Assembly (NCBI GenBank): GCA_964643895.1 | Contig: CAZXUE010000001.1 | Span: forward strand, 17,083 to 81,082 | DNA: 64,000 nt | Direction of reading: 5' to 3' | Origin: an uncultured Candidatus Saccharibacteria bacterium | GTDB taxonomy: Bacteria; Patescibacteriota; Saccharimonadia; Saccharimonadales; UBA7683 | Shown here: positions 1 through 64,000 of the stretch, in pieces | How positions within the stretch are numbered: position 1 is the first letter of the stretch | Layout: each line of letters begins with the position of its first letter | The notes under the pieces: model-generated | Databases searched by the model: none | The model's input: the letters and a program-made list of their open reading frames with translations, nothing else | What the model was told of the DNA's origin: nothing | Position numbers and translations under genes: made by a program

Positions 1-75
1 GCTGTACTAAAACTGAATTGTACTTGCGGTCTGGTTGAATATTTCGAATCAGTGATTTGGTCTTTTTGCGCGGCA

Positions 76-489
76 TTATTTACCTGCTTTCTTGGCACCG
101 TACTTAGAACGGCCCTGTTTTCGATCGGCAACACCTTGAAGATCAAGGTTACCGCGAACAATGTGGTAGCGCACACCCGGAAGATCCGGCACACGTCCAC
201 CACGCACCAATACTACGGCGTGTTCTTGGAGGTTATGACCTTCACCGCCAATGTAAGCCCAAACTTCGTGACCGTTTGAAAGGCGCACACGAGCAACCTT
301 ACGGAGGGCTGAGTTCGGTTTGCGTGGGGTTTTAGTGGTTACTTTAATACAGACACCGCGTTTGAACGGGGCTGGCTTTTCGTAACTCTTTGCCTTGAGA
401 GTGTTATTCACCTTGCGTAGCGCAGCGGTTTTCACCTTGTTGCCGCTACTACTGCGAGGTTTTCGCACGAGTTGGTTGATTGTTGGCAT
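76..489 (-). CDS. rpsL: 30S ribosomal protein S12
   Basis: Translation [12 protein letters not shown]...KYGAKKAGK is a canonical S12. I trimmed the ORF to the internal ATG (cat at 487-489) that gives the conserved MPTINQL N-terminus. It follows rpoB-rpoC on the same strand, as in the conserved rpoBC-rpsL arrangement. Confidence 0.93.
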
Positions 490-744
490 GTATAAAAATT
501 CTCCGGAATTTCTATAGTGGAGAGTAATAAGTGAATGGTGATTAGTACTCAGCACTTCCTAATCACTTCTCACTTCTCACTGACCACCTTGTTAATATGT
601 GAAACTCTTCAGCTGATTGTAACAGTTTTTTGCTTAAGATGCAATCCAGCTCACTGTCGTCCTGAGCTTGTGGAAGGATCTACTCTCAGTTACTAGATCT
701 TTCGACTTCGCTCAAGATGACGATGAAACGATATTTTTACAGTC

Positions 745-3700
745 TTACAGAGCGACTTCTTCTTCGTGCAGGACACCGGTTCCTACTGGAATCTTACGAC
801 CGATGATGACGTTTTCTTTAAGGCCGTAGAGACGATCTACGCGACCACTGGTGGCAGCATTGATAAGCACGCGAGTTGTATCTTGGAACGAAGCGGCTGA
901 AAGGAAGCTATCACTCCAGGTAGAGACCTTGGCGATACCAAGTAATAATTGGCTAAATTCAGCAGGCTGCTTGCCTTCGGCGACGAGTTTGGCGTTCTCT
1001 TCAATCACTGCGGCTTTGCTAACGATGTCACCGGTTACAAACAAGGTGTCACCGCTGTCTTCAATCTGCACACGGCTAAACATCTGTCGAACGATGATCT
1101 CAAGATGTTGGTCAGCAAGATCTACACCTTGCTGCGCAAACATACCGAGGATCTCGTTAATAATGTAGCGCTGCGTTTCTTCAACACCGCGAAGGCGCAT
1201 CAGATCATGCAGATTCAGCGAACCGTTAGTAAGGCGATCACCAGCATTTACACTATCGCCATCTTGCACAACAATTACTTTCGTAGCTGGTATTTCGTAT
1301 TTAACCGGTGCAGTATGGTGAGCGGTTAAGATTGCGCTGGTCTTAGTAAACTCGACTGTTGCAGCAAATGGTGCCACAAGCGGTCGATCACCGTCCTTAT
1401 CGGAGGCAATAACATCACCCGCTAGAATCTCGGTTCCGCTCTTGATCTGTGGTTTGCGTTTTTCAAGCGGTAGCTCTTCAACCTTCGCATCAGTCGGGCT
1501 AATTTGGATGACATAGTGATTACCTTCTTCCCAAATATTCACCGTACCATCAAGTTCGCTCAAGAAAGCTTGTGAACGTGGTACGCGGGCCTCGAGAAGC
1601 TCTTCCACACGCGGCAGACCTTGTGTTACGTCTTCAGAAAGCGCAGCACCGGCAGTGTGCTTAGTACGCATAGTCAGCTGAGTGCCTGGCTCGCCAACAG
1701 ATTGGGCAGCAATAACACCAACTGGCTGGTGAGCTTTCACGATTTCACCAGTTGCCATATCGATACCGTAACTCTTCGGGCTAATACCGCGCAGGTTAGC
1801 GGCTGAAAGCACGCTTCTGATACGAACTTCCTGTAAATCACTGGCGTCAATCTGGTTGGCAACGTCTTCGGTAATGAGTTCGTTCGCAGCGACAACTGTT
1901 TTACCACCAACTTTAACGTCTTCTGCGGCAAAACGACCGCTTAAACGAACCCCGTAGTTCATACCGAGATTTTCGGTTTCAGAACGCTTCATAACCAGGC
2001 CTTTATCTTCGCCCTCTTCAGCAACGGTAAAGACATCTTGGGCTACATCTACCATACGACGGGTTAGATACCCGGAGTCGGCGGTACGAAGCGCAGTATC
2101 AATCAAACCCTTACGAGAACCACGGGTGTCAACGAAGTATTCAATCGGGGTGAGACCCTTTTTGTAGTTGTTTCTGATTGGCAGCTCAACTTCGCGACCA
2201 ACTGCGTCTACCACCAGACCCTTCATGCCAGATACCTGCTTGATTTGGCTCGTTGAACCACGGGCGCCAGAGATCATAGCAATGCTAATACCGGTATCAA
2301 CGTCGTTATATGCGTCAACCAGTTTAGCCTGAGCTTTTTCATCAACATCACGCCAGGTATTCACAGTAAGGCGGTAGCGTTCTTCTTCGGTAATCAAGCC
2401 TTGTTCGTACTGATCTGAAATAGCTGAGGCCTTTTCTTCACCAACCCCAATTAGCCCATCGAGCCCTTCGAGATCAATGTAGTCATCCATACCAGTTGAG
2501 ATACCAGCAAAGGTTGCGTAGCTAAAGCCGAGACGCTTGAGTTCATCGGCAATCTGGGCAGTGGCATCGTCACCGTACCGAGCAAACACGCGACCCATTA
2601 CGGCTATGAGCTTTTTCTTGCTCATTGCCTCATTTTGGAAGGCGAAGTCTTCAGGGAAGATTGCATTGAAGAGCAGGCGACCAACAGTTGTTTCAACAAT
2701 TTCACCACGGAAGTTGGTTCGGACACGACTTTGTAGCTTCAGTTTGTCTGCCTCAAGCGCCATAATTGCCTCGTCGAGGCTGGCAACCGGCGTCACAACA
2801 TCGGTCGTCACTCCTGGTTTTTCGTAGGTAAGGTAGTAGCAACCGAGTACGATATCTTGTTCGATATGCAGAATTGGTGAACCATCGGCAGGTTTCAGCA
2901 GGTTTTTGCTGGCTTGCATTAATTCACGTGCTTCTTTTTGAGCAATATCAGAAAGCGGCAAGTGCACAGCCATCTGGTCACCGTCGAAGTCGGCGTTAAA
3001 GCCTTTACACACGAGCGGGTGAAGCTGAATTGCCTTACCCTCAATTAATTTTGGCTTAAATGAAAGTATTGAAAGACGGTGCAACGTTGGAGCGCGGTTC
3101 AAAAGTACGTATTTACCTTGAATAACGTCATCAAGTGCATCCCAAATAACACTCTCGTTAGCTTCAATCAAACGAGTCGCACTCTTAATATTATGTGCGT
3201 ATTCGTGTTCCATGAGCCAGCCAATTACAAACGGCTTGAAGAGCTCAAGCGCCATAAGTTTTGGCAGACCACATTCGTCAATTTTAAGCTCTGGACCAGC
3301 CACAATAACGCTTCGTCCAGAGTAGTCAACGCGCTTACCGAGCAGGTTCTGACGGAAGCGACCCTGCTTACCCTTTAGTTGATCGCTCAGCGACTTCAGA
3401 CGTCTACGGCCGCCAGTTGCACTGACAGCGCGGCCCGAACGAGCGGCTGAGTTATCAATTAATGCATCGACAGCCTCTTGCAGCATGCGCTGCTCGTTAC
3501 GGCGAATTACCTCAGGAGCGTTCAGATCCATCAGCTTCTTCAAACGGTTATTGCGATTGATAACCCGACGATAGAGGTCATTCATGTCTGATGTAGCAAA
3601 CCGGCCACCAGTGAGTTGCACCATCGGACGTAGATCTGGAGGAATCACGGGCAGAATACTCACGCACATACTACCAGGATCAATTCCGGCGTTTTGCATA

Positions 3701-4545
3701 CCCTCGAGCATCTTGAGGCGCTTCATAAGCTTCTTTTTACGCTGGCCTTTGGCACCTTCAACTTCTTCGCCAAGTTCAGCGATCAGCGTATCAAGCTTGA
3801 TCTCATCAAGCATCTTCTGCAAGGCCATGCCGCCCATACCGACTTCAGCGATGTCTTGATACTCATCCGGCATGGCTCGGTAATCTGTTTCAGAGATAAG
3901 ACCACTCTTAGAAAGTGATTCTAGCTGCTGTTTTTTGGTAAGGTACTGATTGGTTACTTCGTCGATTTCTTTACTTTGAGCTTCGGCCAAAGCCTTTACG
4001 TCGGCGCCTTCAGCCTCAGCCTCTTTTTCAAAGCGGGTTTTAATGGCGACTTTCGCTGCCTCAAGCTCAGCTTCCGCGTCTGCCAGAAGCTGCTCCTTCT
4101 TCTGCTCGTCCACATTAATAATGACGTACGAAGCAAAGTAAACAATACGCTCTAAGTTTTTCACAGTAATATTAAGCAGCAAGCCAATAGGGCTTGGTGT
4201 ACCTCGGAGGAACCAAATGTGTGCCACCGGAGCAGCCAGGCCAATGTGGCCCATACGTTCACGTCGGACAATTGACTTAGTGACAAGTTCGCCGTTCTTG
4301 TCAACTGCTGCTTCTCGCGAACGTACACCTTTGTATTTTGCGTCATGCGGATTAATGTCTTTAACTGGACCAAAGATGCGTTCGCAGAATAAGCCGTCGC
4401 GTTCTGGCTTTTGCGTACGGTAGTTGATGGTTTCCGGTTTTGTTACCTCACCGTAGCTCCAATCGAGAATGTCGCTGGGGCTGGCAACTACCAGTCGAAC
4501 AGCATCAAAATCGGTCATTGTAGTGGTAAATAGACCTGGTCTCAT
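745..4545 (-). CDS. rpoC: DNA-directed RNA polymerase subunit beta'
   Basis: 1266-1295 aa with conserved NADFDGD, the [23 protein letters not shown] N-terminal region and a C-terminal clamp. I chose the start at 4545 because GGAGGAGG (the last rpoB codons) lies 6 nt upstream of that ATG. Alternative ATGs are at 4518 and 4632. Confidence 0.95.
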
Positions 4546-4546
4546 A

Positions 4547-7500
4547 TTACGCCTCCTCCTCTGTCTCGGGCGTGGCCACGAGATCGTCATCATCTTGATT
4601 ATCGTCAGTTGCAAGTGGGTCATTAGTCGCACTATCAGAGGTGCCTATGTCATCAAGTACTTCAAATTCACTAGCTACCATTTCTTCAGTCACATCCATC
4701 GGCGTTGCCTCGGCTGTTACTTCTGGTAGATTTTCAGCTTCTTCAGCAACGGTCGCTTCAAGCACTTCCTCAGCGTCAACTTCAATACCGTTTTCATTGA
4801 TTAAATCAACTCTCAGGCTTAAGCCTTGGAGCTCTTTCACAAGTACGTTAAAGCTTTCTGGAATTTTTGGTCCCACAATTGGTTCTTGCTTGATGATGCT
4901 TTCATAGGCTTTTGAACGGCCGTAGACGTCATCAGACTTCAGCGTCAGCATTTCTTGCAAAGTATTGGCAGCGCCGTAGGCTTCGAGTGCCCATACTTCC
5001 ATCTCTCCAAAACGTTGACCACCATTTTGAGCCTTACCACCAAGCGGCTGCTGGGTAACCATCGTGTATGGCCCGATACTTCGAGCATGAATTTTATCAG
5101 CGACCATGTGGTGCAGCTTGATAATGTGCATTACACCGACTGAAACACGTTCTTTAAAGTATTCACCAGTTCGGCCGTCAATTAACGACTGTTTGCCATC
5201 TTCAGGTAAACCAGCCTTCTTGAGTTCGGCCTTAATAGCATCGACTGGTACACCATTAAAGGCCGGGGTTGCAACCTTGTATCCAAGTGCACGCGCTGCC
5301 ATACCAATGTGAGTTTCAAACAGCTGACCGATGTTCATACGTGATGGCACACCAAGCGGGTTAAGCACGATATCAACAGGCGTACCGTCTTCCATAAATG
5401 GCATATCTTCTTCTGGCATAATGCGGGCGATGACACCCTTGTTACCATGCCGCCCCGCCAACTTATCACCAACCGCAATCTTACGCATTTGTGCAACAAA
5501 CACCTGAACCTGCATTAACACGCCTGCTTTAAGATCGTGACCGTTCGCGCGGCTGAAGATCTTTACGCCAACAACCTTGCCGTGCTTACCGTTACTCATA
5601 CGCTGAGAGGTATCACGAACGTCCTTGGCTTTTTCACCAAAAATTGCGCGAAGTAGACGCTCTTCCGAACTTAGCTCTTGCTCACCCTTTGGCGTAATTT
5701 TACCAACAAGGATATCGCCAGCTTTCACTTCTGCGCCAATGCGAACCACACCATTTTCATCGAGATGACGCAGACTTTCTTCAGACACATTTGGAATATC
5801 GCGAGTAACGATCTCAGGGCCAAGCTTAGTTTCTCGCACCTCAACCATGTAGTCGGTAATGTGGACAGATGTTAGTTCGTCATCTTCTACCAGCCGTCGA
5901 GAGATAACAATAGAATCTTCAAAGTTATAACCATTCCATGGCATAAATGCCACCACTAGGTCTTTACCGAGTGCGAGTTCACCATCTTCCACACTCATAC
6001 CCTCAATTATTACGTCGCCAGCCTTCACTTCGTCACCAGTGCTAACAACAACTTTTTGGTTCATGCTTGAACCTTCGTTTGTGCGAACAAAATGCTGTAG
6101 TTTGTAAGTTTTAGAGGTCTTCTCGTATTTCACGATAACCTCATTGCCATCAGCCTTCGTCACCTTACCGGTACTTTCAGCATAAATAACCTGGCCGCTA
6201 TTGGCTGCCACAATGGCTTCCATACCCGTGCCAACCACTGGGGCTTTGGTTTTAATCAGCGGAACAGCTTGTTTTTGTTGGTTTGAGGCGATGAGGGCAC
6301 GACCCACGGCATCCTTTTCGGCAAATGGAATGAGTGATGCAGTTGAACCCAAAATTTGGTTACGTGCAGCATCCATGTGAGTTACTAATTCGGCGTCAAC
6401 CTCTTCAGGCTGCAGTTTCACACGAGCCGAAACACGTTCGTCTTCAAAGGTGCCGTCAGCTGTAAGCTCAAGACCAGCTGACGCAATAACAGCCCGTTTT
6501 TCTTCATCAGCATCAAGATACACAACCTCTTTGGTAACTTTACCGTTTTTTACCACGCGGTAAGGGGTTTCAATGAATCCGTAATCATTAACACGAGCAT
6601 GCGAACCCAGGTTGAGCACCAAGCCAATGTTGGCGCCTTCAGGCGTCTCTACCGTACAAAGACGGCCATAGTGAGTAGCATGCGCATCGCGCACTTCAAA
6701 GCCAGCACGTTCGCGCGAAAGACCACCAGGACCCATCGAACTCAAACGGCGCTTGTGAGCAAGTTCTGAAAGTGGATTAGTTTGATCCATAAATTGTGAA
6801 AGCTGTGATGAAGCGAAGAACTCGCGAACCGCAGCTACAATTGGACGTGCGTTAATTAGTTGCGCTGGGGTTACCGTTTCAATTTCAGACATACTCATGC
6901 GGTCTTTGGCGTTGCGCTCCATTCGCAGGAGACCAATACGGAATTGGCGCTGTACGAGCTCGCCAACCAACTTCACCCGGCGATTTGCAAGGCTATCAAT
7001 ATCATCTGGTGCTTCTTGTGTGTTGTTCAGGCGAATAATTTCTTTCACAATGGCAACTAAATCGTCGAGGCGCATAACGCGGTTTTCGGCCACGTTCGCA
7101 ACATCGATATCAAGCCGCTTATTCATCTTGTAACGGCCAACACGGGAAAGATCAAAGCGTTTAAAGTTAAAGAATACATTTTCAATCAGGCTGCGGGCGT
7201 TATCAACAGTTGCAAGATCGCCAGGGCGGATACGGCGATACACCTCAATCAGCGCATCACTGTTGCCTTTACTTGGGTCTTTTGCCAGTGTTGCTTCAAG
7301 GTAACTGACCTCACCATTATCAACATCCTTAAAGAGCTCTTTTAGCTGCGCATTTTGCGAGTACCCGAGCGCACGAAGTAGTGTGGTAACAGGAAGCTTA
7401 CGGCGGCGGTCAATTTTTACATAAATTGCACCGTTGGCCGCTGTTTCAAACTCTAACCACGCACCACGGCCGGGGATCAGCTTGGCGCCGTATACATTCC

Positions 7501-7978
7501 GGCCACCGCTTGTCTCTGCTGTAAAGAATATGCCTGGGCTACGGATCAGCTGGCTGACAACCACGCGTTCAGCACCGTTGATCACAAATGTACCTCGAGA
7601 AGTCATCCATGGGTAATCACCAAGGTAGATCTCTTGTTCTTTAACTTCACCGGTAACTTTATTGGTAAGTTCCAGGTTTGCGTAGAGTGGAGCCTCAAAG
7701 CTCACGTTGTTTTCGCGAGCCGTCAGCTCATCCATCTTTGGATCACCAAAGTGATATTCTTTAAACCGTAGTTCAATCTTAGTACCCGTATAGTCTTCAA
7801 TCGGGTTAATTTCAGCGAAGATCTCACCGAGGCCCTCTTGTACAAACGTCTGAAACGATTTTGTTTGATGCTCAATCAAATTAGGAATAGTTAGTGCGTC
7901 GTCAGTTTTTGTAAAGTAGACTCGCTTGCCTGATGCTGTGTTGTCAGTTTTGGTTTTGCTTGTGTGCGTGGTCGCCAT
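4547..7978 (-). CDS. rpoB: DNA-directed RNA polymerase subunit beta
   Basis: 1143 aa covering the rifampicin region and the catalytic fork motifs. AAGGAG lies 9 nt upstream of the ATG. An unusual ~75-aa strongly acidic C-terminal tail (…DDNQDDDDLVATPETEEEA) is present. Confidence 0.96.
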   Translation of the reverse strand: MATTHTSKTKTDNTASGKRVYFTKTDDALTIPNLIEHQTKSFQTFVQEGLGEIFAEINPIEDYTGTKIELRFKEYHFGDPKMDELTARENNVSFEAPLYANLELTNKVTGEVKEQEIYLGDYPWMTSRGTFVINGAERVVVSQLIRSPGIFFTAETSGGRNVYGAKLIPGRGAWLEFETAANGAIYVKIDRRRKLPVTTLLRALGYSQNAQLKELFKDVDNGEVSYLEATLAKDPSKGNSDALIEVYRRIRPGDLATVDNARSLIENVFFNFKRFDLSRVGRYKMNKRLDIDVANVAENRVMRLDDLVAIVKEIIRLNNTQEAPDDIDSLANRRVKLVGELVQRQFRIGLLRMERNAKDRMSMSEIETVTPAQLINARPIVAAVREFFASSQLSQFMDQTNPLSELAHKRRLSSMGPGGLSRERAGFEVRDAHATHYGRLCTVETPEGANIGLVLNLGSHARVNDYGFIETPYRVVKNGKVTKEVVYLDADEEKRAVIASAGLELTADGTFEDERVSARVKLQPEEVDAELVTHMDAARNQILGSTASLIPFAEKDAVGRALIASNQQKQAVPLIKTKAPVVGTGMEAIVAANSGQVIYAESTGKVTKADGNEVIVKYEKTSKTYKLQHFVRTNEGSSMNQKVVVSTGDEVKAGDVIIEGMSVEDGELALGKDLVVAFMPWNGYNFEDSIVISRRLVEDDELTSVHITDYMVEVRETKLGPEIVTRDIPNVSEESLRHLDENGVVRIGAEVKAGDILVGKITPKGEQELSSEERLLRAIFGEKAKDVRDTSQRMSNGKHGKVVGVKIFSRANGHDLKAGVLMQVQVFVAQMRKIAVGDKLAGRHGNKGVIARIMPEEDMPFMEDGTPVDIVLNPLGVPSRMNIGQLFETHIGMAARALGYKVATPAFNGVPVDAIKAELKKAGLPEDGKQSLIDGRTGEYFKERVSVGVMHIIKLHHMVADKIHARSIGPYTMVTQQPLGGKAQNGGQRFGEMEVWALEAYGAANTLQEMLTLKSDDVYGRSKAYESIIKQEPIVGPKIPESFNVLVKELQGLSLRVDLINENGIEVDAEEVLEATVAEEAENLPEVTAEATPMDVTEEMVASEFEVLDDIGTSDSATNDPLATDDNQDDDDLVATPETEEEA

Positions 7979-8324
7979 AAACAGCCTGCTCCTTAGGTTA
8001 GCGACGTGATCTTATCTGATTACACTACAATAGAACCCTGGTGTTGCCAGAGTGTCTAACCCTACACGTTAATTTGTACGAGTGAGTGTGAGTCTAATCA
8101 AAACGTGATCGCGCCGTTTCTTGTTTGATTAAAATTAGTGATCTTTTAAGAAGTCACCCTAAGCCGGTTACAATCTAAAAACTAGATTGATGATTTACTA
8201 CCGTGCACCAACAGTAAATCAAGGGCTTTACTACCTCTATGCTCTCCATTCTGAACCCTCTGCAACCAATTGTCAAGCAGCTTGTGTAACTAAATCTTAG
8301 GTCGACACTGCAAGCAGTGGCAGT

Positions 8325-8909
8325 TTACTTAATTGGTTTTGTGACGATTTTGTCTACCAACCCGTACTTCACGGCTTCGTCTGCGGTAATCCAAAAATCT
8401 CGCTCCATGTCCTCATGGATTTTCTTTATGGTTTGGCCAGTGTTTTTAGCCATAATTGCTTCAAGAAGGCGTTTTACTCGAAGCGATTCTCTCAGATCAA
8501 TTTCTTGGTCAGTTACCTTGCCGCGAGTGCCGCTGGAAGGCTGATGTATCATCACCGTCGCGTTTGGAAGTAAAAACCGTTTACTTTTTGCGCCGGAACT
8601 GAGGAGAAAGGCCGCCGCCGAAGCCTGCACGCCAATACCAAAGGTTTGCACATCGTTACCGATGAACTGCATAGTGTCATATATCGCCAAAGCGTCGTAC
8701 ACACTACCACCCGGGCTGTTAATGTAAAGATAGATGTCTTTTTTTGGATCTTCACTTTGCAGAAATAGCAGCTGAGCAACAATCAAGCCAGCGGTGTGTT
8801 CATTAACCTCATCGTGTAGAAAGATAATTCGTTCTCTAAGAAGCCGACTATAGATATCAAAGGCGCGTTCGCCTTGACCGGATGGTTCAATTACGGTTGG
8901 AATTAACAT
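8325..8909 (-). CDS. clpP: ATP-dependent Clp protease proteolytic subunit
   Basis: [25 protein letters not shown]-terminus. The Ser-His-Asp triad context is intact ([26 protein letters not shown]). Confidence 0.95.
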
Positions 8910-8926
8910 ACTGTAATACTAGCAAT

Positions 8927-8953
8927 TTAGCACTCAAAACACAAGAGTGCTAA
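8927..8953. promoter_or_regulatory. CIRCE (HrcA operator) inverted repeat upstream of clpP
   Basis: ttagcactc-aaaacacaa-gagtgctaa is a perfect match to the CIRCE consensus TTAGCACTC-N9-GAGTGCTAA. It ends 17 nt upstream of the clpP ATG. Confidence 0.8.
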
Positions 8954-8995
8954 ACACTATTGTTTAATCTTGACTGTTGTGATATAATAAAAAGT

Positions 8996-9391
8996 ATGGA
9001 TACATCGCAGGCCATGAAGCGTAAGGTGGTTGAGCTGACCTTTTCGCGTGATTTTGAAGCGCTACTATTAGCGCACCCCACTCCTCATACCTCGTTGACA
9101 CACGACCTTGAGTTGGCAATTGAGCGTGGCCTCGAACGTCTAACCGAGCTTGAAGATGTACGAGAGTTGCAGCATCAGACCCTTATCTCCCATTTAGTAA
9201 CGCAAACCAACAGGTATCGAACCATGGAAAGCGATTATTTTAATCATTGGAAGATCGCACTTTCAGAAGATTTGCTTGATGAGGTTGATTTGCTTTTTTT
9301 AAGCCATAGTAAAGATCTTGTTCAGCTTGGTTTGTTCGCCGAAACCACCGCTGCCGTTTTACTGCTGCTCGCTGTTGCTGGATTGCGGTAA
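8996..9391 (+). CDS. hypothetical protein (possible C-terminal TM helix)
   Basis: 131-aa ORF from the first ATG. It has no Shine-Dalgarno (SD) sequence. It lies opposite the tig-clpP orientation and converges and overlaps with the 9359-9598 ORF. Its coding status is uncertain. Confidence 0.25.
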   Translation: MDTSQAMKRKVVELTFSRDFEALLLAHPTPHTSLTHDLELAIERGLERLTELEDVRELQHQTLISHLVTQTNRYRTMESDYFNHWKIALSEDLLDEVDLLFLSHSKDLVQLGLFAETTAAVLLLLAVAGLR

Positions 9392-9598
9392 GCTGCCGCG
9401 AATTGGCCACAACGCAGTTACAAGCGCTGCTAGCGCAAAACCTCCAGACAAAGCATTTCTGCCAAGTTCGGAGATGGTGGGGTCGTATCGTACTGCAGCA
9501 CTGCAGCCTAACTCTACTGCTACATTACATACCCTTTGAGCTCTTTTTGCACCTACAAGATCTGCAGCGCCTTCTCTAATCATCTCACGGAGTGCCAC
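9359..9598 (-). CDS. small hypothetical protein (79 aa, C-terminal hydrophobic segment)
   Basis: A GTG start lies 8 nt after the tig stop, with AGGAG 7 nt upstream. That placement suggests co-transcription with tig. No recognisable family. Confidence 0.4.
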   Translation of the reverse strand: MALREMIREGAADLVGAKRAQRVCNVAVELGCSAAVRYDPTISELGRNALSGGFALAALVTALWPIRGSLPQSSNSEQQ

Positions 9599-9606
9599 TT
9601 GAGCTC

Positions 9607-10893
9607 CTACTGCGCACCGATTGCTAACGAATAAAGTTTGTCGACAGTCCTTTCAGTAAGCAGTCTTGATGCTACCTCGCGGCGCATCTCGGGGCTGTCA
9701 AACTGCGCGGCCGATTGCTGATATTGCTGTTTGTAAAGCTCAACTCTCTGAGTAAGTTCGGCCTCGTCAACCGAGAGCTTTTCCTTCTCGGCTACTTCAG
9801 CCAGTACCATACCAACTGAAACTCGGCGCTCGGCTTGCTCTTTAAGCTCTTTAGCCTTCCACTCCTCCTCATCCTTGAAGCCAGCTTGCTTTATATATTC
9901 AGATTTCGTAATACCCCGGTACATCAAGTTTTGGTTAAAATCATGCTCAAGCATGGCGATCTGATCATTCACCAACACTTCCGGCAGTGGAAACTTCGAT
10001 TTTTTAACCAGCTCCTCGACAATCTCGTCCTTTACTTTGTTCACCGCCTCAACCTCTTTTTGTTCCAGAAGCTGAGCCTTAACGTCTTTCTTCAGATCTT
10101 CAAGTGTTTTAAACGGCCCAACGCTCGCTGCAAATGCATCATCAAGTAGAGGCAAGGTTGAAACCTGCACCTTCTTCACTGTTACCGCGAAGGAGATGTC
10201 AGTTCCGGCAAGATTTTTGGCATGATAGTCTTTTGGAAAAGTGAGCTTTAGCTCTTTTTTGTCGCCTTTTTTAACACCAACCAGACCTTCTTCGAAACCG
10301 GGTATAAAACTCTTACTACCAAGATTAAGCGTGTAATCTGTGCCACTCGCGCCCGCAACTTTGTTACCATTGCCATCCTTTCCTTCGAAGTCAATAATAA
10401 CGTCATCACCATTCTTAGCTGGCTTATCGCTGTCTTCTTTCACCGCACTACGACTGACCAGATTTTTAAGTACATCCTCAATCTCTTTAGCGGTTACCGT
10501 CACCTTTGGTGCCGTTTTTTTAATTTTGGAATAATCGGCCAATTTTACTGCTGGCATAATCTCCACTTCGGCCGTAAATTCCAGTTCGGTATACGGTACA
10601 AAATTACCGACACCGACTTCTGGTTGGCTAAGCGTCCGAAGCCCTTGTTCTTCCAGCGCCTTACCGTAAAAATCATTGATCGCGTGGTTAATCACGCTCG
10701 CTTGCAGCTGATTTTGATCAAGCTGCTTTTCAACAACACTCAGCGGCGCCTTGCCGGGTCGGAACCCTGCGACCTTGGTTTTCTTGGCTTGCTCTTCAAG
10801 CTCATGCTGCTTGGCATGCATGAGCTCCTCAAGGCCTAGGCTGATACTTAGTTTTACTTTTGTCTCTGAAATGTCATTACGTGATACTTGCAT
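9607..10893 (-). CDS. tig: trigger factor
   Basis: 428 aa with the ribosome-binding N-domain motif GFRPGKAP, an FKBP-like middle domain and a C-terminal chaperone domain. It is upstream of clpP, the classic tig-clpP neighbourhood. Confidence 0.93.
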   Translation of the reverse strand: MQVSRNDISETKVKLSISLGLEELMHAKQHELEEQAKKTKVAGFRPGKAPLSVVEKQLDQNQLQASVINHAINDFYGKALEEQGLRTLSQPEVGVGNFVPYTELEFTAEVEIMPAVKLADYSKIKKTAPKVTVTAKEIEDVLKNLVSRSAVKEDSDKPAKNGDDVIIDFEGKDGNGNKVAGASGTDYTLNLGSKSFIPGFEEGLVGVKKGDKKELKLTFPKDYHAKNLAGTDISFAVTVKKVQVSTLPLLDDAFAASVGPFKTLEDLKKDVKAQLLEQKEVEAVNKVKDEIVEELVKKSKFPLPEVLVNDQIAMLEHDFNQNLMYRGITKSEYIKQAGFKDEEEWKAKELKEQAERRVSVGMVLAEVAEKEKLSVDEAELTQRVELYKQQYQQSAAQFDSPEMRREVASRLLTERTVDKLYSLAIGAQ

Positions 10894-11061
10894 AACTTGC
10901 CATTATGCCATAACAGATCACATATTACCACTCTTGCTAGAGATTCTCTAAAGGGACGCCCGTTTTTTCTGAAACCTTACGCGCCCACGCGAGCAGTTTC
11001 TCAAATTGACCGTCGCGCCAACATCTCTGTCTCGTGATCATCAAGTCGCATTGCAAACTTA

Positions 11062-12372
11062 TCAAAAGTATTGGTTAGACGATTGTATCACTTTCACAAT
11101 CTCGGCAATGTCCAACACATCCTCTTTTTGGGTTTTGACATTCCGTAGGATATATTTTTTGTTCTGGAGTTCATCTTCGCCAATAAACAGCAGGTATGGT
11201 AGGCCGAGTTTGAGTGCGACCTTTATTTGCTTATCGGGTTTTCTGTCTGTAAGGTCGACCGCCACGTTTATGCCGTTTTCTCGAAGTTCTCGCACGACCG
11301 CTTGCGCCTCTTTTAGCACATCACCTATCGTCACAACGTACAGCTGAGTGGAAGATTGTAGTTTTGGCAGTAGATTATGACTTTCTAAAAAGTTCTCAAT
11401 GGGCGCATCGCCCATGCCGAAGCCAACCGTAGCTACTGGCTCAACACCAAAGGCTCCGACCAGTCCATCATAGCGGCCGCCGCCAAACATAGAACGGTTA
11501 TTTTCTGGATTTTGGTCAACAACTTCAAACACAATGTCGGTGTAATAATCAAAGCCGCGCATCAACGTGATATCGAACGTCACTGAGGTAATTTGGTGTT
11601 CGGCCAAAAGTGTGAAGAGCAGCTGGACCTCTTTTACGGCTGTTGTTTCTGTAATGCTTTGAGGCAAGTCAGCCAGTGTCTTGGCTTTAATGAGAGTGTA
11701 GAGCTTTTGCAGACCATTTTCGGCTTGCTCAGGTTTGAAGATATCGCGCGCCTTTTCAACAAACGTATTGGCTGGCATCTTATCTTTTTTGTCAAAAAGC
11801 TGCACCATCTGCTTGGCCTGCGTGGCATCAAGCTCCAGGTACTGGTTCATAATCAGATTAATAAGCTTACGGCTGTTAATTTTAATCTGATACATGGTTT
11901 CATCAGCACCAAATTCCTTCATAATAGCGTCCACTACTGAGATAATCTCCAAATCTGCATCAATTGTTGCCACGCCAAACAGATCAACGTTCAACTGCCA
12001 AAACTGACGGTTACGCCCCCTCTGCGGTCGTTCATAGCGCCAGCAATCAGGAATAGAAAACCATCTCAGCGGATAGGCAAGCTCCTGACGACGTGCCGCC
12101 ACCATCCGTGAAACGCTCGGTGTCATCTCTGGCCGCATCACTACCGTTCGGCCGCCGCGATCGGTAAAGCTATAGGTCTGCTCATTCACAATTTCATCAC
12201 TGGTTTTGCTAGTGTAGAGCTCAATCGGCTCCAACACCGGCGCAGTGTACTCTTCGTAACCATAGCGCTGGCAAACTCGCCGCCAGACACTAAAAATATA
12301 TTCCTGTAACCGTTTATCCTCAGGATAAAAATCCCGCGCCCCTTTATAACTTTGTGTACTTAGTTTTGCCAT
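11062..12372 (-). CDS. hisS: histidine--tRNA ligase
   Basis: KGARDFYPE, class-II motifs, RYERPQRGRNRQFWQ (HisRS motif 2/histidine A region) and a C-terminal anticodon-binding domain. Confidence 0.93.
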   Translation of the reverse strand: MAKLSTQSYKGARDFYPEDKRLQEYIFSVWRRVCQRYGYEEYTAPVLEPIELYTSKTSDEIVNEQTYSFTDRGGRTVVMRPEMTPSVSRMVAARRQELAYPLRWFSIPDCWRYERPQRGRNRQFWQLNVDLFGVATIDADLEIISVVDAIMKEFGADETMYQIKINSRKLINLIMNQYLELDATQAKQMVQLFDKKDKMPANTFVEKARDIFKPEQAENGLQKLYTLIKAKTLADLPQSITETTAVKEVQLLFTLLAEHQITSVTFDITLMRGFDYYTDIVFEVVDQNPENNRSMFGGGRYDGLVGAFGVEPVATVGFGMGDAPIENFLESHNLLPKLQSSTQLYVVTIGDVLKEAQAVVRELRENGINVAVDLTDRKPDKQIKVALKLGLPYLLFIGEDELQNKKYILRNVKTQKEDVLDIAEIVKVIQSSNQYF

Positions 12373-12409
12373 GATTACCTTTCATTATACGTTATTGGTT
12401 GTATTTTAT

Positions 12410-13306
12410 TCACCTAAACTCAACTCTCTCTTCAGCAACAATAGTAATCGCTTGGTTAAGTGGTAAGTAAAGAGGTTTTTGGCCATGTCCGCACGGTACA
12501 TCAAAGACAATTGGAATTCTCTTGAGATAATCTCTCGTCTGCAAGAATCCCTTGATATCCTGGTACTTTAGGTTATAAGTGTCCGGAAACCTTCCTACCA
12601 TAAGACCTTGCAAGTTTTCTCTGGCACTCGGAAGCAACATGATTGCATCAATATTGCGTATAAAATCACGCCAAATATATTCCTTCCGCTTGAGTATGTC
12701 CTCACCTTCCATAAAAAGAATGTATGGTTTGTTAAATTCTGGACAAAGCTGATTGCCTTGCAGTAGGGAAAAGCTGTAGTTATTGCCGCCAAGTATTCGG
12801 CCTTTCATGACACCAGGTGTAATTATCTTTACTTTCTCTAGCTCATATAAGCTCGAGTATGCTCTAATATCTTTCTTATACAGTAGATATAGACTTCTGG
12901 CTGCATTTTGATTGAGTCTAGCCGGATTCAGGTAATCGTCCATTGAGGGGCCGTAGAAAGATCCCTGACTTAATGCATTGGCAATTATTGTATTGTCGGA
13001 ATACCCTGCAAATCTTGAGCGTTGCGCAGTCCTGAACAGCTCACTATACGCAAGTAGTTCTATGGAATTGAAGCCTCCGTCCCATGCAAGTGCAATATCA
13101 GAGTTTTTTAGTGCCTCTGACAACGATTTAAATCGTTCCGAAGCTCTACGTGAACCAAATACATCACTGGCAATAATCCTCTTGTCAATGCTCACATCGA
13201 AGTATTCGTTTAACTGAGTGTACTTAGAAATAGCATTGTTATACTGCCGACTCGTTGCCCCGAGGCTTGTTATACAGACTCTAATTTTAGGCTTATTTTT
13301 GCTCAT
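12410..13306 (-). CDS. LD-carboxypeptidase (peptidase S66, LdcA/MccF-like)
   Basis: GYSDNT nucleophile-elbow motif and a C-terminal CGHGQ, both typical of S66 muramoyltetrapeptide carboxypeptidases. It is AT-rich with frequent AGA/AGG Arg codons, unlike the core genes. Confidence 0.7.
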   Translation of the reverse strand: MSKNKPKIRVCITSLGATSRQYNNAISKYTQLNEYFDVSIDKRIIASDVFGSRRASERFKSLSEALKNSDIALAWDGGFNSIELLAYSELFRTAQRSRFAGYSDNTIIANALSQGSFYGPSMDDYLNPARLNQNAARSLYLLYKKDIRAYSSLYELEKVKIITPGVMKGRILGGNNYSFSLLQGNQLCPEFNKPYILFMEGEDILKRKEYIWRDFIRNIDAIMLLPSARENLQGLMVGRFPDTYNLKYQDIKGFLQTRDYLKRIPIVFDVPCGHGQKPLYLPLNQAITIVAEERVEFR

Positions 13307-13312
13307 GACTAC

Positions 13313-14095
13313 TTACGCTATCTTTCCATTTGTTAGAAGATTTTGGACTTCCGCCTGGTCCAAAAACTCTAAGTCTATCCAGTCTCGTTTACCAGGCTGC
13401 AAATCTAATGTGAGCAGAGGCTCAACGCCAAGCTCATCTTGTGCTAAACGCGCTGCAGGCTCCATAACTTCGGCGGCAAAGGTGGTAGGTGGCGTATCAA
13501 ATAGTACAGCCCTTCCTGACGCATACAAGCCCATGAGAGCCCTATAGTAGTACGGAGATCTTGAGCGAGCATTTTCAGTACATCCAAATCTCTCTGCCTG
13601 AACCCTATACCATTCACTTAGGTCTACCCTCGCGTCGTCCACGGGCAAACCTCCTACCTCTAAAGCAACTTCTCTGATTGACATCCAGTAATCTACTATG
13701 GTGCTTCCGTATATAGTTTGCGCATCCTTTAGCTGGCCTCGTCGCTGCGATTCTGGGACTACCCATTGACGGCTTCTCTGTCCTTTAGGTAGCTTCAGAC
13801 TTGGTCTATAGCAATCCACTACACCAGGATTTGCTGTTACATACTCGGTGTCGGCATAGGTTGCCACAGTAGAATCAAACCCACTAGCCTGTACTAATCT
13901 TAAAAAATCAATTTCTAGCTCTGATCCTTTCGCCAGGTATGGTGCAAATACAGCGCGTGGGTTTTTTACTTCATCGAAACCCAAAGGCCATACATTACCA
14001 AGAAAAGCCGCTACTCTATTTTGCAACTTTGCATCATTGAGCCTTCTTCCCGCTTCCTCATACGCTTCATTTATCGTTTTAAATTCTAAACTCAT
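13313..14095 (-). CDS. hypothetical protein (260 aa, unknown family)
   Basis: Long clean ORF adjacent to the S66 peptidase. Codon usage is AGA/GTA-rich and atypical. I recognise no motifs. Confidence 0.6.
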   Translation of the reverse strand: MSLEFKTINEAYEEAGRRLNDAKLQNRVAAFLGNVWPLGFDEVKNPRAVFAPYLAKGSELEIDFLRLVQASGFDSTVATYADTEYVTANPGVVDCYRPSLKLPKGQRSRQWVVPESQRRGQLKDAQTIYGSTIVDYWMSIREVALEVGGLPVDDARVDLSEWYRVQAERFGCTENARSRSPYYYRALMGLYASGRAVLFDTPPTTFAAEVMEPAARLAQDELGVEPLLTLDLQPGKRDWIDLEFLDQAEVQNLLTNGKIA

Positions 14096-14125
14096 CCTAA
14101 GTTCCTTTTAGTTAAAATAATTCTG

Positions 14126-14157
14126 TAAAGAAAAACGCCCCGTTGGTCGGAGCGTTT
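14126..14157 (-). terminator. putative Rho-independent terminator
   Basis: Hairpin aaacgcCccg-ttggt-cggAgcgttt, followed on the minus strand by TTTTTCTTT. It lies between the 14305-14571 gene and the 13313-14095 gene. Confidence 0.45.
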
Positions 14158-14304
14158 GTTGTTCAAATTTGAGGTATGAAAAGGCTATCCGACCAAGCGA
14201 GGCTGGATATGTGCGTGGCTGTTGTTAGCCAGAAGGTTTAAGCTGGTGTTTAGATATAATTTACACATCTATCTTTTCATTATAGCACATACTTATACAG
14301 TTTG

Positions 14305-14571
14305 TCAAGCAGCTTGTGCTTCGAGCGCTTCAATTCTAGTGTCGTGATCATCAACCTGCTCAATGGTTGCATCAAGTTTTCGCTCAATTCGATTGGTTGT
14401 TAGCTTCAGTTCATCGACATCTTCTTTTAGCCCACTCACACCTTCTTTAAGGGAGTGGACTTCTGGAGAAAGCGCGCCCAGGATTTCTTGCACAAATCCT
14501 TCCATAGCCTTGTTCATACGCTGTTCCAGCTCTTGTAGATCTTGCTTTGTTGCCCCTTGAGAACTATCCAT
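14305..14571 (-). CDS. small coiled-coil protein (88 aa)
   Basis: Heptad-rich, acidic/basic alternating sequence (…DLQELEQRMNKAMEGF…RIEALEAQAA). It is divergent from a second coiled-coil ORF 38 bp away. Confidence 0.55.
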   Translation of the reverse strand: MDSSQGATKQDLQELEQRMNKAMEGFVQEILGALSPEVHSLKEGVSGLKEDVDELKLTTNRIERKLDATIEQVDDHDTRIEALEAQAA

Positions 14572-14609
14572 ATACTTAGTTTATCACGTATTTTTGCTAT
14601 ACTAAAAGC

Positions 14610-14897
14610 ATGTTGAATCAAGATGATCTGAAAAACTTAACCGGGTGGCTCCAAGCAATTTTTAAAGAAGTACAAGAATCTAAAGGGATTTCAAATGAAC
14701 TGCGCGATAAACTCAACATGCTCCCAGAAATTCGAGATTTCGTCTCGCGCGAACGCGGCGGCAACAGTGAGCTTGATCGACGAATTGAAGACAGCAAAAA
14801 TCATCTTGAAGCCAAGGTTGACCGCCTTGAGCAGCAAATTCACGAACTGCGCAACATTTTAAACGATATCAAAAACAAAGTTGACCGCTTGAATTAA
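14610..14897 (+). CDS. small coiled-coil protein (95 aa)
   Basis: …KVDRLEQQIHELRNILNDIKNKVDRLN. A TATACT -10-like hexamer lies 8 nt upstream of the ATG, so the mRNA may be leaderless. Confidence 0.55.
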   Translation: MLNQDDLKNLTGWLQAIFKEVQESKGISNELRDKLNMLPEIRDFVSRERGGNSELDRRIEDSKNHLEAKVDRLEQQIHELRNILNDIKNKVDRLN

Positions 14898-15520
14898 CTT
14901 TGCCAAGTTGGTAGTTCACAGTGTAACGATTCTTCAGGCCTGAGCGGGCACATATCCGCCGGATAATCATCGAGTTTGATGTCTAGCAAGCTGGCTACTC
15001 GCATAGGCTTTTCGGGATCTAGCGGGTTTGGCAGCTCGGTAATCCCGACCATACTGCGGTTAGCTACAACCGCAACATTAATTGCTGCTGGCACATAATC
15101 GCTTAGGCTTTCTACTAATTCCGTAACGCTTGTGCCATGGGTAAGGGCATCATCAACGACAACCAAGTTTCTACCCGCAATATGTATTTTGTTGCCAGTG
15201 AGGAACCGTCCATCACGCTTGGTCGATACAAGCGGCCTTATTGGGCGATGCAATTCTCTGGATGCGCTACCAGCAACAGCCTCTGCCATACAGTTTGCAC
15301 CGTTTCCCACTGTCAGAACTGCATCGCAATTGGTAAAGTTCTCAGCTATAAGCCGTCCCATGGCTCGGCAGGTTTTCCGAAGTAATCTGCGATGCTCTGC
15401 GATACGGTCAAACTCAAACTTTACTAAACTATGATTACCACTTTTAAAAACGAAATGTCCGTCCACTAGCGCTCTATCTCGTAACTGATCGGGCAAGCTT
15501 TTTCTTATACTATTAGCCAT
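14894..15520 (-). CDS. phosphoribosyltransferase family protein (orotate-PRTase-like)
   Basis: HFVFKSGNHSLVKFEFDRI matches the OPRTase N-terminal motif. VVVDDALTHGTS is the PRPP-binding loop. Confidence 0.65.
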   Translation of the reverse strand: MANSIRKSLPDQLRDRALVDGHFVFKSGNHSLVKFEFDRIAEHRRLLRKTCRAMGRLIAENFTNCDAVLTVGNGANCMAEAVAGSASRELHRPIRPLVSTKRDGRFLTGNKIHIAGRNLVVVDDALTHGTSVTELVESLSDYVPAAINVAVVANRSMVGITELPNPLDPEKPMRVASLLDIKLDDYPADMCPLRPEESLHCELPTWQS

Positions 15521-15593
15521 GTTATCTCAATTGTATCAAATTGCACACCGCGGTAGACGAAGTCGAAGCCCTAGTTAGGCTGAGCCGAAATAA

Positions 15594-16238
15594 CTAAACC
15601 TTCTGGGGTTCTTCACCGACTTGTAATTCTAAAGGTACAATATAACCTTCACTGATAAGGTAGCTTTCAGCATCCAGCACACGGACGAAATCCTCATACG
15701 TAATTGGCCCCTGCTCCTGAGAGCTGAAGCTTAGCTCGTAGTACTTACCGTTTACATAATCTCCCATGAAACCATATGTATCAAAGATTTTTGCTAGTCC
15801 ATAATCAGAATGCTCGTAGTCGGCTAGGCTTAGGTAAGTCTCACGCTCTCTACCTCCGCCTCTACGTCTTTCAACAGGCAGCTCGTCTTCGCTAATTATT
15901 CTTTTGTAAGTTTTCAGAGCATTACCATTTGCAAAGCCAGTACTCACGCTCCATTGCGGAACAGCTTCTGCGAAAGCTTGTAGCTCATCTCCACTCAATA
16001 CTTCAGTGGCTCTCTCTACCCCCGCTCTTTCACCTACAGCTTTAGCTAGCGCAATTACACCAGATGCATAGGCTGAACGTTCTCTGGCTATCGCAAGCGC
16101 TTCTACAGCTTGGTCAGTAGCTCTTTCGGTTATATCTAAAAGATCTGCACCTAGTTTACGCGTTTCTCGTGTAGTTTCTATTGCTTCACCTATTAATTGT
16201 GTTGCCCCCAATAATAGTACTGGGTAGTATTTTTGCAA
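15594..16238 (-). CDS. hypothetical protein (214 aa)
   Basis: Open frame with an apparent TTG start, no in-frame ATG near the 5' end, and AGA-rich codon usage. Function unknown. Confidence 0.45.
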   Translation of the reverse strand: MQKYYPVLLLGATQLIGEAIETTRETRKLGADLLDITERATDQAVEALAIARERSAYASGVIALAKAVGERAGVERATEVLSGDELQAFAEAVPQWSVSTGFANGNALKTYKRIISEDELPVERRRGGGRERETYLSLADYEHSDYGLAKIFDTYGFMGDYVNGKYYELSFSSQEQGPITYEDFVRVLDAESYLISEGYIVPLELQVGEEPQKV

Positions 16239-16435
16239 GCATAAACAAAATAAAAATAATCTCGTTTGAGGTTATTAGGGTTACGAATGGTACACCGGGA
16301 GGGATAGTGCCGCGCTTTTCCGTTCGAACTTACTCGATGCGAGCATCTGCGTGAGATCTCACTCCACCGAACCCCCGACCTACAAATTTTGTACCAAAGT
16401 TTAGTCAGGGCTTCGGGTCGCTCTCGGGAATAACC

Positions 16436-16464
16436 AACTTAAAAATCCTGCCAGAAGCAGGATT
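16436..16464 (-). terminator. Rho-independent terminator downstream of tRNA-Leu
   Basis: Perfect 8-bp stem aatcctgc/gcaggatt with a cagaa loop, followed on the minus strand by TTTTT. Confidence 0.7.
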
Positions 16465-16471
16465 CGTAAGT

Positions 16472-16556
16472 TGGTACCGCGGAGAGGACTTGAACCTCCA
16501 CGCCTTGCGGCACTAGCTCCTAAGGCTAGCGTGTCTACCAATTCCACCACCGCGGC
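16472..16556 (-). tRNA. tRNA-Leu (anticodon UAG), class II long variable arm, CCA encoded
   Basis: Reverse complement reads GCCGCGGTGGTGGAATTGGTAGACACG-CTAGC-CTTAGGA-GCTAG-TGCCGCAAGGCGT-GGAGGTTCAAGTCCTCT-CCGCGGT-A-CCA. The features are a 7-bp acceptor stem, an anticodon loop CUUAGGA and a T-loop TTCAAGT. Confidence 0.85.
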
Positions 16557-16633
16557 ACAGATGAGGTTGGAACGTGTCTATTGTACGACAGATCAGCGAT
16601 TTGTTCTACTAGAAAGTAGGCGCCAAGCGACGC

Positions 16634-17161
16634 CTACTGTAAACGGTAGTAAGCTAGTGCCGCATCGCCATAATTTCGATTGTCCACCACAACAACTCCA
16701 TTGGACGAAGGCACATCTTCCCTACCTGGGTACGATAATACCATAAGCCCTTTTGGGTTTAAATGCTCTTTTAGTGCAAAAACTGTGGATAACTGAAGAT
16801 CGTTATAGGGTGGATCGCACAAAATGATATCAAATTTTTTATCCACATTCTGCTTGCCCCATGCTCGGCAGCCGGCCTTCACAACATCCAGATTTCTAAC
16901 CCGTAGTTTCTCTGCATTATCTTTTGCAATCTGGTATGCCTTAGGGTCGCGTTCAGTCGCAAGCGCATATTCAGCGCCCCTGCTGATAGCCTCGATTGCA
17001 AGCGCGCCGCTGCCAGCAAACGCATCCCATACCTTTTTGCCGCTCAGATCACCAAGTGTATTGAAGAGCGCCGAGCGTGGCCGTTCGCCCATCGGATGCG
17101 TTCTGTAGCCGCGCGGCGCTTTTATTATTCTGCTGCCGTGTAGCCCGCCAATAATACGCAT
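16634..17161 (-). CDS. rsmD: 16S rRNA (guanine966-N2)-methyltransferase
   Basis: DAFAGSGALAIEAISRGA (AdoMet motif I) and DPPY motif IV, at a typical ~175 aa. Confidence 0.85.
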   Translation of the reverse strand: MRIIGGLHGSRIIKAPRGYRTHPMGERPRSALFNTLGDLSGKKVWDAFAGSGALAIEAISRGAEYALATERDPKAYQIAKDNAEKLRVRNLDVVKAGCRAWGKQNVDKKFDIILCDPPYNDLQLSTVFALKEHLNPKGLMVLSYPGREDVPSSNGVVVVDNRNYGDAALAYYRLQ

Positions 17162-17964
17162 CAGGCTTCGGCCTCATCAAGCGCGAGTATCCATGCTGCG
17201 GCAATGGTGCGTACAATGCGCGGCGCAAGCTCAGTACGTATCTGCCTGGCAAGCTTGACGCTCCAGCCGCGACCAAGAAAGCGTTCATACATATTTAGTT
17301 CATAAATTTCCAGTGCTTGCTCTCGTATGTAGCCCTCAAAACCGATGTTACGGATGTGCCTGATGTCAGCGTCGGTAAGGTAGTGCTTCTTAAACTTCAT
17401 AGGACGAACGGTGGAAGAAACGCCCCATTCAAAATACGCATGGCTGATAATTAAACCTTTTGCACCCCACAACTTCCAGTTTTTGCTGAGAGTCTGGCGT
17501 TTTGTATCACCTTTAATCATTACTTTTTGCTTAAAGCTGGTTCGGGTTTCAATCCCTTCACCGCGCAGTTCTATCAGCTTTTTCTCGTATGGATAATGAT
17601 GGGCGGGAGTAAGGCCGTCAACAACTGCATGCGCCAGCCACGCAGCCTCGAAAGCAGCCTTCTCTTCGTCGTTATCTTTCAAGGCTGTCTTAAGGCTCGC
17701 AAAGTGATTATTGATAATATCAAGCAATCGTGTGTCATCTGGGTCGGTCGGGTCCCAGTAGTGCCATGGCTCGTCAACGGCCGGACTTTTGCGTTTAATG
17801 CCGTCCGGCCCGTTATTGCCCTCAAAGTGTAGGATGAGCTTTGAAGATGGAAACCTCGCATCTGGTCTCGATACCTGAACAAACTTTCGTGCGACACGAT
17901 CAAACTTTTGATGCGCACCAATTAAGTTTCCGGATTTATTGTGTAACGTCGTTCCTGAGTACAT
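17161..17964 (-). CDS. zinc-dependent phospholipase C / S1-P1 nuclease-fold protein
   Basis: WHYWDPTDPDD resembles the PLC HFYDPD zinc-ligand region. AHAVVDGLTPAHHYPY resembles PLC HYLGDVNQPMHAAN. Confidence 0.5.
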   Translation of the reverse strand: MYSGTTLHNKSGNLIGAHQKFDRVARKFVQVSRPDARFPSSKLILHFEGNNGPDGIKRKSPAVDEPWHYWDPTDPDDTRLLDIINNHFASLKTALKDNDEEKAAFEAAWLAHAVVDGLTPAHHYPYEKKLIELRGEGIETRTSFKQKVMIKGDTKRQTLSKNWKLWGAKGLIISHAYFEWGVSSTVRPMKFKKHYLTDADIRHIRNIGFEGYIREQALEIYELNMYERFLGRGWSVKLARQIRTELAPRIVRTIAAAWILALDEAEA

Positions 17965-18071
17965 GTATCTAGTTTATAGTGTTTGGTTCGTTGTTGGTAG
18001 TTCTACAAATTAATAGACGAGTTTCGGCTCTGGCCATTGATCTATGAAAGGCTCGGGGTGCTCACCTGTGT

Positions 18072-20099
18072 TTAATTAAGATAGGTTAAGCTGAGAGATT
18101 TTTGTACTCTTGTGCGGAGCTCGGGATAATGCTCGAGGTGTTCTTTTTTGATGAAGGTTTCGGCAGCACTTTTTGCTTGTTTAATTAAACTCAGGTCGGT
18201 GATGTTGGCGATTTTAAGGTCTAGCGCACCGTGCTGCTTGCTGCCATAAATTGCGCCGGGACCGCGAAGCTCCAGATCCATTTCTGCCAGCTTGAAGCCG
18301 TCATTGGTCTGTTCCATCGCCCGAAGACGTTTTGAGGGTTTCTGGCTCGTGCTCGGAATAAGATAGCAGTAACCCTGATGCTCGCCACGACCCACTCGGC
18401 CCCTCAGTTGGTGCAGCTGAGCCAGGCCAAACTGATCTGCTCCTTCAATCAGCATGACCGCAGCATTCGGGATATCTATGCCAACCTCAATAACGGTTGT
18501 GCTCACTAGAATATCCAGTTCCCCCTGAGCAAACGCTTGCATCACTTTTGCCTTTTCTTCATCCTTCATCTTGCCGTGAAGCGTACCTATTCTCCGATGC
18601 TTAAACACGCCCGTCTTCAATCGTTTTACTTCCTCGTTCACGCTTTTAGCTTCAGAATTTTCAGAATCGTCAATCAACGGACACACCACAAATACCTGGC
18701 GACCAGCTTTAATTTCATCATCGATAATTTGGTAGAGTTGCGGCCGCGAATTAAGCGACCAAAGGTGAGTTTCAATCGGCAAGCGGTTTTTCGGTTTAGC
18801 TCCGATGATTGAAATATCCAGCTCGCCGTACACTGTCAATGCTAGCGAACGCGGAATTGGCGTGGCTGTCATGCTCAGAATATGCGGAATCTTTTCGCCC
18901 TTATCCACCAGTTTTTGCCGCTGTTTAACGCCAAACCGATGCTGTTCGTCAACAATAATAAAACCGAGGCGCTTAAATTGAACCGACTCTTGAAGCAAGG
19001 CGTGCGTACCAACAACTATATCAATTTTGCCATCCGCCAGCTGCTGTTTTAAAACGGTTTTTGGTTTGCCTTTCACAGCCGACGTAAGAAGCGCGATGTT
19101 GATACTGAGCGGCTCCAGCAAATCTGCGAGTGTAGCCGCATGTTGCCGAGCTAGCAGTTCAGTTGGAGCCATAAAGGCACTTTGAATACCTTGACGGGCC
19201 GCCATAAAAGCCGCCATTGCTGCTACAACCGTCTTGCCAGCTCCGACGTCACCCTCAAGGAGTCTGTTCATGGGAGTTTCTTTGTCGATATCTTGCAAAA
19301 TTTCCCAGGCAACCTTCTTCTGCTGGGCAGTTAACTCAAACGGCAAAGCTCCGATGTACTTTTTGGCAAAGGTTTGATCAAACTCAACCTGCAAAGCAAT
19401 TTCGGCCTCTACCTGCTTTTTATTGAGCTGTCCCGCCAGCACATACGCAAAAACCTCTTCAAAGCCAATTCGATCTTTCGCCTCGGCTAGTTTTGTTTGG
19501 TTCTCTGGCCAGTGCAGCTGATACGCTGCCTCTGCGTAGCTCATGAAGTCACGCTGCTTCACCAACCATTCTGGCAATGTTTCTGGAAGCTCTTGAAACA
19601 TACTTGTAACTTCAGTGAGCGCTCTTCTGATTTCCCGAGAATCCAGGCCTTTTGTTTGCGGATAGATCGGCACAATTCGCGCTGTGTTAGCAGTAAACTC
19701 CTTGGCTTCCTCAACTGATGGATTTTGCAGTACATAGCGATTGAAGCTGAAATCGTAGAGGCCTGAGAAATAGTACTCGTGATGGGGCTTAAAATACTTC
19801 TCTCGATAAGGCTGGTTAAACCAAACCACTCTTATGGCCGAGCTTGTATCACGAATGACCGCTTCCGTAATATGCATACCACGGCGCACGCGCTTTGTTT
19901 TGATTGATTCAATGCTCGCCTTTACGGTTACTGCACCAGGCTGAATGTCGGCAATCGGCAAAACCTCGGAGTAGTCGTCGTAACGGCGCGGCCAAAAGGT
20001 AAGCAAGTCAGAAATCGTTTCTACGCCAAGCTTCAACAGCTTTTTAGCAGTTTCCGGCCCCACCCCTTTAATTTTTTGTACTGAGGACTGTAAATTCAT
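18072..20099 (-). CDS. recG: ATP-dependent DNA helicase RecG
   Basis: Wedge/OB N-domain, GDVGAGKT Walker A, DEQHRFG, and helicase C motifs. Start is taken at MNLQSS…; an alternative ATG lies at 20120. Confidence 0.92.
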   Translation of the reverse strand: MNLQSSVQKIKGVGPETAKKLLKLGVETISDLLTFWPRRYDDYSEVLPIADIQPGAVTVKASIESIKTKRVRRGMHITEAVIRDTSSAIRVVWFNQPYREKYFKPHHEYYFSGLYDFSFNRYVLQNPSVEEAKEFTANTARIVPIYPQTKGLDSREIRRALTEVTSMFQELPETLPEWLVKQRDFMSYAEAAYQLHWPENQTKLAEAKDRIGFEEVFAYVLAGQLNKKQVEAEIALQVEFDQTFAKKYIGALPFELTAQQKKVAWEILQDIDKETPMNRLLEGDVGAGKTVVAAMAAFMAARQGIQSAFMAPTELLARQHAATLADLLEPLSINIALLTSAVKGKPKTVLKQQLADGKIDIVVGTHALLQESVQFKRLGFIIVDEQHRFGVKQRQKLVDKGEKIPHILSMTATPIPRSLALTVYGELDISIIGAKPKNRLPIETHLWSLNSRPQLYQIIDDEIKAGRQVFVVCPLIDDSENSEAKSVNEEVKRLKTGVFKHRRIGTLHGKMKDEEKAKVMQAFAQGELDILVSTTVIEVGIDIPNAAVMLIEGADQFGLAQLHQLRGRVGRGEHQGYCYLIPSTSQKPSKRLRAMEQTNDGFKLAEMDLELRGPGAIYGSKQHGALDLKIANITDLSLIKQAKSAAETFIKKEHLEHYPELRTRVQKSLSLTYLN

Positions 20100-20119
20100 C
20101 ACCAACAGATTATAGATCA

Positions 20120-20148
20120 TTGACATTTATAATAATCTGTGCTATAAT
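20120..20148 (+). promoter_or_regulatory. consensus sigma70-type promoter (TTGACA-N17-TATAAT)
   Basis: ttgaca at 20120-20125, a 17-nt spacer, tataat at 20143-20148. It lies ~65 nt upstream of the 20213 ORF and overlaps the recG 5' end on the opposite strand. Confidence 0.7.
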
Positions 20149-20212
20149 GGTAATAGTAGTTCAACTCATGAGCTGCAAGGGGTGAAGAACCCCGTATACC
20201 TTTGGAGCATGC

Positions 20213-20518
20213 ATGGGCATCTTCGATGCATTCAAGCGTGGTGCCCAGCAGGGCTACGAGAGTGGTAGGCGCATCCAGCCTCGTGTAACCATGAACTGGG
20301 ATGCGATCACCAAAACTGTGGCAGAACTGTGGTGTACCGAACGGTTCTCGTACATAGTTGTTCGTTCTTCGAGCACAGGTGTGGAATATGGCCGGCTCGA
20401 GGAAGCAAGGGATCGTAGCGTGGGCGTGTCTGGCGCCTACTACTACATCGTTCAGTGCAAACCAGGAGCTGAATCTCTCGCAGAGCCGGTAGCAGAGCAG
20501 ATCCATTCCATGCTGTGA
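20213..20518 (+). CDS. hypothetical small protein (101 aa), GC-rich
   Basis: ORF with GGAG 5 nt upstream of the ATG, a perfect upstream promoter and a downstream terminator. GC and GC3 are markedly higher than in the neighbouring genes. Confidence 0.5.
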   Translation: MGIFDAFKRGAQQGYESGRRIQPRVTMNWDAITKTVAELWCTERFSYIVVRSSSTGVEYGRLEEARDRSVGVSGAYYYIVQCKPGAESLAEPVAEQIHSML

Positions 20519-20614
20519 AAATAACGCACTACCAGAGGTTTCTGAGATCCATAGTTGGATACGCTGGGAAGGCCCCAGCCGAGAAGCGTCGATACTACCA
20601 ATCCGCTCTTTCAG

Positions 20615-20650
20615 AAAAAGACCCCGAGCAATCGGGGTCGTTTTCATTTT
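20615..20650. terminator. bidirectional Rho-independent terminator
   Basis: aaaaa-gaccccg-agcaat-cggggtc-gttttcattttt. Runs on both sides serve the plus-strand small ORF and the minus-strand MFS gene, which ends at 20650. Confidence 0.7.
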
Positions 20651-22224
20651 TAACCGTGAACCACTTCGTCAAGAGATTCTTCTGACTTATTTGGAAGCCA
20701 GATGAAAGCGACCAGTGAAGAGATGGCGATAATAATGGCACCGACAACCAAAGCCCGTCTGAAACCGCTGATCCAAGCCTCTTTTGCAACACTTAATACC
20801 GAAACACGGATAGGCTCTGGCAACATTTCGCTTATCTTTAACGCCCCGGCAAGCGAGCTGGCAGCGATCTCCTTTGCCTGATCGGGCAAGTTTGCAATTG
20901 CTGGCGCAATCTTACTCCCGTACTGCGAGGCTAGTAAGCTACCGAGAACCGCAACTCCAAGACTACCGCCAAGTTCACGCGTTGTGTCGTTCATAGCTGA
21001 GCCCATTCCAGCTCTTGCGCGCGGTACGGCAGACATCATAAGGTCAGTAGTTGGTGACATAGCTGTGGCCATGCCAAGTGCAGCAATACACATAGATGTC
21101 ACCAGTACAATGTAATTTGGCGAGACACCCATAGTTGCAAGCATGGCTACACCAACAGACATAACGAGCATTCCTGAGCCAACCACCACCTTTTTCCCAA
21201 ATCGTTCGACAAGCCGTGGTGAAAGTATTGAACCTACAACCATAACCAGTGACATGGGCAACATCTTAACCGCAGAGTCGAGCGGCTGGTAGCCCCATAC
21301 AAGCTGCATGAGCTGGCTCATATTGAAGAACATTCCCATCAAGGCAAAGAACACCAGTGAAAGTACCAACGAACTTACGCCAAAAGCAGCGATTTTGAAA
21401 AGCCGAACATCAAGCATCGGGTGCTTGGCCCGCAGCTCCCACCACACAAAGAGTGCCATTATAATGAACCCAAGACCAAACACACCTAGCGTTTCGGAGC
21501 TGAGCCAGCCATGGTTTGGAGCCTCAATAATAGCGTAAACAATGCTCGTCAGGCCAAATACAGAAAGAATAGACCCAAAAATGTCGAACTTTGTTTGACC
21601 AGGATCTGATGAGCGAGGCACCAAGAGCGCTCCTGAAACAAGGGCGACGAGAATTAAGGGAAGATTAATCAAGAATGCACCATGCCATGATCCATGTTCC
21701 AGAATAAATCCTGTCAAGAGTGGCCCAAATGCCATACCAGCACCACTGATACCGGCCCAAAGAGAAATCGCTCGAGCTCTTTCTTCATTTGGGAACACGT
21801 TGGTCAAGATTGAAAGTGTCGCCGGCATAATCATAGCTCCGGCGAGGCCCATTACGGCCCTAGCTACAATTAGCTGATTGGCAGTATCAACACCAAAGGC
21901 CGCATATGCAGAAGCTGCTCCAAAAAGCACCAGACCGGTTTGCAAAATACCCTTTCGGCCAAATCTATCCCCGACTGATCCTGCCAAAAAGAGGAAGCCT
22001 GCGAAAACTAAAGAGTAGGAATCAACAAGCCACTGCAGCTGCGTATTGGTGGCGGCCAAATCTTCGCTCAGCCTTGGCAATGCAACATTAAGCGTTGTAT
22101 TACCCACCATAACAATCAGCAGCGACAGGCAGAGCACCCCAAGTATATGCCAACGTCGTTGGTATACTTTTTCGGATTCATGAATCCGACGTTTAGGCAG
22201 TATTTTTTTAAGCTTTTCTCTCAT
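20650..22224 (-). CDS. MFS transporter, DHA2 (EmrB/QacA) drug:H+ antiporter family
   Basis: 524 aa with ~14 predicted TM segments and the GxLaDRxGrkxxl motif (GSVGDRFGRKGIL). Confidence 0.85.
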   Translation of the reverse strand: MREKLKKILPKRRIHESEKVYQRRWHILGVLCLSLLIVMVGNTTLNVALPRLSEDLAATNTQLQWLVDSYSLVFAGFLFLAGSVGDRFGRKGILQTGLVLFGAASAYAAFGVDTANQLIVARAVMGLAGAMIMPATLSILTNVFPNEERARAISLWAGISGAGMAFGPLLTGFILEHGSWHGAFLINLPLILVALVSGALLVPRSSDPGQTKFDIFGSILSVFGLTSIVYAIIEAPNHGWLSSETLGVFGLGFIIMALFVWWELRAKHPMLDVRLFKIAAFGVSSLVLSLVFFALMGMFFNMSQLMQLVWGYQPLDSAVKMLPMSLVMVVGSILSPRLVERFGKKVVVGSGMLVMSVGVAMLATMGVSPNYIVLVTSMCIAALGMATAMSPTTDLMMSAVPRARAGMGSAMNDTTRELGGSLGVAVLGSLLASQYGSKIAPAIANLPDQAKEIAASSLAGALKISEMLPEPIRVSVLSVAKEAWISGFRRALVVGAIIIAISSLVAFIWLPNKSEESLDEVVHG

Positions 22225-22660
22225 TTCTTCCTCCTTGTTCTTGAATTGATTGACTTACTTTTTTGAGCAGGCTTGCCAGCGTTTCAAGCTCCGAATCGCT
22301 CAGAGGCGCAAGTATCTGGTTCAACTTAGTAAGTTTTGCTCTTTTTGATTCCTTTAACGCTACTTCGCCTTTTTGCGAAAGCTTTAATTTTGTAACACGA
22401 CGATCATTCTGATCAACCATCCGCTCAATGTAGCTCGACTGGACTAATGCATCCACAAGCTGAGTCGCAGCACCTGGTGTCACGCCAAGAAATCCAGCCA
22501 GTTCACTCACAGTAACCTCGTTATTGTGAAAAACACAAAATAACGCTTCGCCCTGTGCGTGCGGTAGCTTTAATATAGCGCTGTGCTCACCCCTCACCAA
22601 GCCTTTGCGAAAGTTGATAAAGCTAAAGACTATTTCATTAATGTTTTCTTCACGCGTCAT
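22208..22660 (-). CDS. MarR family transcriptional regulator
   Basis: Winged HTH (SELAGFLGVTPGAATQLVDALVQSSYIERMVDQNDRRVTKLKLSQKGE). It overlaps the MFS start by 17 nt, forming a regulator-pump operon. Confidence 0.85.
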   Translation of the reverse strand: MTREENINEIVFSFINFRKGLVRGEHSAILKLPHAQGEALFCVFHNNEVTVSELAGFLGVTPGAATQLVDALVQSSYIERMVDQNDRRVTKLKLSQKGEVALKESKRAKLTKLNQILAPLSDSELETLASLLKKVSQSIQEQGGRNERKA

Positions 22661-22750
22661 AGATTGCCTTAGAATCTCATTATTTTAGAACCTAAAGAAT
22701 ATTACGCTTGAAAAAACTGGTTGTCAACATGTTTTGTTATACTCTTTATT

Positions 22751-23050
22751 ATGGGAATACCAGAAGGATGGAGCGAAAAAGATGGGGCGTTAATTTTTGC
22801 AGTAAAATGCAAGGATTTTACTCATGCACTCGCATTATTAAACTCAGTTGGTGATATTGCTGAACAGCTGAAGCACCACCCGGATCTTGGCATTCGAGAC
22901 TACAATGAAGTTTTTGTCACGACCAAAACTCATGAAGCCAACTCAATTACCAGCAAAGATTACGAGCTTGCAAACAGAATTAACAGCCTACTTGATTATC
23001 AAGAGAGCAAGAAGAATACTGAAAAGTACGGTACCGATCTGAGTAGCTAG
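22751..23050 (+). CDS. 4a-hydroxytetrahydrobiopterin dehydratase (PCD/DCoH)
   Basis: The signature E-x-x-K-HHP-D (EQLKHHPDL) and a ~100-aa size. Start is placed at MGIPEGW; the ORF finder used an upstream TTG. Confidence 0.7.
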   Translation: MGIPEGWSEKDGALIFAVKCKDFTHALALLNSVGDIAEQLKHHPDLGIRDYNEVFVTTKTHEANSITSKDYELANRINSLLDYQESKKNTEKYGTDLSS

Positions 23051-23093
23051 TGCCTGTAGCCTTGCTTATCGAGATCACTTTCGGGACGGATGT

Positions 23094-24305
23094 CTACTTA
23101 ATAAGAATAAAGGTATTTTTACCTTTTTTGAGAAGACCAGTTTGGCTGATTTCTTGATCTTCGGTGATTTTTTCGCCATTAACCGAAACTGCGCCTCCTT
23201 GGATGAAGCGTCTGGCTTCGCCGTTGCTGACGGCAGCACCAGTTGAAACGAGCATTTCTATCACGGAGCCCCTCTTGGCAACCGGTATCTCTTTTGCGAG
23301 CTCTTCAAGATCCTCATCTGAAAGATCATTAAAACTTGCCGTACCAAAGAGTACGTCCGAAACATTTCTGACACTACCAGCCGCCTGTTCGCCGTGTACC
23401 AACTTTGTTACTTCGTATGCTAAATACTTCTGCGCGGCTCTTCCAGCTTTGTCGGCCTCAAAATCTTCCATCAAAGTGTCGAATTCATCAGGTTGAATAA
23501 GCGTGTAGATTTTAAGGTAGTCGCCCACTCCTTCGTCATCAACGTTTAACCAGAACTGATAGAACTTGTACGGGCTTGTCTTATTTGGGTCAAGCCACAC
23601 CGCACCATCTTCAGACTTACCGAACTTCACGCCAGTTGTTTTATTAATAACAAGCGGCGTTGACCACACATGCGCTTCTGCACCCTCAACTTTTCGTATT
23701 AATTCAACGCCGGCAAGGCTATTCCCCCATTGATCGGCGCCACAAAGTTGCAATGTCACGCCGCCTTCTCTGTATAAGTGTAGGAAATCATAGCCTTGAA
23801 TAAGCGCGTAGCTAAACTCGGCATAGCTAATACCGGCTCCGCCTTTGCCAATGCGGTTTTTTACAAATTCCCTATTGAGCAGTTGTGTCATAGAGAAGTG
23901 CTTGCCGTAGTTCCTTAAGAAATCCACAAATTGAATATCTTTAAACCAATCGTGATTATTCACAATACTAAATGGTTGACCTGCAAATACCGTTTTGTAT
24001 TGCGCAGATATTCCAGCAACATTTTGCGCGATTACTTCAAGTTCTTTAAGGTCTCGCTCTTGCTTTTTGCCATCAGGGTCACCAATTAAGCCTGTTGCGC
24101 CACCTATAAGTAGTGTCGCCTTGTGTCCGTGATTAATAAAATGGCGGACCATCATGGCGGCGGCCAGGTTGCCAACGGTCATACTGTCGGCACTTGGATC
24201 CACACCAAAGTAAAAACTGATTGGAGTTCTGTCAAGCACCGATACATTTTTAAAGGTCGTTTGATTTACAAATCCGCGCCAGGTAAGTTCTTCTGAGAGT
24301 GTCAT
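23094..24305 (-). CDS. tyrS: tyrosine--tRNA ligase
   Basis: Class I Rossmann fold with a KFGKS (KMSKS) motif and a C-terminal S4 domain. AGAGGAAAT SD upstream. Confidence 0.9.
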   Translation of the reverse strand: MTLSEELTWRGFVNQTTFKNVSVLDRTPISFYFGVDPSADSMTVGNLAAAMMVRHFINHGHKATLLIGGATGLIGDPDGKKQERDLKELEVIAQNVAGISAQYKTVFAGQPFSIVNNHDWFKDIQFVDFLRNYGKHFSMTQLLNREFVKNRIGKGGAGISYAEFSYALIQGYDFLHLYREGGVTLQLCGADQWGNSLAGVELIRKVEGAEAHVWSTPLVINKTTGVKFGKSEDGAVWLDPNKTSPYKFYQFWLNVDDEGVGDYLKIYTLIQPDEFDTLMEDFEADKAGRAAQKYLAYEVTKLVHGEQAAGSVRNVSDVLFGTASFNDLSDEDLEELAKEIPVAKRGSVIEMLVSTGAAVSNGEARRFIQGGAVSVNGEKITEDQEISQTGLLKKGKNTFILIK

Positions 24306-24353
24306 AATTTCCTCTGTTCATTTAGGTGGTTTAATAATTCTAAGGTTTAAAAT

Positions 24354-24371
24354 TATGCCCTACAGGGCATA
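24354..24371. promoter_or_regulatory. perfect palindrome TATGCCCT-ac-AGGGCATA in tyrS/PBP1A divergent region
   Basis: 8-bp arms and a 2-nt spacer. The loop is too small for an RNA hairpin, so this is more likely a dimeric protein-binding site. Confidence 0.35.
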
Positions 24372-24482
24372 TGTTGGATAGCAATAGTTTCTGAGCTGTT
24401 TCATCAAAGCCTATTATACCATCTGTATTTCACTCGCTAAAGTGCTATACTTTATACCATAAGCATGAGGTACAATTAAGGT

Positions 24483-27137
24483 ATGAAGAAAAACGACAAG
24501 AAAGCCGCAGCTGGCTCGATCCGTAAGCCCTCGCATCGAAAAGGCGCCCACTCGGTCTATAGTAATCTCGCTACGAAAAAACGTGTAAAAGCTGATGCTA
24601 AATCACGTAAGAAGGCAGAATTCTTAGCCACCCTACCTAAATCCCGATTAAAGCGTGCTGCCTACCGGTTACATCCAAAACGATTCTTTAAGTACTGGTT
24701 CTCTAAGCAGGGTGCAATTATGGCACTGAAGCTAACTGGCCTTGGGTTGGCTGCAGGGATTATCTTAATCTTAGCTGTCTTTGCTATCTTCCGGAAAGAT
24801 CTTGCCATTGGTCCGGATGAACTTACTAAACGTGTCCAGAGTCGCACCACTAAATTTTATGATCGCACAGGCCAGGTATTGCTCTATGAACTGTACAAAG
24901 ATCAGCAACTCACTTTTGTAAAACCTGATCAGATCAATAACAACATGAAGTGGGCCACTGTTGCCATTGAAGATAAAGACTTTTACAAGCATGGTGGTTT
25001 TGATATTCGCGGGATTATCCGTTCTGTATGGGTAAATGTAAGCGGTACTGGTAAGCAGGGAGCATCGACTATTACCCAACAGCTGGCTCGTAATGTAATT
25101 TTGGAGGACAATACGCGCTCGGGTATTGCAGGTTATACGAGAAAGCTCAAGGAGGTTATTCTTTCGATCGAACTAGAGCGCACGTATTCGAAAGATGAAA
25201 TTCTTAATTTTTATCTGAACTCAATTGGATATGGAGGAACTGCCTACGGAGTAGAATCTGCCGCGCAGCGCTATTTTGGCATCTCCGCGAAAGACTTAAG
25301 TATTGAGCAAGCCGCCTATATTGCCGCCATCCCTCAATATCCCAGCCTTTACGATAGCAACAGTCCAAGCTTTGACCCCGAGGCTACGCTCGCACGTCAG
25401 CGCACAGTCATAGATTACATGCGGGACCAAGGTTATATTAAATCCAGCGATGCCAAAAATGCCAAAGAGGTTGATATTTTAGCAAGTATTAAGCCGCTCT
25501 CCAGTGAGCCGACTGCCAAAAAAGCACCTCACTTTGTAGACGAGCTCGTCAAACAACTTGAAGGTAAATATGGCGCTGATAACGTTCGCAAAGGTGGTTG
25601 GCGCGTTACCACCACGCTCGATTGGGACATGCAGCAAATTGCCGAAAAATCAGTTGCCGACAATATGAACGCTGTTGAAAGACAACGGGGTGATAACGCA
25701 GCTCTTGTGGCAGTTGACGTACCAACAAACCAGGTCTTAACTCTTGTTGGCAGCCGCGATTACAAATATCCAGGCTTTGGCTCATACAATGCCGCAACTG
25801 CAAACTTACAACCAGGTTCGAGTCTGAAGCCGATAGTGTACAGCAAACTTTTTGAAGGAAACCAATATGGCCCAGGAAGCACATTGGCAGATGATAAAAA
25901 GTGCTGGGGTAGTTGGTGCCCTAACAACTTTGATAAAGGCTTCCGCGGCGGCATCTCTATCCGCCAGGCCTTGGCGGAATCTCGTAATATCCCCGCCATT
26001 AAGGCAGCTGAAGCCTCAGGCATGGCTTCAGTTATTGATCTTGCTAAAAACATGGGAGAAACTGGAATTGGATGCGGCGAGAGCTGTGATTCGCTCGGAC
26101 TGGCTATCGGGAGTGGCAGCGTGAGATTAGATCAGCATACTGCTGCCTATGCGACACTCGCTCGCGGCGGTGTATCTAAACCCGAAACGTATGTGCTAAA
26201 AATTGAAAAATCAAACGGTGAAATTGTACAGGAATGGAAAGATAGTGCCGGCACCAAAACCATGGGTGAAAAGGGCGAGGAAATTTCATTCCTCATAAGC
26301 GATATTCTCGCTGACGATAGATCGCGCCGCGTTACCTTCGGCAACCCTGTCGCCTTCAACCCACGAGGCGTTAAAGCAGCCGTGAAAACTGGTACGACCG
26401 ATAACGCAAAAGACGGCTGGATGATGGGCTACTCGCCAAAACTTGCTGTTGGCATCTGGGTTGGCCGCTCAGACGGTACTGTCATGAATAGCACCACCCA
26501 CCTTCAGACCGGACCAATGTTTGGTGATTTTATGGCGCGTGCTCATGCCGAAGTCATGACGAAGCCACAATACGGCTACAAGGCTAATGAGTGGTTCACC
26601 AAACCTTCAGGCATTCAAACAATCAGAGTTTCAGGCAGAAGCGACATGTTCCAATCATGGTATAAGAAGCCTCGCGAGGTAAACAAAGATTTTGTGATGG
26701 ATAAGGTTTCGCGAAAACTAGCAACTGACTGTACTCCACCAGCCGCCAGAGAGACTATTCAAGTTATGAGCGCTATCGACCCCGTTACCAACCAAGAAAC
26801 CACCGGCACCCCGCCAGAAGGCTGGGACATCAAGAACAACGACGATGTACATCAGTGTGGTGTTGAGGCAGCCACAGGATTCACGCTTGGTGATGTGGGT
26901 GACCCCTCTCGCACGCGAACCCTTAGCGTGAACTTTGCAAGTGGTCCAAATGCTCCTCAGACCGTGGAATTCATTGTGAATGGGCAGGTTATCAGCACGC
27001 AACCAGGTAGCGGCAGCAGCTATAGCACCTCCTACACTTTTCCGGGCCAAGGCACTTACACGATTCAAGTCCGTGTTACCGACAACCTCTACTATCAGTC
27101 CACCTCGTCATCTCGAACCATCCAGATCACTAGTTAA
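24483..27137 (+). CDS. penicillin-binding protein 1A (bifunctional glycosyltransferase/transpeptidase)
   Basis: GT51 motifs (EDKDFYKHGG, TITQQLARN) and a transpeptidase domain. There is an ~85-aa basic cytoplasmic N-terminal extension and a Ser/Thr-rich beta-sandwich-like C-terminal extension. Confidence 0.9.
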   Translation: MKKNDKKAAAGSIRKPSHRKGAHSVYSNLATKKRVKADAKSRKKAEFLATLPKSRLKRAAYRLHPKRFFKYWFSKQGAIMALKLTGLGLAAGIILILAVFAIFRKDLAIGPDELTKRVQSRTTKFYDRTGQVLLYELYKDQQLTFVKPDQINNNMKWATVAIEDKDFYKHGGFDIRGIIRSVWVNVSGTGKQGASTITQQLARNVILEDNTRSGIAGYTRKLKEVILSIELERTYSKDEILNFYLNSIGYGGTAYGVESAAQRYFGISAKDLSIEQAAYIAAIPQYPSLYDSNSPSFDPEATLARQRTVIDYMRDQGYIKSSDAKNAKEVDILASIKPLSSEPTAKKAPHFVDELVKQLEGKYGADNVRKGGWRVTTTLDWDMQQIAEKSVADNMNAVERQRGDNAALVAVDVPTNQVLTLVGSRDYKYPGFGSYNAATANLQPGSSLKPIVYSKLFEGNQYGPGSTLADDKKCWGSWCPNNFDKGFRGGISIRQALAESRNIPAIKAAEASGMASVIDLAKNMGETGIGCGESCDSLGLAIGSGSVRLDQHTAAYATLARGGVSKPETYVLKIEKSNGEIVQEWKDSAGTKTMGEKGEEISFLISDILADDRSRRVTFGNPVAFNPRGVKAAVKTGTTDNAKDGWMMGYSPKLAVGIWVGRSDGTVMNSTTHLQTGPMFGDFMARAHAEVMTKPQYGYKANEWFTKPSGIQTIRVSGRSDMFQSWYKKPREVNKDFVMDKVSRKLATDCTPPAARETIQVMSAIDPVTNQETTGTPPEGWDIKNNDDVHQCGVEAATGFTLGDVGDPSRTRTLSVNFASGPNAPQTVEFIVNGQVISTQPGSGSSYSTSYTFPGQGTYTIQVRVTDNLYYQSTSSSRTIQITS

Positions 27138-27176
27138 CCGCAGCTTCACTAAGGAACGTTAAGCAAAAAAAACGAT

Positions 27177-27554
27177 ATGCTTACCGCCCTGAGAGGCAGC
27201 AAGCTATGCGTGCTATCAACAATTTCGAATGAACAACCACAGTCAGCATTAGTGGCATTTGCAGAGGATGCTAGAGGAAATGTATATTTTCAGAGCCAGA
27301 AGCATTCGCGCAAAAATCAAAACATAAGTAAGAATTGTCGTGTATCTCTAGTGGTAGGCTGGGAGCTAGAAACGTTAATAACCCTACAATACGAAGGTGT
27401 TGCACAGAAAGTGATTCCGGGGCATATAGAACGAAGCAAGGAGCTGTTTCTAAAAAAGAAATCTCCCTCAACAATTGAGTATTTGAATCACCCAGACGCT
27501 GTGTTCTACGGTATTCAGATTATTCTCAAAATACCGTGTGGGAAGTTACTTTGA
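27177..27554 (+). CDS. pyridoxamine 5'-phosphate oxidase-like FMN-binding split-barrel protein
   Basis: LSTISNEQPQSALVAFAED…GNVYFQS…CRVSLVV matches the PNPOx/general stress protein 26 pattern. Confidence 0.6.
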   Translation: MLTALRGSKLCVLSTISNEQPQSALVAFAEDARGNVYFQSQKHSRKNQNISKNCRVSLVVGWELETLITLQYEGVAQKVIPGHIERSKELFLKKKSPSTIEYLNHPDAVFYGIQIILKIPCGKLL

Positions 27555-28343
27555 ATTGATGGTAGCGATGAGTTTGTCTTCGGCGGTTTGTTTTTTAGGG
27601 AACGACGGTTTTCTTCTGGATTGTTTTTGCGATTTATGAATACTATCGGGCTTGATGGTTTCGGTCATTTTGGCGAACATCATGCGGCCGGCGGTTGTCT
27701 GGAGGTTGCGGGTGAACTCTACCTTGACGGTTTTGTTGCGAATACTGCCAGCGTTCTCTATTACTACGAGTGTACCGTCGGGCAGGTAACCGACGCCTTG
27801 GTTGCGCTCTTGGCCTTTACCAACAATTTTGATTTCTGTTGTTTCCCCTGGGATGGTTGTTGGTCGCAGGTTTTGAGCTAATTCATTTACGTTGAGCACC
27901 CTCACCCCTTCAATTTCTGCAACTTTCAACAGGTTAAAATCGGTTGTAAAAAGCATCGCCCCTTGTTTGAGAGCCAACTTTACCAGCTTTTCATCAACTC
28001 CAGATTCAGATTTAATATCATCACTGACGATACCCACGCTCACCTGTCGACTGTCTTGAAGGTCTTGTATTACTTGTAGCCCGTAGCGAGCTCGTTCACG
28101 CTTTAAATGATCTGCTTTATCAGCCAGCAGCTGCAGCTCAGCAATCACGAACCGTGGAATAACAAGCTGTGTGGCCACGAAGCCAGAGCGAACAACCTCT
28201 AGCACCCGGCCATCCATGAGAGCACTAGTGTCGAGAAGAATACGATTTTTCGTACGATTGCTGGTGCGCGGCAGCAATCGCCATAGGATGATACTGCTTA
28301 AAGCAAAATTGAGTATTGTAATGATGGGTAATGCGTAATTCAT
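27546..28343 (-). CDS. yacL: PIN/TRAM domain protein (YacL family)
   Basis: N-terminal TM, a PIN domain (LLDTSALMDGR…) and a C-terminal TRAM-like domain. It sits adjacent to radA, as in Firmicutes. Confidence 0.75.
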   Translation of the reverse strand: MNYALPIITILNFALSSIILWRLLPRTSNRTKNRILLDTSALMDGRVLEVVRSGFVATQLVIPRFVIAELQLLADKADHLKRERARYGLQVIQDLQDSRQVSVGIVSDDIKSESGVDEKLVKLALKQGAMLFTTDFNLLKVAEIEGVRVLNVNELAQNLRPTTIPGETTEIKIVGKGQERNQGVGYLPDGTLVVIENAGSIRNKTVKVEFTRNLQTTAGRMMFAKMTETIKPDSIHKSQKQSRRKPSFPKKQTAEDKLIATINSK

Positions 28344-28404
28344 GATCTTCTAATACAATTATTATACTGGATTCTCGATCAGGTCGGGAATGAAAGAACG
28401 GATT

Positions 28405-29748
28405 TTATGCTTTCAGATACGTATTGAGAGCGTCCTTCAAAGATGAAACCGATGCCAAAATGGTTGATTTTGTATCAGATTTTGGCCCGACAGCTTTTTT
28501 AAATCCGAGATGTTTTACCTCTTTTAGGCGCTGTTCGATGTTTGGCACATGGCGAACCTCTCCGGAAAGTCCAACTTCGCCAAACACCACTGCATCATCC
28601 TTCAGCTGCATACCTTTGGCAGCCGAGGCGATTGCCATACATACCGCTAAATCTGCCGCGGGCTCAGTAATTTTTATACCACCAACCACATTGATGTATA
28701 CATCATGTTCGCTTAAATCAAGCTTGGTACGACGGGTTAGCACTGCGGTAAGTAAGTTAAGGCGATTGAGATCAAATCCAGAGGCGGCCCGTTTTGGATA
28801 CCCAAATGAAGTCCGATTTACCAAAGCCTGAATTTCTACCAGAATTGGCCTAGTACCTTCCATGGCAGCCATAACAATCGAGCCATCCGCCACTTGCCGC
28901 TCGGCTAAAAGCACGGCTGAAGGGTTACTTACCGGTTCCAAACCAGAGTCTTTCATATCGAATATGCCGACTTCAGCAGTTGAACCATAGCGGTTTTTTA
29001 CCGCTCTGAGCACTTTGAACCCACCATAGCGATCACCCTCCAAATTGAGCACCACGTCTACAAGATGTTCAAGCAACTTTGGCCCCGCTATATTTCCCTC
29101 TTTGGTAACATGGCCTACTACTATCAGCGTCGTTCCGGACTGTTTTGCGGCTTGCGTGAGAAGATATGTGCTATTAGTAATTTGACTTACTGAGCCAGGC
29201 GCCGAGGCGACAGACTGGCAAGAGACAGTCTGAATTGAATCTACAATGACAACCTTATAACTACCCGTGAGAATGGTTTGTGCAATGTCATCACTGCTTG
29301 TTGAGCTAGCCAAAAGTACTTTTTGATCTTTCGGTGTAATACGGCTTGCTCTCAGGCTTACCTGTTCCAAAGATTCTTCGCCGCTCACATACAGCACTTG
29401 CTGATTTTTAGAAAGTTGCGCCGCAAGCTGCATTAACAGCGTACTTTTACCAATGCCTGGCTGTCCGGCAATCAAGTTTACGCTGCCGGCGACAAACCCG
29501 CCGCCCAGCACGGTATCAACATCTGGTACAGCAGTTTTTAATCGTTCTGATTTTTGTGATTTTTTTAATGCTCCGATTGGTGTTGCAGCCAGCTCATTAC
29601 CTTTTACTGCGGCAAGTGCTGCATCTTTACTCAGCGGCAGCTCCTCCACCAAACTGTTCCAGGCCCCACAGTTACTACAGCGACCAGCCCACTTGCTGTG
29701 CCGCCCGCCACACTCCTGACACACAAATTGTACCGAAGATTTTGCCAT
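28405..29748 (-). CDS. radA: DNA repair protein RadA/Sms
   Basis: CxxC-x-CxxC zinc finger, GQPGIGKST Walker A, the KNRYG motif and a Lon-like C-terminal domain. Confidence 0.93.
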   Translation of the reverse strand: MAKSSVQFVCQECGGRHSKWAGRCSNCGAWNSLVEELPLSKDAALAAVKGNELAATPIGALKKSQKSERLKTAVPDVDTVLGGGFVAGSVNLIAGQPGIGKSTLLMQLAAQLSKNQQVLYVSGEESLEQVSLRASRITPKDQKVLLASSTSSDDIAQTILTGSYKVVIVDSIQTVSCQSVASAPGSVSQITNSTYLLTQAAKQSGTTLIVVGHVTKEGNIAGPKLLEHLVDVVLNLEGDRYGGFKVLRAVKNRYGSTAEVGIFDMKDSGLEPVSNPSAVLLAERQVADGSIVMAAMEGTRPILVEIQALVNRTSFGYPKRAASGFDLNRLNLLTAVLTRRTKLDLSEHDVYINVVGGIKITEPAADLAVCMAIASAAKGMQLKDDAVVFGEVGLSGEVRHVPNIEQRLKEVKHLGFKKAVGPKSDTKSTILASVSSLKDALNTYLKA

Positions 29749-29772
29749 GTATGCTTTTAGTATATCATCCGG

Positions 29773-30735
29773 CTACTGAATGGTCTGGTAACTGCTATCG
29801 AGCCCTTTAAGCAGATCGTTCTGAGTGGCCGCTAGCTCATTGCGCTCAGCTACAATAGAGTTGTAGATTGCGATAATCTCCTTCAGGATAGCTACGTCGT
29901 CATTAAATGTTCTCACAAGCTGGTTAAAGCCTGGCACCAGCTGATTATAGGCTTCGATATCCTCGGAAGATTGGAGCTGATTTAAGCGCGATCTCTGGTT
30001 CTCAATAACGCGTTGTTGGCTAGCCAAGGATGCTTCTTTTTGGTCTTTCTCTTGTTTTAGCTCAGCCAGTTTTGTGTCATATGTTTTAATCTGCGCCTCG
30101 ATCTCGTTAAAGGTATCGGCATACTGCTGGGCATAGCGTACAATCTTAGCTCTATCTTTAAAATAACGTTGATAATGAGCTTCGAGCGAGGCGGGCAAGA
30201 TTGCAATTTCGGTGCCTAAAATGGAGTGAAGCTCGTTATCAACCTGGTTAGGTTCTGATTTTTTATACTGATCAAGTGTGGCAATAAAACGCTCATCTTC
30301 AATTGCAGCTGCTGCTGTACGAAGCTGCTGATTAAGCGCATTTTTTTCAGAAGGAGAGAGCCGTTCATACACCGCATGAAGCAACTCGTGAGCCGCAGTC
30401 ACCTCCTGAACACCATCTAAGCGCTGGTCGGTGACATTATAGATATAAAATCTCTGCTTTGTGTAACACCCAAGCACAACGCTGTGCTCACGATGCACGC
30501 CGCCGCACGCCTGGTTAAACTTTGTAGCATCCAACACTTCCGGCTGGCTTGCTTTATACAAAAATTGACCCTTATTTGTAAGGTTAAGACTTGGCATTAA
30601 GGCTGCGGCTTGCGATTGAAGCGGATTTTGATACACCACATACTGATCTTTCACATACTGGCGGTTAAGGTATACCCACCCCCCCATTGCCAGTAGTAAC
30701 GTAATCCCAAACCCCGCGAATAGTCGACGTTTCAT
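29773..30735 (-). CDS. membrane-anchored coiled-coil protein with HExxH motif
   Basis: MKRRLFAGFGITLLLAMGGW signal-anchor, AAHELLHAVYE (HExxH), and a long Q/E-rich coiled-coil C-terminus. Confidence 0.55.
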   Translation of the reverse strand: MKRRLFAGFGITLLLAMGGWVYLNRQYVKDQYVVYQNPLQSQAAALMPSLNLTNKGQFLYKASQPEVLDATKFNQACGGVHREHSVVLGCYTKQRFYIYNVTDQRLDGVQEVTAAHELLHAVYERLSPSEKNALNQQLRTAAAAIEDERFIATLDQYKKSEPNQVDNELHSILGTEIAILPASLEAHYQRYFKDRAKIVRYAQQYADTFNEIEAQIKTYDTKLAELKQEKDQKEASLASQQRVIENQRSRLNQLQSSEDIEAYNQLVPGFNQLVRTFNDDVAILKEIIAIYNSIVAERNELAATQNDLLKGLDSSYQTIQ

Positions 30736-30837
30736 ACCGTTATTGTATATCAATACCCGGCCTCTTACTATCACCATTCTCAATCATAAGTGCACGGGTA
30801 AAATTAAGCCGGCATAAAAGAACCAGGGCAGCTGAGG

Positions 30838-33348
30838 CTACTTTGTTGTCGACTGACTGGCTCTAGACTTTGCGACAGCTTTGACCACTGGAGAAACAAT
30901 GACTTTACCTTTTATGGCAGCGACATCAAAATGAGTTACTTCTGGAGAGAGTCCGGCAATCACTTCCTCGGCAATCTGGTCTTCAATCTCGTCTTGCAGC
31001 TCACGCCTCAAAGTTCTGACACCACTTTGTGGTTTGTAACCTTTTTTGAGCAGCACCCGTTTGGCTTGCAACGAAACCCGAATACTAAGGTTATGCTCTT
31101 GCTCCAAGCGTTGGTTGAGCTCTTCAATCTGTAGATTGAGCACTTGCAGCGCCTCTTTGTTGGTCAGGGCACGAAAGATCACAACTTTATCGATACGGTT
31201 AATTAATTCTGGCCGCATGGCGCTTTTGAGCTCTTCCATAACACGCTCTTTGTTGTCTTCGTGCAGTTCATCGAGATCAGACTGCTCGTCATCGTTACTC
31301 ACACGGAACCCAAGGCTAGATTCTCGCTGCAACTGTTCCGCACCCACGTTTCCGGTCATAATAATAACCGTATTTGTGAAATCAACGGTTCGACCTTTTG
31401 CATCTGTCAAGACGCCGTCTTCCAATATCTGTAACAACATGTTAAATATATCGGGGTGTGCTTTTTCAATTTCGTCAAGCAAAATAAGACTATACGGGTT
31501 TCTGCGTACTTTGTCGGTCAATTGACCGCCTTCTTCGTACCCCACGTAGCCAGCAGGGGCGCCGACCAGCCGCGAGGCTGTGTGCCGTTCGGAAAACTCA
31601 CTCATATCAATTTTTATCAAAGCATCACTGCGATCATATAGTTCACGAGCTAGCACGCGCGCCAGTTCAGTTTTACCTACACCGGAAGGACCTAAGAATA
31701 CAAACGAGCCAATTGGGCGAGTGCGAGCACTGACGCCTGACCGATTACGGCGAATTGCCCGGGCAACTGCTTGCAAAGCCTCAGATTGGCCAATAACGTG
31801 CTTTGCCAGGGTCTTCTCTAAATTCATGAGGTAGCTAGCCTCTTTTTTAAGGATCTTCTGAGCTGGAATACCGGTAATGAGGGCTACCGCGCCTGCTAAA
31901 TCTTGCTCTGTCATGATAAGACGACTACGGAACTTGCTACGTTGCTTTTCCAGCGTTTCCTCAAGCTCTGCAAGCCTTACTTTGTGCTTAGCAGCCACTT
32001 CAAAGTTCTCATGAATGACCGCTTCTTCCATGCGATGACGATATAACTTAATTTCCTTCAAAAGTTTTCGTTGCGTTTCAGGCACATGCGAGCGTTCCAC
32101 CCGAATATGAGCCGCCGTTTCATCAAGTAAATCAATCGCTTTGTCTGGCATGAACCGTTCTGCCATGTAGCGCTCGCTTAAACGAACTGTTTGTTCAATA
32201 ATTGTATCATCAATGCCAACGCCATGATGGGCCTCGTACTTTGCCTTAAGACCGCGCAAGATCGCAACCGTTTCCTCCACGCTTGGCGGCAATACTTGCA
32301 CACTTTGAAAGCGCCTTTCTAGTGCAGCATCTTTTTCAATACTTTTTTGGTACTCGTCAATAGTTGTCGCACCGATAACCCTCATCGTGCCCCGAGCAAG
32401 TACCGGTTTTAAGATATTAGCGGCATCAAGCGCGCCTTCGGCGGCACCCGCACCAACTAGCAGGTGAATTTCATCGATAAAGACAATCACGTTACTATCG
32501 GCCGCAATTTCCTGCATGATGGCTTTGAGACGCTCTTCAAACTCGCCACGATATTTGGTTCCGGCAATCATCCCTGCGAGGTCGAGCATAACAATACGTT
32601 TATCAAGTAGGTTTTCTGGGGCTTTTTCTTCAGCAATGCGTTGTGCCAAACCTTCAACAATTGCAGTTTTACCAACGCCCGGCTCTCCAATGAGTACAGG
32701 ATTGTTTTTAGTGCGTCTTGAAAGAATGGTGATCACGCGCTGCAACTCTTTTGCTCGACCAATAACCGGATCCAACCGACCCGCTCTAGCTTCTTCGGTT
32801 AAATCTGTTCCGAAGAACTCTAGTGCACTCTGAGCTTTTTTATTACGAGGTTTTTTGCCAGTTGCAGCCTCTTCATACTCAAAGCGCTGCTGGTTGAGAT
32901 AGCCCTCAAGCTCTGAAGTTAAGTCATCAACGTTGATGTTCATATCACGCAGCAGTACATTTGCCCGCGCATTTTTCTGAATAAGAATACTGTAGAGAAT
33001 ATGTTCCGTACCGCAATAATCTTGATTAAATTCTTTGGCTATCTCCCAGCTCGTTCGTAGAGTTAATTTAGCCGCCTCACTCAAGCCTTTGCCGCCAGCT
33101 AGGTTAATAACCAAGGCTTTCGGAGTTAGCTTCAGGGCGGTGCGTGCTCTATCGAGCGTTACACCTGATGTCTCTAAAAGTTTTGCACCAATTGAGCCAT
33201 TTTGACTAAGAACCCCTAGTAGAATATGTTCCGTGCCAATATAAGCACTGCCGAAACCCCGAGCAATGCCTTCAGCATGCTGAAGGCTGTTCCGCGCGTT
33301 CTCCGTCAGCCGGTTTAAAAATTCCTGAAAATCTTTTGCCGAGTTCAT
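30838..33348 (-). CDS. clpC: ATP-dependent Clp protease ATP-binding subunit ClpC
   Basis: Two Clp_N repeats and two AAA+ modules ([16 protein letters not shown]) with a short middle domain. That architecture is ClpC-type rather than ClpB. Confidence 0.92.
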
Positions 33349-33364
33349 ACTCCCATTGTAGCAC

Positions 33365-33391
33365 TTAGCACTCCAAACACAAGAGTGCTAA
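33365..33391. promoter_or_regulatory. CIRCE (HrcA operator) inverted repeat upstream of clpC
   Basis: ttagcactc-caaacacaa-gagtgctaa is a perfect CIRCE. It ends 16 nt upstream of the clpC ATG. The spacer is nearly identical to the clpP copy. Confidence 0.8.
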
Positions 33392-33548
33392 TCCATCAAT
33401 CTCTCACGCACACGAAGCTGAATGATTGAGCACCATATTCATTACCACAACCCATACAATTATCTGTTACACCAACAACTCTTGTAGCTCCAACACCTCT
33501 TTGGAGGCTAATGTCCTCAGTCTCAAGACCGTACTCAGTGTGAACACA

Positions 33549-33716
33549 TCAATCTTCACCTATATCTGGAACAAATACGTCATACTCGCCATCACGCGAG
33601 CCGTGTGTGATAGCAGCTGTCATAAGATCGCCGCAGTTATCTTGACAGAAATCAGGTATAGTCGTTTCGTTTTCCCAGTAGAGGCCTCCTGGCAGCAGCG
33701 GACAGCGCTCAGCCAT
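33549..33716 (-). CDS. small acidic Cys-containing ORF (55 aa)
   Basis: The ATG lies 1 nt after the nusA TAG stop (MAERCPLLPGG…). No SD and no known family. Confidence 0.25.
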   Translation of the reverse strand: MAERCPLLPGGLYWENETTIPDFCQDNCGDLMTAAITHGSRDGEYDVFVPDIGED

Positions 33717-33717
33717 A

Positions 33718-34914
33718 CTACTCCCCGTGTTCTTCGATGGCGCCAAGTAAACCGGCTTCGATGTCGTCGCGGCGCTTTGGCTTGGCTGGTTTTTTGGCAG
33801 GTGAATTTTCAACTACTGGCGCTTTTTCGGTAGCTGGTTCGGCTACTTCCGGAGCCGCCACAGGAGCTGGTGTGCCAGACTCAATGTCAAGTTCGTAGCC
33901 GGTTAGTTTACTGGCAAGACGCACGTTCTGGCCACCCTTACCAATGGCGATAGAAAGTTGCGATTGATCCACAATAACCTTGGCGTGCTTCACCTTCTCG
34001 TTTAGTTCAACGCGGATAACTTCTGTTGGGGAAAGGGCATTCTTGATATAGGTCTCAGTATCTTCAGCAAAGGTAATGATATCGATTTTCTCTTGATCAC
34101 CAATTTCGTTCATCACCGCTTGCACGCGTGTACCATGGCCACCCACGAAGGTTCCTACAGGATCAACGCCAGGGACAGTTGAAGCAACTGCCAATTTAGT
34201 ACGCATACCAGCCTGACGGGCAATGCCCTTAATTTCAACGGCACCAGTTTCCATCTCGGGAACTTCTTGACGGAAGAGGTATTCAATAAAGGCTTCGTTG
34301 GCGCGAGAAAGCACCAGCTGCGGGCCACGATTGCCGCGTTCCACATCTTTCAAAAAGACTTTAATGCGCGAGCCAACACCGTAGTATTCGCCCTGAATTT
34401 GCTCGCTTGCTGGCAAGATACCGGTGGCTTTGCCAAGATCGACTCGAACCACACGAGGCTCAACGCGTTGCACAGTACCCACAATAACGGTACCTATTTT
34501 ATCTTCATACTCTTCAAGAATAATCTCACGCTCAGCCTCGCGCAGACGCTGTAAGATCACCTGTTTTGCTGTCTGGGCAGCTACGCGGCCAAAGGTGGTA
34601 GGATGCGCAACTTCCGTAATAACATCGCCAACTTTGGCATCTTTTTTAAACTTCCGCGCCTGCTCTACCGTGAGCTGTTGGGCGTCATTTTCAACAGCGT
34701 CATCCTCAACTACATCGTAGCTAGTGGTTGCAGTAACATCGCCGGTGTTTTGATTAAGCTGGACGGTTACGTTTTGTTCACGTTCGCCAAAATCTTTACG
34801 AAACGCAGCCGCAAGAGCTTGCTCTACTGCTTCGTGCACAATATCTTCGGGAAGATTCTTTTCTTCAGCTAAAACCTTGATGGCAGCAACTAATTGTTTA
34901 ATTTGCAATTCCAT
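33718..34914 (-). CDS. nusA: transcription termination/antitermination protein NusA
   Basis: N-terminal domain, S1 and two KH domains (IGKGGQNVRLASKLTGYELDI), with a lysine-rich tail. Confidence 0.92.
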   Translation of the reverse strand: MELQIKQLVAAIKVLAEEKNLPEDIVHEAVEQALAAAFRKDFGEREQNVTVQLNQNTGDVTATTSYDVVEDDAVENDAQQLTVEQARKFKKDAKVGDVITEVAHPTTFGRVAAQTAKQVILQRLREAEREIILEEYEDKIGTVIVGTVQRVEPRVVRVDLGKATGILPASEQIQGEYYGVGSRIKVFLKDVERGNRGPQLVLSRANEAFIEYLFRQEVPEMETGAVEIKGIARQAGMRTKLAVASTVPGVDPVGTFVGGHGTRVQAVMNEIGDQEKIDIITFAEDTETYIKNALSPTEVIRVELNEKVKHAKVIVDQSQLSIAIGKGGQNVRLASKLTGYELDIESGTPAPVAAPEVAEPATEKAPVVENSPAKKPAKPKRRDDIEAGLLGAIEEHGE

Positions 34915-35091
34915 AATTTCTATTTCCTTTCAATTTATTTTGTCATTTGAGCTTGCCGAAAAATCTGCCGGTTGACCCCACTAGATCCTTCGGCAAGCCC
35001 AGGATGACCTACGCTTCTATTATGAAAAATTCCGACCATTGTGGCCGGACTAGCACTAGTATAGCATATCCTCCGGAAACATCCAATAAAC

Positions 35092-35640
35092 TTACGCCCC
35101 CTGCTCTATGTAGGTGAGCAGCTGTTCCATTTCCAAAAGTTCACGTTTGCCAATAGGCTGCTCATCTTCATCAAGTTCACGCAGTCTCCAAAATGATTTA
35201 TTTCTTGGGTCAGCAATAATTTCCTTCCATACCTCCTTTTCTTCATCAGTTAAGGGATTATCGGTGGTGTCAGATCCCAAAGCAACTGTCTCCACGCCAC
35301 TGTATTCACGCAACCAAGACCACTGAGGGTCAAAAACCATACGATATGTTCTGTGCACAGCTTGCCCTGCCTCATTGTAGCCTGTGGCAATTATCTGATA
35401 TGACGCCAGCGTGCAGACATCGCCGCCTACCGTAGATGCAAATTCAAATGGATCATACTTGATACTGGTTTCAACATCAGTTAATTTAAGATCGTTAAAT
35501 ATAGTTGGATCTTCGACATGCACCGGAACCATATCCACTCCCTCAACCAGCCATGCCCTGCTGCTTAATGCACTCGCTTGTTCAATTAAAGCACTCAGAT
35601 GTTCTTTAGCTGATGGAAAGTGTTCATCCATATCCTTCAT
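35092..35640 (-). CDS. hypothetical acidic protein (182 aa)
   Basis: Clean ORF with no recognisable motifs. Confidence 0.5.
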   Translation of the reverse strand: MKDMDEHFPSAKEHLSALIEQASALSSRAWLVEGVDMVPVHVEDPTIFNDLKLTDVETSIKYDPFEFASTVGGDVCTLASYQIIATGYNEAGQAVHRTYRMVFDPQWSWLREYSGVETVALGSDTTDNPLTDEEKEVWKEIIADPRNKSFWRLRELDEDEQPIGKRELLEMEQLLTYIEQGA

Positions 35641-35686
35641 TATATCATATTTATGTTTATTGTGTCAATAGCTTATACTGGTCGGT

Positions 35687-38206
35687 ATGCTCAAACAACT
35701 CTACACACAGCTGCAACCTAAACATTACTCACTCACGCTTGATATTGATGCCGAAAATCTAAAATTCTCTGGCTCGGTTACTATTCGAGGATTTCTGCCG
35801 AAGAACGCGCGAGATATTAAACTCCATGCAAAAGATTTAACCATCACTTCTGCAAAGATTGATCAGGCAGCAGTAGAGACTAACCTCCAGGAGGATGTGC
35901 TTACACTCCACAGCGAAGAGAATCTGAGCGGCGCTGTTACTCTATCGCTTGAGTTTAATGGCAACATAACTGATGCCATGCACGGTATGTACCCCTGCTA
36001 TTTTGAACACGAAGGCAAGCGAAAAAAGCTCATTGCCACGCAATTTGAAAGCCACCATGCCCGCGAGGTGTTTCCATGCATTGATGAGCCGGCGGCGAGG
36101 GCCACGTTTGATGTTACGCTGATTACGACTGACGGCGAGAATGTACTTTCAAATATGCGTGTTCAGGACCAGAAAGTAGATGACAGCAAACAGACAACAG
36201 TTTTTGAAACGACACCAAAGATGAGCACCTATCTGTTAGCATTTGTTACAGGCGAGATGGTGATGAGGGAGGCCAAAACAAGAGATGGGGTGATTGTAAG
36301 GTCGTGGGCAAGTGCAGCACAAAACGCCAGCTGGCTCGACTATTCGGTTAAAGAAGCGGTTGATTTGATTGAGTTTTACAACGATTACTTTGGTGTGCCC
36401 TATCCTTTAGAAAAGTGCGATCAGGTGGCACTGCCTGATTTTGAGAGCGGCGCCATGGAAAACTGGGGCTTGATCACCTACCGTGAAACCGTGCTGCTTT
36501 CAGATCCAGGCAACCCTTCGCTCAGTACTCAGCAGTGGATCACGCTAGTGGTTGCACACGAACTCAGCCATCAATGGTTTGGTAATTTGGTTACGATGCA
36601 GTGGTGGGATGATTTATGGCTCAACGAAAGCTTTGCTAATATGACCGAATATTTAGCGGCAGATAGGCTGCATCCAGAGTGGCAGATTTGGGAAGAATTT
36701 GTCGCACAAGATGTTGCCTCTGCAACCAACCGTGATGTTTACAAAGATGTGCAAGCAGTTCGTGTTGCAGTTAAAAATCCGGATGAGATCCATACCTTAT
36801 TTGATCCTTCAATTGTCTACGCCAAAGGCGGCAAGTTGCTCAAGATGCTCCATGATTTAGTTGGTGACGAAGCCTGGAGGGCAGGTTTAAAGAATTATTT
36901 TGAAAAGCACCAATACGGAAATACGACGCGTGATGATCTCTGGAATGCGCTCGATGAGGTGTCGAACATTGATGTACCGGGCCTGATGAACGCATGGATA
37001 GAGCATCCGGGACAACCGCTGGTTTCAGTAACGCAGACCGGAAAGATCCTGAAGCTCCAACAGCAACGCCTCTTGCTTGACGGAAAAGACGATGAAACGC
37101 TTTGGCAGATCCCTCTTCTTTCAAAAAGCACTCCGGAACTCTTTACAAAAAGAACCGAGTCATTTGAACTGGGTAGTGATGAAATTGTACGGCTGAACCA
37201 ATCAGGTGTAGGTCATTACACTGTTCACTACACCGCCCCAGAACAAACTGAAGTAATCGCACAGCGATTAGCCGACCCATCTGAGGCAAGCGAGTGGAAG
37301 ATCACCTACCTCAACGGCCTAGTTATGCTTGCCCGACATGGTAATACAACGCTTGCTGAAGCATTAGAAAGTATTAAAAAAAGTAGTGATGAGCCACGTG
37401 CGGCAGTATGGTCACACATAGCCGGAATCCTGGGAAGCGCGCGGATGATCATTGAAGGCAACGAGGTACTGGAAGATATCATCAAAGATCTGAGTTATAA
37501 TCTGAGCCACAAACAGCTTGCTTCGCTTGGCTGGCACTATACAGAGAATGAGCCAAGCAACACCACACATTTGCGGACAACGCTGATTGGCCTTGCAATT
37601 GCGAGTGAGAATCAAACTGTTATTGAGCGAGCACTTGAGTTGCACCATAGCGAGGAACCAGAGAGCTTGCCGGCAGAAATTCGTTCGATGCTTCTGGGAG
37701 TTGCTGTGCGCTATGGCACAGAGTCTGATTTTGATAAACTGATCGAGCTGTACAAAACATCATCGAACGCTGATTTTAGAAACGACATCACCGCCGCGCT
37801 CTGTTCAACTAGAAACACTGCACGGGCGAAATTGCTCACAAATCTGATACTCGACACAAAAATTGTCAAAACCCAGGATACTATTCGCTGGTATATTTAC
37901 CTACTTCGCAACCGTTATGTACGCGACGTTGCGTGGCAATGGTTGGTAGATAATTGGGATTGGATTATAAAGCAGTTTGGCGGCAGCAAAAGTTACGATG
38001 ATTTTGCCCGCTACACGGCAACCCTCTTCAACTCTGACCAGCACCTGAAGCAGTACTGTGAGTTCTTTGAGCCAAAAGCGGGCGACCCAGCCCTGAAGCG
38101 TGCAATAAAAATCGGCATTAACGAGATCACCTCCAAGAGCGAATGGCGAAAACGCGATGCCCAAGCTGTTACCGATTGGCTCAACCAATACTCGGCAGAA
38201 AATTAG
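35687..38206 (+). CDS. pepN: aminopeptidase N (M1 family)
   Basis: GAMENWG exopeptidase motif, HELSHQWFGNLVTMQWWDDLWLNESFA (HExxH…E zinc site) and an ERAP-like C-terminal domain. Confidence 0.92.
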   Translation: MLKQLYTQLQPKHYSLTLDIDAENLKFSGSVTIRGFLPKNARDIKLHAKDLTITSAKIDQAAVETNLQEDVLTLHSEENLSGAVTLSLEFNGNITDAMHGMYPCYFEHEGKRKKLIATQFESHHAREVFPCIDEPAARATFDVTLITTDGENVLSNMRVQDQKVDDSKQTTVFETTPKMSTYLLAFVTGEMVMREAKTRDGVIVRSWASAAQNASWLDYSVKEAVDLIEFYNDYFGVPYPLEKCDQVALPDFESGAMENWGLITYRETVLLSDPGNPSLSTQQWITLVVAHELSHQWFGNLVTMQWWDDLWLNESFANMTEYLAADRLHPEWQIWEEFVAQDVASATNRDVYKDVQAVRVAVKNPDEIHTLFDPSIVYAKGGKLLKMLHDLVGDEAWRAGLKNYFEKHQYGNTTRDDLWNALDEVSNIDVPGLMNAWIEHPGQPLVSVTQTGKILKLQQQRLLLDGKDDETLWQIPLLSKSTPELFTKRTESFELGSDEIVRLNQSGVGHYTVHYTAPEQTEVIAQRLADPSEASEWKITYLNGLVMLARHGNTTLAEALESIKKSSDEPRAAVWSHIAGILGSARMIIEGNEVLEDIIKDLSYNLSHKQLASLGWHYTENEPSNTTHLRTTLIGLAIASENQTVIERALELHHSEEPESLPAEIRSMLLGVAVRYGTESDFDKLIELYKTSSNADFRNDITAALCSTRNTARAKLLTNLILDTKIVKTQDTIRWYIYLLRNRYVRDVAWQWLVDNWDWIIKQFGGSKSYDDFARYTATLFNSDQHLKQYCEFFEPKAGDPALKRAIKIGINEITSKSEWRKRDAQAVTDWLNQYSAEN

Positions 38207-38525
38207 TTACTGTAAACGCTACACCCGTGAGCTCAATCGCGGCCAGCTCATATGCACCGCTCCAACTATTTTCCTGAACCCATACTTCAGCCGCAAAAAC
38301 CATCTGCCGCAGTTTTTTTGGGGTGATGTAATCCAAGCCCATACCTTGCTTGGCAGTTTGACGATATTTAACCTCAACAAAATAGATAACATTGGCCTTT
38401 TCGGCAATAATATCAATCTCACATACACGCGTCCGCCAATTAAGATTGCGAATAACAAAACCAAGTGTCTTCAAAAACTCAGCCGCCCTTTGCTCCGCCT
38501 CATGCCCCTGGGAATAGTTAGTCAT
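38181..38525 (-). CDS. yraN: YraN/UPF0102 family endonuclease
   Basis: AEQRAAEFL…CEIDIIA…FVEVKYR is a PD-(D/E)xK core. It has an ATGA overlap with the upstream membrane-protein gene. The synteny rnhB–yraN is conserved. Confidence 0.7.
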   Translation of the reverse strand: MTNYSQGHEAEQRAAEFLKTLGFVIRNLNWRTRVCEIDIIAEKANVIYFVEVKYRQTAKQGMGLDYITPKKLRQMVFAAEVWVQENSWSGAYELAAIELTGVAFTVTNFLPSIG

Positions 38526-39088
38526 CGTACTATTAATACCGTATGTGCAATGAGGCCTACGCTTGAAAGCAGAATGAAAAAACTCATTTGCATGGCTAAA
38601 AAATACTTTTTGAATGTGTTCGTCGCTGCACCCAGTAGTAATAGTAGACATATCGCGAGTATTAAACCATAAATAAAAGGTGGCACACTTGCAATTTGAC
38701 TAATTTGAGCCGAGTAAAATAGATAGCTCAATGCCATAATCCATGCTGCAATACTATGGGTATTCAGTCTATTCTCTAAACGGGCGGACTTCTTATTTAA
38801 ACCAAGAACCTGTACGCAATCAAAGACCGCGGCCGTTAATAGCAGGGTTGCAGCAATACTATAACCGTGAGCCGAAAGCTGGGCCGCGAGAGGTGAAAAT
38901 AACAAAACCGGTAGTGAGTGTACTACCCTATGTATTAAGAGTAGTCTTTTACTTTCAACAGCATGCTCACTTATAGTTAATGGCCTACCCGATCCACTTC
39001 TTAGAGCCACCAAGGCGATATGCCAACCATTACAGACAATAACCCACGCCGACGCAATCATTAAAGATACGTTCATGTTATATATCAT
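38522..39088 (-). CDS. hypothetical integral membrane protein
   Basis: ~5 hydrophobic helices. The ATGA overlap with the rnhB stop indicates translational coupling. Confidence 0.55.
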   Translation of the reverse strand: MIYNMNVSLMIASAWVIVCNGWHIALVALRSGSGRPLTISEHAVESKRLLLIHRVVHSLPVLLFSPLAAQLSAHGYSIAATLLLTAAVFDCVQVLGLNKKSARLENRLNTHSIAAWIMALSYLFYSAQISQIASVPPFIYGLILAICLLLLLGAATNTFKKYFLAMQMSFFILLSSVGLIAHTVLIVR

Positions 39089-39657
39089 ACCCGATTCTGA
39101 CGGATAATAGCTTCGATTGGCTTATAATTAATGCGGTGAATTGGCAGCACGCCGTATGTTTCTAGGGCCTCAATATGAGCTTTTGTGCCATAACCAACGT
39201 GTTTTTCAAAGCCATATTCCGGGTATTTCATTCCTATTTTAGCCATGTATTCATCGCGGGCTACTTTCGCAACCACCGATGCAGCCGAGACAGCCTGAAT
39301 ACTCCCATCAGCTTTGATAATCGCTTCTGTGTTAGGAACGTGAGCTAAGTAGTTAATTGAGCCATCAATAATTATCTGGTTATTATTTAGATTAATTGCG
39401 TCAACTGCTCGCTGCATAGCTAATCGAACAGACTCCGTAAGACCAAGTGCATTGATCTCCCGTGGCCACACCCAGCCCAATCCAATACTATTTGTGGAGT
39501 TTTTAATGATATCAACCAGCGCGCGGCGCTTTTTGGCGCTTAGCAGCTTAGAATCCGTAAGACCATCAACAATCAAATCTGCCTCAAATCCCACCGCTGC
39601 AGCAACCAAAGGCCCCGCCCAACAACCACGACCTACTTCATCAATCCCAATAACCAT
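39085..39657 (-). CDS. rnhB: ribonuclease HII
   Basis: MVIGIDEVGRGCWAGPLV with the DEDD catalytic residues, ~190 aa. Confidence 0.92.
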   Translation of the reverse strand: MVIGIDEVGRGCWAGPLVAAAVGFEADLIVDGLTDSKLLSAKKRRALVDIIKNSTNSIGLGWVWPREINALGLTESVRLAMQRAVDAINLNNNQIIIDGSINYLAHVPNTEAIIKADGSIQAVSAASVVAKVARDEYMAKIGMKYPEYGFEKHVGYGTKAHIEALETYGVLPIHRINYKPIEAIIRQNRV

Positions 39658-39670
39658 ACTGACAGTGTAT

Positions 39671-39696
39671 CAAAAACACCACTATTGTAGTGGTGT
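39671..39696 (-). terminator. Rho-independent terminator after rplS
   Basis: Perfect 9-bp stem acaccacta/tagtggtgt with a 3-nt loop, followed on the minus strand by TTTTTG. Confidence 0.6.
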
Positions 39697-39716
39697 TCAA
39701 GATCTACTCTTTTCAT

Positions 39717-40238
39717 CTACTCAGCCTTGGCTCGATCACCAAGTTTTTCAGCGATTTCGGCTTCTTTCTTTGCTTCTTCTTCAGCTTTCTTAGCAGCCTC
39801 TGCTTCATGCTCTTGCTTTTGCTCTTCATGAATACGAGCAAGTTCGGCCTCTGCCTCAGGATCTGTTACATCATTTACAGCTTTTTTATCAAAATCAACC
39901 GCTGCGAGACGCGCGCTTTTGCCGCTACGACTGCGCATATATGTCAGGTAATTACGGCGCACCTTACTTCTCTTGGTAACTTCTATCTTTTCAACCAGTG
40001 GACTGTGGATTAAAAAGCTCTTCTCTACGCCAACCCCACTCGCAATACGGCGAACAGTGATAGTGCTAGTCATGCTGTCTTTACGATCTGTTCGAATAAC
40101 GAGGCCTTCAAAAACCTGAACACGCTCTTTGCTGCCTTCTTTAATCCGCTGGTGAACACGAACCGTGTCGCCGCTTCGGACATCTACAACTTGCTTTTTC
40201 TTAAAGCTATTTTCAATTTTTTCAATCAATGCGTACAT
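39717..40238 (-). CDS. rplS: 50S ribosomal protein L19 with charged C-terminal extension
   Basis: The L19 core is MYALIEKIE…RSGDTVRVH…VFEGLVI. An additional ~55-aa Lys/Glu/Ala-rich tail follows. Confidence 0.9.
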   Translation of the reverse strand: MYALIEKIENSFKKKQVVDVRSGDTVRVHQRIKEGSKERVQVFEGLVIRTDRKDSMTSTITVRRIASGVGVEKSFLIHSPLVEKIEVTKRSKVRRNYLTYMRSRSGKSARLAAVDFDKKAVNDVTDPEAEAELARIHEEQKQEHEAEAAKKAEEEAKKEAEIAEKLGDRAKAE

Positions 40239-40380
40239 AACCTGACCACTCTACCTTATTATTACTATTTTTGCAATTACAAAGAATTGTATCACATCTG
40301 TTAATTTTGCGCAACATAGTCTACAACTGTTGAACTATTCTGCGTTTGGGATTTAAACCGCGCCGAGTATACTAGTTGGT

Positions 40381-41514
40381 ATGGATGAAATAAAACGACA
40401 GGCTTTAGAGAAACACAAAGAGTTGCGAGGAAAGATTGAGGTTACACTGAAAGATCAGCTTGATGAACCAGAGAAGCTGAAACTTTATTATACTCCCGGG
40501 GTAGGCACGGTCAGCTCATATGTAGCTGAGCATCCCGAAGAAGCAAGAGACTATACGTGGTTAAATAATTCGGTAGCCGTTGTATCAGACGGTTCGGCAG
40601 TTTTAGGGCTGGGGAACATCGGCCCGCTTGGCGCGCTCCCTGTTATGGAGGGTAAAGCGATGTTGTTTAAACAGTTTGCCAATATCGATGCTGTGCCGAT
40701 TGTTTTAGATGTACATACTGCTGATGAGATTGTTGCTGCAGTAAAGGCGATTGCACCGAGTTTTGGAGCAATCAATCTTGAGGATGTTGCCGCACCGATT
40801 TGCTTTGAGGTAGAAGAACGTTTGAAGCAAGAACTGGACATCCCAATAATGCATGATGATCAACATGGCACCGCTGTGGTCGTGCTTGCGGGGTTGATTA
40901 ATGCGATGAAGGTGGTTAGTAAATCTCTCTCAGAATGCAAAATTGTGCTGGTAGGTGCCGGTGCGGCCGGCGTAGCAATTGCCAAGTTGGTTTATAAATA
41001 TGCTCATCCTCAGATTATTGCGGTAGATAGGAGGGGTATAATTGAACCATCACGCGACAACCTGAACACTGAAAAACAACTGATTCTACAGTTTGCACAA
41101 AATGTTCAGCCTGGCTTACTAGCTGATGCCGTAAAAGATGCTGATATCTTCATCGGCGTCTCTCAACCGGGATTACTTACCGCCGATATGGTCAAGACCA
41201 TGGCAAAAGATCCGGTGATTTTTGCCCTTGCTAATCCTGTGCCAGAAATCTACCCTGATGAAGCAAAATCAGCAGGCGCAGCAGTTGTAGCAACTGGCCG
41301 CAGCGACTTTCCCAACCAAGTGAACAATGCCCTGGCGTTTCCGGGAATTTTCCGCGGCGCCCTAGATAACCAGGTAACTAAAATTACAGATGAGCACAAA
41401 ATAGCTGCTGCAGAAACTATCGCCAGCTTTATACAGAATCCAACTTCCGATGAAATCATCCCTTCAATTTTTGCCGAAGGTCTGACGGAGAAAATTTCTT
41501 CGGTAGTTATCTAG
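40381..41514 (+). CDS. NAD(P)-dependent malic enzyme (short form)
   Basis: YTPGVG, the GAGAAG nucleotide-binding site and the FPGIFRGALD motif. Confidence 0.88.
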   Translation: MDEIKRQALEKHKELRGKIEVTLKDQLDEPEKLKLYYTPGVGTVSSYVAEHPEEARDYTWLNNSVAVVSDGSAVLGLGNIGPLGALPVMEGKAMLFKQFANIDAVPIVLDVHTADEIVAAVKAIAPSFGAINLEDVAAPICFEVEERLKQELDIPIMHDDQHGTAVVVLAGLINAMKVVSKSLSECKIVLVGAGAAGVAIAKLVYKYAHPQIIAVDRRGIIEPSRDNLNTEKQLILQFAQNVQPGLLADAVKDADIFIGVSQPGLLTADMVKTMAKDPVIFALANPVPEIYPDEAKSAGAAVVATGRSDFPNQVNNALAFPGIFRGALDNQVTKITDEHKIAAAETIASFIQNPTSDEIIPSIFAEGLTEKISSVVI

Positions 41515-41515
41515 A

Positions 41516-41899
41516 TCAGGCTGCCGCCAATTTGAGTCGCGGTACTTGTGGCGCCCCTTGGGCTTTCAGTAAGCTTGCGCCCTCATAAGGGTCCGGTGAA
41601 TCGGTAAAATCGAACACTTCGCACGGTTGGCGAACTGCACCAGCGACTAATGTACCCACCTCCTTTAATTGTGCATCTGCTAGCGGTGGGCGCAGTATGG
41701 CTTGTTGATAACCAATTCGAAGGCCATCCGCATCTGTAATCGGTTGAGGTAATTCAGGATCAACAAGCTCAACCACCACATGATTCGCCTTAAGAAACTG
41801 CTGAACAGCCAAACCACCGAAAGCTGCTTCTGTACCGGTAGCCATCGCTACAAATGTTGCTGTTTCAGTGCTAAAAAATCTACAATACGCTTTTGCCAT
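41516..41899 (-). CDS. hypothetical protein (127 aa, GC-rich)
   Basis: Clean ORF with no recognisable family. Confidence 0.45.
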   Translation of the reverse strand: MAKAYCRFFSTETATFVAMATGTEAAFGGLAVQQFLKANHVVVELVDPELPQPITDADGLRIGYQQAILRPPLADAQLKEVGTLVAGAVRQPCEVFDFTDSPDPYEGASLLKAQGAPQVPRLKLAAA

Positions 41900-42026
41900 G
41901 TTGGCTCCTTTTTGTAATCAGCCTCTACTATACTCAAGCATGGGTGCTATCCTATGGAATATGGCAACAAATTTTTGGCACTTACTTTCTTTACAGTTAT
42001 TGAAATGGTTATGATACTAAGACACT

Positions 42027-42640
42027 ATGAAGCAATTTAAGCTTGAACTTATTGGACTTGACGGACGCGACTTTAGGGTATATACAGCGCTAATACAGCT
42101 TGGTCCATCGTCTATACGGGCGATCGCTCAGATTTCGGGTATTAATCGCGGCTCAACTTACGAATCTCTCAAGAACTGGTGCGACTGGGTATGGTGAGCT
42201 ACCAGCAACATACAGAAAAAACAAAACGATACGTTGCTGAGCCACCCCAAAAACTTAAGAGTATTATTGCTGAAAAAGAACTTGAGCTTAAAAATTTGCA
42301 AGTTAGTATAGATCCGTATCTTAAGCAGTTAGAGAAAGTGGAGGCCGAAACACCCAGTCTACACTCAAGAATTTACGAAGAAGACGAAGGTGTGGCGGCT
42401 ATCTTACGAGATGTACTCGCTACAACTGAGAGGCTCAACAAGAAAGAGTACCGTGCAATTTCTTCAGCCCAAATGCGTAGCTATATGTATAAACGCTTCC
42501 CGAGCTTGACTAAACAGCGACTGGCTAAAAAGATCTTTGTGAAAGTGCTCGCCACCGGTGAGGGTGGTAAAATTACAGACCTTTCTGAACGACGATGGCT
42601 CAACCTGCCAAACAAGCCTTTAAAACAGCCCATGTCTTAG
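42027..42640 (+). pseudogene. TrmB-family transcriptional regulator interrupted by a frameshift
   Basis: The N-terminal HTH (MKQFKLELIGLDGRDFRVYTALIQLGPSSIRAIAQISGINRGSTYESLKN) stops at 42195-42197. The conserved continuation LVRLGMVSYQQ…RYVAEPP is in the -1 frame (GTG-start ORF at 42179). A single missing base near 42176-42180 would restore one ~204-aa protein. Confidence 0.65.
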
Positions 42641-42770
42641 ATCATTATTTATGGCACACAATTAGCTATTATTAGTATCACTCGACTCAACATCCCTCAC
42701 GGTATCGTTATTGACGACCCAGCAATCGCACGAATACATGCTTTTCTTTTTGATGAGCTGTGGGATCGAT

Positions 42771-44387
42771 CTAAATAACTCTGTTGATTTCTTCTATAGT
42801 GGTCTCGCCGGCTAGGGCTTTGAGAAGGCCAGCTTGGTACATAGTGATCATGCCTTGTTCCATGGCTTTAGCTTGGATCATATCGGAGGTTGGGATGTGG
42901 TATGGATCGCGGAGCATGGCTTGGATCTCGGGCGTAACGACGAAATCTTCGATGATGCTAATACGACCTTTGTAACCAAAAGGATTTTCCTCAGACTTAC
43001 CAGGTTTGTAGAGGGTGATTTTTGTCAGGTCAGGAGCTTTAATATCTTTTGGAAGGTTTTTCAGATTTTCCCGAATATGGTTTTGAACCGCTTCATCTGG
43101 TTGGTAGGCTTGTTTGGTTTTGTCATCAAGTCTCCTTACAAGGCGCTGACTGATTATCAGTTTCACTGAAGATATAAGGATTGGGTTTACGCCAATCATG
43201 TCTATCATACGTGTAAACGCCTCTGAGGCATTGCCGGCGTGAAAGGTTGAAAGCACCAGGTGGCCGGTTACAGCAGCCTGTAGCGCTGTGCGAGCCGTAT
43301 CAACATCACGAATTTCGCCAACCATTATTACATCTGGGTCAAGGCGCATCACCGCGCGAAGTTTATTGGCAAAACTATCACCTTGCCGGCTGTAAACTGG
43401 AATTTGGCTCATACCATCAAGCCCGTATTCAACCGGATCTTCCAGCGTTATGATTTTATTCTTCGGATCGTTCATTTGTTGAAGAATTGAATAGAGCGTA
43501 GTGGTTTTACCGGAGCCCGTTGGTCCGACCATTAGAACCATGCCGTGCGGATGCGAAACAACCTCATCAATTGGCCTTCGTTCTCGTTCGCTGAGGCCAA
43601 GGTTATCGAGTCGCAGTAAGGCAGTATCCATGTTAAATAAACGCACCACCGCATCTTGACCGTATAATGTCGGTACGGTTTCGATACGCATGTTGAGGAT
43701 TTTTTCAGTTCCATCCTCTTTTGTAATCTTTTGGCTCAAGTGGCCGGTTTGCGCATCTGGTGCCGAGGTAGAAATACCCGCTTTTACCGCAATTGATTGC
43801 TGCAGCTGACGATACTTTTGGTGAGAGATTATTGCAATAAGGTGTAGTGCACCGTCAAGGCGAAAGCGAATGCGCACACCGGTTCGGGCAGTTTCAAGGT
43901 GAATATCTGAGGCTTCAAGCTTATCTGCCTGTGTAATGACATAATCCAGTATGTCGTCGGAAAGCACGCCTTCAAGTGTTTGTGAAACCTGCTGCACGTT
44001 ATCGCTTGCACCTTCATGACTCACGGTAATGTCATCGTAGTGCACCTCTTTTGGCGGATCAAAGCGCAGCATGAACTCTTTAAATCCTTCATTGCTGATC
44101 ATGACAAAATCAATGATTTTATCATTAAAGCGCTCGCGGAGCTTTGTCAGCATTGGCTGCGGCGTACTGATAGTAATTGCAAATGTGTAACCGCTGCCGC
44201 GGTCGTAGAGCGGCACTAACTTGTAGTCATACATCTCTTGGTTGTTCAACACACCAGTTACAAGCTGCACATCTTGAAGCGTGCGGCTATCAACATAGGC
44301 GATCTTTAAAAGACCAGCTCGTTTTTTAGTGTTGAGCTCTTCATTTTCGCGAAACTTGAGATGATCAGCGGCATCATTAAAGGCCAT
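42771..44387 (-). CDS. type II/IV secretion system ATPase, PilB/GspE family
   Basis: N-terminal GspE-N-like domain, GPTGSGKTTT Walker A, the Asp box and the His box. No pilC, pilM or pilin genes are adjacent. Confidence 0.88.
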   Translation of the reverse strand: MAFNDAADHLKFRENEELNTKKRAGLLKIAYVDSRTLQDVQLVTGVLNNQEMYDYKLVPLYDRGSGYTFAITISTPQPMLTKLRERFNDKIIDFVMISNEGFKEFMLRFDPPKEVHYDDITVSHEGASDNVQQVSQTLEGVLSDDILDYVITQADKLEASDIHLETARTGVRIRFRLDGALHLIAIISHQKYRQLQQSIAVKAGISTSAPDAQTGHLSQKITKEDGTEKILNMRIETVPTLYGQDAVVRLFNMDTALLRLDNLGLSERERRPIDEVVSHPHGMVLMVGPTGSGKTTTLYSILQQMNDPKNKIITLEDPVEYGLDGMSQIPVYSRQGDSFANKLRAVMRLDPDVIMVGEIRDVDTARTALQAAVTGHLVLSTFHAGNASEAFTRMIDMIGVNPILISSVKLIISQRLVRRLDDKTKQAYQPDEAVQNHIRENLKNLPKDIKAPDLTKITLYKPGKSEENPFGYKGRISIIEDFVVTPEIQAMLRDPYHIPTSDMIQAKAMEQGMITMYQAGLLKALAGETTIEEINRVI

Positions 44388-44393
44388 ACAACC

Positions 44394-44429
44394 ATTCTAC
44401 TGTAAAACATAAACGTTTCACAGTAGAAT
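44394..44429. promoter_or_regulatory. perfect 10-bp inverted repeat immediately upstream of pilB-like start
   Basis: attctactgt-N16-acagtagaat; the loop contains the palindrome aaacgttt. It ends 6 nt from the pilB ATG, in the divergent pilB/trmH promoter region. Confidence 0.45.
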
Positions 44430-44575
44430 GCAAATCCCAAAATACAAATTTCAAATTCTAAATAAACTCTTCACGAGAGCGTTTGAGTTTAACTTTATTT
44501 AGATTACTGACAATTTAAAGATTATTTATAGGTTGGCGTTTGTTATTTAATCTTCTCTGTTGCATTATAGTTTCT

Positions 44576-45088
44576 ATGTATATCACCCTGGTAGCGCATA
44601 ACATCCGTAGCACACATAACGTTGGCGCCTTCTTCCGGACTTGTGATGCGCTTGGAGTTCAAAAGATTATTTTTAGCGGCTACACCCCCTATCCTACATT
44701 TGAAGGCGACAGCAGAATGCCACATTTTGCTGATAGAATCACTCGGCAAATTCATAAAACTGCGCTTGGGGCCGAATCTTCTGTAGATTTTGAATACGTT
44801 GAAACTCTGGAGGAAGTCATTTCTGAATTAAAAAAGCAAAGTGCAGCCCTTGTTGCGCTCGAGCAATTCCCCGATAGCATTTCCCCCGCAAATTGTGTTA
44901 AAAAACTGAAACAAGAATACAAAGGCAAGTCTATCGCTTTAATTATAGGCAATGAAATTCACGGTGTTGCTGATGAGATATTGCAACAAGTCGACCTTAT
45001 TATGGAGATACCGATGCATGGCATGAAAGAATCTCTCAATGTTTCTGTCGCCACAGGTATTGCACTCTATGCACTTACTACGGCTTAA
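44576..45088 (+). CDS. SpoU/TrmH family RNA 2'-O-methyltransferase
   Basis: HNIRSTHNVGAFFRTCDALGV and a C-terminal GNEIHGV…ESLNVSVA SPOUT knot. Confidence 0.8.
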   Translation: MYITLVAHNIRSTHNVGAFFRTCDALGVQKIIFSGYTPYPTFEGDSRMPHFADRITRQIHKTALGAESSVDFEYVETLEEVISELKKQSAALVALEQFPDSISPANCVKKLKQEYKGKSIALIIGNEIHGVADEILQQVDLIMEIPMHGMKESLNVSVATGIALYALTTA

Positions 45089-48000
45089 TTGCAACGCATT
45101 CTGGTTCAAAAAATTCGTGAAGGCGAGCAGTCAACTCATCCTTGATGGTAATTTTAAACGGCATCCTAAGTGCTGTTTTACCGGTATTTTCACCTAGGAC
45201 CAGAATTAACTCGTCTTCACCGGGATGCTCTGAAGCCACTTTTTTCAGTGCCAGCAGCTTTTCATTATCGTTTGGATCTTTTACGTGGACAAAGAGCTTT
45301 TGAGTTGGCGTGGCTGTAGGCGAAGAAATAAGTGGCGGCAAACTGCTGGGCTTGCTTTTACCAGATGGAGCAGAGCCTTTGGGCGGTTTAGGCTTTTTAC
45401 CTTTGGCTTGGTAGCTTTTAGCGTCTTCCTCGGATACGACATTTGCTTGATCGACCATCAGCTTGAGCTCTTGACCAATGTTACCATCGCGATCTTTGTA
45501 ATTAATTTTTCCTTTTGCCAAAACAACCCGATCTTGTTGCCATACTGAATTGAGTTTTTCGTATACCCCTGGAAAAACGATGAGTTCACACTCGCCTGTT
45601 TTATCTTCAAGTTTTACAAATGCCATTTTTGAACCATTTTTAGTTGTAATGGAACGAATAGTCGTCACAACTCCACCGAGCGTGACTGTCTTGCCCTCCA
45701 TACTATCGTTTATCTCGTTCATGGCCAGTGTATTTTCTTCCAGATATGTTCCGAAACCATCAAGCGGATGCCGACTCAGGTACAAGCCCAGCAACTCACG
45801 CTCAGCCAGCAACATATCGTGTTCCTTCATTTGCTCCGGAGCTTTTTCAAACTTATATTGGGGCGCAATGCTTGGGGCGGCGCCGTCAATACCGCCAAAA
45901 AGATCGGCCTGATTTGTTTCCTTCTCCTTATGGATTTTTGATCCAAGACCGAGCAGCCCCTCAAGATTAAACAAGAGATCACCGCGAGTTTCACCTAAAC
46001 TATCGAATGCACCAGATTTAATTAAGCTTTCCCATACTTTACGGTTCACTTTTCTGGTATCAACTCGTTCTACAAAATCCATAACGCTCTTGAACGGTCC
46101 GGTTTCTTCTCGTACACGAATAATTTCTTCAACTGCACCGACGCCAACATTTTTAATGGCACTCATGCCAAAACGAATCTGATTTTTATCTTTTACGACA
46201 CCGAACTCAACATATGATTCATTTACGTCCGGCAATAATACCTCAATACCCATATGACGACACTCGTTGATTTCTATTGCCAAACGGTCAATATCATCAG
46301 CATCGCTAGTCATAAGTGCAGCCATGAAGGCATCTGGATAGTGTGCCTTGAGATATGCTGTCCAGTAAGCAATTAGTCCGTAGCATGCAGCATGAGATTT
46401 GTTGAAGCAATAGGCAGCGAACTCTTCAAGCTGTTTCCAAAACTTTTCCATGAGATCACGTGAGATACCTGATTGCTTTCCGCCACCTTCAATCATTTTG
46501 TCTTTCATTTTAGCCATCAGTTCAGCGTTCTTTTTTCCAATTGCTTTCCTCAAAGTGTCAGCTTCACCCCCTGTAAAGCCACAGACTTCTTTTGAGATCT
46601 GCATGACTTGTTCTTGATATACCAAAATACCATAAGTATTCTCAAGAGCTCCCTTCATGCTTTTGTGCGGGTAACTTATTTGCTTCTGACCATGCTTACG
46701 AGCAATAAAGTCGCCAATAAATTGCATCGGCCCTGGGCGATAGAGCGCTACCATGGCCACAATATCTTCAAACACCGTTGGCTTGAGTTCTCTCAAGTAG
46801 CGCTTCATACCAGCGGATTCCAACTGAAAGACACCAGTTGTATCTCCGCGCTGGAATAATTCATAGGTTTTTTCATCATCAAGCGGAATTTCTTCCGGAA
46901 TGATACTTGTTTTATACACTGCCTTGATAATGCGGATGGCATTACGGAGAATGGTTAAATTTGAGAGGCCAAGAAAATCCATCTTCAAAAGACCGAGGTC
47001 TTCAACCGGGCCCATCGGGTATTGGGTAGTAATAACCTCTTGTTTAGTACCATCGGCAAGTAGTACTTGCTTCTGGGCACGTTCAAGCGGAATAAACTTA
47101 ACAATTTCATCCGGCGCAATTACCACGCCGGCCGCATGAACGCCGTGGCTGCGCACTGTTCCTTCAAGTCGGATAGCCAGATCGATCACCTCTTTGGACG
47201 TGGTGTTTGTTTCATACTCGCGCTTTAAATCAGGGTCCTCTTGAATACTAGTCGCCAGCGGAATATGGCGTCCTTGAATGGGGGGCGGTATTAATTTTGC
47301 CAGACGATCAGCATCAGCGTAGGGGACTTGCTTCACTCGGGCCACATCACGAACTGCGGCTCGCGCAGCCATTGTGCCAAAAGTAACAATGTTTGCTACC
47401 CTGTCAGACCCGTACTTATCTGCGCAGTACTGAATTACCTCGTTGCGACGGGTATCCTGGATATCGATATCAATATCAGGCATCGAGATACGATCAGGAT
47501 TTAAGAAACGCTCAAACAGCAAGTCGTATTTAATAGGATCGAGCTCGGTAATACGTGTTGAGTATGCAACTATCGAACCAGCAGCCGAACCACGACCCGG
47601 GCCAAAAACAATGCCTCGATCTTTCCCCCAACCAATAAAATCAGAAACTATCAGAAAGTATCCATTGAATCCCATTTTATCAATCACGTCGAGTTCAAAT
47701 TCTGCTCGTTCCAGAATATCTTCGGGCAACGTCTGAATGGCCTCTTCTTTAGTAATTTTTTTAGACTTCGCCTCGTCAACTCGGCCATATCTCCACGCAA
47801 GTCCTCTGTAAACCAGAAGATGGAGGTACGACTTTTCGTCGTAAGGCTTTGGTACGGGGAATTTTGGAATGAGAATTTTACCAAGTTCAAGCTCCACTTC
47901 GCAGCGATCAGCGATAGCCTTAGTGTTCATTATCACTTCAGGGTACTCACCTCCCCAGCGTTTAATGACTTCTCCTGCCGGCTCAACGTGCAGTGGAAAA

Positions 48001-48770
48001 TCCTTCAAGCTCATTCTGTTTTCATCTGCCAAAAACGAGCCCGTTCCCACACACAGAAGTGCCTCGTGAGCATCTTGATCCTCATGTTTTAGATAATGCG
48101 CATCACACGTAACCACTACTGGGATATTGAGTTTTTTACCAAGCTTTAAAACCGCCTCATTGATCGTTTGCTGCTCACTGCTATGAAGCAGATTGTCTGG
48201 ATGTCCGTGATCTTGAATTTCCAAATAGTAGCGATCACCGAAGACCGATTTGTACCACTTTGCCACCCCTTCAGCTTGTTCAAATTGCCCGTTTTTTAAA
48301 GCACTGCCTACTTCGCCGCTCATACACGCACTAGTAACAATCAGGCCTTCGTTATATTGCTCGAGTAATTCGTGATCAACTCTGGGGTAGTAATAGTAGC
48401 CATCTAAATTTGCTGTGGTAGAAAGTCGCATCAGGTTTTGGTAACCCACGTTATTCATAGCGATGAGAATAAGGTGAAAACGGGCCTTATCTTTTTGCGG
48501 ATCTTTATCTTTATGCCCGCGAGCTGCAACGTATGTTTCTATTCCGATTAACGGCTTGATGTCCGCACCTTTAGCGGTCTTGTAAAAGTCAATTGCACCT
48601 GAGAGGGTGCCGTGGTCAGTCATGGCCACTGCCTGCATGCCATCTTCTTTCACAAAATCAATGAGTTTTGGAATCTTAGTCAAACCATCCAGTAAACTGT
48701 ACTGCGTATGATTATGCAGATGCACAAAATCACTGCTTTTAAGCGCTGCTTTTACTCCCATATACTTCAA
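45078..48770 (-). CDS. dnaE: DNA polymerase III subunit alpha
   Basis: PHP domain (HLHNHTQYSLLDG), a palm/fingers region, an OB fold and a Lys-rich linker, 1230 aa. Confidence 0.95.
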   Translation of the reverse strand: MKYMGVKAALKSSDFVHLHNHTQYSLLDGLTKIPKLIDFVKEDGMQAVAMTDHGTLSGAIDFYKTAKGADIKPLIGIETYVAARGHKDKDPQKDKARFHLILIAMNNVGYQNLMRLSTTANLDGYYYYPRVDHELLEQYNEGLIVTSACMSGEVGSALKNGQFEQAEGVAKWYKSVFGDRYYLEIQDHGHPDNLLHSSEQQTINEAVLKLGKKLNIPVVVTCDAHYLKHEDQDAHEALLCVGTGSFLADENRMSLKDFPLHVEPAGEVIKRWGGEYPEVIMNTKAIADRCEVELELGKILIPKFPVPKPYDEKSYLHLLVYRGLAWRYGRVDEAKSKKITKEEAIQTLPEDILERAEFELDVIDKMGFNGYFLIVSDFIGWGKDRGIVFGPGRGSAAGSIVAYSTRITELDPIKYDLLFERFLNPDRISMPDIDIDIQDTRRNEVIQYCADKYGSDRVANIVTFGTMAARAAVRDVARVKQVPYADADRLAKLIPPPIQGRHIPLATSIQEDPDLKREYETNTTSKEVIDLAIRLEGTVRSHGVHAAGVVIAPDEIVKFIPLERAQKQVLLADGTKQEVITTQYPMGPVEDLGLLKMDFLGLSNLTILRNAIRIIKAVYKTSIIPEEIPLDDEKTYELFQRGDTTGVFQLESAGMKRYLRELKPTVFEDIVAMVALYRPGPMQFIGDFIARKHGQKQISYPHKSMKGALENTYGILVYQEQVMQISKEVCGFTGGEADTLRKAIGKKNAELMAKMKDKMIEGGGKQSGISRDLMEKFWKQLEEFAAYCFNKSHAACYGLIAYWTAYLKAHYPDAFMAALMTSDADDIDRLAIEINECRHMGIEVLLPDVNESYVEFGVVKDKNQIRFGMSAIKNVGVGAVEEIIRVREETGPFKSVMDFVERVDTRKVNRKVWESLIKSGAFDSLGETRGDLLFNLEGLLGLGSKIHKEKETNQADLFGGIDGAAPSIAPQYKFEKAPEQMKEHDMLLAERELLGLYLSRHPLDGFGTYLEENTLAMNEINDSMEGKTVTLGGVVTTIRSITTKNGSKMAFVKLEDKTGECELIVFPGVYEKLNSVWQQDRVVLAKGKINYKDRDGNIGQELKLMVDQANVVSEEDAKSYQAKGKKPKPPKGSAPSGKSKPSSLPPLISSPTATPTQKLFVHVKDPNDNEKLLALKKVASEHPGEDELILVLGENTGKTALRMPFKITIKDELTARLHEFFEPECVAIKP

Positions 48771-48823
48771 TTATACAGCACAACCCCACCGAAAAGTGCC
48801 CTACCCTTGTATACTAATTACTA

Positions 48824-49909
48824 ATGGTGAACAAAGTGGCTTCTTTACAGCTTAGCAACGTACGTTCGCATCAAGCGACTGATTTTCAATTTGTCAGCGG
48901 CATGAACGCGATTGTTGGTCCTAACGGCAGCGGAAAAACAACGGTCCTAGAGGCTCTATACACGCTCCTTCGCGGCAGTAGTTTTAAGGGTACTATTTCT
49001 GAAATTGCCCGCTACAGCGAAAACCGGTTTCGTATGCACCTTGAGCTAAGATCTGAAAAGAGCAAGTTTGAGCGCTCACTAAGCTTTCAGCAGAATGAAG
49101 AAGTGGTGCAAAAAAAATGGCAGATTGAGGGTAAGTCCACTGCTCGTTTGCCGATTGCCAGTCGATTGCCAGTCGTTTTATTCGAGCCTGACCTTGCCCG
49201 CTTAATTAGCGGCAGCCCAGAACGACGCCGTCACTACCTTGACCATATTACCAGTCAACTGGACCTCGAAATCGCCATCACCCAAAATCGATTCGAACGC
49301 ACACTGAAGCAACGCAATCAGCTGCTTAAAAAAATACGTGAGAGCGCCGCACAATCCACTGACGAACTCTTTATATGGAATACCCAGCTTGCACGCCTGA
49401 GTGAGGTAATTGTTGCCGCACGGCATCAAGTGCTCGAAAGGCTTCAGAAAGAAATAAGCACTTATTACCAAAACCTTGGAGGTACAGACCAAGTGTTGCT
49501 AACCTATACCAGTCGTGTCAGCTCTGAGCCAAGTAACTATGCCTCTCGGTTAATGCAGTTTCTGGAAGCCAGTGTACAGCGCGATATTATTCTTGGCTAC
49601 ACTGCATTTGGGCCGCATCGTGATGATATTGAGGTCCGGCTTGCTGATCAGCCAGCATTACAGCGAGCCAGTCGAGGAGAAGTGAGAACCCTTGTCATTG
49701 CACTGAAGCTTCTCGAGACCGAACTGCTTTCTCAACATTTTGCAGGCAGCACTATTCAACCAACTTTACTGCTTGACGATGTACTGAGCGAACTTGATCT
49801 GGTGCATCAAGAGCGCGTTTTAGCTGGCTTTAAAGACCATCAGGTGTTTTTAACCACTACTGACGCACACGCCCTCACGCCCGGAGTTCACACAATAGCA
49901 CTTGGCTGA
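48824..49909 (+). CDS. recF: DNA replication and repair protein RecF
   Basis: GPNGSGKTT Walker A, the signature motif and a Walker B (LLLDDVLSELD). It is divergent from dnaE rather than sitting in a dnaA-dnaN-recF cluster. Confidence 0.9.
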   Translation: MVNKVASLQLSNVRSHQATDFQFVSGMNAIVGPNGSGKTTVLEALYTLLRGSSFKGTISEIARYSENRFRMHLELRSEKSKFERSLSFQQNEEVVQKKWQIEGKSTARLPIASRLPVVLFEPDLARLISGSPERRRHYLDHITSQLDLEIAITQNRFERTLKQRNQLLKKIRESAAQSTDELFIWNTQLARLSEVIVAARHQVLERLQKEISTYYQNLGGTDQVLLTYTSRVSSEPSNYASRLMQFLEASVQRDIILGYTAFGPHRDDIEVRLADQPALQRASRGEVRTLVIALKLLETELLSQHFAGSTIQPTLLLDDVLSELDLVHQERVLAGFKDHQVFLTTTDAHALTPGVHTIALG

Positions 49910-50173
49910 TTAGTTCTCGAGTGTTTGTTTGATGTTTTCTGAAATATCATTAATAAAGGGTACGCTATTAAACAGTGACAGTCCCCACAGAATAATAGTC
50001 ACTATAATTGCGGCTCCAATTATTGAACCAACACTGAAGAAGATACCCCGAAAGAAGTTTTCGATATATAAACGCTTTTTACTCACATAACCCGCCGCCA
50101 ACAGATATTCAAGAGCTTGCACGGCAGCCTTTTCGTCTATTGATGGCTGTTTTTTTGTTGTATGCTTACTCAT
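49910..50173 (-). CDS. small membrane protein (87 aa)
   Basis: One strongly hydrophobic helix (IFFSVGSIIGAAIIVTIILWGL). Confidence 0.45.
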   Translation of the reverse strand: MSKHTTKKQPSIDEKAAVQALEYLLAAGYVSKKRLYIENFFRGIFFSVGSIIGAAIIVTIILWGLSLFNSVPFINDISENIKQTLEN

Positions 50174-50362
50174 AATAACCCTTCCCTATTCTTCAGGATC
50201 AAAAGGAAACCCTGCCTCGATAGCTTCATCAAATCTGGGTGCATTCGCAGCAACTACTCCAGCTAATAGTAGTACGAGACTTCCTGCTACCCCAAGCGCT
50301 TCTCTAGCCGACTTCCCGACTTTTTCTACTAAAGATGGTCGGGTTTCTGTGCTCATAAATCT

Positions 50363-50776
50363 TTACTTTGTGGCGTTCTTTACTTTTGTAGCAATTTTAT
50401 TCTTGAGAGCAGCCAGATCCTTGAGAAGCTGGTCAATTGTCGCATCATCATTATCGTCATCACCACTTTTTATTGAAGTGATTGCTGCTTTTACACGCTC
50501 TTTCAGCTCATCTGCTTTTTTGCCGAGCTCTTCAGCCTCTTCCTTCGCTTTACCTTGAAGCTCTTTGGCCTTGGCTTTTGCTTCATCAGAAAGTTTTCCA
50601 AGCTCTTTATGGGCCTCTTTTAATTTTCGTTCAGCTGAACCTTTAATTTCACCTGCTTTATTCTTAATATCCTCGCGAGTTTCCTTACCGCTTTTTGGCG
50701 CGGTCAACAAACCAGTTACCACGCCCGCTACTGCGCCAATAATGATACCAAGACCAAATTTTTTACCTTTTGCCAT
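50363..50776 (-). CDS. YtxH domain general stress protein
   Basis: GLGIIIGAVAGVVTGLLTAPKSGKETREDIK is the YtxH signature, followed by a Lys/Glu-rich coiled-coil tail. Confidence 0.75.
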   Translation of the reverse strand: MAKGKKFGLGIIIGAVAGVVTGLLTAPKSGKETREDIKNKAGEIKGSAERKLKEAHKELGKLSDEAKAKAKELQGKAKEEAEELGKKADELKERVKAAITSIKSGDDDNDDATIDQLLKDLAALKNKIATKVKNATK

Positions 50777-50778
50777 AT

Positions 50779-51024
50779 TTATGCACCTTTCTTATGGTTC
50801 TTAACTGCCTTCTGAACGGCATCAAATATATACTTCCCTGCAACCGCCGGGCTCATAAACTTAGAGATATTTGAAGCATTCTCAACAACAGATTCCGCCT
50901 TCTCAGAAATTCGTTTGATTGATTTTATAACCTTGAGAACATATACGACGGTAATGATCGTAAGTAATAATGCTAACACCAAGAACGAGCTGAGAATAAT
51001 AACCAAAATTTCAAATGCATTCAT
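50779..51024 (-). CDS. DUF948-like small membrane protein
   Basis: An N-terminal TM helix followed by a helical region. It pairs with YtxH, as in the Bacillus ytxG/ytxH locus. Confidence 0.55.
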   Translation of the reverse strand: MNAFEILVIILSSFLVLALLLTIITVVYVLKVIKSIKRISEKAESVVENASNISKFMSPAVAGKYIFDAVQKAVKNHKKGA

Positions 51025-51065
51025 GATACTTATTCTATCATTATCTGCAACTGAATGAAATCAAT

Positions 51066-52514
51066 CTAAATTTGGAGTAGCTTTTTGATAATCTGCTGCG
51101 TCAACCCAGGATTGGCTTGGCCTTTAGACTTCTTCATAACCTGTCCGACCAAAAAACCAATGGCTTTCATCTCGCCATTTTTCACATCTTTCGCCGCTTT
51201 GGCATTTTCAGCCAATACTTCAGCTACAATCTTCTCAATTGCGCCCTCATCCGAAACTTGTAACAGATTTTTTTCTTCAGCAAGCTTTTCGGGATCGACA
51301 CCTTCAGTGATAACACCAACCAAAAGTTCCTTTGCATTTGTTGAGCTAAGTTTGTCCTGGGCCACCATCTGCGCAAGCCCTAGGAGGCCATCTTGCGCCT
51401 GTGGAACCTGCTCCCAGCTTAAAGTCCCATCACCCACAAGCTTCAGCACTTCTCCAGTAAGCCAATTGGCAATGGTCTTTGCGCTTGATTGATCGTTCTT
51501 TGCAATACTTACTACGAAAGTGGCGATAGATGGTTCATCTATTAAAGTGTCCGCTTGCGCAACAGCAACACCGAGCTCAGCAAGCCCTGCTCGCAGTTCA
51601 TGAGGCATTTTTGGCGAACTTGCCTGAAGACTTGCAATGTATTCATCAGTAAGTACAATCGGCGGCACGTCGGGTTCCGGCATATAGCGGTAATCGTGGG
51701 CATCTTCTTTCGTACGCTGCGAGAAGGTTTTTTGTTTGGCATCATCCCAGCCACGAGTTTCTTGCACTATTGGCTCACCTTTTTCCAACTGTTCAATCTG
51801 GCGAGAAACTTCATATTCTATCGATTTCTCAACTGCTTTGAACGAGTTTAAATTTTTAGTTTCTGTTCTGGTGCCAAGCGCATCAGTTTTACTGACGGAG
51901 ACATTTACATCAAACCGCATATTACCGTGATATAAATCGACATCGCTAACGCCAGCATATTTCATTTGAAGATAGAGTGCTTTAGCGTATGCTTTTGCCT
52001 CGGCGGCGCTATGCATGTCAGGCTCCGAAACTATTTCTAGCAGCGGCGTACCTGCGCGATTGAGATCTACGAGTGAATAATCTTTGCCTGCTGGATGAGT
52101 GGATTTACCGGCGTCTTCTTCCATATGAGCGCGAGTAATGCCAATTTTTTTAGCCTCGCCATCAATTATAATCTCAACCCAGCCACCAAGGATGATCGGC
52201 TCTTCAAACTGGCTAATCTGGTACCCTTTGGGCAAATCCGGGTAAAAGTAATGTTTACGGTCAAACTTAGAAAACTTTTGTGGAGTTGTATTAAGAGCAA
52301 ATGCTGCTTTGGCCGCCAACTCAATAGCTTTTTCATTAAGAACCGGAAGTGCTCCGGGCATGCCAAAGCTCACATGCCCAACAGTAGTGTTCGGTGCTTT
52401 GCCACGAGCATCATTTGCCTCACCAGCAAACAACTTACTCTTGGTTTTCAGCTGCACATGGCACTCAATTCCAATTGTCGCTGTATATTGCTTTTTGATG
52501 TCGTCAGAAATCAT
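51066..52514 (-). CDS. gatB: Asp-tRNA(Asn)/Glu-tRNA(Gln) amidotransferase subunit B
   Basis: GatB N-terminal cradle domain and a C-terminal YqeY-like domain (…LVGQVMKKSKGQANP). Confidence 0.93.
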   Translation of the reverse strand: MISDDIKKQYTATIGIECHVQLKTKSKLFAGEANDARGKAPNTTVGHVSFGMPGALPVLNEKAIELAAKAAFALNTTPQKFSKFDRKHYFYPDLPKGYQISQFEEPIILGGWVEIIIDGEAKKIGITRAHMEEDAGKSTHPAGKDYSLVDLNRAGTPLLEIVSEPDMHSAAEAKAYAKALYLQMKYAGVSDVDLYHGNMRFDVNVSVSKTDALGTRTETKNLNSFKAVEKSIEYEVSRQIEQLEKGEPIVQETRGWDDAKQKTFSQRTKEDAHDYRYMPEPDVPPIVLTDEYIASLQASSPKMPHELRAGLAELGVAVAQADTLIDEPSIATFVVSIAKNDQSSAKTIANWLTGEVLKLVGDGTLSWEQVPQAQDGLLGLAQMVAQDKLSSTNAKELLVGVITEGVDPEKLAEEKNLLQVSDEGAIEKIVAEVLAENAKAAKDVKNGEMKAIGFLVGQVMKKSKGQANPGLTQQIIKKLLQI

Positions 52515-52906
52515 TACAAAGCCCTCAGGTCTTTTAGTGATCGTTTGAATTTTCTTATTGCTCGTTCAAATTCTGAGCGGGCTATTTCGGCACCTGGCTC
52601 GTGGACTATTCTGTTGCGTAGTTTATGCGCACGCCACACTCCATCGATATCACTCAATAACCCTGCCGCGTTATTGAGCCTTTCCCCCATGGTTGAACCG
52701 CGAATTCCGGCATGCCGAAGCGCCTGATCAACCAAACTATCAGCGGCAATGAGCGCAACGGTGGTATTATTTTCTGACTCGATTTTATCCCAGTGCTTTT
52801 GAAAGTGTTGCTTATTCAGTCGAGGTTTTGAAAAGCGTGCAACCGCCGCCAACAAAAGCAGCAAGCTCGCTGCAACTAGTACTAATACGATCATACTGCT
52901 ATCCAT
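52514..52906 (-). CDS. membrane-anchored small protein with HEPN-like Rx4H motif, embedded in gatCAB
   Basis: N-terminal TM (IVLVLVAASLLLLLAAV) and a C-terminal AHKLRNRIVHEPG. There is an 8-nt overlap with the gatA stop and a TAATG overlap with the gatB start. Confidence 0.6.
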   Translation of the reverse strand: MDSSMIVLVLVAASLLLLLAAVARFSKPRLNKQHFQKHWDKIESENNTTVALIAADSLVDQALRHAGIRGSTMGERLNNAAGLLSDIDGVWRAHKLRNRIVHEPGAEIARSEFERAIRKFKRSLKDLRAL

Positions 52907-54329
52907 GTAACACGTCCTCGATCTGCTTGGAAATTATGAGGAGCTCCTTGTCGTGAAGTTGCGGCGCAATTACCTGCAGGCCAACTGGTAATCCATCGGC
53001 TTTTTGGCAAGGCACGCTAATAGCCGGCACCCCAGCCATACTTGGACCGACTGTCATAATATCTCCCAGATACATAGCAAGTGGGTCGCTCGAATTTTCA
53101 CCAATTTTAAATGCAGTTGTTGGCGCTACTGGGCCGACAAGAAAGTCCACGGTTTGAAACACATCATTAAATTCATTGATTAATTTGGTACGCACCGTCT
53201 GGGCTTTTTTATAATATGCGTCGTAATAGCCGCTGGAGAGTACGTAGGTGCCGATCATAATGCGACGTTTTGCCTCAGTACCAAATCCCTGTTGACGTGC
53301 AATAGCGTAACTATCATCAAGCAATTCGGTATGATTTGCATGATGCCCGAAACGCTGTCCGTCATAACGGGCAAGGTTAGAGCTCACTTCAGCTGGACAC
53401 ACAATATAGTAAACTGCTAGAGCGAGCGGCAAACTTGGCAAGCTTACTTCAACAATTTCCATACCAGCAGCTTTTAACTTTTCAATACCACCTTCAATTG
53501 CCGTGCGCACTTTTGGGTCAAGCCCTTGGCCAAAATATTCTTTAACAACGCCAACTTTGATGTCTGGTGTCTGGCTTTTGACGTTCGAGACAAGGTAGCT
53601 GTCTTGTCTTTTAACTGTAGTGCCATCGAGCGGGTCTTGGCCCGCTATTACATCAAGTACTAATGCCACATCCTCTACTGAGTTAGCTATGGGCCCAATT
53701 ACGTCAGTACTGCTTGCCATTGCAATAACACCGCTACGTGAAACAAGGCCATAGCTTGGTTTCAAACCAACCACACCGCAGAAGCTCGCAGGCTGGCGAA
53801 TTGAACCTCCCGTGTCAGTTCCTAACGAGAACGGAGCCAGCTGGAGGGCAACGCTTGCCGCCGAACCTCCAGAAGAACCGCCGGGAACATGTTTGATATC
53901 ATGCGGATTCTTGGTAACCATAAAATCACTATTTTCGGTGCTTGCACCGTGAGCAAATGCATCAAGATTAGCCTTAGCCACACAGATGGCGCCTTCTGCC
54001 TCAAGTTTTTCAATCGCCGTGGCTTGATATGGAGCATCGAAACCTTTAAGGATATTACTTGCGGCTGTTGTATCGGCACCAAATACAAGAAAATTATCCT
54101 TGGCAATAAACGGCACCCCTGCCAATCGGCCGGCATTTTCACCCTCAGCCACTTTGGCATCAATTTCATCTGCACGTTCTCGGGCTCGATCTTCAATCTT
54201 CGTAATAATCGCCTCGAACTCTGCGTGTTCATCAATCAGCTTGAGCGATTTTTCTACTAACTCTTTTGCAGATACTCTACCTATATTTACCTCAGCTGCA
54301 ATTTCAGAAATCATCTTCCAGGTTGTCAT
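52899..54329 (-). CDS. gatA: Glu-tRNA(Gln) amidotransferase subunit A
   Basis: Amidase signature GGSSGGSAASVA with the Ser-cisSer-Lys triad context. Confidence 0.93.
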   Translation of the reverse strand: MTTWKMISEIAAEVNIGRVSAKELVEKSLKLIDEHAEFEAIITKIEDRARERADEIDAKVAEGENAGRLAGVPFIAKDNFLVFGADTTAASNILKGFDAPYQATAIEKLEAEGAICVAKANLDAFAHGASTENSDFMVTKNPHDIKHVPGGSSGGSAASVALQLAPFSLGTDTGGSIRQPASFCGVVGLKPSYGLVSRSGVIAMASSTDVIGPIANSVEDVALVLDVIAGQDPLDGTTVKRQDSYLVSNVKSQTPDIKVGVVKEYFGQGLDPKVRTAIEGGIEKLKAAGMEIVEVSLPSLPLALAVYYIVCPAEVSSNLARYDGQRFGHHANHTELLDDSYAIARQQGFGTEAKRRIMIGTYVLSSGYYDAYYKKAQTVRTKLINEFNDVFQTVDFLVGPVAPTTAFKIGENSSDPLAMYLGDIMTVGPSMAGVPAISVPCQKADGLPVGLQVIAPQLHDKELLIISKQIEDVLHG

Positions 54330-54331
54330 AC

Positions 54332-54640
54332 TTATCCGATCATTCGTTTCACTTTTATATGATCTCCTTCAAGCGCTGGCAGGTTCTTGAAGAGCTCTTC
54401 TTGCACCACCTGAGTAGTTACTTCATCGGCGCGAGTGGCGTTTTTATCTTGGCTCGTGAGGCCAGTCACTTGGTAGGTTGGCTTGAGACCCTCTACATCA
54501 ACTGCGTCAAGTTGAGCTACGTAATCTAGTATTGCACTGAGCTCTTTCTGATAAGATGCGATTTCTTCTTCAGAGAGCCGCAACCTGCTCAAACGTGCCA
54601 GCTTTAAAATATCTTCTCGAGACAGTTTCATATCAACCAA
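54332..54640 (-). CDS. gatC: Glu-tRNA(Gln) amidotransferase subunit C
   Basis: LSREDILKLARLSRLRLSEEE, ~100 aa, immediately upstream of gatA. Confidence 0.88.
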   Translation of the reverse strand: MVDMKLSREDILKLARLSRLRLSEEEIASYQKELSAILDYVAQLDAVDVEGLKPTYQVTGLTSQDKNATRADEVTTQVVQEELFKNLPALEGDHIKVKRMIG

Positions 54641-54723
54641 TTATAACAGATCCGTAGGTTGCTGTTTGCATTGATATCTAAAAATGCTTATGATAATGAC
54701 AGTTAAGGAAGATCCAGATAAAC

Positions 54724-55866
54724 ATGCGTCTAAAAGAAGTCGGTCTGGGGGTGGCTCGAAAGATTGTGCCTTTGTCGGCCTTAGATTCCTATGCCGCGCC
54801 AGAACAGATGTCCGAAATGAGAGCATTTCTAGCTCCGGACCATATTGAAAAACTCAAAACCGAGAGCGCAATAAAATACTGGGAAGTACTTGGAGAAGAA
54901 GAACTCATTGAAGGTATTGGAACCCTGCGGCGCATTGGTTTTGTTACTGAACAGGGCTATGCGTACTCGGCAGTAATTGGGATACCAGAAAGTCCCGAAT
55001 CAAATGTACCGATTATTGGCACGAGTGCCTGGTTTACCAGCACAGAAGGGCATAACGAGCATACTATTCGAAACATGGTACGAGCTGGTAATTACGTTTA
55101 TTTTGTCGGTGCTGAAGGAAGTTATGAACCAAACTGCGAAATAAGAACAGACGCAATCAGTCCAATCTCACTGGCTAACTCTGCTGCAGCAGTACTCAAC
55201 TTTTCATACCATACAGCCAAAGAGCTTCGCGCTGAAGGCCATGATATCGATACTGAAGATAGGATCATCATTGGAGAGTCTCGGGGTGCAATGGTCGGTA
55301 TGGGTATTGCAGCTCTCGCTGAAGAGTTTCGGCAGCGAATCATCATGGCGGATCTTGTTGCGCCCTGCCTACCGCGTTCCATGGAGCTGGGCGATATCCG
55401 CCACTTGCTTGAACAAGTTGCACAAGAGCCGATTGAAATAGTCCGCCTTATGGGGCGAATGGCCCTTGGCCGCGCACTGCACTATCCGGCAACATTCGAC
55501 CCAAGTCCATACAGCCTCAAACACCAGCTGGCTATAGGTTTTGCTCTTTTCAGTGGTGAGGCTGGCATGCTTGCTCGCTACATTCCCCGAGAAACTCTCA
55601 TGCATGTCACCACTTTCGATAGTGATTTCGCCTCAATGCGCGAAGAATGGGAGCACATATTTACTGACCACGAAGGTGTTCGCATCACACCACTACGAGG
55701 AAGTCACCTTACCCTTGCGGATCTTGAAACGTTACAGTACATTATTGGTCGCAATAAAGCTCTGCAATACTGCCTCGCCAAGAGCATACCTCTTACTCCT
55801 GAGGTCGTCTTCAATACCGCCCACATCTTAGCACCAGATCAAAAGCCGCTTCCGTACGCCGCATAA
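54724..55866 (+). CDS. alpha/beta hydrolase-fold protein
   Basis: GESRG nucleophile elbow (G-x-S-x-G) in a context consistent with an esterase/lipase fold, 380 aa. Confidence 0.55.
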   Translation: MRLKEVGLGVARKIVPLSALDSYAAPEQMSEMRAFLAPDHIEKLKTESAIKYWEVLGEEELIEGIGTLRRIGFVTEQGYAYSAVIGIPESPESNVPIIGTSAWFTSTEGHNEHTIRNMVRAGNYVYFVGAEGSYEPNCEIRTDAISPISLANSAAAVLNFSYHTAKELRAEGHDIDTEDRIIIGESRGAMVGMGIAALAEEFRQRIIMADLVAPCLPRSMELGDIRHLLEQVAQEPIEIVRLMGRMALGRALHYPATFDPSPYSLKHQLAIGFALFSGEAGMLARYIPRETLMHVTTFDSDFASMREEWEHIFTDHEGVRITPLRGSHLTLADLETLQYIIGRNKALQYCLAKSIPLTPEVVFNTAHILAPDQKPLPYAA

Positions 55867-55910
55867 GAGTCCTATGCGTGATGGAAGTTCTTAGCTCTTA
55901 GGATTAATTG

Positions 55911-56615
55911 CTAACTTGGTGTAAGTATCCAGCGGGTAACCTCTTCACGGAGACGCCGGTATTCTGCCTCCTCAAATTGCATATTAGCGATACAAAAACG
56001 ATAGCCGCTGATATTTGAACAGAACATACTGTCCTGCATGTCCCCGCAATCATGCATCATAAGGCAATCCGTTAAGCCCCCAGATCTGGTGATTCCAAAG
56101 CTATTCGCGCACTGGCCACTATCTTCTGCTCGTATACAAAATGTGAGTGGACCACCTGACTGTGAGGCAAAAACAAACTCACTATCATGAATATTATCAC
56201 TGTAGTAGATATCTTTTGAGCGGAAAATGTCACGGGAATGAAAGACGTTTTCAGATTCTTCCACCATATCAGATTCGGCAACGTTAATACCATCTACCAC
56301 AAACTCCGTGGTTATAGCGTTAATACCGTTCCATTTGGAAAGAATATCCTTTAGATCTTTTATTGGCTGTGTGGCGTAAAGACCCTTTGTAGGTGAAGCC
56401 TCGTTGTTGCGGGCGTTTTCCATTTTGACAAATCGTGAGGCACTAGCCGAAGCACTCCATGTCGTACTGCCATCGGTATAGTCCTTCACTTTATTTGGTA
56501 AGTAGATATCGAAAGTAAACTTCTTAATCGCTTGTTCAAGGCTGAGTGGGTTTTCAACACCAAAAATCTGCTTGATAATCTTATCGAGCGCAATCTTTGC
56601 TTGTTTTTTATCCAT
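55911..56615 (-). CDS. Cys-containing repeat protein, tandem paralog A (234 aa)
   Basis: ~70% identical to paralog B. It has conserved FCIR, CxNSFG, DCxMMHDCGDMQDSMFCSN and FCIANMQFEEAEY blocks. The start lies 13 nt after the paralog B stop, with no SD. Confidence 0.75.
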   Translation of the reverse strand: MDKKQAKIALDKIIKQIFGVENPLSLEQAIKKFTFDIYLPNKVKDYTDGSTTWSASASASRFVKMENARNNEASPTKGLYATQPIKDLKDILSKWNGINAITTEFVVDGINVAESDMVEESENVFHSRDIFRSKDIYYSDNIHDSEFVFASQSGGPLTFCIRAEDSGQCANSFGITRSGGLTDCLMMHDCGDMQDSMFCSNISGYRFCIANMQFEEAEYRRLREEVTRWILTPS

Positions 56616-56628
56616 ACTACAAATTGTA

Positions 56629-57333
56629 CTACGAAACCGGCGAGAGTATCCATTGAATGACTTGGTCTCTTAGCCGATAGTATTCGGCCTCTTCGAACTG
56701 CATGTTTGCAATGCAGAATTGTTTGCCATTCATGTTACTACAGAACATACTGTCTTGCATATCACCACAATCGTGCATCATTATGCAGTTAGTTAAACCA
56801 GCTGAACGAGAAACACCAAAGCTATTCGTGCACCGCACACTATCGTCCGCACGTATGCAAAATGTCACAAAGCCGCTCCGCTGTGAACCAAAAACGAATT
56901 CACTATCAAATACACTGTCACTAAATAGAATGTATTTAGACCTATCAATATTGGTCGATCTAAATACGTTCTCTGAGTTCATAACCATGTCTGATTCCGA
57001 AACATTGAGGGAATCTAATGTAAACTCTGAGGTGGTTAAATTAACGTGTTCCCATTTTGAAAGAAGGTCGGCAAGATCTTTTATAGGCTGCGTGGCATAA
57101 AGACCATCATGTTCATTACCATTATTTCGCGCATTATCAATTTTAATAAACTTAGTAGGATTCGGAGATGATGTCCATGTATCAGATCCGTCTGTACTAT
57201 CTTTGACTTTTTCAGGAAGACGAACATCGAACGCAAATTTTTTGGCGAACTCCTCAATTGAAAGTGGGTTTTCAACACCAAAAATTTGTTTAACAATTTT
57301 GTCGAGCGATTCTTTTGCTTGTTTCTTATCCAT
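56629..57333 (-). CDS. Cys-containing repeat protein, tandem paralog B (234 aa)
   Basis: Collinear with A and C. The N-terminal ~25 codons are ~80% identical to A at the DNA level. Confidence 0.75.
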   Translation of the reverse strand: MDKKQAKESLDKIVKQIFGVENPLSIEEFAKKFAFDVRLPEKVKDSTDGSDTWTSSPNPTKFIKIDNARNNGNEHDGLYATQPIKDLADLLSKWEHVNLTTSEFTLDSLNVSESDMVMNSENVFRSTNIDRSKYILFSDSVFDSEFVFGSQRSGFVTFCIRADDSVRCTNSFGVSRSAGLTNCIMMHDCGDMQDSMFCSNMNGKQFCIANMQFEEAEYYRLRDQVIQWILSPVS

Positions 57334-57345
57334 GCTAAGAGTGTA

Positions 57346-58050
57346 CTACGAAGTAGGTGAAAGTATCCATTGCACAACTTGTTGACGCAAATGTTCGTAC
57401 TCTTGCTGGGTAAACTGCATGTTCGCTATGCAATATTGACGGCCTCGCATGTTGGTACAAAACATACTGTCTTGCATGTCATAGCAATCGTGAATGAAGA
57501 ACGAATTATTGATTTTGCTGCTCCACGAAACACCAAAACTATTAGAACATTCGCCGCTATCTTCAATTCGTATGCAAAAAGCGTTGCCGCCAGATCGAGA
57601 ACCCGCTGCAATAAACTCTGAATCTTCTACGCCATCTGAAAAGAGTACATTTTTGCTGCGGCGGATATCTTGCGATCTATAAACGTTTTCGGATTTCAAG
57701 ATACCATCACTTTCTGCAACACCTATAGATTCAATTTCCCTCTCGGTAGTGGTTAAGTTAATTTCGTTCCACTGCGCCAGAAGCTCCTGCAGATTATTGA
57801 TCGGCTGTTTTTCGCGAAATCCATCGTTTTGCTCGTAGCGTGCTCGCGCATTTTCCATTTTTATAAACTTAGTTGGGTTAGTTGAGGAAGCCCAGGTTGG
57901 CTCGTTGGTTGTAGAATCATAAACCATTTGTGGCAAACGCACATCAAAAGCAAACTTTTGCATAAACTGCTCAAGACTGAGTGGGTTTTGATAGCCACAA
58001 ACCTGGCCAATAATTTTATCGAGTATTTGCTTTGCTTGATCGGCGTTCAT
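57346..58050 (-). CDS. Cys-containing repeat protein, tandem paralog C (234 aa)
   Basis: ~45-50% identical to A and B, with the same length and block order. AGAGGA SD 7 nt upstream. The start lies 12 nt after the ATPase stop. Confidence 0.75.
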   Translation of the reverse strand: MNADQAKQILDKIIGQVCGYQNPLSLEQFMQKFAFDVRLPQMVYDSTTNEPTWASSTNPTKFIKMENARARYEQNDGFREKQPINNLQELLAQWNEINLTTTEREIESIGVAESDGILKSENVYRSQDIRRSKNVLFSDGVEDSEFIAAGSRSGGNAFCIRIEDSGECSNSFGVSWSSKINNSFFIHDCYDMQDSMFCTNMRGRQYCIANMQFTQQEYEHLRQQVVQWILSPTS

Positions 58051-58062
58051 ACTATATCCTCT

Positions 58063-60075
58063 TTACTTTTTAAGTTTTGCTCTACTTGATGATTGACTGG
58101 CTAGAATATCCTGCAAATTAATAAATTCCCTTTGGCCAACAGCCGCTGTTGCCTGAGCTGGGTGTCCGCTTGAAGCTGTGCCAGAACTTGCAGACTGAGG
58201 GACAGCTTGCCGCAAGGCCTCACGCTGTTGCTGCTGTTCAACAAATCTTGCAGGTAGCTCTTGCTTTTGTTCATACGTTTTAAGTTCAGCTTGTTTGTGT
58301 ATGACTGGTGCAGCCGTAACATCAAGCGTACGAGCCTTCACACAAGGTAGAAGCTGGCCGCCAGCTGAAAGGCGCAAAAAGCACTCCCGCGGATGCAGAG
58401 TTGTGAGCATTTGTACCCGCACATCTGATTGTTTTAAGCCCTTTTCCTTCTCGCCTTGCAAGATTTCTTTGGGAATCTCGATATTAAGGTTGCCCTCTAG
58501 TGCACGAGCATCTTCCTCTGAAACTTTAAAGACGTAGTAATTGTAGACATTGGTGAAGATAGCAGCCTGAAGATTCTGCTCGATCTGACCAAAATACTGC
58601 TGCGTTAGTACCACGGAGAGACCGAACTTACGAGCCTCGGCCAAAATTTGCGCCAACGCTGGATTTTGCACCACCGAAACCTCATCAACTATTAAAATGA
58701 CCTTCTGATCGAAAGCCCGTGCCTGCGCTAGAAGAAAAATCTGCTGAATTAGCAATCCGGCAATGGTTTTTACTACCTTCTCGCCCATACTGACCTTATT
58801 GAGTGAGAAAACTGTTAAGAAATTACTGTTTACAATCTGGCCAATCGAGGTGGCGCTTTGATCGTTGCCAGCTAAACTTGGTTGCATTTGCATCTCATCG
58901 ACCAACGAGGCGATTGGCGAGATTGCCTCGTTATAAAATTTAGTACGAATTTCATTAAAATCAGTGCCGAAGAATCGAACAATATTTTCTGGTACGTAAC
59001 CTTGAACATGCGAAAGCAGCTGATTACGGTATTCGATATCTGTTACAAAGCGCTTCAGCGAATCGAGCGACATAACCTGCGCAGTCATCAAAACATACAG
59101 TGAGAACCTTAAGACTCGCTCTAGTTTTGGATTGTGCTGGTCACTAAGCAGCGATTTAAAGAGCGTGCCGGTTAGTTCAGTCGCGGCGGAGATATCGGTT
59201 CCTGTGCCGCCAAAAAGTTCGGTTCCCTCATTTTGGCCTTTAAAGTTGATAACCGTACTCTCTTGAATTCCCTTTAAATCATCTTCCAGCGAGGCGTGTG
59301 GATCAATAACGATTACTCGGTAATTTTGCTTCAAGCCATGAGAATTGGCCAATTTATCCACAAGTAGACTAATCAGTTTGGATTTACCGCTGCCACTAGC
59401 ACCTATGATGAAAGAATGCTTTTCAAAATCGTACGAATTCAGGCCGAGATAGTAATTTTTCGGCAAATATGGAAAAGTATCAACTTCAAAAACGGCACCA
59501 AGGTTTTCGCTCTGCATAATATGCAGTGACTTTTGAATATCGAGATACTTAGTAACCTTTTTGCGCAGATAGCGAGTGTTGGCCGTGAAATCAATTGCCA
59601 GCATAAATGAAGGGAACGCGGCGGCAACTTTATGGTTGATTGTCCAGTTTTTGCCACCATCTTGAAAGTAAAGGTAGCTATGGGTAATGGCTTTTTCAAA
59701 ATTAATTCGACGGCATTTCACTACCAGAAACTGGAGGTCTTTAGCTTTTTTAACCTTATACTTCTCCTTCAAATCAAGAAGATCACCGCCAGCCTTCACC
59801 ACAACCAGCCGCTCTTTGCCAGCCGAGGATGCCGAGGGCAGACCGATCACTTCCGGTTTTACGGGCCGCAAAACTCCTACCTCGATATTATTTGAAAGCG
59901 AGCCAAGGTCGCGGTCACTGAGCACAAAATAACGAATGGTGTTTTCCTCAACCTTAACGATAACCTGAAATTCTTTCAGAACGCCGACATATTGGGAAAA
60001 CACATTATAGAGACGGTTCCAGTCCTCTCTGGTAACCTCGTCTCTCAGCAGGAAAAATTCAAAACAATGTTTCAT
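58063..60075 (-). CDS. FtsK/HerA/VirB4-superfamily P-loop ATPase (AAA_10/DUF87-like)
   Basis: [19 protein letters not shown] (Walker A preceded by a conserved His), VILIVDEVS (Walker B) and [14 protein letters not shown] (the R-K-x-G…TQ motif shared by HerA, VirB4 and FtsK). No TM segments. The ~220-aa N-terminal domain is of unknown type. Confidence 0.8.
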
Positions 60076-60101
60076 AACATAACCGCATAACTATTGTACG
60101 A

Positions 60102-60110
60102 ATTATAACA
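60102..60110 (-). promoter_or_regulatory. extended -10 promoter (TGTTATAAT) for the ATPase-paralog operon
   Basis: The reverse complement of attataaca gives TGnTATAAT, ~27 nt upstream of the ATPase ATG. A TGACA-N9-TGTCA inverted repeat at 60126-60144 overlaps the -35 region. Confidence 0.5.
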
Positions 60111-60153
60111 TTAACTCTTAACAGATGACAGTGCAAAATTGTCAGCCCTTGAA

Positions 60154-62127
60154 TCACATCTTTTCTTTGATTGCAGTAATTTGGTCACGGAGCTCTGCTG
60201 CCTCTTCAAAGCGGAGGTTGGCACTGGCTAGATCCATCTGGCTCTCCAGTTCGGTGATAAGGTGTTTGTATTCGTCTTTTGGAATTTTGTTCAGGTTGAG
60301 ACTAGGTTTCTTTTCTTTTTCTGGTGCGCCGATGATTGCTCGAAGACCTTCGTCTACCACCTTATCCACCCCTGTTGGTGTAATGCCGTGTTTCGCATTG
60401 TGCGCCTCTTGAATGCTGCGCCGGCGTTTGGTTTCATCAATAGTGTACTGCATTGATTTCGTAATGGTATCGCCGTACATAATCACATGACCTTCCTCGT
60501 GTCGGGCAGCGCGGCCAACCGTTTGCACTAACGCCTGCGAACTCCTTAAGAATCCTTCTTTGTCGGCATCCATAATCGCCACTAAGCTTACTTCTGGCAG
60601 ATCTAAGCCTTCACGCAGCAAGTTAATACCCACGAGCACATCGTAGATGCCGAGCCGGAGATCGCGCAAAATGTCAGTTCGATCAAGTGTATCGACATCA
60701 CTATGTAGATAGGCGGTTTTGATATCGAGCTCTTGTAGATATTCGGTTAAATCTTCGGCCATTCGTTTTGTAAGTGTTGTAACGAGCACTCGTTGCCCTT
60801 TTTGAGTGGTTGCACGAATTTCTTTAATTAAATCGTCGATTTGATTTTTAGTTGGGCGAACTTCTATTGGCGGATCAAGCAAGCCAGTTGGACGAATAAC
60901 CTGTTCGGCCGGCTTACCACTTCGCTGCAACTCGTATTCGCCAGGTGTGGCAGAAACGTAAATGACTTGGTTAATGTGATTTTGGAATTCTTCGAACTTG
61001 AGCGGCCTGTTATCAAGTGCTGAAGGCAAACGAAAACCGTGTTCCACCAACACCTCTTTTCTGGCGCGATCGCCGTTATACATACCTCGTACTTGTGGCA
61101 AGCTCATATGGCTTTCATCAACAAGCATTAAAAAATCATCAGGAAAATAATCGAGCAAGGTGGCGGGTTGTTCGCCCGGTTCGCGATTTGTGAGGTATCG
61201 AGAATAGTTCTCAATACCTTTCACAAAACCTGTCTCCTCAAGCATTTCTAGATCAAACTTAGTTCGTTGGCCCAGACGCTGAGCTTCCAGCAGCTTGTTT
61301 TGTGATTCAAATTCATTCAGCCGGTTCTCAAATTCATGACGAATTTTACCAATAGCAACCTTCAGTTTATCGCTGGGCGTAACGTAGTGTGACCCTGGGA
61401 AAATGCGTACCTCCTGTGGCTCTTGAATAATCTCGCCTGTCAACGGATTGATCTCAGTAATTCGATCAACCTCATCCCCAAAAAACTCAATTCTATAAGC
61501 TGATTCCCCGCCTGCTGGAAACACATCAACCACATCACCACGCACCCGAAAGGTTGAACGGTGAAAGTCAATATCGTTGCGTGTATATTGAATATCTGTC
61601 AGATGACGTAAGAATTTGTCTTGCCGACGTTTTTCGCCAACTTTAATAGTTATCGACATCTCCCCGTAATCATCGCGTGATCCAATACCGTAAATACAGC
61701 TGACTGAGGCCACAATAATACAATCACGACCGGTTAACAGTGCCGAAGTGGCCGCATGGCGCAGCCGGTCAATCTCTTCGTTGATCTTAGAATCTTTTTC
61801 GATGTAGGTATCGCTCGAAGGCATATAGGCTTCCGGCTGATAATAATCGAAATAACTAACGAAATAGTGGACTTCATTCTCCGGAAAGAACTGCCGAAAC
61901 TCGCTATACAGCTGTGCAGCTAGAGTTTTATTGTGGCTCAGCACCAAAGTTGGCTTTTGCACAGCTTGAATAATATTAGCCATCGTAAAGGTCTTACCAG
62001 AGCCAGTTACCCCAAGCAGCGTCTGCTCTTTTTGTCCGCCATTCAGACCATCCACCAACTGCTTAATAGCCATTGGCTGATCACCAGTAGGTTGGTATTT
62101 GGTATTGAGCTTAAACGGCCTACTCAT
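60154..62127 (-). CDS. uvrB: excinuclease ABC subunit B
   Basis: [10 protein letters not shown] Walker A, the beta-hairpin, helicase motifs and a C-terminal UVR domain. Confidence 0.95.
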
Positions 62128-62173
62128 TTAACTAGTGTAACAGAACTGATGGTGCGAATAGCTGAAAACCCAG

Positions 62174-62875
62174 TTACTGCTGAGCCGGCTCTGAAGAGAC
62201 TGGAGTGTTTGGGTCAGAACTTTGGCTATTGTCACCAGGATCAATTTGGGCCGAAGTCTTGCTGCTTGCCTCAAGCTGGGCAAACTGTTTGAGTAGAGAT
62301 GCTTTATATGGCGTTTCGATATTGGCAGGGTTGCTCGTGCAGGTTTCGGTTTTGGATTTATACATATAAAGATACTTGCTAATTCCTACGACATTAGCGC
62401 CCGCTACTGGAACATCGCCCGCGGCAGCGCGTTCGATGGTGCCGATTTCTCCTTGATAATCACGACAGGTGGCAATCGTAGCCATAGTCGGCGAATAAAG
62501 TTCAACGAAGTCAGCGTTCAAACGTGTGCGAAATCGATATTTGACATCTTTGAACTTCTCATCTAGCGGCAAGCGAATGCCCCACTCTTCAATCGTGAGG
62601 TACGTCACTCCTGGCTCATCAATCACTTCACCGGCAGCCGATAGTTCATCCCTGAGCGTGTCAGCCTCTTGATTTGCTTTATCAATTTGCATTTGGCTAG
62701 CCGATTTTTGCGAACTCTGACCCAATAATAAGCCTCCCGCAAATAGCACTGCCGCTATGAGAAGGCCGCCAACGATCATCAAAATTAAAGAGAGTGCACT
62801 CCTCTGAGGCACTGTTGGCATTGACGTAGACTGCTGTGTGTTTTGCTGTGGGTAGACAGGTTGATCTGGTTGCAT
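62174..62875 (-). CDS. membrane-anchored hypothetical protein (Pro/Gln-rich N-terminus, one TM)
   Basis: LSLILMIVGGLLIAAVLFAGGLLLG TM segment. The C-terminal domain is unrecognised and ends in a Ser-rich tail. Confidence 0.5.
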   Translation of the reverse strand: MQPDQPVYPQQNTQQSTSMPTVPQRSALSLILMIVGGLLIAAVLFAGGLLLGQSSQKSASQMQIDKANQEADTLRDELSAAGEVIDEPGVTYLTIEEWGIRLPLDEKFKDVKYRFRTRLNADFVELYSPTMATIATCRDYQGEIGTIERAAAGDVPVAGANVVGISKYLYMYKSKTETCTSNPANIETPYKASLLKQFAQLEASSKTSAQIDPGDNSQSSDPNTPVSSEPAQQ

Positions 62876-62884
62876 AGTGCTCCT

Positions 62885-63502
62885 TTACTTACGATTATGC
62901 CGTTCTTCCAATATTTTCACAATACGTTCCACTAATAGATCTGGCTGCTGGCCAAAAAAGACATCGTGGCGAGTATCGCAGATACCGTCATGGCACATAC
63001 CGGCCGCCTTCATAAGATGCTCAAACTCTTCGCCAACACCGCCAGTGTCTCTTAGAACACCCACCGGCACATGGCTTTCAATTGCAGTCGCAAACTCATG
63101 CACCGTCCCCATGCGCCCACCAATGCTCAAAACTGCATCGGAACTTTGCACCAAAAGAGCATCGCGGCCAACATAATGGAGACCTGTGTAGAGAATAAAA
63201 TCATAAGCTGTTGTTGGCAAGCGATATTTATTCAGATGCTCTCGTACGCTGGCCGCCGGGCTAATACCAATACTCATACCTCCGACACTCTTTGCACCTT
63301 GGGCCGCCCAGTCTGGCAGGCCGATAGTTGCGCCAGTAATAAGCACATGTCCTTGTAGCGCAACTTGTTTACCAAGTTCAAAGGCTAGTTCGTAATCATC
63401 TTCTACGGTTTTGCCGCGCGCTGCACCGCTCACACAAATAGTAAATCGGTGTTTGGGTGACTTCGGCACCAGCTTTGTTTGTTTTGGTCGGGGATATGCC
63501 AT
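62885..63502 (-). CDS. TIGR00725/LOG-like Rossmann-fold protein (SLOG superfamily)
   Basis: ICVSGAARG…LITGATIG…SIGGRMGTVHEF resembles the MJ1651/LOG family glycine-rich motifs. Confidence 0.5.
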   Translation of the reverse strand: MAYPRPKQTKLVPKSPKHRFTICVSGAARGKTVEDDYELAFELGKQVALQGHVLITGATIGLPDWAAQGAKSVGGMSIGISPAASVREHLNKYRLPTTAYDFILYTGLHYVGRDALLVQSSDAVLSIGGRMGTVHEFATAIESHVPVGVLRDTGGVGEEFEHLMKAAGMCHDGICDTRHDVFFGQQPDLLVERIVKILEERHNRK

Positions 63503-63933
63503 TACACTAACTCCTCGGGTTTAATCATATCGTTATCTAATTGCTGCAAAATCTGCTTTTTTAAGGTGGACTCGCCCATATAGCGCATAAAAATCTCGTT
63601 CCACAAACTTTCGCGCATGTGGTAGAAATAACGGCCTTTGAAACTTTCTTGATTGCTGTAGGCAAATGCAACATCAAATAAATTGAAGGCAACCGGCTCA
63701 CCGTCATCACCTACTCGGCCTACAAAGTCGAGATCCTGCCAGTATTTTAGCTCCGGATCGAGTGCAAACAAACTTTCTTCCGCTTTACGCCAGTGCAGAT
63801 CTTCAGGATGAACATGAGGCTGAAACGCCTCTGGCTCGTGATCTTCTTTATGACGGCCCAGGTAGCGCTGAATTACTCGCCAGTGAATGTGAAACTTGGC
63901 AATAGTAGCACCAGTACCGGTGTCGGCAATCAA
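63502..63933 (-). CDS. hypothetical His-rich protein (may extend beyond window)
   Basis: HIHW…HKEDHEPEAFQPHVHPEDLHW. There is a 1-nt overlap with the downstream gene. Because the window ends soon after, the N-terminus is uncertain. Confidence 0.4.
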   Translation of the reverse strand: MIADTGTGATIAKFHIHWRVIQRYLGRHKEDHEPEAFQPHVHPEDLHWRKAEESLFALDPELKYWQDLDFVGRVGDDGEPVAFNLFDVAFAYSNQESFKGRYFYHMRESLWNEIFMRYMGESTLKKQILQQLDNDMIKPEELV

Positions 63934-64000
63934 GGTTTCAGAGATAGTTTTACCAAAATGCCCAGCCGTACTCTTAAGTTTAAAGAAGCTGGAATATAGT

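Follow-up and report, generated by a model that had tools for sequence, protein, structure and literature searches.

The 64-kb window, by which we mean the whole stretch of DNA analyzed here, has a GC content of about 0.46 and carries on its minus strand clpP and a gene for a ClpC-type ATPase, each of them preceded by a perfect copy of the CIRCE operator. The CIRCE consensus used is TTAGCACTC-N9-GAGTGCTAA, with arms of 9 bp each and hence 18 arm positions in total. The features at the two loci are as follows.

8325-8909, minus strand: clpP, 194 aa; Pfam CLP_protease with 1.9e-75 and 253 bits, NCBIfam NF001368 with 283.9 bits (cutoff 249)
8916-8921, minus strand: -10-like TAGTAT of clpP, 17 nt after the -35 and ending 6 nt before the ATG
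8927-8953: CIRCE operator 1, read on the plus strand as TTAGCACTC-AAAACACAA-GAGTGCTAA with 0 mismatches to the consensus, and on the minus (gene) strand as TTAGCACTC at 8953-8945, TTGTGTTTT at 8944-8936 and GAGTGCTAA at 8935-8927
8939-8944, minus strand: putative -35-like TTGTGT of clpP in the spacer of operator 1, a 3/6 match to TTGACA
8960-9391, plus strand: divergent small ORF with its putative promoter; ATG at 8996, 131 aa
27546-30783, minus strand: genes 3' of clpC, namely a conserved gene without assigned family (about 320-336 aa), radA and a PIN-domain gene
30838-33348, minus strand: clpC, 836 aa; in Pfam it shows Clp_N (two repeats), AAA+ (two modules) and ClpB_D2-small
33355-33360, minus strand: -10-like TACAAT of clpC, 16 nt after the -35 and ending 6 nt before the ATG
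33365-33391, minus strand: CIRCE operator 2, TTAGCACTC TTGTGTTTG GAGTGCTAA on the gene strand, 0 mismatches
33377-33382, minus strand: putative -35-like TTGTGT of clpC in the spacer of operator 2, a 3/6 match

The motifs that hold the catalytic Ser, His and Asp of ClpP can be read directly in its translation (QASAAAF, MIHQPS and ERD), and its orthologs at 79-96% identity carry the names Saccharimonadales or Saccharibacteria ClpP. For the 836-aa AAA+ protein, the best PDB matches are ClpC of S. aureus, ClpC of B. subtilis and ClpC1 of M. tuberculosis (6em9, 3j3s and 8a8u), each aligned in one unbroken stretch, and an LGF tripeptide in its translation is a candidate for the (I/L)GF loop that docks onto ClpP; judged by these features of its sequence, the protein is the ClpC-type partner of ClpP. 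ClpB fits less well: the score against the NCBIfam ClpB equivalog is 867 with a cutoff of 1232, and the match to ClpB structures is split into two stretches. The genes downstream of clpC (27546-30783) may be co-transcribed with it, and radA may have a promoter of its own since a -10-like TATACT lies 10 nt before it.

The nearest relatives of both proteins are found in MAGs named "Candidatus Saccharimonadales" or "Candidatus Saccharibacteria". Contig JAXMAA010000003.1 (isolate STL-PAT16) encodes a ClpP 96% and a ClpC 94% identical to those of the window and carries, like the window, both CIRCE-clpP and CIRCE-clpC (loci L116 and L156). In the cultured Southlakia epibionticum ML1 the gene orders are rpoC-rpoB-clpP-x-tig-hisS (SEML1_0490-0496) and nusA-clpC-unknown-radA (SEML1_0513-0510) (PMC10633639), and the neighbourhoods of clpP and clpC in the window share them, with a PIN-domain gene added after radA; the order clpC-unknown-radA-PIN occurs also in loci L151-L156, and SEML1_0510-0512 matches it. 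The source organism is a member of the Saccharimonadales (Saccharibacteria/TM7, CPR) with a reduced genome, and no Firmicute, so that the frame of the original prediction, in which clpP was set against the CtsR control usual in Firmicutes, does not apply.

As for the operator itself, the palindrome at 8927-8953 had been described as a perfect CIRCE whose end is 17 nt away from the start codon of clpP, on its upstream side, and both statements are borne out, with no mismatch to the consensus and a gap of 17 nt (8910-8926) before the ATG at 8909-8907. Missing from that description were the minus-strand position of clpP, the -35-like element inside the operator, and the second operator, which stands 16 nt from the clpC ATG at 33348. 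A scan of the 64 kb with up to 3 mismatches gives only these two sites, both perfect and both at clp genes, compared with a mean of 0.03 sites in the shuffled window, where 0/100 shuffles reach two. Because the sites precede clpP and clpC, the operators stand on both subunits of one protease, and each overlaps the putative -35 and the promoter spacer of its proteostasis gene.

Conservation was examined at ortholog loci that were fetched via their proteins (L142-L147 for clpP and L151-L155 for clpC), which makes the sampling independent of the DNA motif. All these loci have CIRCE in the same register before clpP or clpC. Upstream of clpP it departs from the consensus at 0-2 positions in L142 (the complete 1.21-Mb genome CP064993.1) as well as L143-L147, and it is perfect in the closest relative (L116, L135); upstream of clpC it is perfect in L156, L151/152, L153, L154/155 and L109, the last being a Saccharibacteria MAG where one CIRCE precedes a clpC-clpP operon. 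The ClpC proteins of L151-L156 are 63-94% identical to that of the window. When lineages are compared, with clp orthologs spanning 63-96% protein identity, the 18 arm positions are 100% identical at clpC and 93% at clpP, and the adjacent 40 nt are 27-38% identical, i.e. at random level. By this comparative measure, CIRCE at the clp orthologs is under purifying selection.

The operator is also found outside the clp genes in these lineages. An identical 27-mer CIRCE precedes dnaJ in three Saccharibacteria loci (L012, L016 and L141), which means that the group does possess the chaperone side of the regulon known from classical cases. Among the loci retrieved, CIRCE in Saccharimonadales stands at dnaJ, clpP and clpC, and in other CPR lineages at hrcA; none at groESL or at hrcA-grpE-dnaK came from Saccharimonadales proper. 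A metagenome scan with the exact spacer gave 14 loci, the two relevant ones being L135 (clpP) and L141 (dnaJ). A scan of a genome collection used a spacer-restricted CIRCE pattern, so that the spacer content of its sites is subject to pattern bias, and the matches listed were mostly from Firmicutes and Proteobacteria, though the central loci from Saccharibacteria and other CPR were among them.

The sequence around the operators resembles a promoter fitted to them. On the gene strand clpP reads TTAGCACTC-TTGTGTTTT-GAGTGCTAA-ATTGC-TAGTAT-TACAGT-ATG, and clpC reads TTAGCACTC-TTGTGTTTG-GAGTGCTAA-GTGC-TACAAT-GGGAGT-ATG. Similar arrangements are seen in the relatives, for example TTAGCAGTC-G-TTGACA-CC-GAGTGCTAA-TAACTG-TATAAT in L144, TTAGCACTC-TTGACA-CAA-GAGTGCTAA-TTCTA-TATAAT-AGAGGT-ATG in L109 and G-TTGACA-TA-GAGTGCTAA-AAGCG-TATACT-TATAGT-ATG, preceded by further operator sequence, in L151. 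At the place of the clpP -35 in operator 1, L142-L147 and numerous further CPR sites have TTGACA, in gene orientation only, and at the corresponding place of operator 2 the relatives have TTGACA, TTGCAT or TTGTAT; the -10 of the window clpP, TAGTAT, is replaced by TATAAT in L116, and that of clpC, TACAAT, is identical in L156. Across the tabulated sites of Saccharibacteria and other CPR, 26 of 27 have their best -35 match in the spacer in gene orientation, usually TTGACA, together with a TAnnnT scoring 4-6 of 6 at 16-18 nt from it. In the reverse orientation, which is the natural control offered by a palindrome, such -35/-10 pairing is rarer and the matches are weaker, and the layout in gene orientation thus indicates a core promoter built around the operator. 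Neither clp promoter of the window was called by a generic promoter scan and both -35 elements match at only 3/6 positions, so the promoter assignment in the window rests on the comparison with relatives. On this basis, operator and core promoter are probably fused: the -35 would sit between the two CIRCE arms, and the right arm would fill the promoter spacer. In a non-exhaustive literature search, no published description was found of an operator built into a promoter in this way.

The same layout has a consequence for the transcripts. In the window, 6 nt separate each -10 from its ATG, and neither clpP nor clpC has a Shine-Dalgarno sequence at a usable distance; the two mRNAs are therefore probably leaderless in the source organism, as far as can be told from their upstream regions. 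This seems to be no peculiarity of the clp genes, as 8 of the 50 long ORFs of the window have a TANNNT that stops exactly 6 nt short of the start codon, where the background is about 1.5 at each position, a peak from which leaderless or near-leaderless mRNAs seem common in the genome. The leaderless feature is not universal, since L142, L153 and L155 have the same operator-promoter module and leaders of 50-60 nt with an SD sequence. As a separate observation, TANNNT ends 6-8 nt upstream of window starts much more frequently than at other spacings, and the starts concerned include those at 24483, 35687, 39657, 40381, 44387, 57333 and 62127. The leaders of clpC in L154/L155, from a more distant Saccharimonadales genome, contain, at about 5953-5973 and downstream of the -10, a shorter second palindrome TTAGCAACATAACTGTGCTAA, which could represent either a half-spaced CIRCE in degenerate form or an RNA hairpin.

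With regard to the repressor, a profile search detected no HrcA in the 64 kb, nor at the clp loci that were retrieved from Saccharimonadales. In the cultured Southlakia, SEML1_0720 is annotated as HrcA (PF01628, PF03444, K03705) and lies beside grpE-dnaK (PMC10633639). In other CPR, hrcA stands directly 3' of CIRCE-promoter modules and ahead of grpE-dnaK (L017, L025, L026, L032, L036, L082 and L124). With about 230-250 aa the HrcA proteins of CPR are short, and that of L017 matches Pfam HrcA and HrcA_DNA-bdg above the cutoffs. Among the best 120 homologs of the L017 protein only other CPR lineages are represented, and three contexts (P0180, P0198 and P0129) show hrcA-grpE-dnaK from other CPR groups and share no contig with a CIRCE-clpP genome. 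The hrcA operators of some of the other CPR are variants, namely TTAGCAGTC-N9-GACTGCTAA in L150 (7969-7995) and TTATCACT with AGTGATAA in L148 (9935-9961) and L149 (7959-7985), where TTGACA overlaps the left arm; such symmetric half-site changes suggest a co-evolution of operator and repressor.

A check for CtsR boxes and ctsR at the clp genes had been proposed along with the original prediction, and its outcome is in agreement with it. The box was searched as the tandem heptad RGTCAAA-NAN-RGTCAAA with up to 3 mismatches, and the window contains 11 matches where 7.4 are expected, which is chance level, with none upstream of clpP or clpC. The genes ctsR-mcsA-mcsB do not precede clpC in the window; nusA is directly upstream instead. 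The annotation tables of Southlakia have no entry for CtsR (PF05848), ClpX or Lon (PMC10633639). The claim that clpP belongs to the HrcA regulon is thus well supported on comparative grounds, by the conserved register, by the lack of CtsR boxes and ctsR, and by the presence of hrcA in the order.

In view of the above, we consider it highly probable that 8927-8953 is a functional HrcA-responsive CIRCE operator with a twin at clpC, and that ClpC-ClpP of this organism would belong to the HrcA regulon of the chaperones, with no CtsR system. Geometrically, the left arm would lie upstream of the -35, the -35 in the 9-nt loop and the right arm in the 16-18 nt between -35 and -10, with the -10 starting 4-6 nt past the right arm. 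A HrcA dimer bound to both arms would then lie over the -35 and the promoter spacer, excluding RNA polymerase. If the GroEL feedback established in B. subtilis operates here too, unfolded proteins would occupy GroEL, HrcA would become inactive, and transcription of clpP and clpC would begin; the stress induction of both genes, like their transcription start sites, is a prediction of the same conditional kind. Since the mRNAs are probably leaderless, CIRCE would act at the DNA level only.

A more far-reaching reading takes HrcA as the sole proteostasis regulator in Saccharimonadales and the wider CPR, with its operator built into the core promoter, the -35 inside the CIRCE spacer and ClpC-ClpP as a principal target, and explains the apparent essentiality of hrcA by a toxic excess of ClpCP and chaperones. 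It bears on the Tn-seq results of Southlakia, where hrcA (SEML1_0720) is scored essential and clpP and clpC non-essential (PMC10633639, supplementary table 1), and this essentiality could come either from toxicity of de-repression or from polarity on grpE-dnaK. Were that reading true, ClpC-ClpP would be the only soluble AAA+ protease kept, the start at promoters with a built-in operator would often be leaderless, and the essentiality in Southlakia would not be due to polarity on grpE-dnaK; we regard it as possible and rather doubtful.

For operator 1 alone, the main target could be the divergent 131-aa ORF (8996-9391, plus strand) and not clpP. The operator is palindromic and ends 6 nt before a promoter-like site of this ORF, which consists of a plausible -35, TTGTTT (8960-8965), a 17-nt gap and a TG-extended -10, TGATATAAT (8980-8988), with the ATG 7 nt later. 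However, the ORF was found, among the loci compared, in the closest relatives only, and its product has no match in Pfam or NCBIfam; in L142-L147 the upstream gene is co-directional and yet the register of CIRCE and clpP -10 is kept. Moreover, a site upstream of a -35 represses less well than one covering it, and the same design is present at clpC, which has no divergent neighbour. We hold it very unlikely that the ORF is the main target, although it might be influenced by operator 1.

That CIRCE is an RNA-level element, either a terminator or stabilising hairpin of the upstream gene or a 5'-UTR hairpin for mRNA stability or translation, is to be judged very unlikely. It can fold into a 9-bp stem with a 9-nt loop, it lies 3' of co-directional genes (tig or a small ORF before clpP, nusA before clpC), and the clp mRNA has a leader in some relatives; against this, no T-run follows either copy, a terminator scan gave no match at either site, and an Rfam scan of the window gave one tRNA only and hence no known RNA family at the CIRCE sites. 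The arms are moreover kept as sequence and not as pairing: in L143-L147 the left arm TTAGCAGTC pairs with GAGTGCTAA or GAGTGCCAA, and as the change is uncompensated in the other arm, a protein-binding site is favoured over an RNA helix. In every lineage the -10 is downstream of CIRCE, so that CIRCE would be outside the clp transcripts. It is likewise very unlikely, finally, that some regulator different from HrcA recognises the palindrome, or that the site is a relic after loss of hrcA, as the failure to find this gene in the window might suggest, for 18/18 arm positions match the HrcA consensus at two loci, CIRCE stays perfect down to 63% ClpC identity beside randomised flanks where a relic would have decayed, and HrcA is annotated in a cultured Saccharimonadales member with the same gene order.

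An HrcA operator at both clp genes can be compared with known systems. In B. subtilis, CIRCE is located past the -10, in the region where transcription starts. The window differs from the B. subtilis type in that its clp genes bear CIRCE and no CtsR box, in the -35 within the spacer and in the probably leaderless mRNAs, and the CPR HrcA differs by its short length. The same in both are the identical operator TTAGCACTC-N9-GAGTGCTAA, a repressor on sigma-70-type promoters and, presumably and by analogy, the logic of HrcA titration by GroEL (PMC8957991, PMC7737663).

The original prediction treated a clp gene under HrcA as unusual, which has to be tempered in the light of precedents at clpP of S. 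salivarius and at lon and clpB of Mollicutes. In S. salivarius, clpP is under dual control of CtsR and HrcA, according to Chastanet & Msadek (2003, J Bacteriol 185:683) as cited in PMC3842655 and PMC6305308. In both cases an upstream CIRCE places the protease under HrcA; the difference is that HrcA of S. salivarius acts together with CtsR, whereas the window shows neither a CtsR box nor ctsR and has CIRCE at clpC as well. In Streptococcus caledonicus (L118, NZ_JBHSOJ010000022.1) a perfect CIRCE stands 78 nt 5' of clpP, which fits the dual control reported for S. salivarius. In Mollicutes (M. pneumoniae, M. gallisepticum and Spiroplasma), CIRCE stands at dnaK, dnaJ, clpB and lon, and HrcA is the most conserved transcription factor (PMC7737663, PMC4245973, PMC5138195). 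Mollicutes are the closest functional parallel to the clp CIRCE of Saccharimonadales: both have reduced genomes with one conserved stress repressor over chaperones and the main cytosolic AAA+ protease, and in M. pneumoniae, as in the window, the protease gene with the CIRCE follows closely after that of trigger factor, although the protease is Lon in Mollicutes and ClpC-ClpP in Saccharimonadales. Since Mollicutes and Saccharibacteria are unrelated phyla, the similarity is probably convergent. CIRCE at the clp genes is conserved, and that a familiar regulon reaches the main protease of the cell in this way is no surprise.

What is new is the HrcA/CIRCE system in the Saccharibacteria lineage, ClpC and ClpP both under CIRCE without CtsR, and, as far as the literature search reached, the design with the -35 in the spacer; a full-text literature search found no paper on HrcA in Saccharibacteria or CPR, the one match being an Enterococcus paper on another subject. 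To our knowledge, very little has been described of how Saccharibacteria and other CPR regulate transcription. The repressor, its operator and promoter, and the targets clpP, clpC and the genes of the dnaK system form a testable conserved unit for CPR, and Saccharibacteria have genetically tractable members (Southlakia, TM7x). The results suggest a second reduced-genome lineage in which one GroEL-sensing repressor serves both refolding and degradation, and the compact module of a CIRCE with TTGACA in its spacer and TATAAT after it could be put to use in the genetics of CPR, as a part for stress-inducible expression.

Some further observations concern the operator in other bacteria and the remaining genes. 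Among the non-CPR matches listed (L010-L127), CIRCE is often located before htpG and clpB in Clostridia MAGs, and before rpoH in the Betaproteobacteria Oxalobacter and Comamonadaceae. The membership of the HrcA regulon varies between lineages. The minus-strand gene at 29773-30783, of about 320-336 aa, lies between clpC and radA in all Saccharimonadales loci examined (SEML1_0511 in Southlakia); its product has no match in Pfam or NCBIfam, is predicted to have an N-terminal membrane segment and a coiled-coil-like C-terminus, and could be a ClpC-associated factor. At 55911-58050 the minus strand of the window carries three tandem paralogs of 234 aa each, 3' of a 670-aa ATPase-like gene.

Follow-up and report, generated by a model that had tools for sequence, protein, structure and literature searches.

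A putative clpC promoter interleaved with a perfect CIRCE operator in Candidatus Saccharibacteria

The presence of a perfect CIRCE element just before the gene of a ClpC-type unfoldase raises the question of what this operator does there, and of why a second CIRCE, upstream of clpP, resembles it so closely in its spacer and in its distance to the start codon. Both elements lie in a 64,000 nt stretch of DNA from an uncultured Candidatus Saccharibacteria bacterium (contig CAZXUE010000001.1, assembly GCA_964643895.1); the whole stretch was analysed and is called the window hereafter. Clp genes are usually under the control of CtsR, sigma-32 or other regulators. To our knowledge, the regulation of transcription has hardly been explored in Saccharibacteria or Patescibacteria, and literature searches combining HrcA, CIRCE or leaderless with either name returned no relevant paper. 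The two elements and the genes next to them are as follows:

8325..8909, minus strand: clpP, 194 aa, ATG at 8909-8907
8927..8953: CIRCE upstream of clpP, a perfect copy, TTAGCACTCAAAACACAAGAGTGCTAA; on the gene (minus) strand, left arm 8953-8945, spacer 8944-8936, right arm 8935-8927
30838..33348, minus strand: clpC, 836 aa (N-domain, D1, short middle domain, D2, LGF loop), ATG at 33348-33346
33365..33391: CIRCE upstream of clpC, TTAGCACTCCAAACACAAGAGTGCTAA on the plus strand; on the gene (minus) strand, left arm 33391-33383, spacer 33382-33374, right arm 33373-33365
33718..34914, minus strand: nusA, directly upstream of clpC and on the same strand

Both elements match the consensus TTAGCACTC-N9-GAGTGCTAA at 18 of 18 positions, with arms of 9 bp and a spacing of exactly 9 bp; read on the plus strand, the clpC copy is TTAGCACTC CAAACACAA GAGTGCTAA. 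A pattern search of the 64 kb allowing up to three mismatches found just these two sites, both perfect. The chance expectation, estimated from shuffled sequences, was 0.03, and none of 100 shuffles gave two or more sites. An earlier note on this DNA had described a perfect CIRCE before clpC, with a spacer one base away from that of the clpP copy and with gaps to the ATG of 16 nt (clpC) and 17 nt (clpP). All of this was borne out: the pattern match at 33365-33391 is exact, 8 of the 9 spacer positions agree, and the gaps comprise bases 33349-33364 and 8910-8926, respectively. Judged by its sequence, its position and the conservation described below, the clpC site can be regarded as a bona fide CIRCE.

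The identification of the 836-aa product as a ClpC-type Hsp100, i.e. a ClpP-coupled unfoldase, and as ClpC rather than ClpB, holds. Pfam detected two Clp_N domains followed by AAA, AAA_lid_9, AAA_2 and ClpB_D2-small. Residues 11-800 aligned in a single stretch to the ClpC proteins of S. aureus and B. subtilis and to ClpC1 of M. tuberculosis, whereas the matches to ClpB structures were split into pieces. The translation contains an SLGF loop (SLGFRV), which we take to be of the kind that docks on ClpP. No NCBIfam equivalog cut-off was reached by this protein. The 194-aa product scored above the cut-off of NCBIfam PRK00277 (ClpP subfamily) and is therefore ClpP. The start codon assigned to clpC is right, because the N-terminus that it yields (MNSA...) is common to the relatives.

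Downstream of clpC lie a 336-aa ORF and then radA. A plus-strand ORF opposite the CIRCE (33426..33833) had no family match and overlaps nusA, and was treated as spurious. Between nusA and clpC there is a small Cys-containing ORF on the minus strand (33549-33716; about 55 aa from an internal ATG, MAERCPLLPGG...CQDNCGD...), which has a weak match at the equivalent place in the 88% identical relative L001 (37% over 60 aa, E=7e-7). In the 94% identical relative L006 the same interval is filled by a different ORF of 205 aa, so the region upstream of the CIRCE behaves as a variable slot. Rfam and tRNA scans of the window detected one tRNA-Leu only, and nothing in the nusA-clpC interval. Around clpP, the gene order (76-10893, minus strand) is tig, small ORFs, clpP, rpoB, rpoC and rpsL; the order tig-clpP-rpoB-rpoC-rpsL was kept in all the clpP loci fetched (L201-L210), with no clpX beside clpP. 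The longest ORF for rpoC starts at a GTG (4632) and overlaps the end of rpoB by 86 nt; this is probably not the true start.

The occurrence of the CIRCE was followed through related genomes. Among contigs representing one genome per species in GTDB, the closest clpC loci all belonged to Candidatus Saccharibacteria (Saccharimonadales), with identities of up to 94%, which places the window in Saccharibacteria (TM7). A CIRCE with at most two mismatches was present in 23 of the 23 Saccharibacteria loci fetched (L001-L022 and L030; ClpC 49–94% identical to that of the window), either upstream of clpC or, in L017-L021, upstream of nusA-clpC. At the same threshold it was found in none of 57 clpC loci from other groups (cyanobacteria, Nitrospirota, Planctomycetota, Omnitrophota, Clostridia and others, including one unassigned contig, L023). 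All ten clpP loci of relatives (L201-L210; ClpP 80–96% identical) likewise had a CIRCE just upstream of clpP. In the nearest relative, both sites lie on one contig (JAXMAA010000003.1 of assembly GCA_046350615.1; L006/L201), with spacers TTGCGTTTG and TTGTGTTTT, which differ at two positions, and the 16-nt layout at clpC is already present in a relative with a ClpC of 73–74% identity. The two-site arrangement is therefore old.

In the lineage of the window, the conserved cassette, which consists of the CIRCE and the putative promoter described below, lies between nusA and clpC. In the deeper-branching loci L017-L021 it is found about 1.4–1.5 kb upstream, before nusA, and clpC follows nusA immediately (L017-L020: CIRCE at about 2468-2540, nusA from about 2711 and clpC from about 3977; L021: CIRCE at 1156-1182). 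Since the cassette precedes nusA-clpC in these five loci, NusA would belong to the predicted HrcA regulon of deeper-branching Saccharibacteria.

Is the repressor itself present in these bacteria? Neither hrcA nor groEL/groESL, dnaK, ctsR, mcsA or mcsB was found among the roughly 50 ORFs of the window run against Pfam or NCBIfam. Metagenome contigs were scanned with the pattern TTAGCACTCTTGN6GAGTGCTAA, which yields a set that is biased by the pattern itself and free of taxonomy. The sites recovered precede hrcA, dnaK, dnaJ, groES, clpP, clpC/clpB, htpG, small heat shock protein genes and FmdB-type zinc-ribbon genes. The proteins encoded after these sites, HrcA candidates included, were compared by tblastn with the fetched Saccharibacteria loci and the window; this gave clpC- and clpP-type matches only, and none to hrcA. 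A search started from one of the short HrcA proteins in the set gave relatives (235–240 aa; proteins P0121-P0240) that included entries labelled Candidatus Saccharibacteria at NCBI. These short proteins contain the PF03444 winged helix-turn-helix (wHTH) domain and the C-terminal part of PF01628, and their wHTH aligned to that of T. maritima HrcA (1STZ residues 16-92) with E=5e-19. The T. maritima protein has 338 aa against about 235–240 aa in Saccharibacteria, and the short form seems to lack about 100 residues of the sensor/dimerisation region. Loci with the order hrcA-grpE-(orf)-dnaK-...-dnaJ or hrcA-grpE (L211-L215; hrcA at 6001-6708, in L212 at 5392-6099) begin with the same CIRCE-promoter cassette, in L214 and L215 as TATACT, 6 nt and ATG. 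The repressor is thus present in the phylum and, with a CIRCE at the start of its own loci, appears to be autoregulated.

These data bear on the possibility that the palindrome is bound by some regulator other than HrcA, or that it has no regulatory role and is, for example, the terminator of an upstream gene. The lack of hrcA in the 64-kb window and the unusual shortness of the Saccharibacteria HrcA (about 235 aa) would fit such a reading. The exact 18/18 match to the CIRCE consensus, the well-conserved wHTH of the HrcA proteins and the presence of the same element at the hrcA loci argue against it, and we consider it very unlikely. The CIRCE can form a stable 9 bp hairpin (about -8.8 kcal/mol as DNA, z about -4), with no run of T residues after it. 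A role as a terminator was rejected: besides the missing T-run, no transcript would need termination at the clpP copy, whose upstream neighbour is divergently oriented. Control by CtsR seems excluded as far as it could be tested, as there is no ctsR-mcsA-mcsB-clpC operon and no CtsR box: a search for the direct repeat A/GGTCAAANANA/GGTCAAA with up to three mismatches gave 7 hits in the window against 7.1 expected, none of them in either promoter region. The suggestion in the earlier note that one operator type co-regulates clpP and clpC thus gains support from the orthologous sites across Saccharibacteria and from the hrcA operons that carry the same element; on these sequence comparisons, HrcA co-regulation of clpC and clpP can be considered well supported.

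How the CIRCE might act depends on where it lies relative to the promoter. On the gene strand, elements resembling a sigma-70 promoter were recognized within and immediately after each CIRCE:

33377..33382, minus strand: putative -35 box of clpC, TTGTGT, spacer positions 1-6 when read on the gene strand
33355..33363, minus strand: putative extended -10 of clpC, made up of TG (33363-33362), c and TACAAT (33360-33355)
33346..33354, minus strand: gggagt followed by the ATG of clpC, with 6 nt between the -10 and the ATG
8907..8944, minus strand: putative clpP promoter, with -35 TTGTGT (8944-8939), TG (8924-8923), -10 TAGTAT (8921-8916), tacagt and ATG

At clpC, the -10 would be separated from the preceding -35 by 16 nt and from the right arm of the CIRCE by 4 nt. 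At clpP the spacing between -35 and -10 is 17 nt, and the extended -10 reads TG-c-TAGTAT (8924-8916); the closest clpP relative, L201, has TATAAT at this place. Both -35 hexamers of the window match TTGACA at only 3 of 6 positions. A simple sigma-70 consensus scan around both sites called no promoter upstream of either CIRCE, and it did not call the embedded ones either, because TTGTGT agrees with the consensus at just those three positions. The promoter assignment therefore rests on comparative data.

In the relatives, the spacer of the clpC CIRCE contains TTGACA or TTGACT, and the general pattern on the gene strand is TTAGCACTC, a hexamer such as TTGACn, TTGCAT or TTGTGT, then GAGTGCTAA, 4–6 nt, and TATAAT, TATACT or TACAAT. 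Orientation was analysed in 34 non-redundant Saccharibacteria sites at clpC, clpP and hrcA. The spacer started with TTG on the gene strand in 23 of the 34, and in none on the opposite strand; in the remaining sites the TTGAC motif occurred 1–5 bases later in the spacer, with the -10 correspondingly 8–11 nt after the arm. The best sigma-70 -35/-10 score, at spacings of 16–18 nt, averaged 10.0 out of 12 when read with the gene and 7.5 when read against it. The distance between CIRCE and start codon varied from 16 to 132 nt, and reached about 1500 nt where nusA intervenes; whatever this distance, the -10 (TAnnnT) was mostly found 4–6 nt past the right arm. Since the arms are palindromic and only the spacer is asymmetric, co-orientation of the spacer with the gene is not a property of HrcA binding, while a -35 box requires it. 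The TGn of an extended -10 accompanied 7 of 13 weak -35 variants and 1 of 11 TTGAC ones (P=0.03), a difference that is suggestive, the sequences being related and non-independent.

In the metagenome set, biased towards its search pattern as noted, TAnnnT occurred 3–8 nt after the arm in 39 of the 49 sites with spacers starting TTGAC. By gene, the -10 was present after the arm at 9/9 dnaK, 6/6 dnaJ, 2/2 clpP and 17/30 hrcA sites, and at 3/5 sites of the clpC/clpB cluster (2/3 of its clpC-type members). It was almost always lacking at groES, htpG and FmdB sites, which presumably come from other phyla. Loci L081-L200 contain perfect CIRCEs with a TTG-initial spacer before htpG, small heat shock protein, clpB and FmdB-family genes, mostly with no -10 after the arm; FmdB-type zinc-ribbon genes recurred four times among them, in unidentified environmental bacteria.

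The comparison of the 34 Saccharibacteria sites points to the spacer of both CIRCEs carrying the putative -35 box of the gene's own promoter. The similar spacers and the nearly equal distances to the ATG would then be explained, as the spacer is a -35 box and the distance is made up of the -10, 6 nt and the ATG. In the literature found, no such promoter-in-operator layout, often leaderless, is described.

Beside clpP, a divergent 131-aa ORF (8996-9391, plus strand; 86% identical in L201 and L202, 47% in L203 and L204) has no family match. It shows a leaderless-type promoter of its own, with TTGTTT at 8960-8965, TATAAT at 8983-8988 and the ATG 7 nt further on, so that the promoters of this ORF and of clpP stand back to back (region 8960-9391, plus strand). 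With only 6 nt between the clpP CIRCE and the -35 box of this second promoter, HrcA might also affect the 131-aa ORF.

If the -10 assignments are correct, very little room is left for a leader. The gaps of 16 and 17 nt between CIRCE and ATG result from 4 or 5 nt after the arm, a -10 hexamer and 6 nt. An interval of exactly 6 nt between -10 and ATG was found at clpC in the window and in L001, L004, L006 and L016, and at clpP in the window and in L201. At clpP this gap was 8 nt in L203 and 10 nt in L205-L208; other relatives had leaders of 24–121 nt, some of them with clear GGAGG-type sites (L015, L030). The same signature is seen elsewhere in the window. A TAnnnT starting at -12 or -13 precedes 12 of 50 genes, against 3.3 expected (P=9e-5). 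Nine of these 12 leaderless-type genes have GT right before the ATG, compared with 4 of the 38 others (P=5e-5), and a Shine-Dalgarno (SD)-like motif was present in 1 of the 12 and in 16 of the 38. Such starts are found, for example, upstream of 24483 (PBP1), 35687 (pepN), 39657 (rnhB, minus strand), 40381 (malic enzyme), 44387 (pilB, minus strand) and 62127 (uvrB, minus strand). They also occur in the near-identical upstream regions of two of three tandem paralogous 234-aa ORFs (55911-58050, minus strand; 67% and 50% identical, Cys-rich at the C-terminus, no Pfam match), located immediately downstream of a TrwB/HerA-like coupling-protein ATPase (58063-60075). The GT-ATG context fits a transcription start with a pyrimidine at -1 and A at +1 placed on the start codon, and leaderless expression looks like a common feature of this genome. 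The clpC and clpP mRNAs are probably leaderless too, with transcription predicted to start on the A of the ATG or on an adjacent base.

A different arrangement would be that of B. subtilis, in which the promoter lies upstream and the CIRCE is transcribed within a short 5′ leader, where it serves both as operator and as an RNA stem-loop influencing mRNA stability, with a ribosome-binding site in the 16-nt gap. This is the textbook layout of B. subtilis dnaK and groE; the stable 9-bp hairpin would suit it, and so would the GGGAG before the ATG of clpC. Given an upstream transcription start, that GGGAG could act as a ribosome-binding site, but a badly spaced one at 1 nt from the ATG, and clpP has no SD-like motif at all. 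There is no promoter-like site upstream of either CIRCE. The upstream DNA is not conserved even in close relatives: when the window was compared with the 94% and 88% identical relatives (L006 and L001), left arm, spacer, right arm and -10 formed an essentially invariant block, everything upstream had diverged beyond recognition, and the phylogenetic footprint of the three was limited to CIRCE, -10 and ATG. Finally, the -35/-10 pair inside and just after the CIRCE keeps its position and orientation across the 34 sites. A transcribed CIRCE is hence improbable, though it is the alternative to which we would give most weight.

The likeness of the two leaders had also been taken, in the earlier note, as a sign of a possible recent common origin. 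In that case the clpC and clpP leaders would be recent copies, made by duplication or gene conversion, and their resemblance would be historical, not functional. The spacers identical at 8 of 9 positions, the TGCTA and AGTATG common to both and the gaps of 16 and 17 nt agree with this. Alignment of the two leaders, the check proposed in that note, confined the likeness to the CIRCE, a TGCTAnnAT extended -10 and AGTATG; outside these functional elements there was none, and the sequences upstream of the CIRCE are unrelated. The shared parts are moreover not peculiar to these two leaders. The spacer TTGACTCGT recurs at clpC of L030 and at clpP of L210, the spacer TTGACATGA recurs at many dnaK, hrcA and clpP sites, and leaderless-type starts in this genome generally show GT-ATG. 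Across the phylum, the two sites are kept at orthologous positions, and the contig of the closest relative has both, with spacers differing at two positions. A recent common origin was thus not upheld, as the likeness is limited to functional elements and the arrangement is old; we regard it as highly improbable.

The reading that we favour, and hold with good though not full confidence, is that the CIRCE is merged with the sigma-70-type core promoter of clpC, serving as an HrcA operator for a leaderless clpC mRNA. The spacer of the operator would hold the -35 box and its right arm would fill most of the promoter spacer, followed by the extended -10 (TGcTACAAT) and the ATG. With the two arms occupied by an HrcA dimer, the -35 and the promoter spacer would be covered and RNA polymerase kept out; once HrcA became inactive under heat or protein-folding stress, the promoter would be released. 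According to the B. subtilis model, HrcA loses activity when GroEL is titrated by unfolded proteins. With the same cassette at clpP, protease and unfoldase would rise together with the chaperones. With transcription predicted to start downstream of it, the CIRCE would be absent from the mRNA and work as DNA only. HrcA binding, the transcription start site and stress induction are what we infer from the layout. A broader proposal, to which we attach about an even chance, is that this interleaved cassette, often driving leaderless mRNAs, is general in Saccharibacteria, and perhaps in the wider Patescibacteria, with the ~235-aa HrcA as single master of hrcA-grpE-dnaK-dnaJ, clpP, clpC and some nusA-clpC operons, in place of CtsR, ClgR and sigma-32.

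The operator and its mode of action are themselves textbook. The predicted phylum-wide inclusion of clpC and clpP, in some cases also of nusA, among the targets of HrcA was previously undescribed in this phylum; in a TM7x transcriptome study, clpB and clpP are merely listed among differentially expressed genes. If the proposal is true, a single repressor would govern the chaperones and the ClpCP protease in ultrasmall epibionts, much as HrcA governs clpB and lon in mycoplasmas, which would represent a convergent simplification in reduced genomes. From the layout one can predict where transcription starts, what mutations in the spacer would do and how a stress-inducible leaderless promoter would behave, all of which could be tested in genetically tractable Saccharibacteria strains (PMC10633639). 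In such strains the cassette could also serve as a regulated expression tool.

A close reference is the CIRCE/HrcA operator of the B. subtilis dnaK and groESL operons (Zuber & Schumann 1994, as cited in PMC4245973 and PMC7464140). The consensus TTAGCACTC-N9-GAGTGCTAA is identical, and the element stands directly before protein-quality-control genes, as it does here, where HrcA is the presumed repressor. In B. subtilis, the CIRCE lies downstream of the -10 and of the transcription start, and is transcribed. In contrast, the CIRCE of the window encloses the putative -35 and precedes the -10, would not be included in the mRNA, and has clpC and clpP as its targets instead of chaperonin or Hsp70 operons. 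According to reviews of regulon reconstructions, HrcA has groESL as its only constant target (PMC545781). An extension to other genes is known in Mollicutes, with CIRCEs at clpB, dnaK, lon and dnaJ in M. gallisepticum (PMC4245973) and at dnaK, clpB and lon in S. melliferum (PMC5138195). As here, these genomes are reduced and encode few transcription factors, and HrcA has extended its control to AAA+ chaperone and protease genes in addition to chaperones. They belong, however, to another phylum, the targets are clpB and lon and not the ClpCP pair, and neither the promoter-in-spacer layout nor leaderless starts are described there.

In Firmicutes, the CtsR regulon (ctsR-mcsA-mcsB-clpC, clpP and clpE) offers the same targets, with clpC and clpP co-repressed by one heat-sensitive repressor at the core promoter, and clpC lies near radA as in the window, where a 336-aa ORF is interposed. 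The CtsR operator is a heptad direct repeat, which is absent here, and clpC is preceded in the window by nusA, not by ctsR or mcsAB. A CIRCE before clpP has a precedent in Streptococcus salivarius, whose clpP is reportedly under dual regulation by CtsR and HrcA (Chastanet & Msadek 2003, as cited in PMC3842655). At that gene the CIRCE acts together with CtsR, whereas the window has no CtsR box and its clpC is not part of a ctsR-mcsA-mcsB operon. The mode of action proposed here has a parallel at groESL and hrcA of C. jejuni and H. pylori, where HrcA operators overlap the core promoters and repression occurs by steric exclusion of RNA polymerase (PMC7464140). The operators there resemble CIRCE, extend over the transcription start and work together with HspR; the CIRCE of the window is perfect and would cover the -35 box and the promoter spacer.

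Follow-up and report, generated by a model that had tools for sequence, protein, structure and literature searches.

RNase Y is built as an N-terminal transmembrane anchor followed by a cytoplasmic nuclease, and GatF of the mitochondrial GatFAB is a lineage-restricted small protein joined to the GatA/GatB core. Nearly all that is known of bacterial HEPN domains comes from conflict systems, which comprise toxin-antitoxin pairs, abortive infection systems and CRISPR ancillary nucleases, and the endoRNase activity of the superfamily is metal-independent, with a composite site that forms on dimerisation. Most bacterial HEPN proteins belong to such conflict systems, and the published definition of the superfamily includes an Rx4-6H motif, which ends helix 3 and whose Arg is followed by N, D or H as polar residue, and a conserved acidic residue of the Ex3[KR] type on helix 2 (PMC3710099). 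HEPN domains that are non-catalytic have also been described (MtlR, nucleotidyltransferase substrate-binding domains), as has the HEPN protein C6orf70, for which a role in membrane-associated RNA degradation was proposed (PMC3710099). No literature was found on HEPN proteins in connection with Saccharibacteria or with GatCAB.

The window analysed here is a stretch of 64,000 nucleotides from an uncultured Candidatus Saccharibacteria bacterium, in which ORF layout and Pfam matches give the minus-strand gene order gatC, gatA, ORF X, gatB, with the following genes and junctions.

54332 to 54640, minus strand: gatC, 102 aa (Pfam GatC, 2.2e-19)
52899 to 54329, minus strand: gatA, 476 aa, directly upstream of X (Pfam Amidase, 1.1e-139)
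52899 to 52906, minus strand: 8-nt overlap of the gatA stop and the X start, ATGGATAG (X ATG 52906-52904, gatA TAG 52901-52899)
52514 to 52906, minus strand: ORF X, a 130-aa membrane-anchored HEPN-fold protein, based on ORF layout, homologues and a full-length AF2 model
52512 to 52516, minus strand: 1-nt overlap of the X stop and the gatB start, TAATG (X TAA 52516-52514, gatB ATG 52514-52512)
51066 to 52514, minus strand: gatB, 482 aa, downstream of X in Saccharibacteria only (Pfam GatB_N and GatB_Yqey)

The description given by the original prediction, i.e. a 130-aa ORF overlapping gatA by 8 nt, sharing TAATG with gatB and encoding an N-terminal transmembrane helix and an R-x4-H motif, is entirely borne out by the sequence, and both junction overlaps are present as expected from its claim of translational coupling inside gatCAB. 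SD-like sequences precede the ATG of X by 8 nt (GAGGA, 52915-52919) and that of gatB by 7 nt (GAGGG, 52522-52526). An alternative in-frame start, M5 (52894), lies 4 nt past the gatA stop and would give a protein of 126 aa; it is devoid of an SD-like sequence. Certain X homologues (P0004) are annotated as starting at M5. Scanning the gatCAB/X operon for promoters and terminators gave nothing exceeding the shuffle expectation, and an Rfam scan of the region gave no matches.

The encoded protein has the layout MDSS-MIVLVLVAASLLLLLAAVA-RFSKPR...WRAHKLRNRIVHEPG... with AHKLRNRIVHE as its C-terminal motif, and the elements listed below were recognised in it.

52838 to 52894, minus strand: N-terminal transmembrane helix (residues 5-23, MIVLVLVAASLLLLLAAVA; helix 3-25 in the AF2 model)
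52517 to 52819, minus strand: HEPN-fold domain (residues 30-130), from AF2 models and Foldseek PDB matches
52715 to 52741, minus strand: acidic residues D56 and D60 of helix 2 (D60-x3-R64), counterpart of the HEPN Ex3[KR]
52675 to 52699, minus strand: G70-x-T-M-G-E-R-L77, a family-specific signature in the insert between helices 2 and 3
52598 to 52636, minus strand: signature W91-x-A-H94-K-L-R97-N98-x3-H102-E103, an Rx4H with a polar residue after the R, at the C-terminal end of helix 3

Of 162 Saccharibacteria-type members of the family, 99% carry a hydrophobic 19-mer, and of 99 Paceibacteria-type members 97% do; the mean net charge is -0.5 before the transmembrane helix and +3.2 after it. 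From the basic stretch RFSKPRLNK behind the helix, an N-out/C-in topology is predicted, which would place the HEPN domain on the cytoplasmic side.

AF2 modelled the full-length protein with a pLDDT of 91.6 and the soluble domain with 94.9, and placed helices at residues 32-44 (H1), 48-65 (H2), 87-102 (H3) and 110-126 (H4), the insert between H2 and H3 (66-86) containing a short helix (73-79). The best Foldseek matches in the PDB are all HEPN nucleases or toxins (probability 0.92-0.99, TM 0.5-0.69, E-values of only 0.15-0.3), the neighbour of lowest rmsd being the tRNA anticodon nuclease HepS (9oij, 2.5 Å). The published HEPN definition fits in all its elements, namely the helices, the insert, R97-N98-R-I-V-H102 and the helix-2 Asp (PMC3710099). 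The HEPN-like nature that had been proposed for the ORF is therefore upheld by the modelled fold, its structural neighbours and the RN-x3-H motif together with the Asp of helix 2. In published annotations, SEML1_0535, the positional orthologue of X, was assigned to ECOD e1wtyA1 (DPAM 0.99; PMC10633639, Table S2), and the ProtNLM name of the Southlakia orthologue is 'DUF4145 domain-containing protein' (PMC10633639).

Nothing significant emerged when the X protein of the window was compared with Pfam, NCBIfam, PADLOC and PHROGs. The most recurrent Pfam matches among 150 family members, all subthreshold, were HEPN_Swt1 (23/150, best E 0.0088), Hypoth_Ymh (14/150, best E 1.9e-4) and HEPN_RiboL-PSP (13/150). 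Against the PDB, a profile of 15 X sequences gave a marginal match (E 0.43) in which LRN(R) aligned with LRNR of a 'HEPN domain-containing protein', and a search with a 150-sequence alignment returned chance-level matches only, RanGAP1 for example. DUF4145 (PF13643), the family to which the original prediction had pointed, is a HEPN-type family as X is, but the window protein had no match to its profile at E<=1, nor did DUF4145 rank in the top 25 of the recurrent subthreshold families, whether in 150 or in 54 X members. Pfam matches of X to the Gat families were absent, so that homology to GatC, GatA, GatB, GatE or GatF was not found; a weak Pfam GatF match was seen for GatC only. As judged from its modelled fold, X founds a previously unmodelled, widespread patescibacterial family predicted to lie within the HEPN superfamily. 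As it escapes Pfam, NCBIfam, PADLOC and PHROGs alike, this family deserves a profile model of its own.

Compared with described systems, X has the HEPN Swt1/Abi2-like and Ymh families (PF18731, PF09509) as its most recurrent weak profile matches and shares with them the four-helix bundle, the insert between helices 2 and 3, the R-N-x3-H ending helix 3 and the helix-2 acid, whereas the transmembrane anchor, the invariant W91, H94, K95 and the G-x-TMGERL element are additions of X, the gathering threshold is never reached, and a housekeeping operon replaces their restriction-modification or Abi context. The HepT-type toxins of MNT-HEPN systems (8xdj, 7ae6, 5yep, 1wty) are the best Foldseek matches and resemble X in size (~110-135 aa) and fold; in contrast to them, X is membrane-anchored, lacks an adjacent MNT gene, is neither mobile nor patchy and shows 11-18% identity. 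The anticodon nucleases HepS, PrrC and RloC are likewise HEPN proteins, with tRNA as substrate, and HepS is structurally near X, but they act in phage-triggered defence with sensor domains or oligomeric activation whereas X is a minimal domain, constitutive and linked to GatA or Pth. A single N-terminal anchor with a cytoplasmic domain of endoribonuclease type is a layout that X has in common with C6orf70/ERMARD and RNase Y, although the former is large and eukaryotic and the latter uses KH and HD domains and co-occurs in Saccharibacteria. GatF, finally, offers a precedent should X be a subunit of the amidotransferase, but it takes the place of GatC and, unlike X, is neither a HEPN nor a membrane protein.

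A homologue search returned 14 close homologues of X, and its profile matched 3,014 clusters (50% identity) at E<=1e-3, the family spanning at least 542 species genomes and 76-234 aa in length among the matches listed. The Arg and His of the motif are conserved: among 164 members, W91 and H94 are present in all, R97 in 162, N98 in 160 and H102 in 159, and the signature residues are invariant in an alignment of 54 Paceibacteria-type sequences and at least 90% conserved among Peregrinibacteria-type members. In helix 2, D56 is kept in 163/164, D60 in 151/164 and K/R64 in 114/164 members, and in the insert G70 is kept in 162/164, G74 in 137/164 and L77 in 140/164; this element reads GE(S/T)MGERL in the Paceibacteria-type, and the Peregrinibacteria-type has it with one residue fewer (LGDKL). 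Between X and its L006 copy, pN is 0.125 and pS 0.80, a ratio similar to that of gatA. The idea that the conserved C-terminal L-G-A-L of X merely encodes the gatB Shine-Dalgarno sequence was rejected as main cause because these residues are equally conserved in Paceibacteria-type members, where gatB is not downstream. ORF X is a real gene of the core set, under strong constraint and far beyond chance.

The order gatA-X-gatB was found in 84/84 Saccharibacteria-type loci, and a gatA-gatB junction devoid of X was not encountered among these relatives. X lies -16 to +4 nt from gatA in 75 of the 84 loci, and gatB -4 to +3 nt from X in 68; about 14 loci have spacers of 39-160 nt, and in two the gap is longer or holds an extra gene. 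In the Paceibacteria-type, gatC-gatA-X occurs in 77/77 loci and gatB is not downstream; the genes that follow X are variable, and the loci inspected differ in their upstream gene. The invariant partner of X in both types is gatA, and the obligate co-expression with gatB that had been claimed is not universal, given the loci with spacers and the Paceibacteria-type. A link of X to ComEC, whose gene lies downstream in some Paceibacteria loci, was considered and rejected since it is seen in 14/66 loci only. In Saccharibacteria, genes for the small membrane proteins YtxH and DUF5665 also keep synteny with gatB. In Peregrinibacteria, X is not beside gatA and instead precedes pth (peptidyl-tRNA hydrolase), translationally coupled, in three contexts.

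X is vertically inherited and co-diverges with gatA and gatB (Spearman 0.63-0.67, Mantel 0/300), with a mean p-distance of 0.50 against 0.39 for GatA and 0.44 for GatB, i.e. only slightly faster. These results bear directly on the possibility that X is a toxin, an abortive-infection protein or a selfish HEPN element lodged within an essential operon, as the original prediction had considered in part. Such a reading could appeal to the prevalence of conflict systems among bacterial HEPN proteins (PMC3710099) and to HepT-type toxins and HepS as structural neighbours, but the locus is fixed in several patescibacterial lineages and co-diverges with its neighbours at nearly their pace, the genes beside X are gatA and gatB or pth with no MNT or antitoxin-like gene, PADLOC and PHROGs families gave no significant match, and X was found neither in phage and plasmid collections nor in 2.9 M viral contigs. 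It is consequently highly improbable and largely refuted, and a selfish insertion is rejected. The family, conserved and nearly always encoded beside genes of tRNA enzymes, appears instead to serve tRNA metabolism in a housekeeping role.

A requirement for growth is suggested by published Tn-seq data, where SEML1_0535 was scored GD/GD/ES, i.e. growth-defective to essential, and flagged as a core family enriched in Patescibacteria (PMC10633639). The X family is probably needed for growth, while this depletion may instead reflect a polar effect on gatB.

We tentatively propose, at slightly less than an even chance, that X is a cytoplasm-facing, membrane-tethered HEPN endoribonuclease or tRNA-binding factor that acts on acylated tRNA alongside GatCA(B) or Pth. 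X would be translated from the mRNA of GatA and in step with it, its single N-terminal helix would tether it to the cytoplasmic membrane, and the four-helix HEPN domain of about 100 residues would face the cytoplasm, carrying a complete predicted RNase-type site, to which helix 3 contributes R97-N98-x3-H102 at its end and helix 2 D56/D60, along with the family-specific W91, H94 and K95. Its substrates would be of the same class as those of its neighbours, namely acylated tRNAs, on which it may act as a metal-independent endoribonuclease or else as a tRNA-binding factor, in the quality control of tRNA or its hand-over at the membrane, which would be a housekeeping rather than a conflict function. 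We infer RNA or tRNA as the ligand, as well as catalysis, dimerisation and a physical contact with GatCAB. Against a tRNA factor, neighbouring genes in small, highly syntenic genomes can stay together with no link in function, and against an RNase, an active HEPN enzyme made constitutively should be toxic unless it is tightly specific or restrained. The modest Foldseek E-values and the HEPN profile matches, all below curated thresholds, likewise count against the proposal.

The suggestion of an RNA-binding accessory subunit, also part of the original prediction, becomes more plausible in view of the gene context. In its non-catalytic form, X would be an accessory or tether of GatCA(B) whose HEPN domain binds protein or tRNA and localises the transamidosome to the membrane or organises it there, and translation together with GatA would aid assembly. 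The coupled gatA-X junction in 161/161 loci of two divergent classes, the existence of HEPN domains without catalysis and the L006 recombination tract, which covers the 3' part of gatA together with X, are consistent with this. Conversely, the near-invariant R, N and H with the helix-2 Asp form a signature associated with active RNases (PMC3710099), GatA-X fusions are absent among the matches listed (76-234 aa), and X of Peregrinibacteria, linked to pth and not beside gatA, cannot be a strict GatA subunit, so that this alternative is somewhat unlikely.

The change of partner gene with lineage, gatA or pth, could also indicate a housekeeping membrane RNase or regulator unrelated to tRNA amidation, with a part in general RNA turnover or at the envelope, that rides on constitutive translation-factor operons. 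The synteny of the YtxH and DUF5665 genes with gatB and the likeness in layout to RNase Y point the same way, whereas GatA and Pth both have acyl- or peptidyl-tRNA esters as substrates, a coincidence that is improbable, and the link to gatA outlasts a full turnover of the other flanking genes. Moreover, the Southlakia genome encodes RNase Y, J, III and P, leaving no obvious gap and weakening the idea of X as a stand-in for a missing RNase Y. Such a role unrelated to amidation is quite unlikely.

Returning to the proposed tRNA-directed factor, its most specific form, which we regard as unlikely, would make X a fourth, Patescibacteria-specific component of indirect aminoacylation, i.e. a HEPN nuclease or tRNA-binding factor, tethered to the membrane, that would dock on GatCA(B), or on Pth in Peregrinibacteria, and police or channel mis-acylated and peptidyl-tRNAs. 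X might for example destroy Glu-tRNAGln or Asp-tRNAAsn that escape amidation, or hand over tRNA at the membrane. In the one cultivated Saccharibacterium checked, GlnRS and AsnRS are both absent from the annotation. Were this form true, no essential HEPN RNase with a housekeeping role would have been described in bacteria before X.

Taken together, the X family combines an intact HEPN catalytic signature with vertical inheritance, a presence in at least three patescibacterial lineages and a place in the operon of an essential amidotransferase or of pth. Since Saccharibacteria have become amenable to genetics (PMC10633639), the question can be tested directly. Should the link prove functional, X would represent a new step or partner of indirect Gln/Asn-tRNA synthesis within a vast radiation that is uncultivated, and a 'toxin' fold domesticated for core translation.

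In the window, gatC, gatA, an ORF of 130 codons (hereafter X) and gatB follow one another consecutively on the minus strand of the ORF map:

54332-54640, minus strand, gatC (Pfam GatC)
52899-54329, minus strand, gatA (Pfam Amidase)
52514-52906, minus strand, X, 130 codons, between gatA and gatB
51066-52514, minus strand, gatB (Pfam GatB_N+GatB_Yqey)
49910-51024, minus strand, small membrane-protein genes in series past gatB: 81-aa TM protein, 137-aa YtxH-like, 56-aa ORF, 87-aa DUF5665

Direct reading of the DNA places the X ATG and the gatA TAG in an 8-nt overlap (ATGGATAG, 52906-52899) and the X TAA and gatB ATG in a shared TAATG (52516-52512). An SD-like GAGGA precedes the X start at a distance of 8 nt and an SD-like GAGGG lies 7 nt ahead of the gatB start, within the final codons of X, while the alternative in-frame ATG of X (M5, 52894), 4 nt past the gatA stop, is without an SD-like sequence. 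The protein begins with a hydrophobic helix followed by basic residues and has WRAHKLRNRIVHEPG at its C-terminal end. The gene layout, N-terminal helix, C-terminal motif and both overlaps described in the original prediction were thus borne out in every detail by the ORF map, the DNA reading and the Pfam assignments of the flanking genes. The gat operon promoter presumably lies within the ~80 nt intergenic region 54641-54723, common to the operon and to a divergent 380-aa ORF without Pfam match (54724-55866, plus strand). A terminator-like hairpin with a T-run within the TM-helix codons of X (52858-52873, minus strand) is probably meaningless, since the count of terminator-like sites in the region equals shuffle expectation.

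Elsewhere around the locus, three tandem paralogous ORFs of 234 aa each (55911-56615, 56629-57333 and 57346-58050, minus strand) share 50-66% mutual identity and a Cys-rich C-terminal half, with no Pfam family in the two scanned. Just upstream of this triplet, a 670-aa protein (58063-60075, minus strand) is a type IV secretion-like component, as it matches TrwB/VirD4-type coupling protein and HerA-like ATPase. Two other Saccharibacteria loci (L002, L177) share the YtxH and DUF5665 genes in synteny, and a third (L001) shares DUF5665.

X is a real gene under constraint and a member of a large family. A word-indexed search recovered 14 homologues of 35-91% identity. When 1.84 billion cluster representatives were searched by profile, 3,014 clusters matched at E≤1e-3 (2,202 at E≤1e-10); of the 150 matches listed, nearly all are 125-165 aa long. 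Scanning of genomes at species level turned up relatives in no fewer than 542, nearly all labelled Saccharibacteria or Saccharimonadales. Compared with its copy at L006, the nearest genomic relative, X shows pN of 0.125 and pS of 0.80, a ratio similar to that of gatA, and mean pairwise protein divergence is only slightly higher for its soluble domain (0.50) than for GatA (0.39) and GatB (0.44). Conservation of the Arg and His across homologues, set as a check beforehand, is evident for R97 and H102 in the following counts.

W91, 164/164 X sequences
H94, 164/164 X sequences
D56, 163/164 X sequences
R97, 162/164 X sequences
G70, 162/164 X sequences
N98, 160/164 X sequences
H102, 159/164 X sequences

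No significant match to X was obtained with Pfam, NCBIfam, PADLOC or PHROG models. Its AlphaFold2 model (pLDDT 91.6 for the full length, 94.9 for residues 27-130) comprises:

residues 3-25, TM helix
residues 32-44, H1
residues 48-65, H2
between H2 and H3, insert with short helix 73-79
residues 87-102, H3
residues 110-126, H4

The best PDB matches in Foldseek are HEPN proteins without exception, among them the HepT toxins 8xdj, 8yuf, 7ae6 and 5yep, the structures 1wty, AF0298 (2hsb) and ST0689 (1wol), and the tRNA anticodon nuclease HepS (9oij, rmsd 2.5 Å). Probabilities are 0.92-0.99 and TM-scores 0.5-0.69; as E-values are only 0.15-0.3, this support is not statistically significant by itself. 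The published HEPN definition (PMC3710099) comprises a four-helix bundle of ~100-120 aa, commonly with an H2-H3 insert, an Rx4-6H motif closing helix 3, a polar residue following the R and an acidic residue in helix 2, typically Ex3[KR]. All four elements are present in X, whose helix 3 terminates in R97-N98-x3-H102 and whose helix 2 bears D56 and D60 with K/R at D60+4. When 150 and 54 members were scanned singly, the most recurrent subthreshold Pfam matches were HEPN_Swt1, Hypoth_Ymh (counted among HEPN families, PMC3710099) and HEPN_RiboL-PSP, followed by HEPN_DZIP3 and HEPN_Cthe2314; DUF4145, suggested originally, was not among the recurrent ones. Independent support for the assignment comes from Table S2 of Wang et al. 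2023 (PMC10633639) and its entry (ECOD e1wtyA1, DPAM 0.99) for SEML1_0535, a 420-nt gene in the gatA/gatB interval of Southlakia epibionticum, which we infer from position, size and domain to be the positional orthologue. Consequently, X is a new family within the HEPN superfamily, outside existing curated families. A strongly hydrophobic 19-mer occurs in 99% of Saccharibacteria-type and 97% of Paceibacteria-type members; as the net charge is ~-0.5 before and +3.2 after the Saccharibacteria-type helix, and neither a basic n-region nor an evident cleavage site is present, the positive-inside rule predicts an N-out/C-in anchor with a cytoplasmic HEPN domain.

In the Saccharibacteria type, X lies between gatA and gatB in all 84 loci whose contig reaches far enough, the order that the original prediction had asked to be checked in related genomes. 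Spacing is -16 to +4 nt from gatA to X in 75/84 and -4 to +3 nt from X to gatB in 68/84, with spacers of 39-160 nt in ~14 and a single ~1 kb gap (L082); the sole insertion is a PNPOx-family gene between X and gatB in L001. The same locus (4049-6818) encodes a 651-aa GatA whose amidase is interrupted by a histidine-phosphatase (His_Phos_1) domain. The Paceibacteria (Parcubacteria) type, from genomes named Yanofskybacteria, Vogelbacteria and Paceibacterota, is a second subfamily of 175-230 aa with a longer extracytoplasmic N-terminus and unchanged core motifs. Here the order gatC-gatA-X holds in 77/77 loci with upstream sequence, also with tight junctions, and gatB follows X in 0/73. One of these 73 (L159, 4478-5956) has gatB nearby, convergent on the opposite strand directly downstream of X. 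The downstream gene varies, ComEC-like being the largest class (14/66), as does the gene upstream of gatC in the loci inspected (twice ligA, once a YceG-family gene). The third, Peregrinibacteria type retains VWRAHKLRNRIAHEPG and has the gene of a bPH_2-like membrane protein on one side and pth, for peptidyl-tRNA hydrolase, on the other; X and pth overlap or lie a few nt apart in three distinct contexts. In L173-L176 (~4300-5950) and L171, the bPH_2-like protein (~226 aa), X and pth are all tightly spaced, and in L171 the ORF upstream of X has a very acidic C-terminal tail. With gatA in two types and pth in the third, the stable neighbours of X are therefore two different enzymes whose target is the ester-bound group of an acylated tRNA. 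A housekeeping RNase or regulator at the membrane with an unrelated function, carried as a passenger in constitutive operons, is unlikely beside this pairing.

Distances among X proteins track those among the GatA (Spearman 0.67) and GatB (0.63) proteins, compared with 0.76 for GatA-GatB (Mantel test, 0/300 permutations). Relatives were found neither by tblastn in 50,697 phage records and 72,556 plasmids nor by pattern scan in 2.9 million viral contigs, and no antitoxin-like or MNT gene adjoins X. The selfish insertion originally entertained is ruled out by this co-divergence and these absences, and a toxin or defence element, for all the HepT likeness of the fold, is very improbable. Divergence from L006 is mosaic. 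Nucleotide identity is 90-96% (pS 0.24-0.28) for gatC and the 5' portion of gatA, and again for gatB and the sequence beyond it, but falls to 58-75% (pS 0.68-0.80) over a ~1.4 kb block at window ~52550-53900, which spans the 3' two-thirds of gatA and the whole of X. The block resembles a tract imported by homologous recombination, with the 3' part of gatA and X travelling together.

In the fitness data of PMC10633639, SEML1_0535 is labelled 'core family' and 'Patescibacteria enriched' (Table S1) and called GD/GD/ES over three passages, its insertions/normalised reads going from 5/126.6 to 3/5.9 and 1/2.8. This depletion resembles that of gatA, gatB and gatC, and may be a polar effect on gatB. 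Southlakia epibionticum has no annotated GlnRS or AsnRS and encodes RNases Y (non-essential), J, III and P. Neither HEPN nor the gat genes are mentioned in the main text of PMC10633639, two unremarked supplementary-table rows being the only prior record of the family, and the paper library searched yielded none that links HEPN with Saccharibacteria or GatCAB. The HEPN fold is already known; what is new is the X family itself, its minimal design with a membrane anchor, its wide occurrence among patescibacterial lineages, where it appears to matter for fitness, and its constant pairing with gatA or pth.

Taken together, X is a membrane-anchored HEPN domain, predicted to face the cytoplasm, with a complete and near-invariant catalytic-type signature, and its gene is translationally coupled to gatA or lies next to pth. 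Confidence is high for the gene, its family, its fold and its genomic context, the tRNA and RNase aspects being much less certain. The coupling to gatA would also suit a role as tether or accessory partner of GatCA(B) in which the domain is non-catalytic, a somewhat unlikely alternative beside that complete signature. HEPN domains keeping Rx4-6H are, as a rule, RNases (PMC3710099). From this rule, together with two neighbours that process tRNA esters, X would tentatively be read as most likely a tRNA-directed endoribonuclease or tRNA-binding factor, which may act at the membrane in the quality control of acylated tRNAs or in their hand-over.

What the first reader, a model, noticed from the sequence alone, without database searches (positions are those of the whole stretch)
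55911..60144. Operon of an FtsK/HerA/VirB4-like ATPase plus three tandem 234-aa Cys-containing paralogs: candidate undescribed system
One 670-aa soluble P-loop ATPase carries the hallmark HerA/VirB4/FtsK motifs: His-Walker A, a hhhhDE Walker B and an R-K-F-G…TQ arginine-finger block. It is followed at 12-13 nt spacing by three collinear paralogs of identical length that I cannot place in any family. All four genes sit behind their own extended -10 promoter downstream of uvrB. They are compact and co-oriented. Only the first paralog has an SD, which suggests translational coupling. No other secretion, conjugation, phage or known defence components are nearby. HerA/FtsK-type ATPases usually act as translocases (of DNA or protein) partnered with effectors (e.g. 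Sir2-HerA, NurA-HerA, VirB4 systems, T7SS EssC). An ATPase with a triplicated partner of unknown fold is unusual.
Basis: partly seen in the sequence, partly recalled or inferred. Interest (0 to 1): 0.85.

Follow-up and report, generated by a model that had tools for sequence, protein, structure and literature searches.

The report
Uncharacterised motor ATPase plus beta-solenoid partner
A soluble HerA/VirB4-type motor ATPase is always encoded next to a previously undescribed rod-like repeat protein. The pair is conserved in Saccharibacteria, in gut Clostridia and, hugely expanded, in Micrarchaeota archaea, and nobody knows what it does.

Summary
On the minus strand, a 670-aa P-loop ATPase (58063-60075) is followed at 12, 12 and 13 nt by three 234-aa paralogs that are 51-57% identical. 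The window is a housekeeping stretch of a Saccharibacteria chromosome.

The partner matches nothing in Pfam, NCBIfam, PADLOC, PHROGs or PDB sequences. AlphaFold predicts an N-terminal alpha/beta domain, a hexapeptide-repeat beta-solenoid and a C-terminal helix. Its cysteines mostly occupy a Ser/Cys ladder, so they look structural rather than metal-binding.

The pairing is obligate in the sampled loci. In 73 of 73 metagenome loci with room upstream, the ATPase lies directly upstream, often overlapping the partner gene. One partner copy is the norm, and three copies are a recent expansion under purifying selection.

The same module occurs in gut Clostridia behind an AraC-type regulator. In Micrarchaeota, partner genes form arrays of up to 9 genes.

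The function is unknown. My best model is a cytoplasmic motor-plus-cap complex, probably acting on DNA (confidence about 0.4). It is a genuinely undescribed module.

The parts
60102..60131 (-). Promoter-like site: -35 CTGTCA, 18-nt spacer, TG-extended -10 TATAAT. It lies between the uvrB stop and the ATPase start.
   Evidence: 10 of 12 matches with TG, the best site in 55700-60300. The number of sites in the region is not above the shuffles, so this is positional evidence only.
58063..60075 (-). Soluble 670-aa P-loop ATPase of the HerA/VirB4/T4CP clade. It has a conserved N-terminal domain of about 200 aa, a RecA-like core with a helical insertion, a disordered linker and a basic C-terminal peptide.
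59380..59403 (-). Walker A, GASGSGKS (residues 225-232).
   Evidence: Translation. Nearly invariant (at least 90%) in alignment A5. At the same position (about 208-233) in the Micrarchaeota homologues.
58681..58701 (-). Walker B, VILIVDE (residues 459-465).
   Evidence: Translation. D464 and E465 are invariant in A5.
58597..58638 (-). [14 protein letters not shown] block (residues 480-493), the candidate arginine finger and sensor.
   Evidence: Translation. E480, R482, K483, Q492 and Q493 are invariant in A5 and conserved in the Micrarchaeota and Clostridia homologues.
58066..58119 (-). Conserved C-terminal peptide [18 protein letters not shown] (residues 653-670), following a low-complexity linker.
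   Evidence: The A5 consensus ends [18 protein letters not shown]. The Clostridia homologue ends INLKEIMKSQSTGRRKL. Micrarchaeota homologues end in K/R-rich tails.
58057..58062 (-). Shine-Dalgarno AGAGGA for paralog A. It is the only SD among the three partner genes.
   Evidence: Sequence read.
57346..58050 (-). Partner paralog A (234 aa), the conserved orthologue of the usually single-copy partner gene. It has an N-terminal alpha/beta domain (1-97), a hexapeptide-repeat beta-solenoid (about 99-212) and a C-terminal helix (215-229).
   Evidence: 921 homologues and no Pfam domain. AF2 pLDDT 87.5, pTM 0.83. 154 of 162 single-domain homologues are closest to A. dN/dS 0.021 against L170.
57415..57756 (-). 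Beta-solenoid region of paralog A (residues 99-212), with repeat [S/C]-x-[N/D]-[V/I]-[Y/F]-x. The C-terminal end of this region carries the most conserved stretch (H187 D188 ... D194 ... C198 ... N210).
56629..57333 (-). Partner paralog B (234 aa), an extra copy 57% identical to A.
   Evidence: Retained in sister genome L170. dN/dS 0.040. B-like second copies of 235 aa are present in L001 and L171.
55911..56615 (-). Partner paralog C (234 aa), an extra copy 51% identical to A.
   Evidence: Retained in L170. dN/dS 0.052 and an unusually low dS of 0.30.

Best explanation
This is a self-contained two-gene module with no described counterpart.

SHOWN. The first gene encodes a soluble ATPase of the HerA/VirB4/coupling-protein clade. 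The second encodes a cytoplasmic-looking, acidic protein built from a small alpha/beta domain, a hexapeptide-repeat beta-solenoid and a terminal helix. The two genes are adjacent, co-oriented and often overlapping. I found them this way in Patescibacteria, in gut Clostridia and in Micrarchaeota. The window's three partner genes are a recent, selectively maintained expansion of one ancestral gene.

INFERRED. The ATPase forms a hexameric ring motor, as all solved members of its clade do. The partner is made in fixed proportion by translational coupling and binds the motor as its dedicated cap or adaptor. Its working unit is a dimer, or a ring of alternating subunits. In Micrarchaeota the partner exists only as 'degenerate + motif-bearing' pairs or fusions. 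This is analogous to a NurA dimer sitting on a HerA hexamer.

The polymer being pumped is most likely DNA. The clade consists mainly of DNA translocases, the ATPase is basic (pI 8.8), and in both domains of life it ends in a disordered linker with a Lys/Arg-rich tail. The acidic partner (pI 4.8) would then engage or gate the substrate.

In this genome, A is the canonical subunit. B and C would give alternative or mixed partner assemblies.

For: Solubility: no TM-like windows in the window ATPase and none that is N-terminal in 24 Micrarchaeota homologues (five have single weak internal windows), and TM-like windows in only 5 of 248 partner ORFs.

Linkage: the ATPase lies immediately upstream in 73 of 73 loci with room. 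The stop-to-start gap is most often -4 nt (22 loci) or -1 nt (10 loci). The same order is seen in L001-L008 in different housekeeping surroundings, in Clostridia and in Micrarchaeota. No third gene is conserved.

Dimer unit: in 22 Micrarchaeota gene pairs the downstream gene carries H-N-x-E...C-x-N-x-K in 95-100% of cases, against 14-36% for the upstream gene at the three most discriminating positions (H188, E/D191, C199). The same asymmetry holds between the N and C halves of about 145 fused proteins.

Charge and tails.

Strong constraint: the partner is 48% identical without gaps between Saccharibacteria and Clostridia, and dN/dS is 0.02-0.05. This fits a conserved intracellular interaction rather than an arms race.

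Copy number: 1 copy in 47 loci and 2 in 3 loci. Three copies are kept in sister genome L170.
Against: No physical interaction, oligomeric state or substrate was tested. A complex could not be modelled here.

The partner has no recognisable nuclease or DNA-binding fold, and its acidity argues against direct DNA binding.

In Micrarchaeota, partner genes far outnumber ATPases: 235 partner genes against about 30 ATPases in 80 loci. Twenty-one complete clusters, 16 of them single genes, have no ATPase within 2.5 kb. That pattern suits cargo or substrates better than a fixed-stoichiometry cap.

The most conserved part of the partner (residues 160-200) is the least confident part of the model, at pLDDT 61-69. 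The ATPase model itself is only of moderate quality (pLDDT 67.9).
Confidence: 0.4

Rival explanations
1. Coupling-protein and cargo model. The ATPase is a substrate receptor and energiser (T4CP- or EccC-like) for a translocon encoded elsewhere. Candidates are the Patescibacteria T4SS or an unknown channel. The beta-solenoid proteins are its exported substrates, or subunits of an extracellular or intercellular structure. In Micrarchaeota they would be exported as heterodimers in which only one member carries the recognition motif, as with Esx and PE/PPE pairs in type VII secretion.
For: [quoted passage not shown] The nearest plasmid relatives are coupling ATPases next to a relaxase and Tcp conjugation genes in Bacillus plasmids.

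Patescibacteria hold thousands of orphan T4CP homologues far from virB4, for which exaptation has been suggested (PMC12102498).

Against: The ATPase has no TM anchor. The partner has no signal peptide or TM segment. No channel, T4SS or relaxase gene is linked in any of the three lineages.

The partner is extremely conserved, unlike host-facing effectors. The module occurs in ordinary gut Clostridia behind an AraC-type regulator.
Confidence: 0.2
2. Anti-phage or anti-plasmid defence system of the HerA-plus-effector type, as in Sir2-HerA, DUF4297-HerA, TdpAB and DndFGH/DptFGH. The beta-solenoid protein would be a new effector or sensor. The Micrarchaeota arrays would be diversified specificity modules.
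Against: The partner matches no PADLOC model. The module lies in housekeeping surroundings, not in islands. Its position is syntenic and stable across species. Sequence conservation across phyla is very high and purifying selection is strong. No enzymatic effector domain is detected.
Confidence: 0.12
3. Regulator or mimic model. The acidic, rod-shaped beta-solenoid is a DNA mimic or plug that inhibits or gates the basic DNA translocase (or another DNA enzyme). Pentapeptide-repeat proteins do this for gyrase, and CagZ does it for the Cagbeta coupling ATPase.
For: The partner has pI 4.8 and net charge -8 to -10, with the solenoid part at -6. The ATPase has pI 8.8. The architecture of a rod plus C-terminal helix implies dimers. 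The Clostridia copies sit behind AraC-type regulators, one of which has a weak Cass2 domain hit. From my own knowledge, Cass2 is GyrI-like, and such regulators commonly respond to xenobiotics.
Against: The repeat is six residues, not five. The charge is moderate compared with known DNA mimics. Conserved polar residues cluster at one end rather than along the rod. No gyrase or topoisomerase linkage was seen.
Confidence: 0.1
4. Metal or cofactor-handling complex, analogous to SufB/SufD beta-helix paralogs working with the SufC ATPase. The Cys/His-rich end of the solenoid would bind a metal or Fe-S cluster.
For: Micrarchaeota proteins carry about 4.2% Cys with CxxCxxC runs. Sporadic zf-CXXC and Fer4 hits were found. 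There is paralog asymmetry with one conserved H/C/E/K site per pair.
Against: Apart from C199, the Cys positions swap freely with Ser, Ala or aliphatic residues and follow the six-residue ladder. His187 is Gln in Clostridia. Position 199 is mostly Ser rather than Cys in the N-halves of the fused proteins (Cys in 29-30%). The ATPase is not ABC-type.
Confidence: 0.05
5. Remnant of a virus or mobile element: a packaging or conjugation ATPase plus a fibre-like beta-helix protein.
Against: No relative of the partner was found in 2.9 million viral contigs. The ATPase has no tblastn hit in 50,697 phage genomes. No integrase, capsid or repeat boundaries are present. Base composition is unremarkable. 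The position is syntenic across species and purifying selection is strong.
Confidence: 0.02

Closest known systems
HerA-NurA (archaeal and Deinococcus DNA end-resection complex)
   Different: The partner is a beta-solenoid, not an RNase-H-like NurA nuclease. No Mre11/Rad50 linkage is present. NCBIfam HerA models score 14-16 bits against cut-offs of 800-850. The fold of the N-terminal domain could not be assigned to a HAS barrel.
Type IV coupling proteins (TrwB/VirD4, TcpA)
   Different: There is no N-terminal TM anchor. No relaxase or T4SS lies nearby in any lineage. TraD and VirD4 equivalogs score 15-27 bits against cut-offs of 366-1221. The conserved neighbour is a beta-solenoid protein.
Type VII secretion EccC/EssC with Esx or PE/PPE substrate pairs
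   Different: The ATPase has a single ATPase domain, no FHA domain and no TM segment. The partners are about 230-aa beta-solenoids, not about 100-aa helical hairpins. No Ecc/Ess membrane genes are present.
HerA-effector defence systems (Sir2-HerA, DUF4297-HerA, TdpAB, DptFGH)
   Different: The partner has no known effector domain and no PADLOC match. The context is housekeeping and cross-phylum conservation is high.
Hexapeptide-repeat left-handed beta-helix proteins (acyltransferases, gamma-carbonic anhydrases)
   Same: Six-residue periodicity. An N-terminal alpha/beta domain, a helix of short strands and a C-terminal helix. All Foldseek hits are of this class.

Membership tests
FtsK-HerA superfamily of P-loop ATPases | Walker A, Walker B (hhhhDE) and an arginine-finger block on a RecA-like core | tested here: met
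Type IV coupling protein (VirD4/TrwB/TraD) | N-terminal transmembrane anchor | tested here: not met
   No hydrophobic window of 19 residues reaches the threshold in the 670-aa protein.
Type IV coupling protein (VirD4/TrwB/TraD) | Score above the curated family threshold, and genetic linkage to a relaxase or T4SS | tested here: not met
   TIGR02759 scores 26.9 against 521, TIGR03743 scores 26.6 against 366, and PRK13700 scores 15.4 against 1221. No T4SS or relaxase gene is in the window or recurs in 80 related loci.
Type IV coupling protein (VirD4/TrwB/TraD) | All-alpha domain inserted in the nucleotide-binding domain | tested here: inconclusive
   A helical insertion at about 280-410 is predicted but with low confidence (pLDDT 34-68). 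Pfam TrwB_AAD_bind scores 40.8 bits over residues 432-521 only.
HerA (HerA-NurA) | NurA nuclease partner, and a score above the HerA equivalog thresholds | tested here: not met
   The partner has no Pfam or NCBIfam match. HerA_Thermprot scores 14.2 against 800 and HerA_antiphage_2 scores 15.6 against 850.
HerA (HerA-NurA) | N-terminal HAS-barrel domain | not tested
VirB4 | Family score, and linkage to VirB3/VirB6/VirB8-type membrane genes | tested here: not met
FtsK/SpoIIIE | 4TM N-terminal region, FtsK motor score and gamma domain | tested here: not met
   PF01580 scores 12.9 bits against a cut-off of 24. There is no TM segment.
Known anti-phage HerA systems (PADLOC) | Both the ATPase and its partner match models of one system | tested here: not met
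   The ATPase has only weak hits (mad8 at 47 bits, HerA models at 13-31 bits). The three partners have no hit.
Hexapeptide-repeat left-handed beta-helix (Pfam Hexapep) | Six-residue repeat periodicity | tested here: met
   Ser/Cys at profile positions 109, 115, 121 ... 157 and, after a 3-residue shift of register, 166, 172 ... 196. Strands occur every 6 residues.
Hexapeptide-repeat left-handed beta-helix (Pfam Hexapep) | Canonical [LIV]-[GAED]-x2-[STAV]-x signature, a Pfam match or a significant fold match | tested here: not met
Pentapeptide-repeat DNA mimics (Qnr/MfpA) | Five-residue repeat A(D/N)LXX | tested here: not met

The most novel reading that the evidence does not exclude
The pair is a functionally new kind of cellular machine rather than a variant of HerA-NurA or of a coupling protein. 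It would be a soluble ring ATPase that assembles, remodels or exports a dedicated family of beta-solenoid proteins. It is shared by Bacteria and Archaea. In Micrarchaeota it has been amplified to dozens of genes per roughly 1-Mb genome, where it could underlie host interaction or a novel intracellular structure.
Probability: 0.3. Interest if true: 0.9.

Novelty: new variant of a known kind. Interest (0 to 1): 0.72.

Why it matters
The module joins a new branch of a well-known motor superfamily to a protein family that no database describes. The partner family has at least 1478 clusters at 50% identity.

It is tightly conserved in three very different lineages:
- Saccharibacteria and other Patescibacteria, much of whose gene content is still uncharacterised.
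- Very abundant uncultured gut Clostridia. One protein variant is indexed in 630 blocks of the assembly collection.
- Micrarchaeota (DPANN), where partner genes form arrays of up to 9 genes and occupy several loci per genome.

It may account for part of the unexplained population of 'orphan T4CP homologues' reported in Patescibacteria.

Working out its function would annotate thousands of genes. It could also reveal a new way that HerA/VirB4-type motors are used. Because the module has only two genes, it is easy to test biochemically.

Tried and rejected
Database searches on the partner were all negative. These covered Pfam, NCBIfam, PADLOC and PHROGs, a PDB sequence profile search, and Pfam on 34 Micrarchaeota members. 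That last search gave only sporadic zf-CXXC and Fer4 hits caused by CxxC runs.

Tests for a viral origin were negative. The viral-contig scan found no relative of the partner, and tblastn of the ATPase against phage genomes found nothing.

Plasmid tblastn found only distant (25-28% identical) coupling ATPases of Bacillus conjugative plasmids.

I rejected the idea of metal-binding cysteines because the Cys positions swap with Ser and follow the repeat.

Early results suggested a module specific to ultrasmall episymbionts (CPR plus DPANN). I rejected this once the same pair turned up in ordinary Clostridia contexts with fab genes, sortase and dockerin.

I checked the published Southlakia Tn-seq data. 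The annotated T4CP homologue SEML1_0293 is 921 aa and non-essential. Its neighbour is a GNAT acetyltransferase, so it is a different family. No orthologue of this module could be identified in the text held.

The 'cysteine-rich repeat' preprint (10.64898/2026.06.07.730663) concerns an unrelated secreted repeat. CedD of Sulfolobales is a distant VirB4-like paralogue, scoring 30.8 bits against a cut-off of 600.

Conserved third genes were sought in 80 Patescibacteria loci and none was found beyond lineage synteny. In Micrarchaeota, only transcription factors recur.

Full report
**Observation.** Four co-oriented minus-strand genes follow uvrB. They are a 670-aa ATPase (58063-60075) and three 234-aa paralogs: A at 57346-58050, B at 56629-57333 and C at 55911-56615. 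The gaps between them are 12, 12 and 13 nt. B and C are 57% and 51% identical to A and collinear, with a single one-residue gap. The ATPase carries [21 protein letters not shown] and [14 protein letters not shown]. Only A is preceded by a Shine-Dalgarno sequence (AGAGGA). The best promoter-like site of the region, a TG-extended TATAAT, lies at 60131-60102. Base composition is unremarkable.

The rest of the window is housekeeping: rpoB/C, trigger factor, hisS, recG, tyrS, PBP1, radA-like, clpB-like, nusA, pepN, pilB-like, dnaE, recF and gatCAB. Homologues carry Saccharibacteria names, so this is a Saccharibacteria (Patescibacteria) chromosome.

**The ATPase.** Pfam places it in the FtsK-HerA superfamily: TrwB_AAD_bind at 40.8 bits and DUF87 at 36.6 bits, both above cut-off. 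Every curated equivalog falls far below threshold, including CedD, TraD, EccC, HerA and VirB4. The PADLOC and PHROG hits are generic: mad8 at E 5.5e-13 and phrog_5156, of unknown function, at E 4.6e-20. PDB sequence searches reach only Walker A.

It has no TM-like segment and is basic, with pI 8.8. It ends in a conserved peptide, [18 protein letters not shown]. That peptide recurs in Clostridia homologues. In Micrarchaeota it is replaced by Lys/Arg-rich tails.

Column statistics show a hexapeptide repeat, [S/C]-x-[N/D]-[V/I]-[Y/F]-x. Ser or Cys occupies every sixth position from 109 to 157, and again from 166 to 196 after a 3-residue shift of register. Cys exchanges freely with Ser, and in some places with Ala or aliphatic residues. 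The proteins are acidic (pI 4.8-5.0) and have no signal peptide or TM segment.

**Linkage in Patescibacteria.** The partner family has 921 hits and the ATPase family 1116. In eight contigs with different housekeeping surroundings, the ATPase is immediately followed by the partner. In a metagenome scan, all 73 loci with room upstream have the ATPase directly upstream on the same strand. The stop-to-start distance is most often -4 or -1 nt. No third gene recurs beyond lineage synteny. More distant members come from other Patescibacteria, for example Dojkabacteria.

Copy number is one in 47 loci and two in 3 loci. Relatives with 85% ATPase identity have two copies. The sister genome GCA_046350615.1 (92% ATPase identity) has the same three copies. 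Paralog A is the conserved orthologue. All three copies are under strong purifying selection, with dN/dS 0.02-0.05. The triplication is thus a recent, maintained expansion and not the core of the system.

**Beyond Patescibacteria.** A profile search of 1.84 billion representatives finds 1478 clusters. Many are proteins of about 525 aa carrying two tandem copies of the domain. These belong to Micrarchaeota (DPANN archaea), with 359 confirmed stretches and several loci per genome.

Six-frame analysis of 80 Micrarchaeota loci shows tandem arrays of up to 9 partner genes. An ATPase homologous over its full length to the window's (26-30% identity, E about 1e-50) sits at one end in 29 clusters. Twenty-one complete clusters, mostly single genes, lack an ATPase within 2.5 kb. 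The neighbours that recur are transcription factors of the Lrp/AsnC, HTH_10 and TrmB types, not membrane proteins.

Single-domain genes occur as ordered pairs. The upstream member is degenerate. The downstream member carries a nearly invariant H-N-x-E...C-x-N-x-K motif. The N and C halves of the fused proteins show the same asymmetry. This indicates a hetero-dimeric, or alternating, working unit with one functional site.

A third large clade lies in uncultured gut Clostridia, including Ca. Scatovivens and 'Clostridia bacterium' MAGs. There an AraC-type regulator, a 627-aa ATPase and a 231-234-aa partner (overlapping the ATPase gene by 8 nt) lie among fab genes, sortase, dockerin and SpaA/MucBP adhesin genes. 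The partner is 48% identical to paralog A over 221 residues without a gap. The ATPase is 35% identical over its full length. His187 is Gln there, so that residue is not universal.

**Interpretation.** Shown: this is a conserved, self-contained pairing of an ATPase with a beta-solenoid protein. It is present in two domains of life, sits in chromosomal housekeeping contexts, and is absent from viral contigs and phage genomes.

Inferred: by analogy with all solved members of the clade, the ATPase is a ring motor. The translationally coupled partner is its dedicated binding partner, probably as a dimer or alternating ring, as NurA is on HerA. DNA is the most likely substrate. The clade consists largely of DNA translocases, and the ATPase is basic with Lys/Arg-rich tails. 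I put about 0.4 on this cytoplasmic motor-plus-cap model.

The main rival (about 0.2) treats the ATPase as a coupling protein and the solenoids as cargo or exported building blocks. It is favoured by the many-partners-few-motors pattern and the Esx or PE/PPE-like pairing in Micrarchaeota. It would also fit the published puzzle of orphan T4CP homologues in Patescibacteria (PMC12102498). It lacks any membrane anchor, signal peptide or linked channel.

Defence (0.12), regulator or DNA mimic (0.1), metal scaffold (0.05) and mobile-element remnant (0.02) are less well supported, for the reasons given under each.

**Literature.** No paper found describes the partner family or the pairing. The Southlakia Tn-seq tables list a different T4CP-like gene, with a GNAT neighbour, as non-essential. 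No orthologue of this module could be identified there.

**Verdict.** It is a new variant of the known theme of a HerA/VirB4-type ATPase with an operonic partner. The partner family is new, and the phylogenetic spread is unexpected. The function remains open, and the module's small size makes it directly testable.

Noticed in passing
window 55911-60075 compared with L170 6001-10166: Synonymous divergence from the sister genome falls steeply along the operon. The ATPase is saturated (pS 0.82), A has dS 2.1, B has 0.91 and C has 0.30, while dN/dS stays at 0.02-0.05. This could reflect recent recombination or gene conversion at the 3' end of the operon.
   Followed up: no
L009-L088 (Micrarchaeota genome contigs), e.g. 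L047 36-16775 and L021 4147-16025: Tandem arrays of up to 9 partner-family genes, either about 255-aa pairs or about 525-aa fusions, with one ATPase at the end. There are several such loci per genome, plus solitary copies. Lrp/AsnC-, HTH_10- and TrmB-type regulators recur beside them.
   Followed up: partly
L172 7222-10702, L174 7232-10705, L176 5229-8696: The gut Clostridia version of the module is always preceded by an AraC-family (HTH_18) regulator, one with a weak Cass2 domain hit. One protein variant (P0486) is indexed in 630 blocks of the assembly collection, so it is very common in gut metagenomes.
   Followed up: partly
L174 and L175 8124-10035: In one Clostridia lineage the ATPase is called as two ORFs of 449 and 198 aa. 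This points to a frameshift, a pseudogene or an assembly error.
   Followed up: no
window 54724-55866 (+): A convergent 380-aa ORF with no Pfam or NCBIfam match contains a GESRG motif, which resembles the nucleophile elbow of alpha/beta-hydrolases. A similar ORF (L091) or an Abhydrolase_1 gene (L171) sits next to the module in related genomes.
   Followed up: no
window 52514-52906 (-): A 130-aa ORF with a hydrophobic N-terminus is inserted between gatA and gatB. It has no Pfam match and is conserved at this position in related genomes (L001, L170, and 8 of the 80 metagenome loci).
   Followed up: no
window 62174-62875 (-) and 29773-30783 (-): Two further ORFs, of 233 aa and 336 aa, have no Pfam match. 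The 233-aa ORF has a Gln/Pro-rich start followed by a hydrophobic segment.
   Followed up: no
window 42771-44387 (-): A PilB-type T2SSE ATPase (E 2.4e-89), part of the type IV pilus machinery known to matter for Saccharibacteria episymbiosis. It is unrelated to the finding.
   Followed up: no
P0250 (308 aa, from the representative search): A partner-family domain is preceded by about 70 residues that, judged by eye only, look like the start of a peptidase-U32-like protein. It could be a fusion or a chimeric gene call.
   Followed up: no
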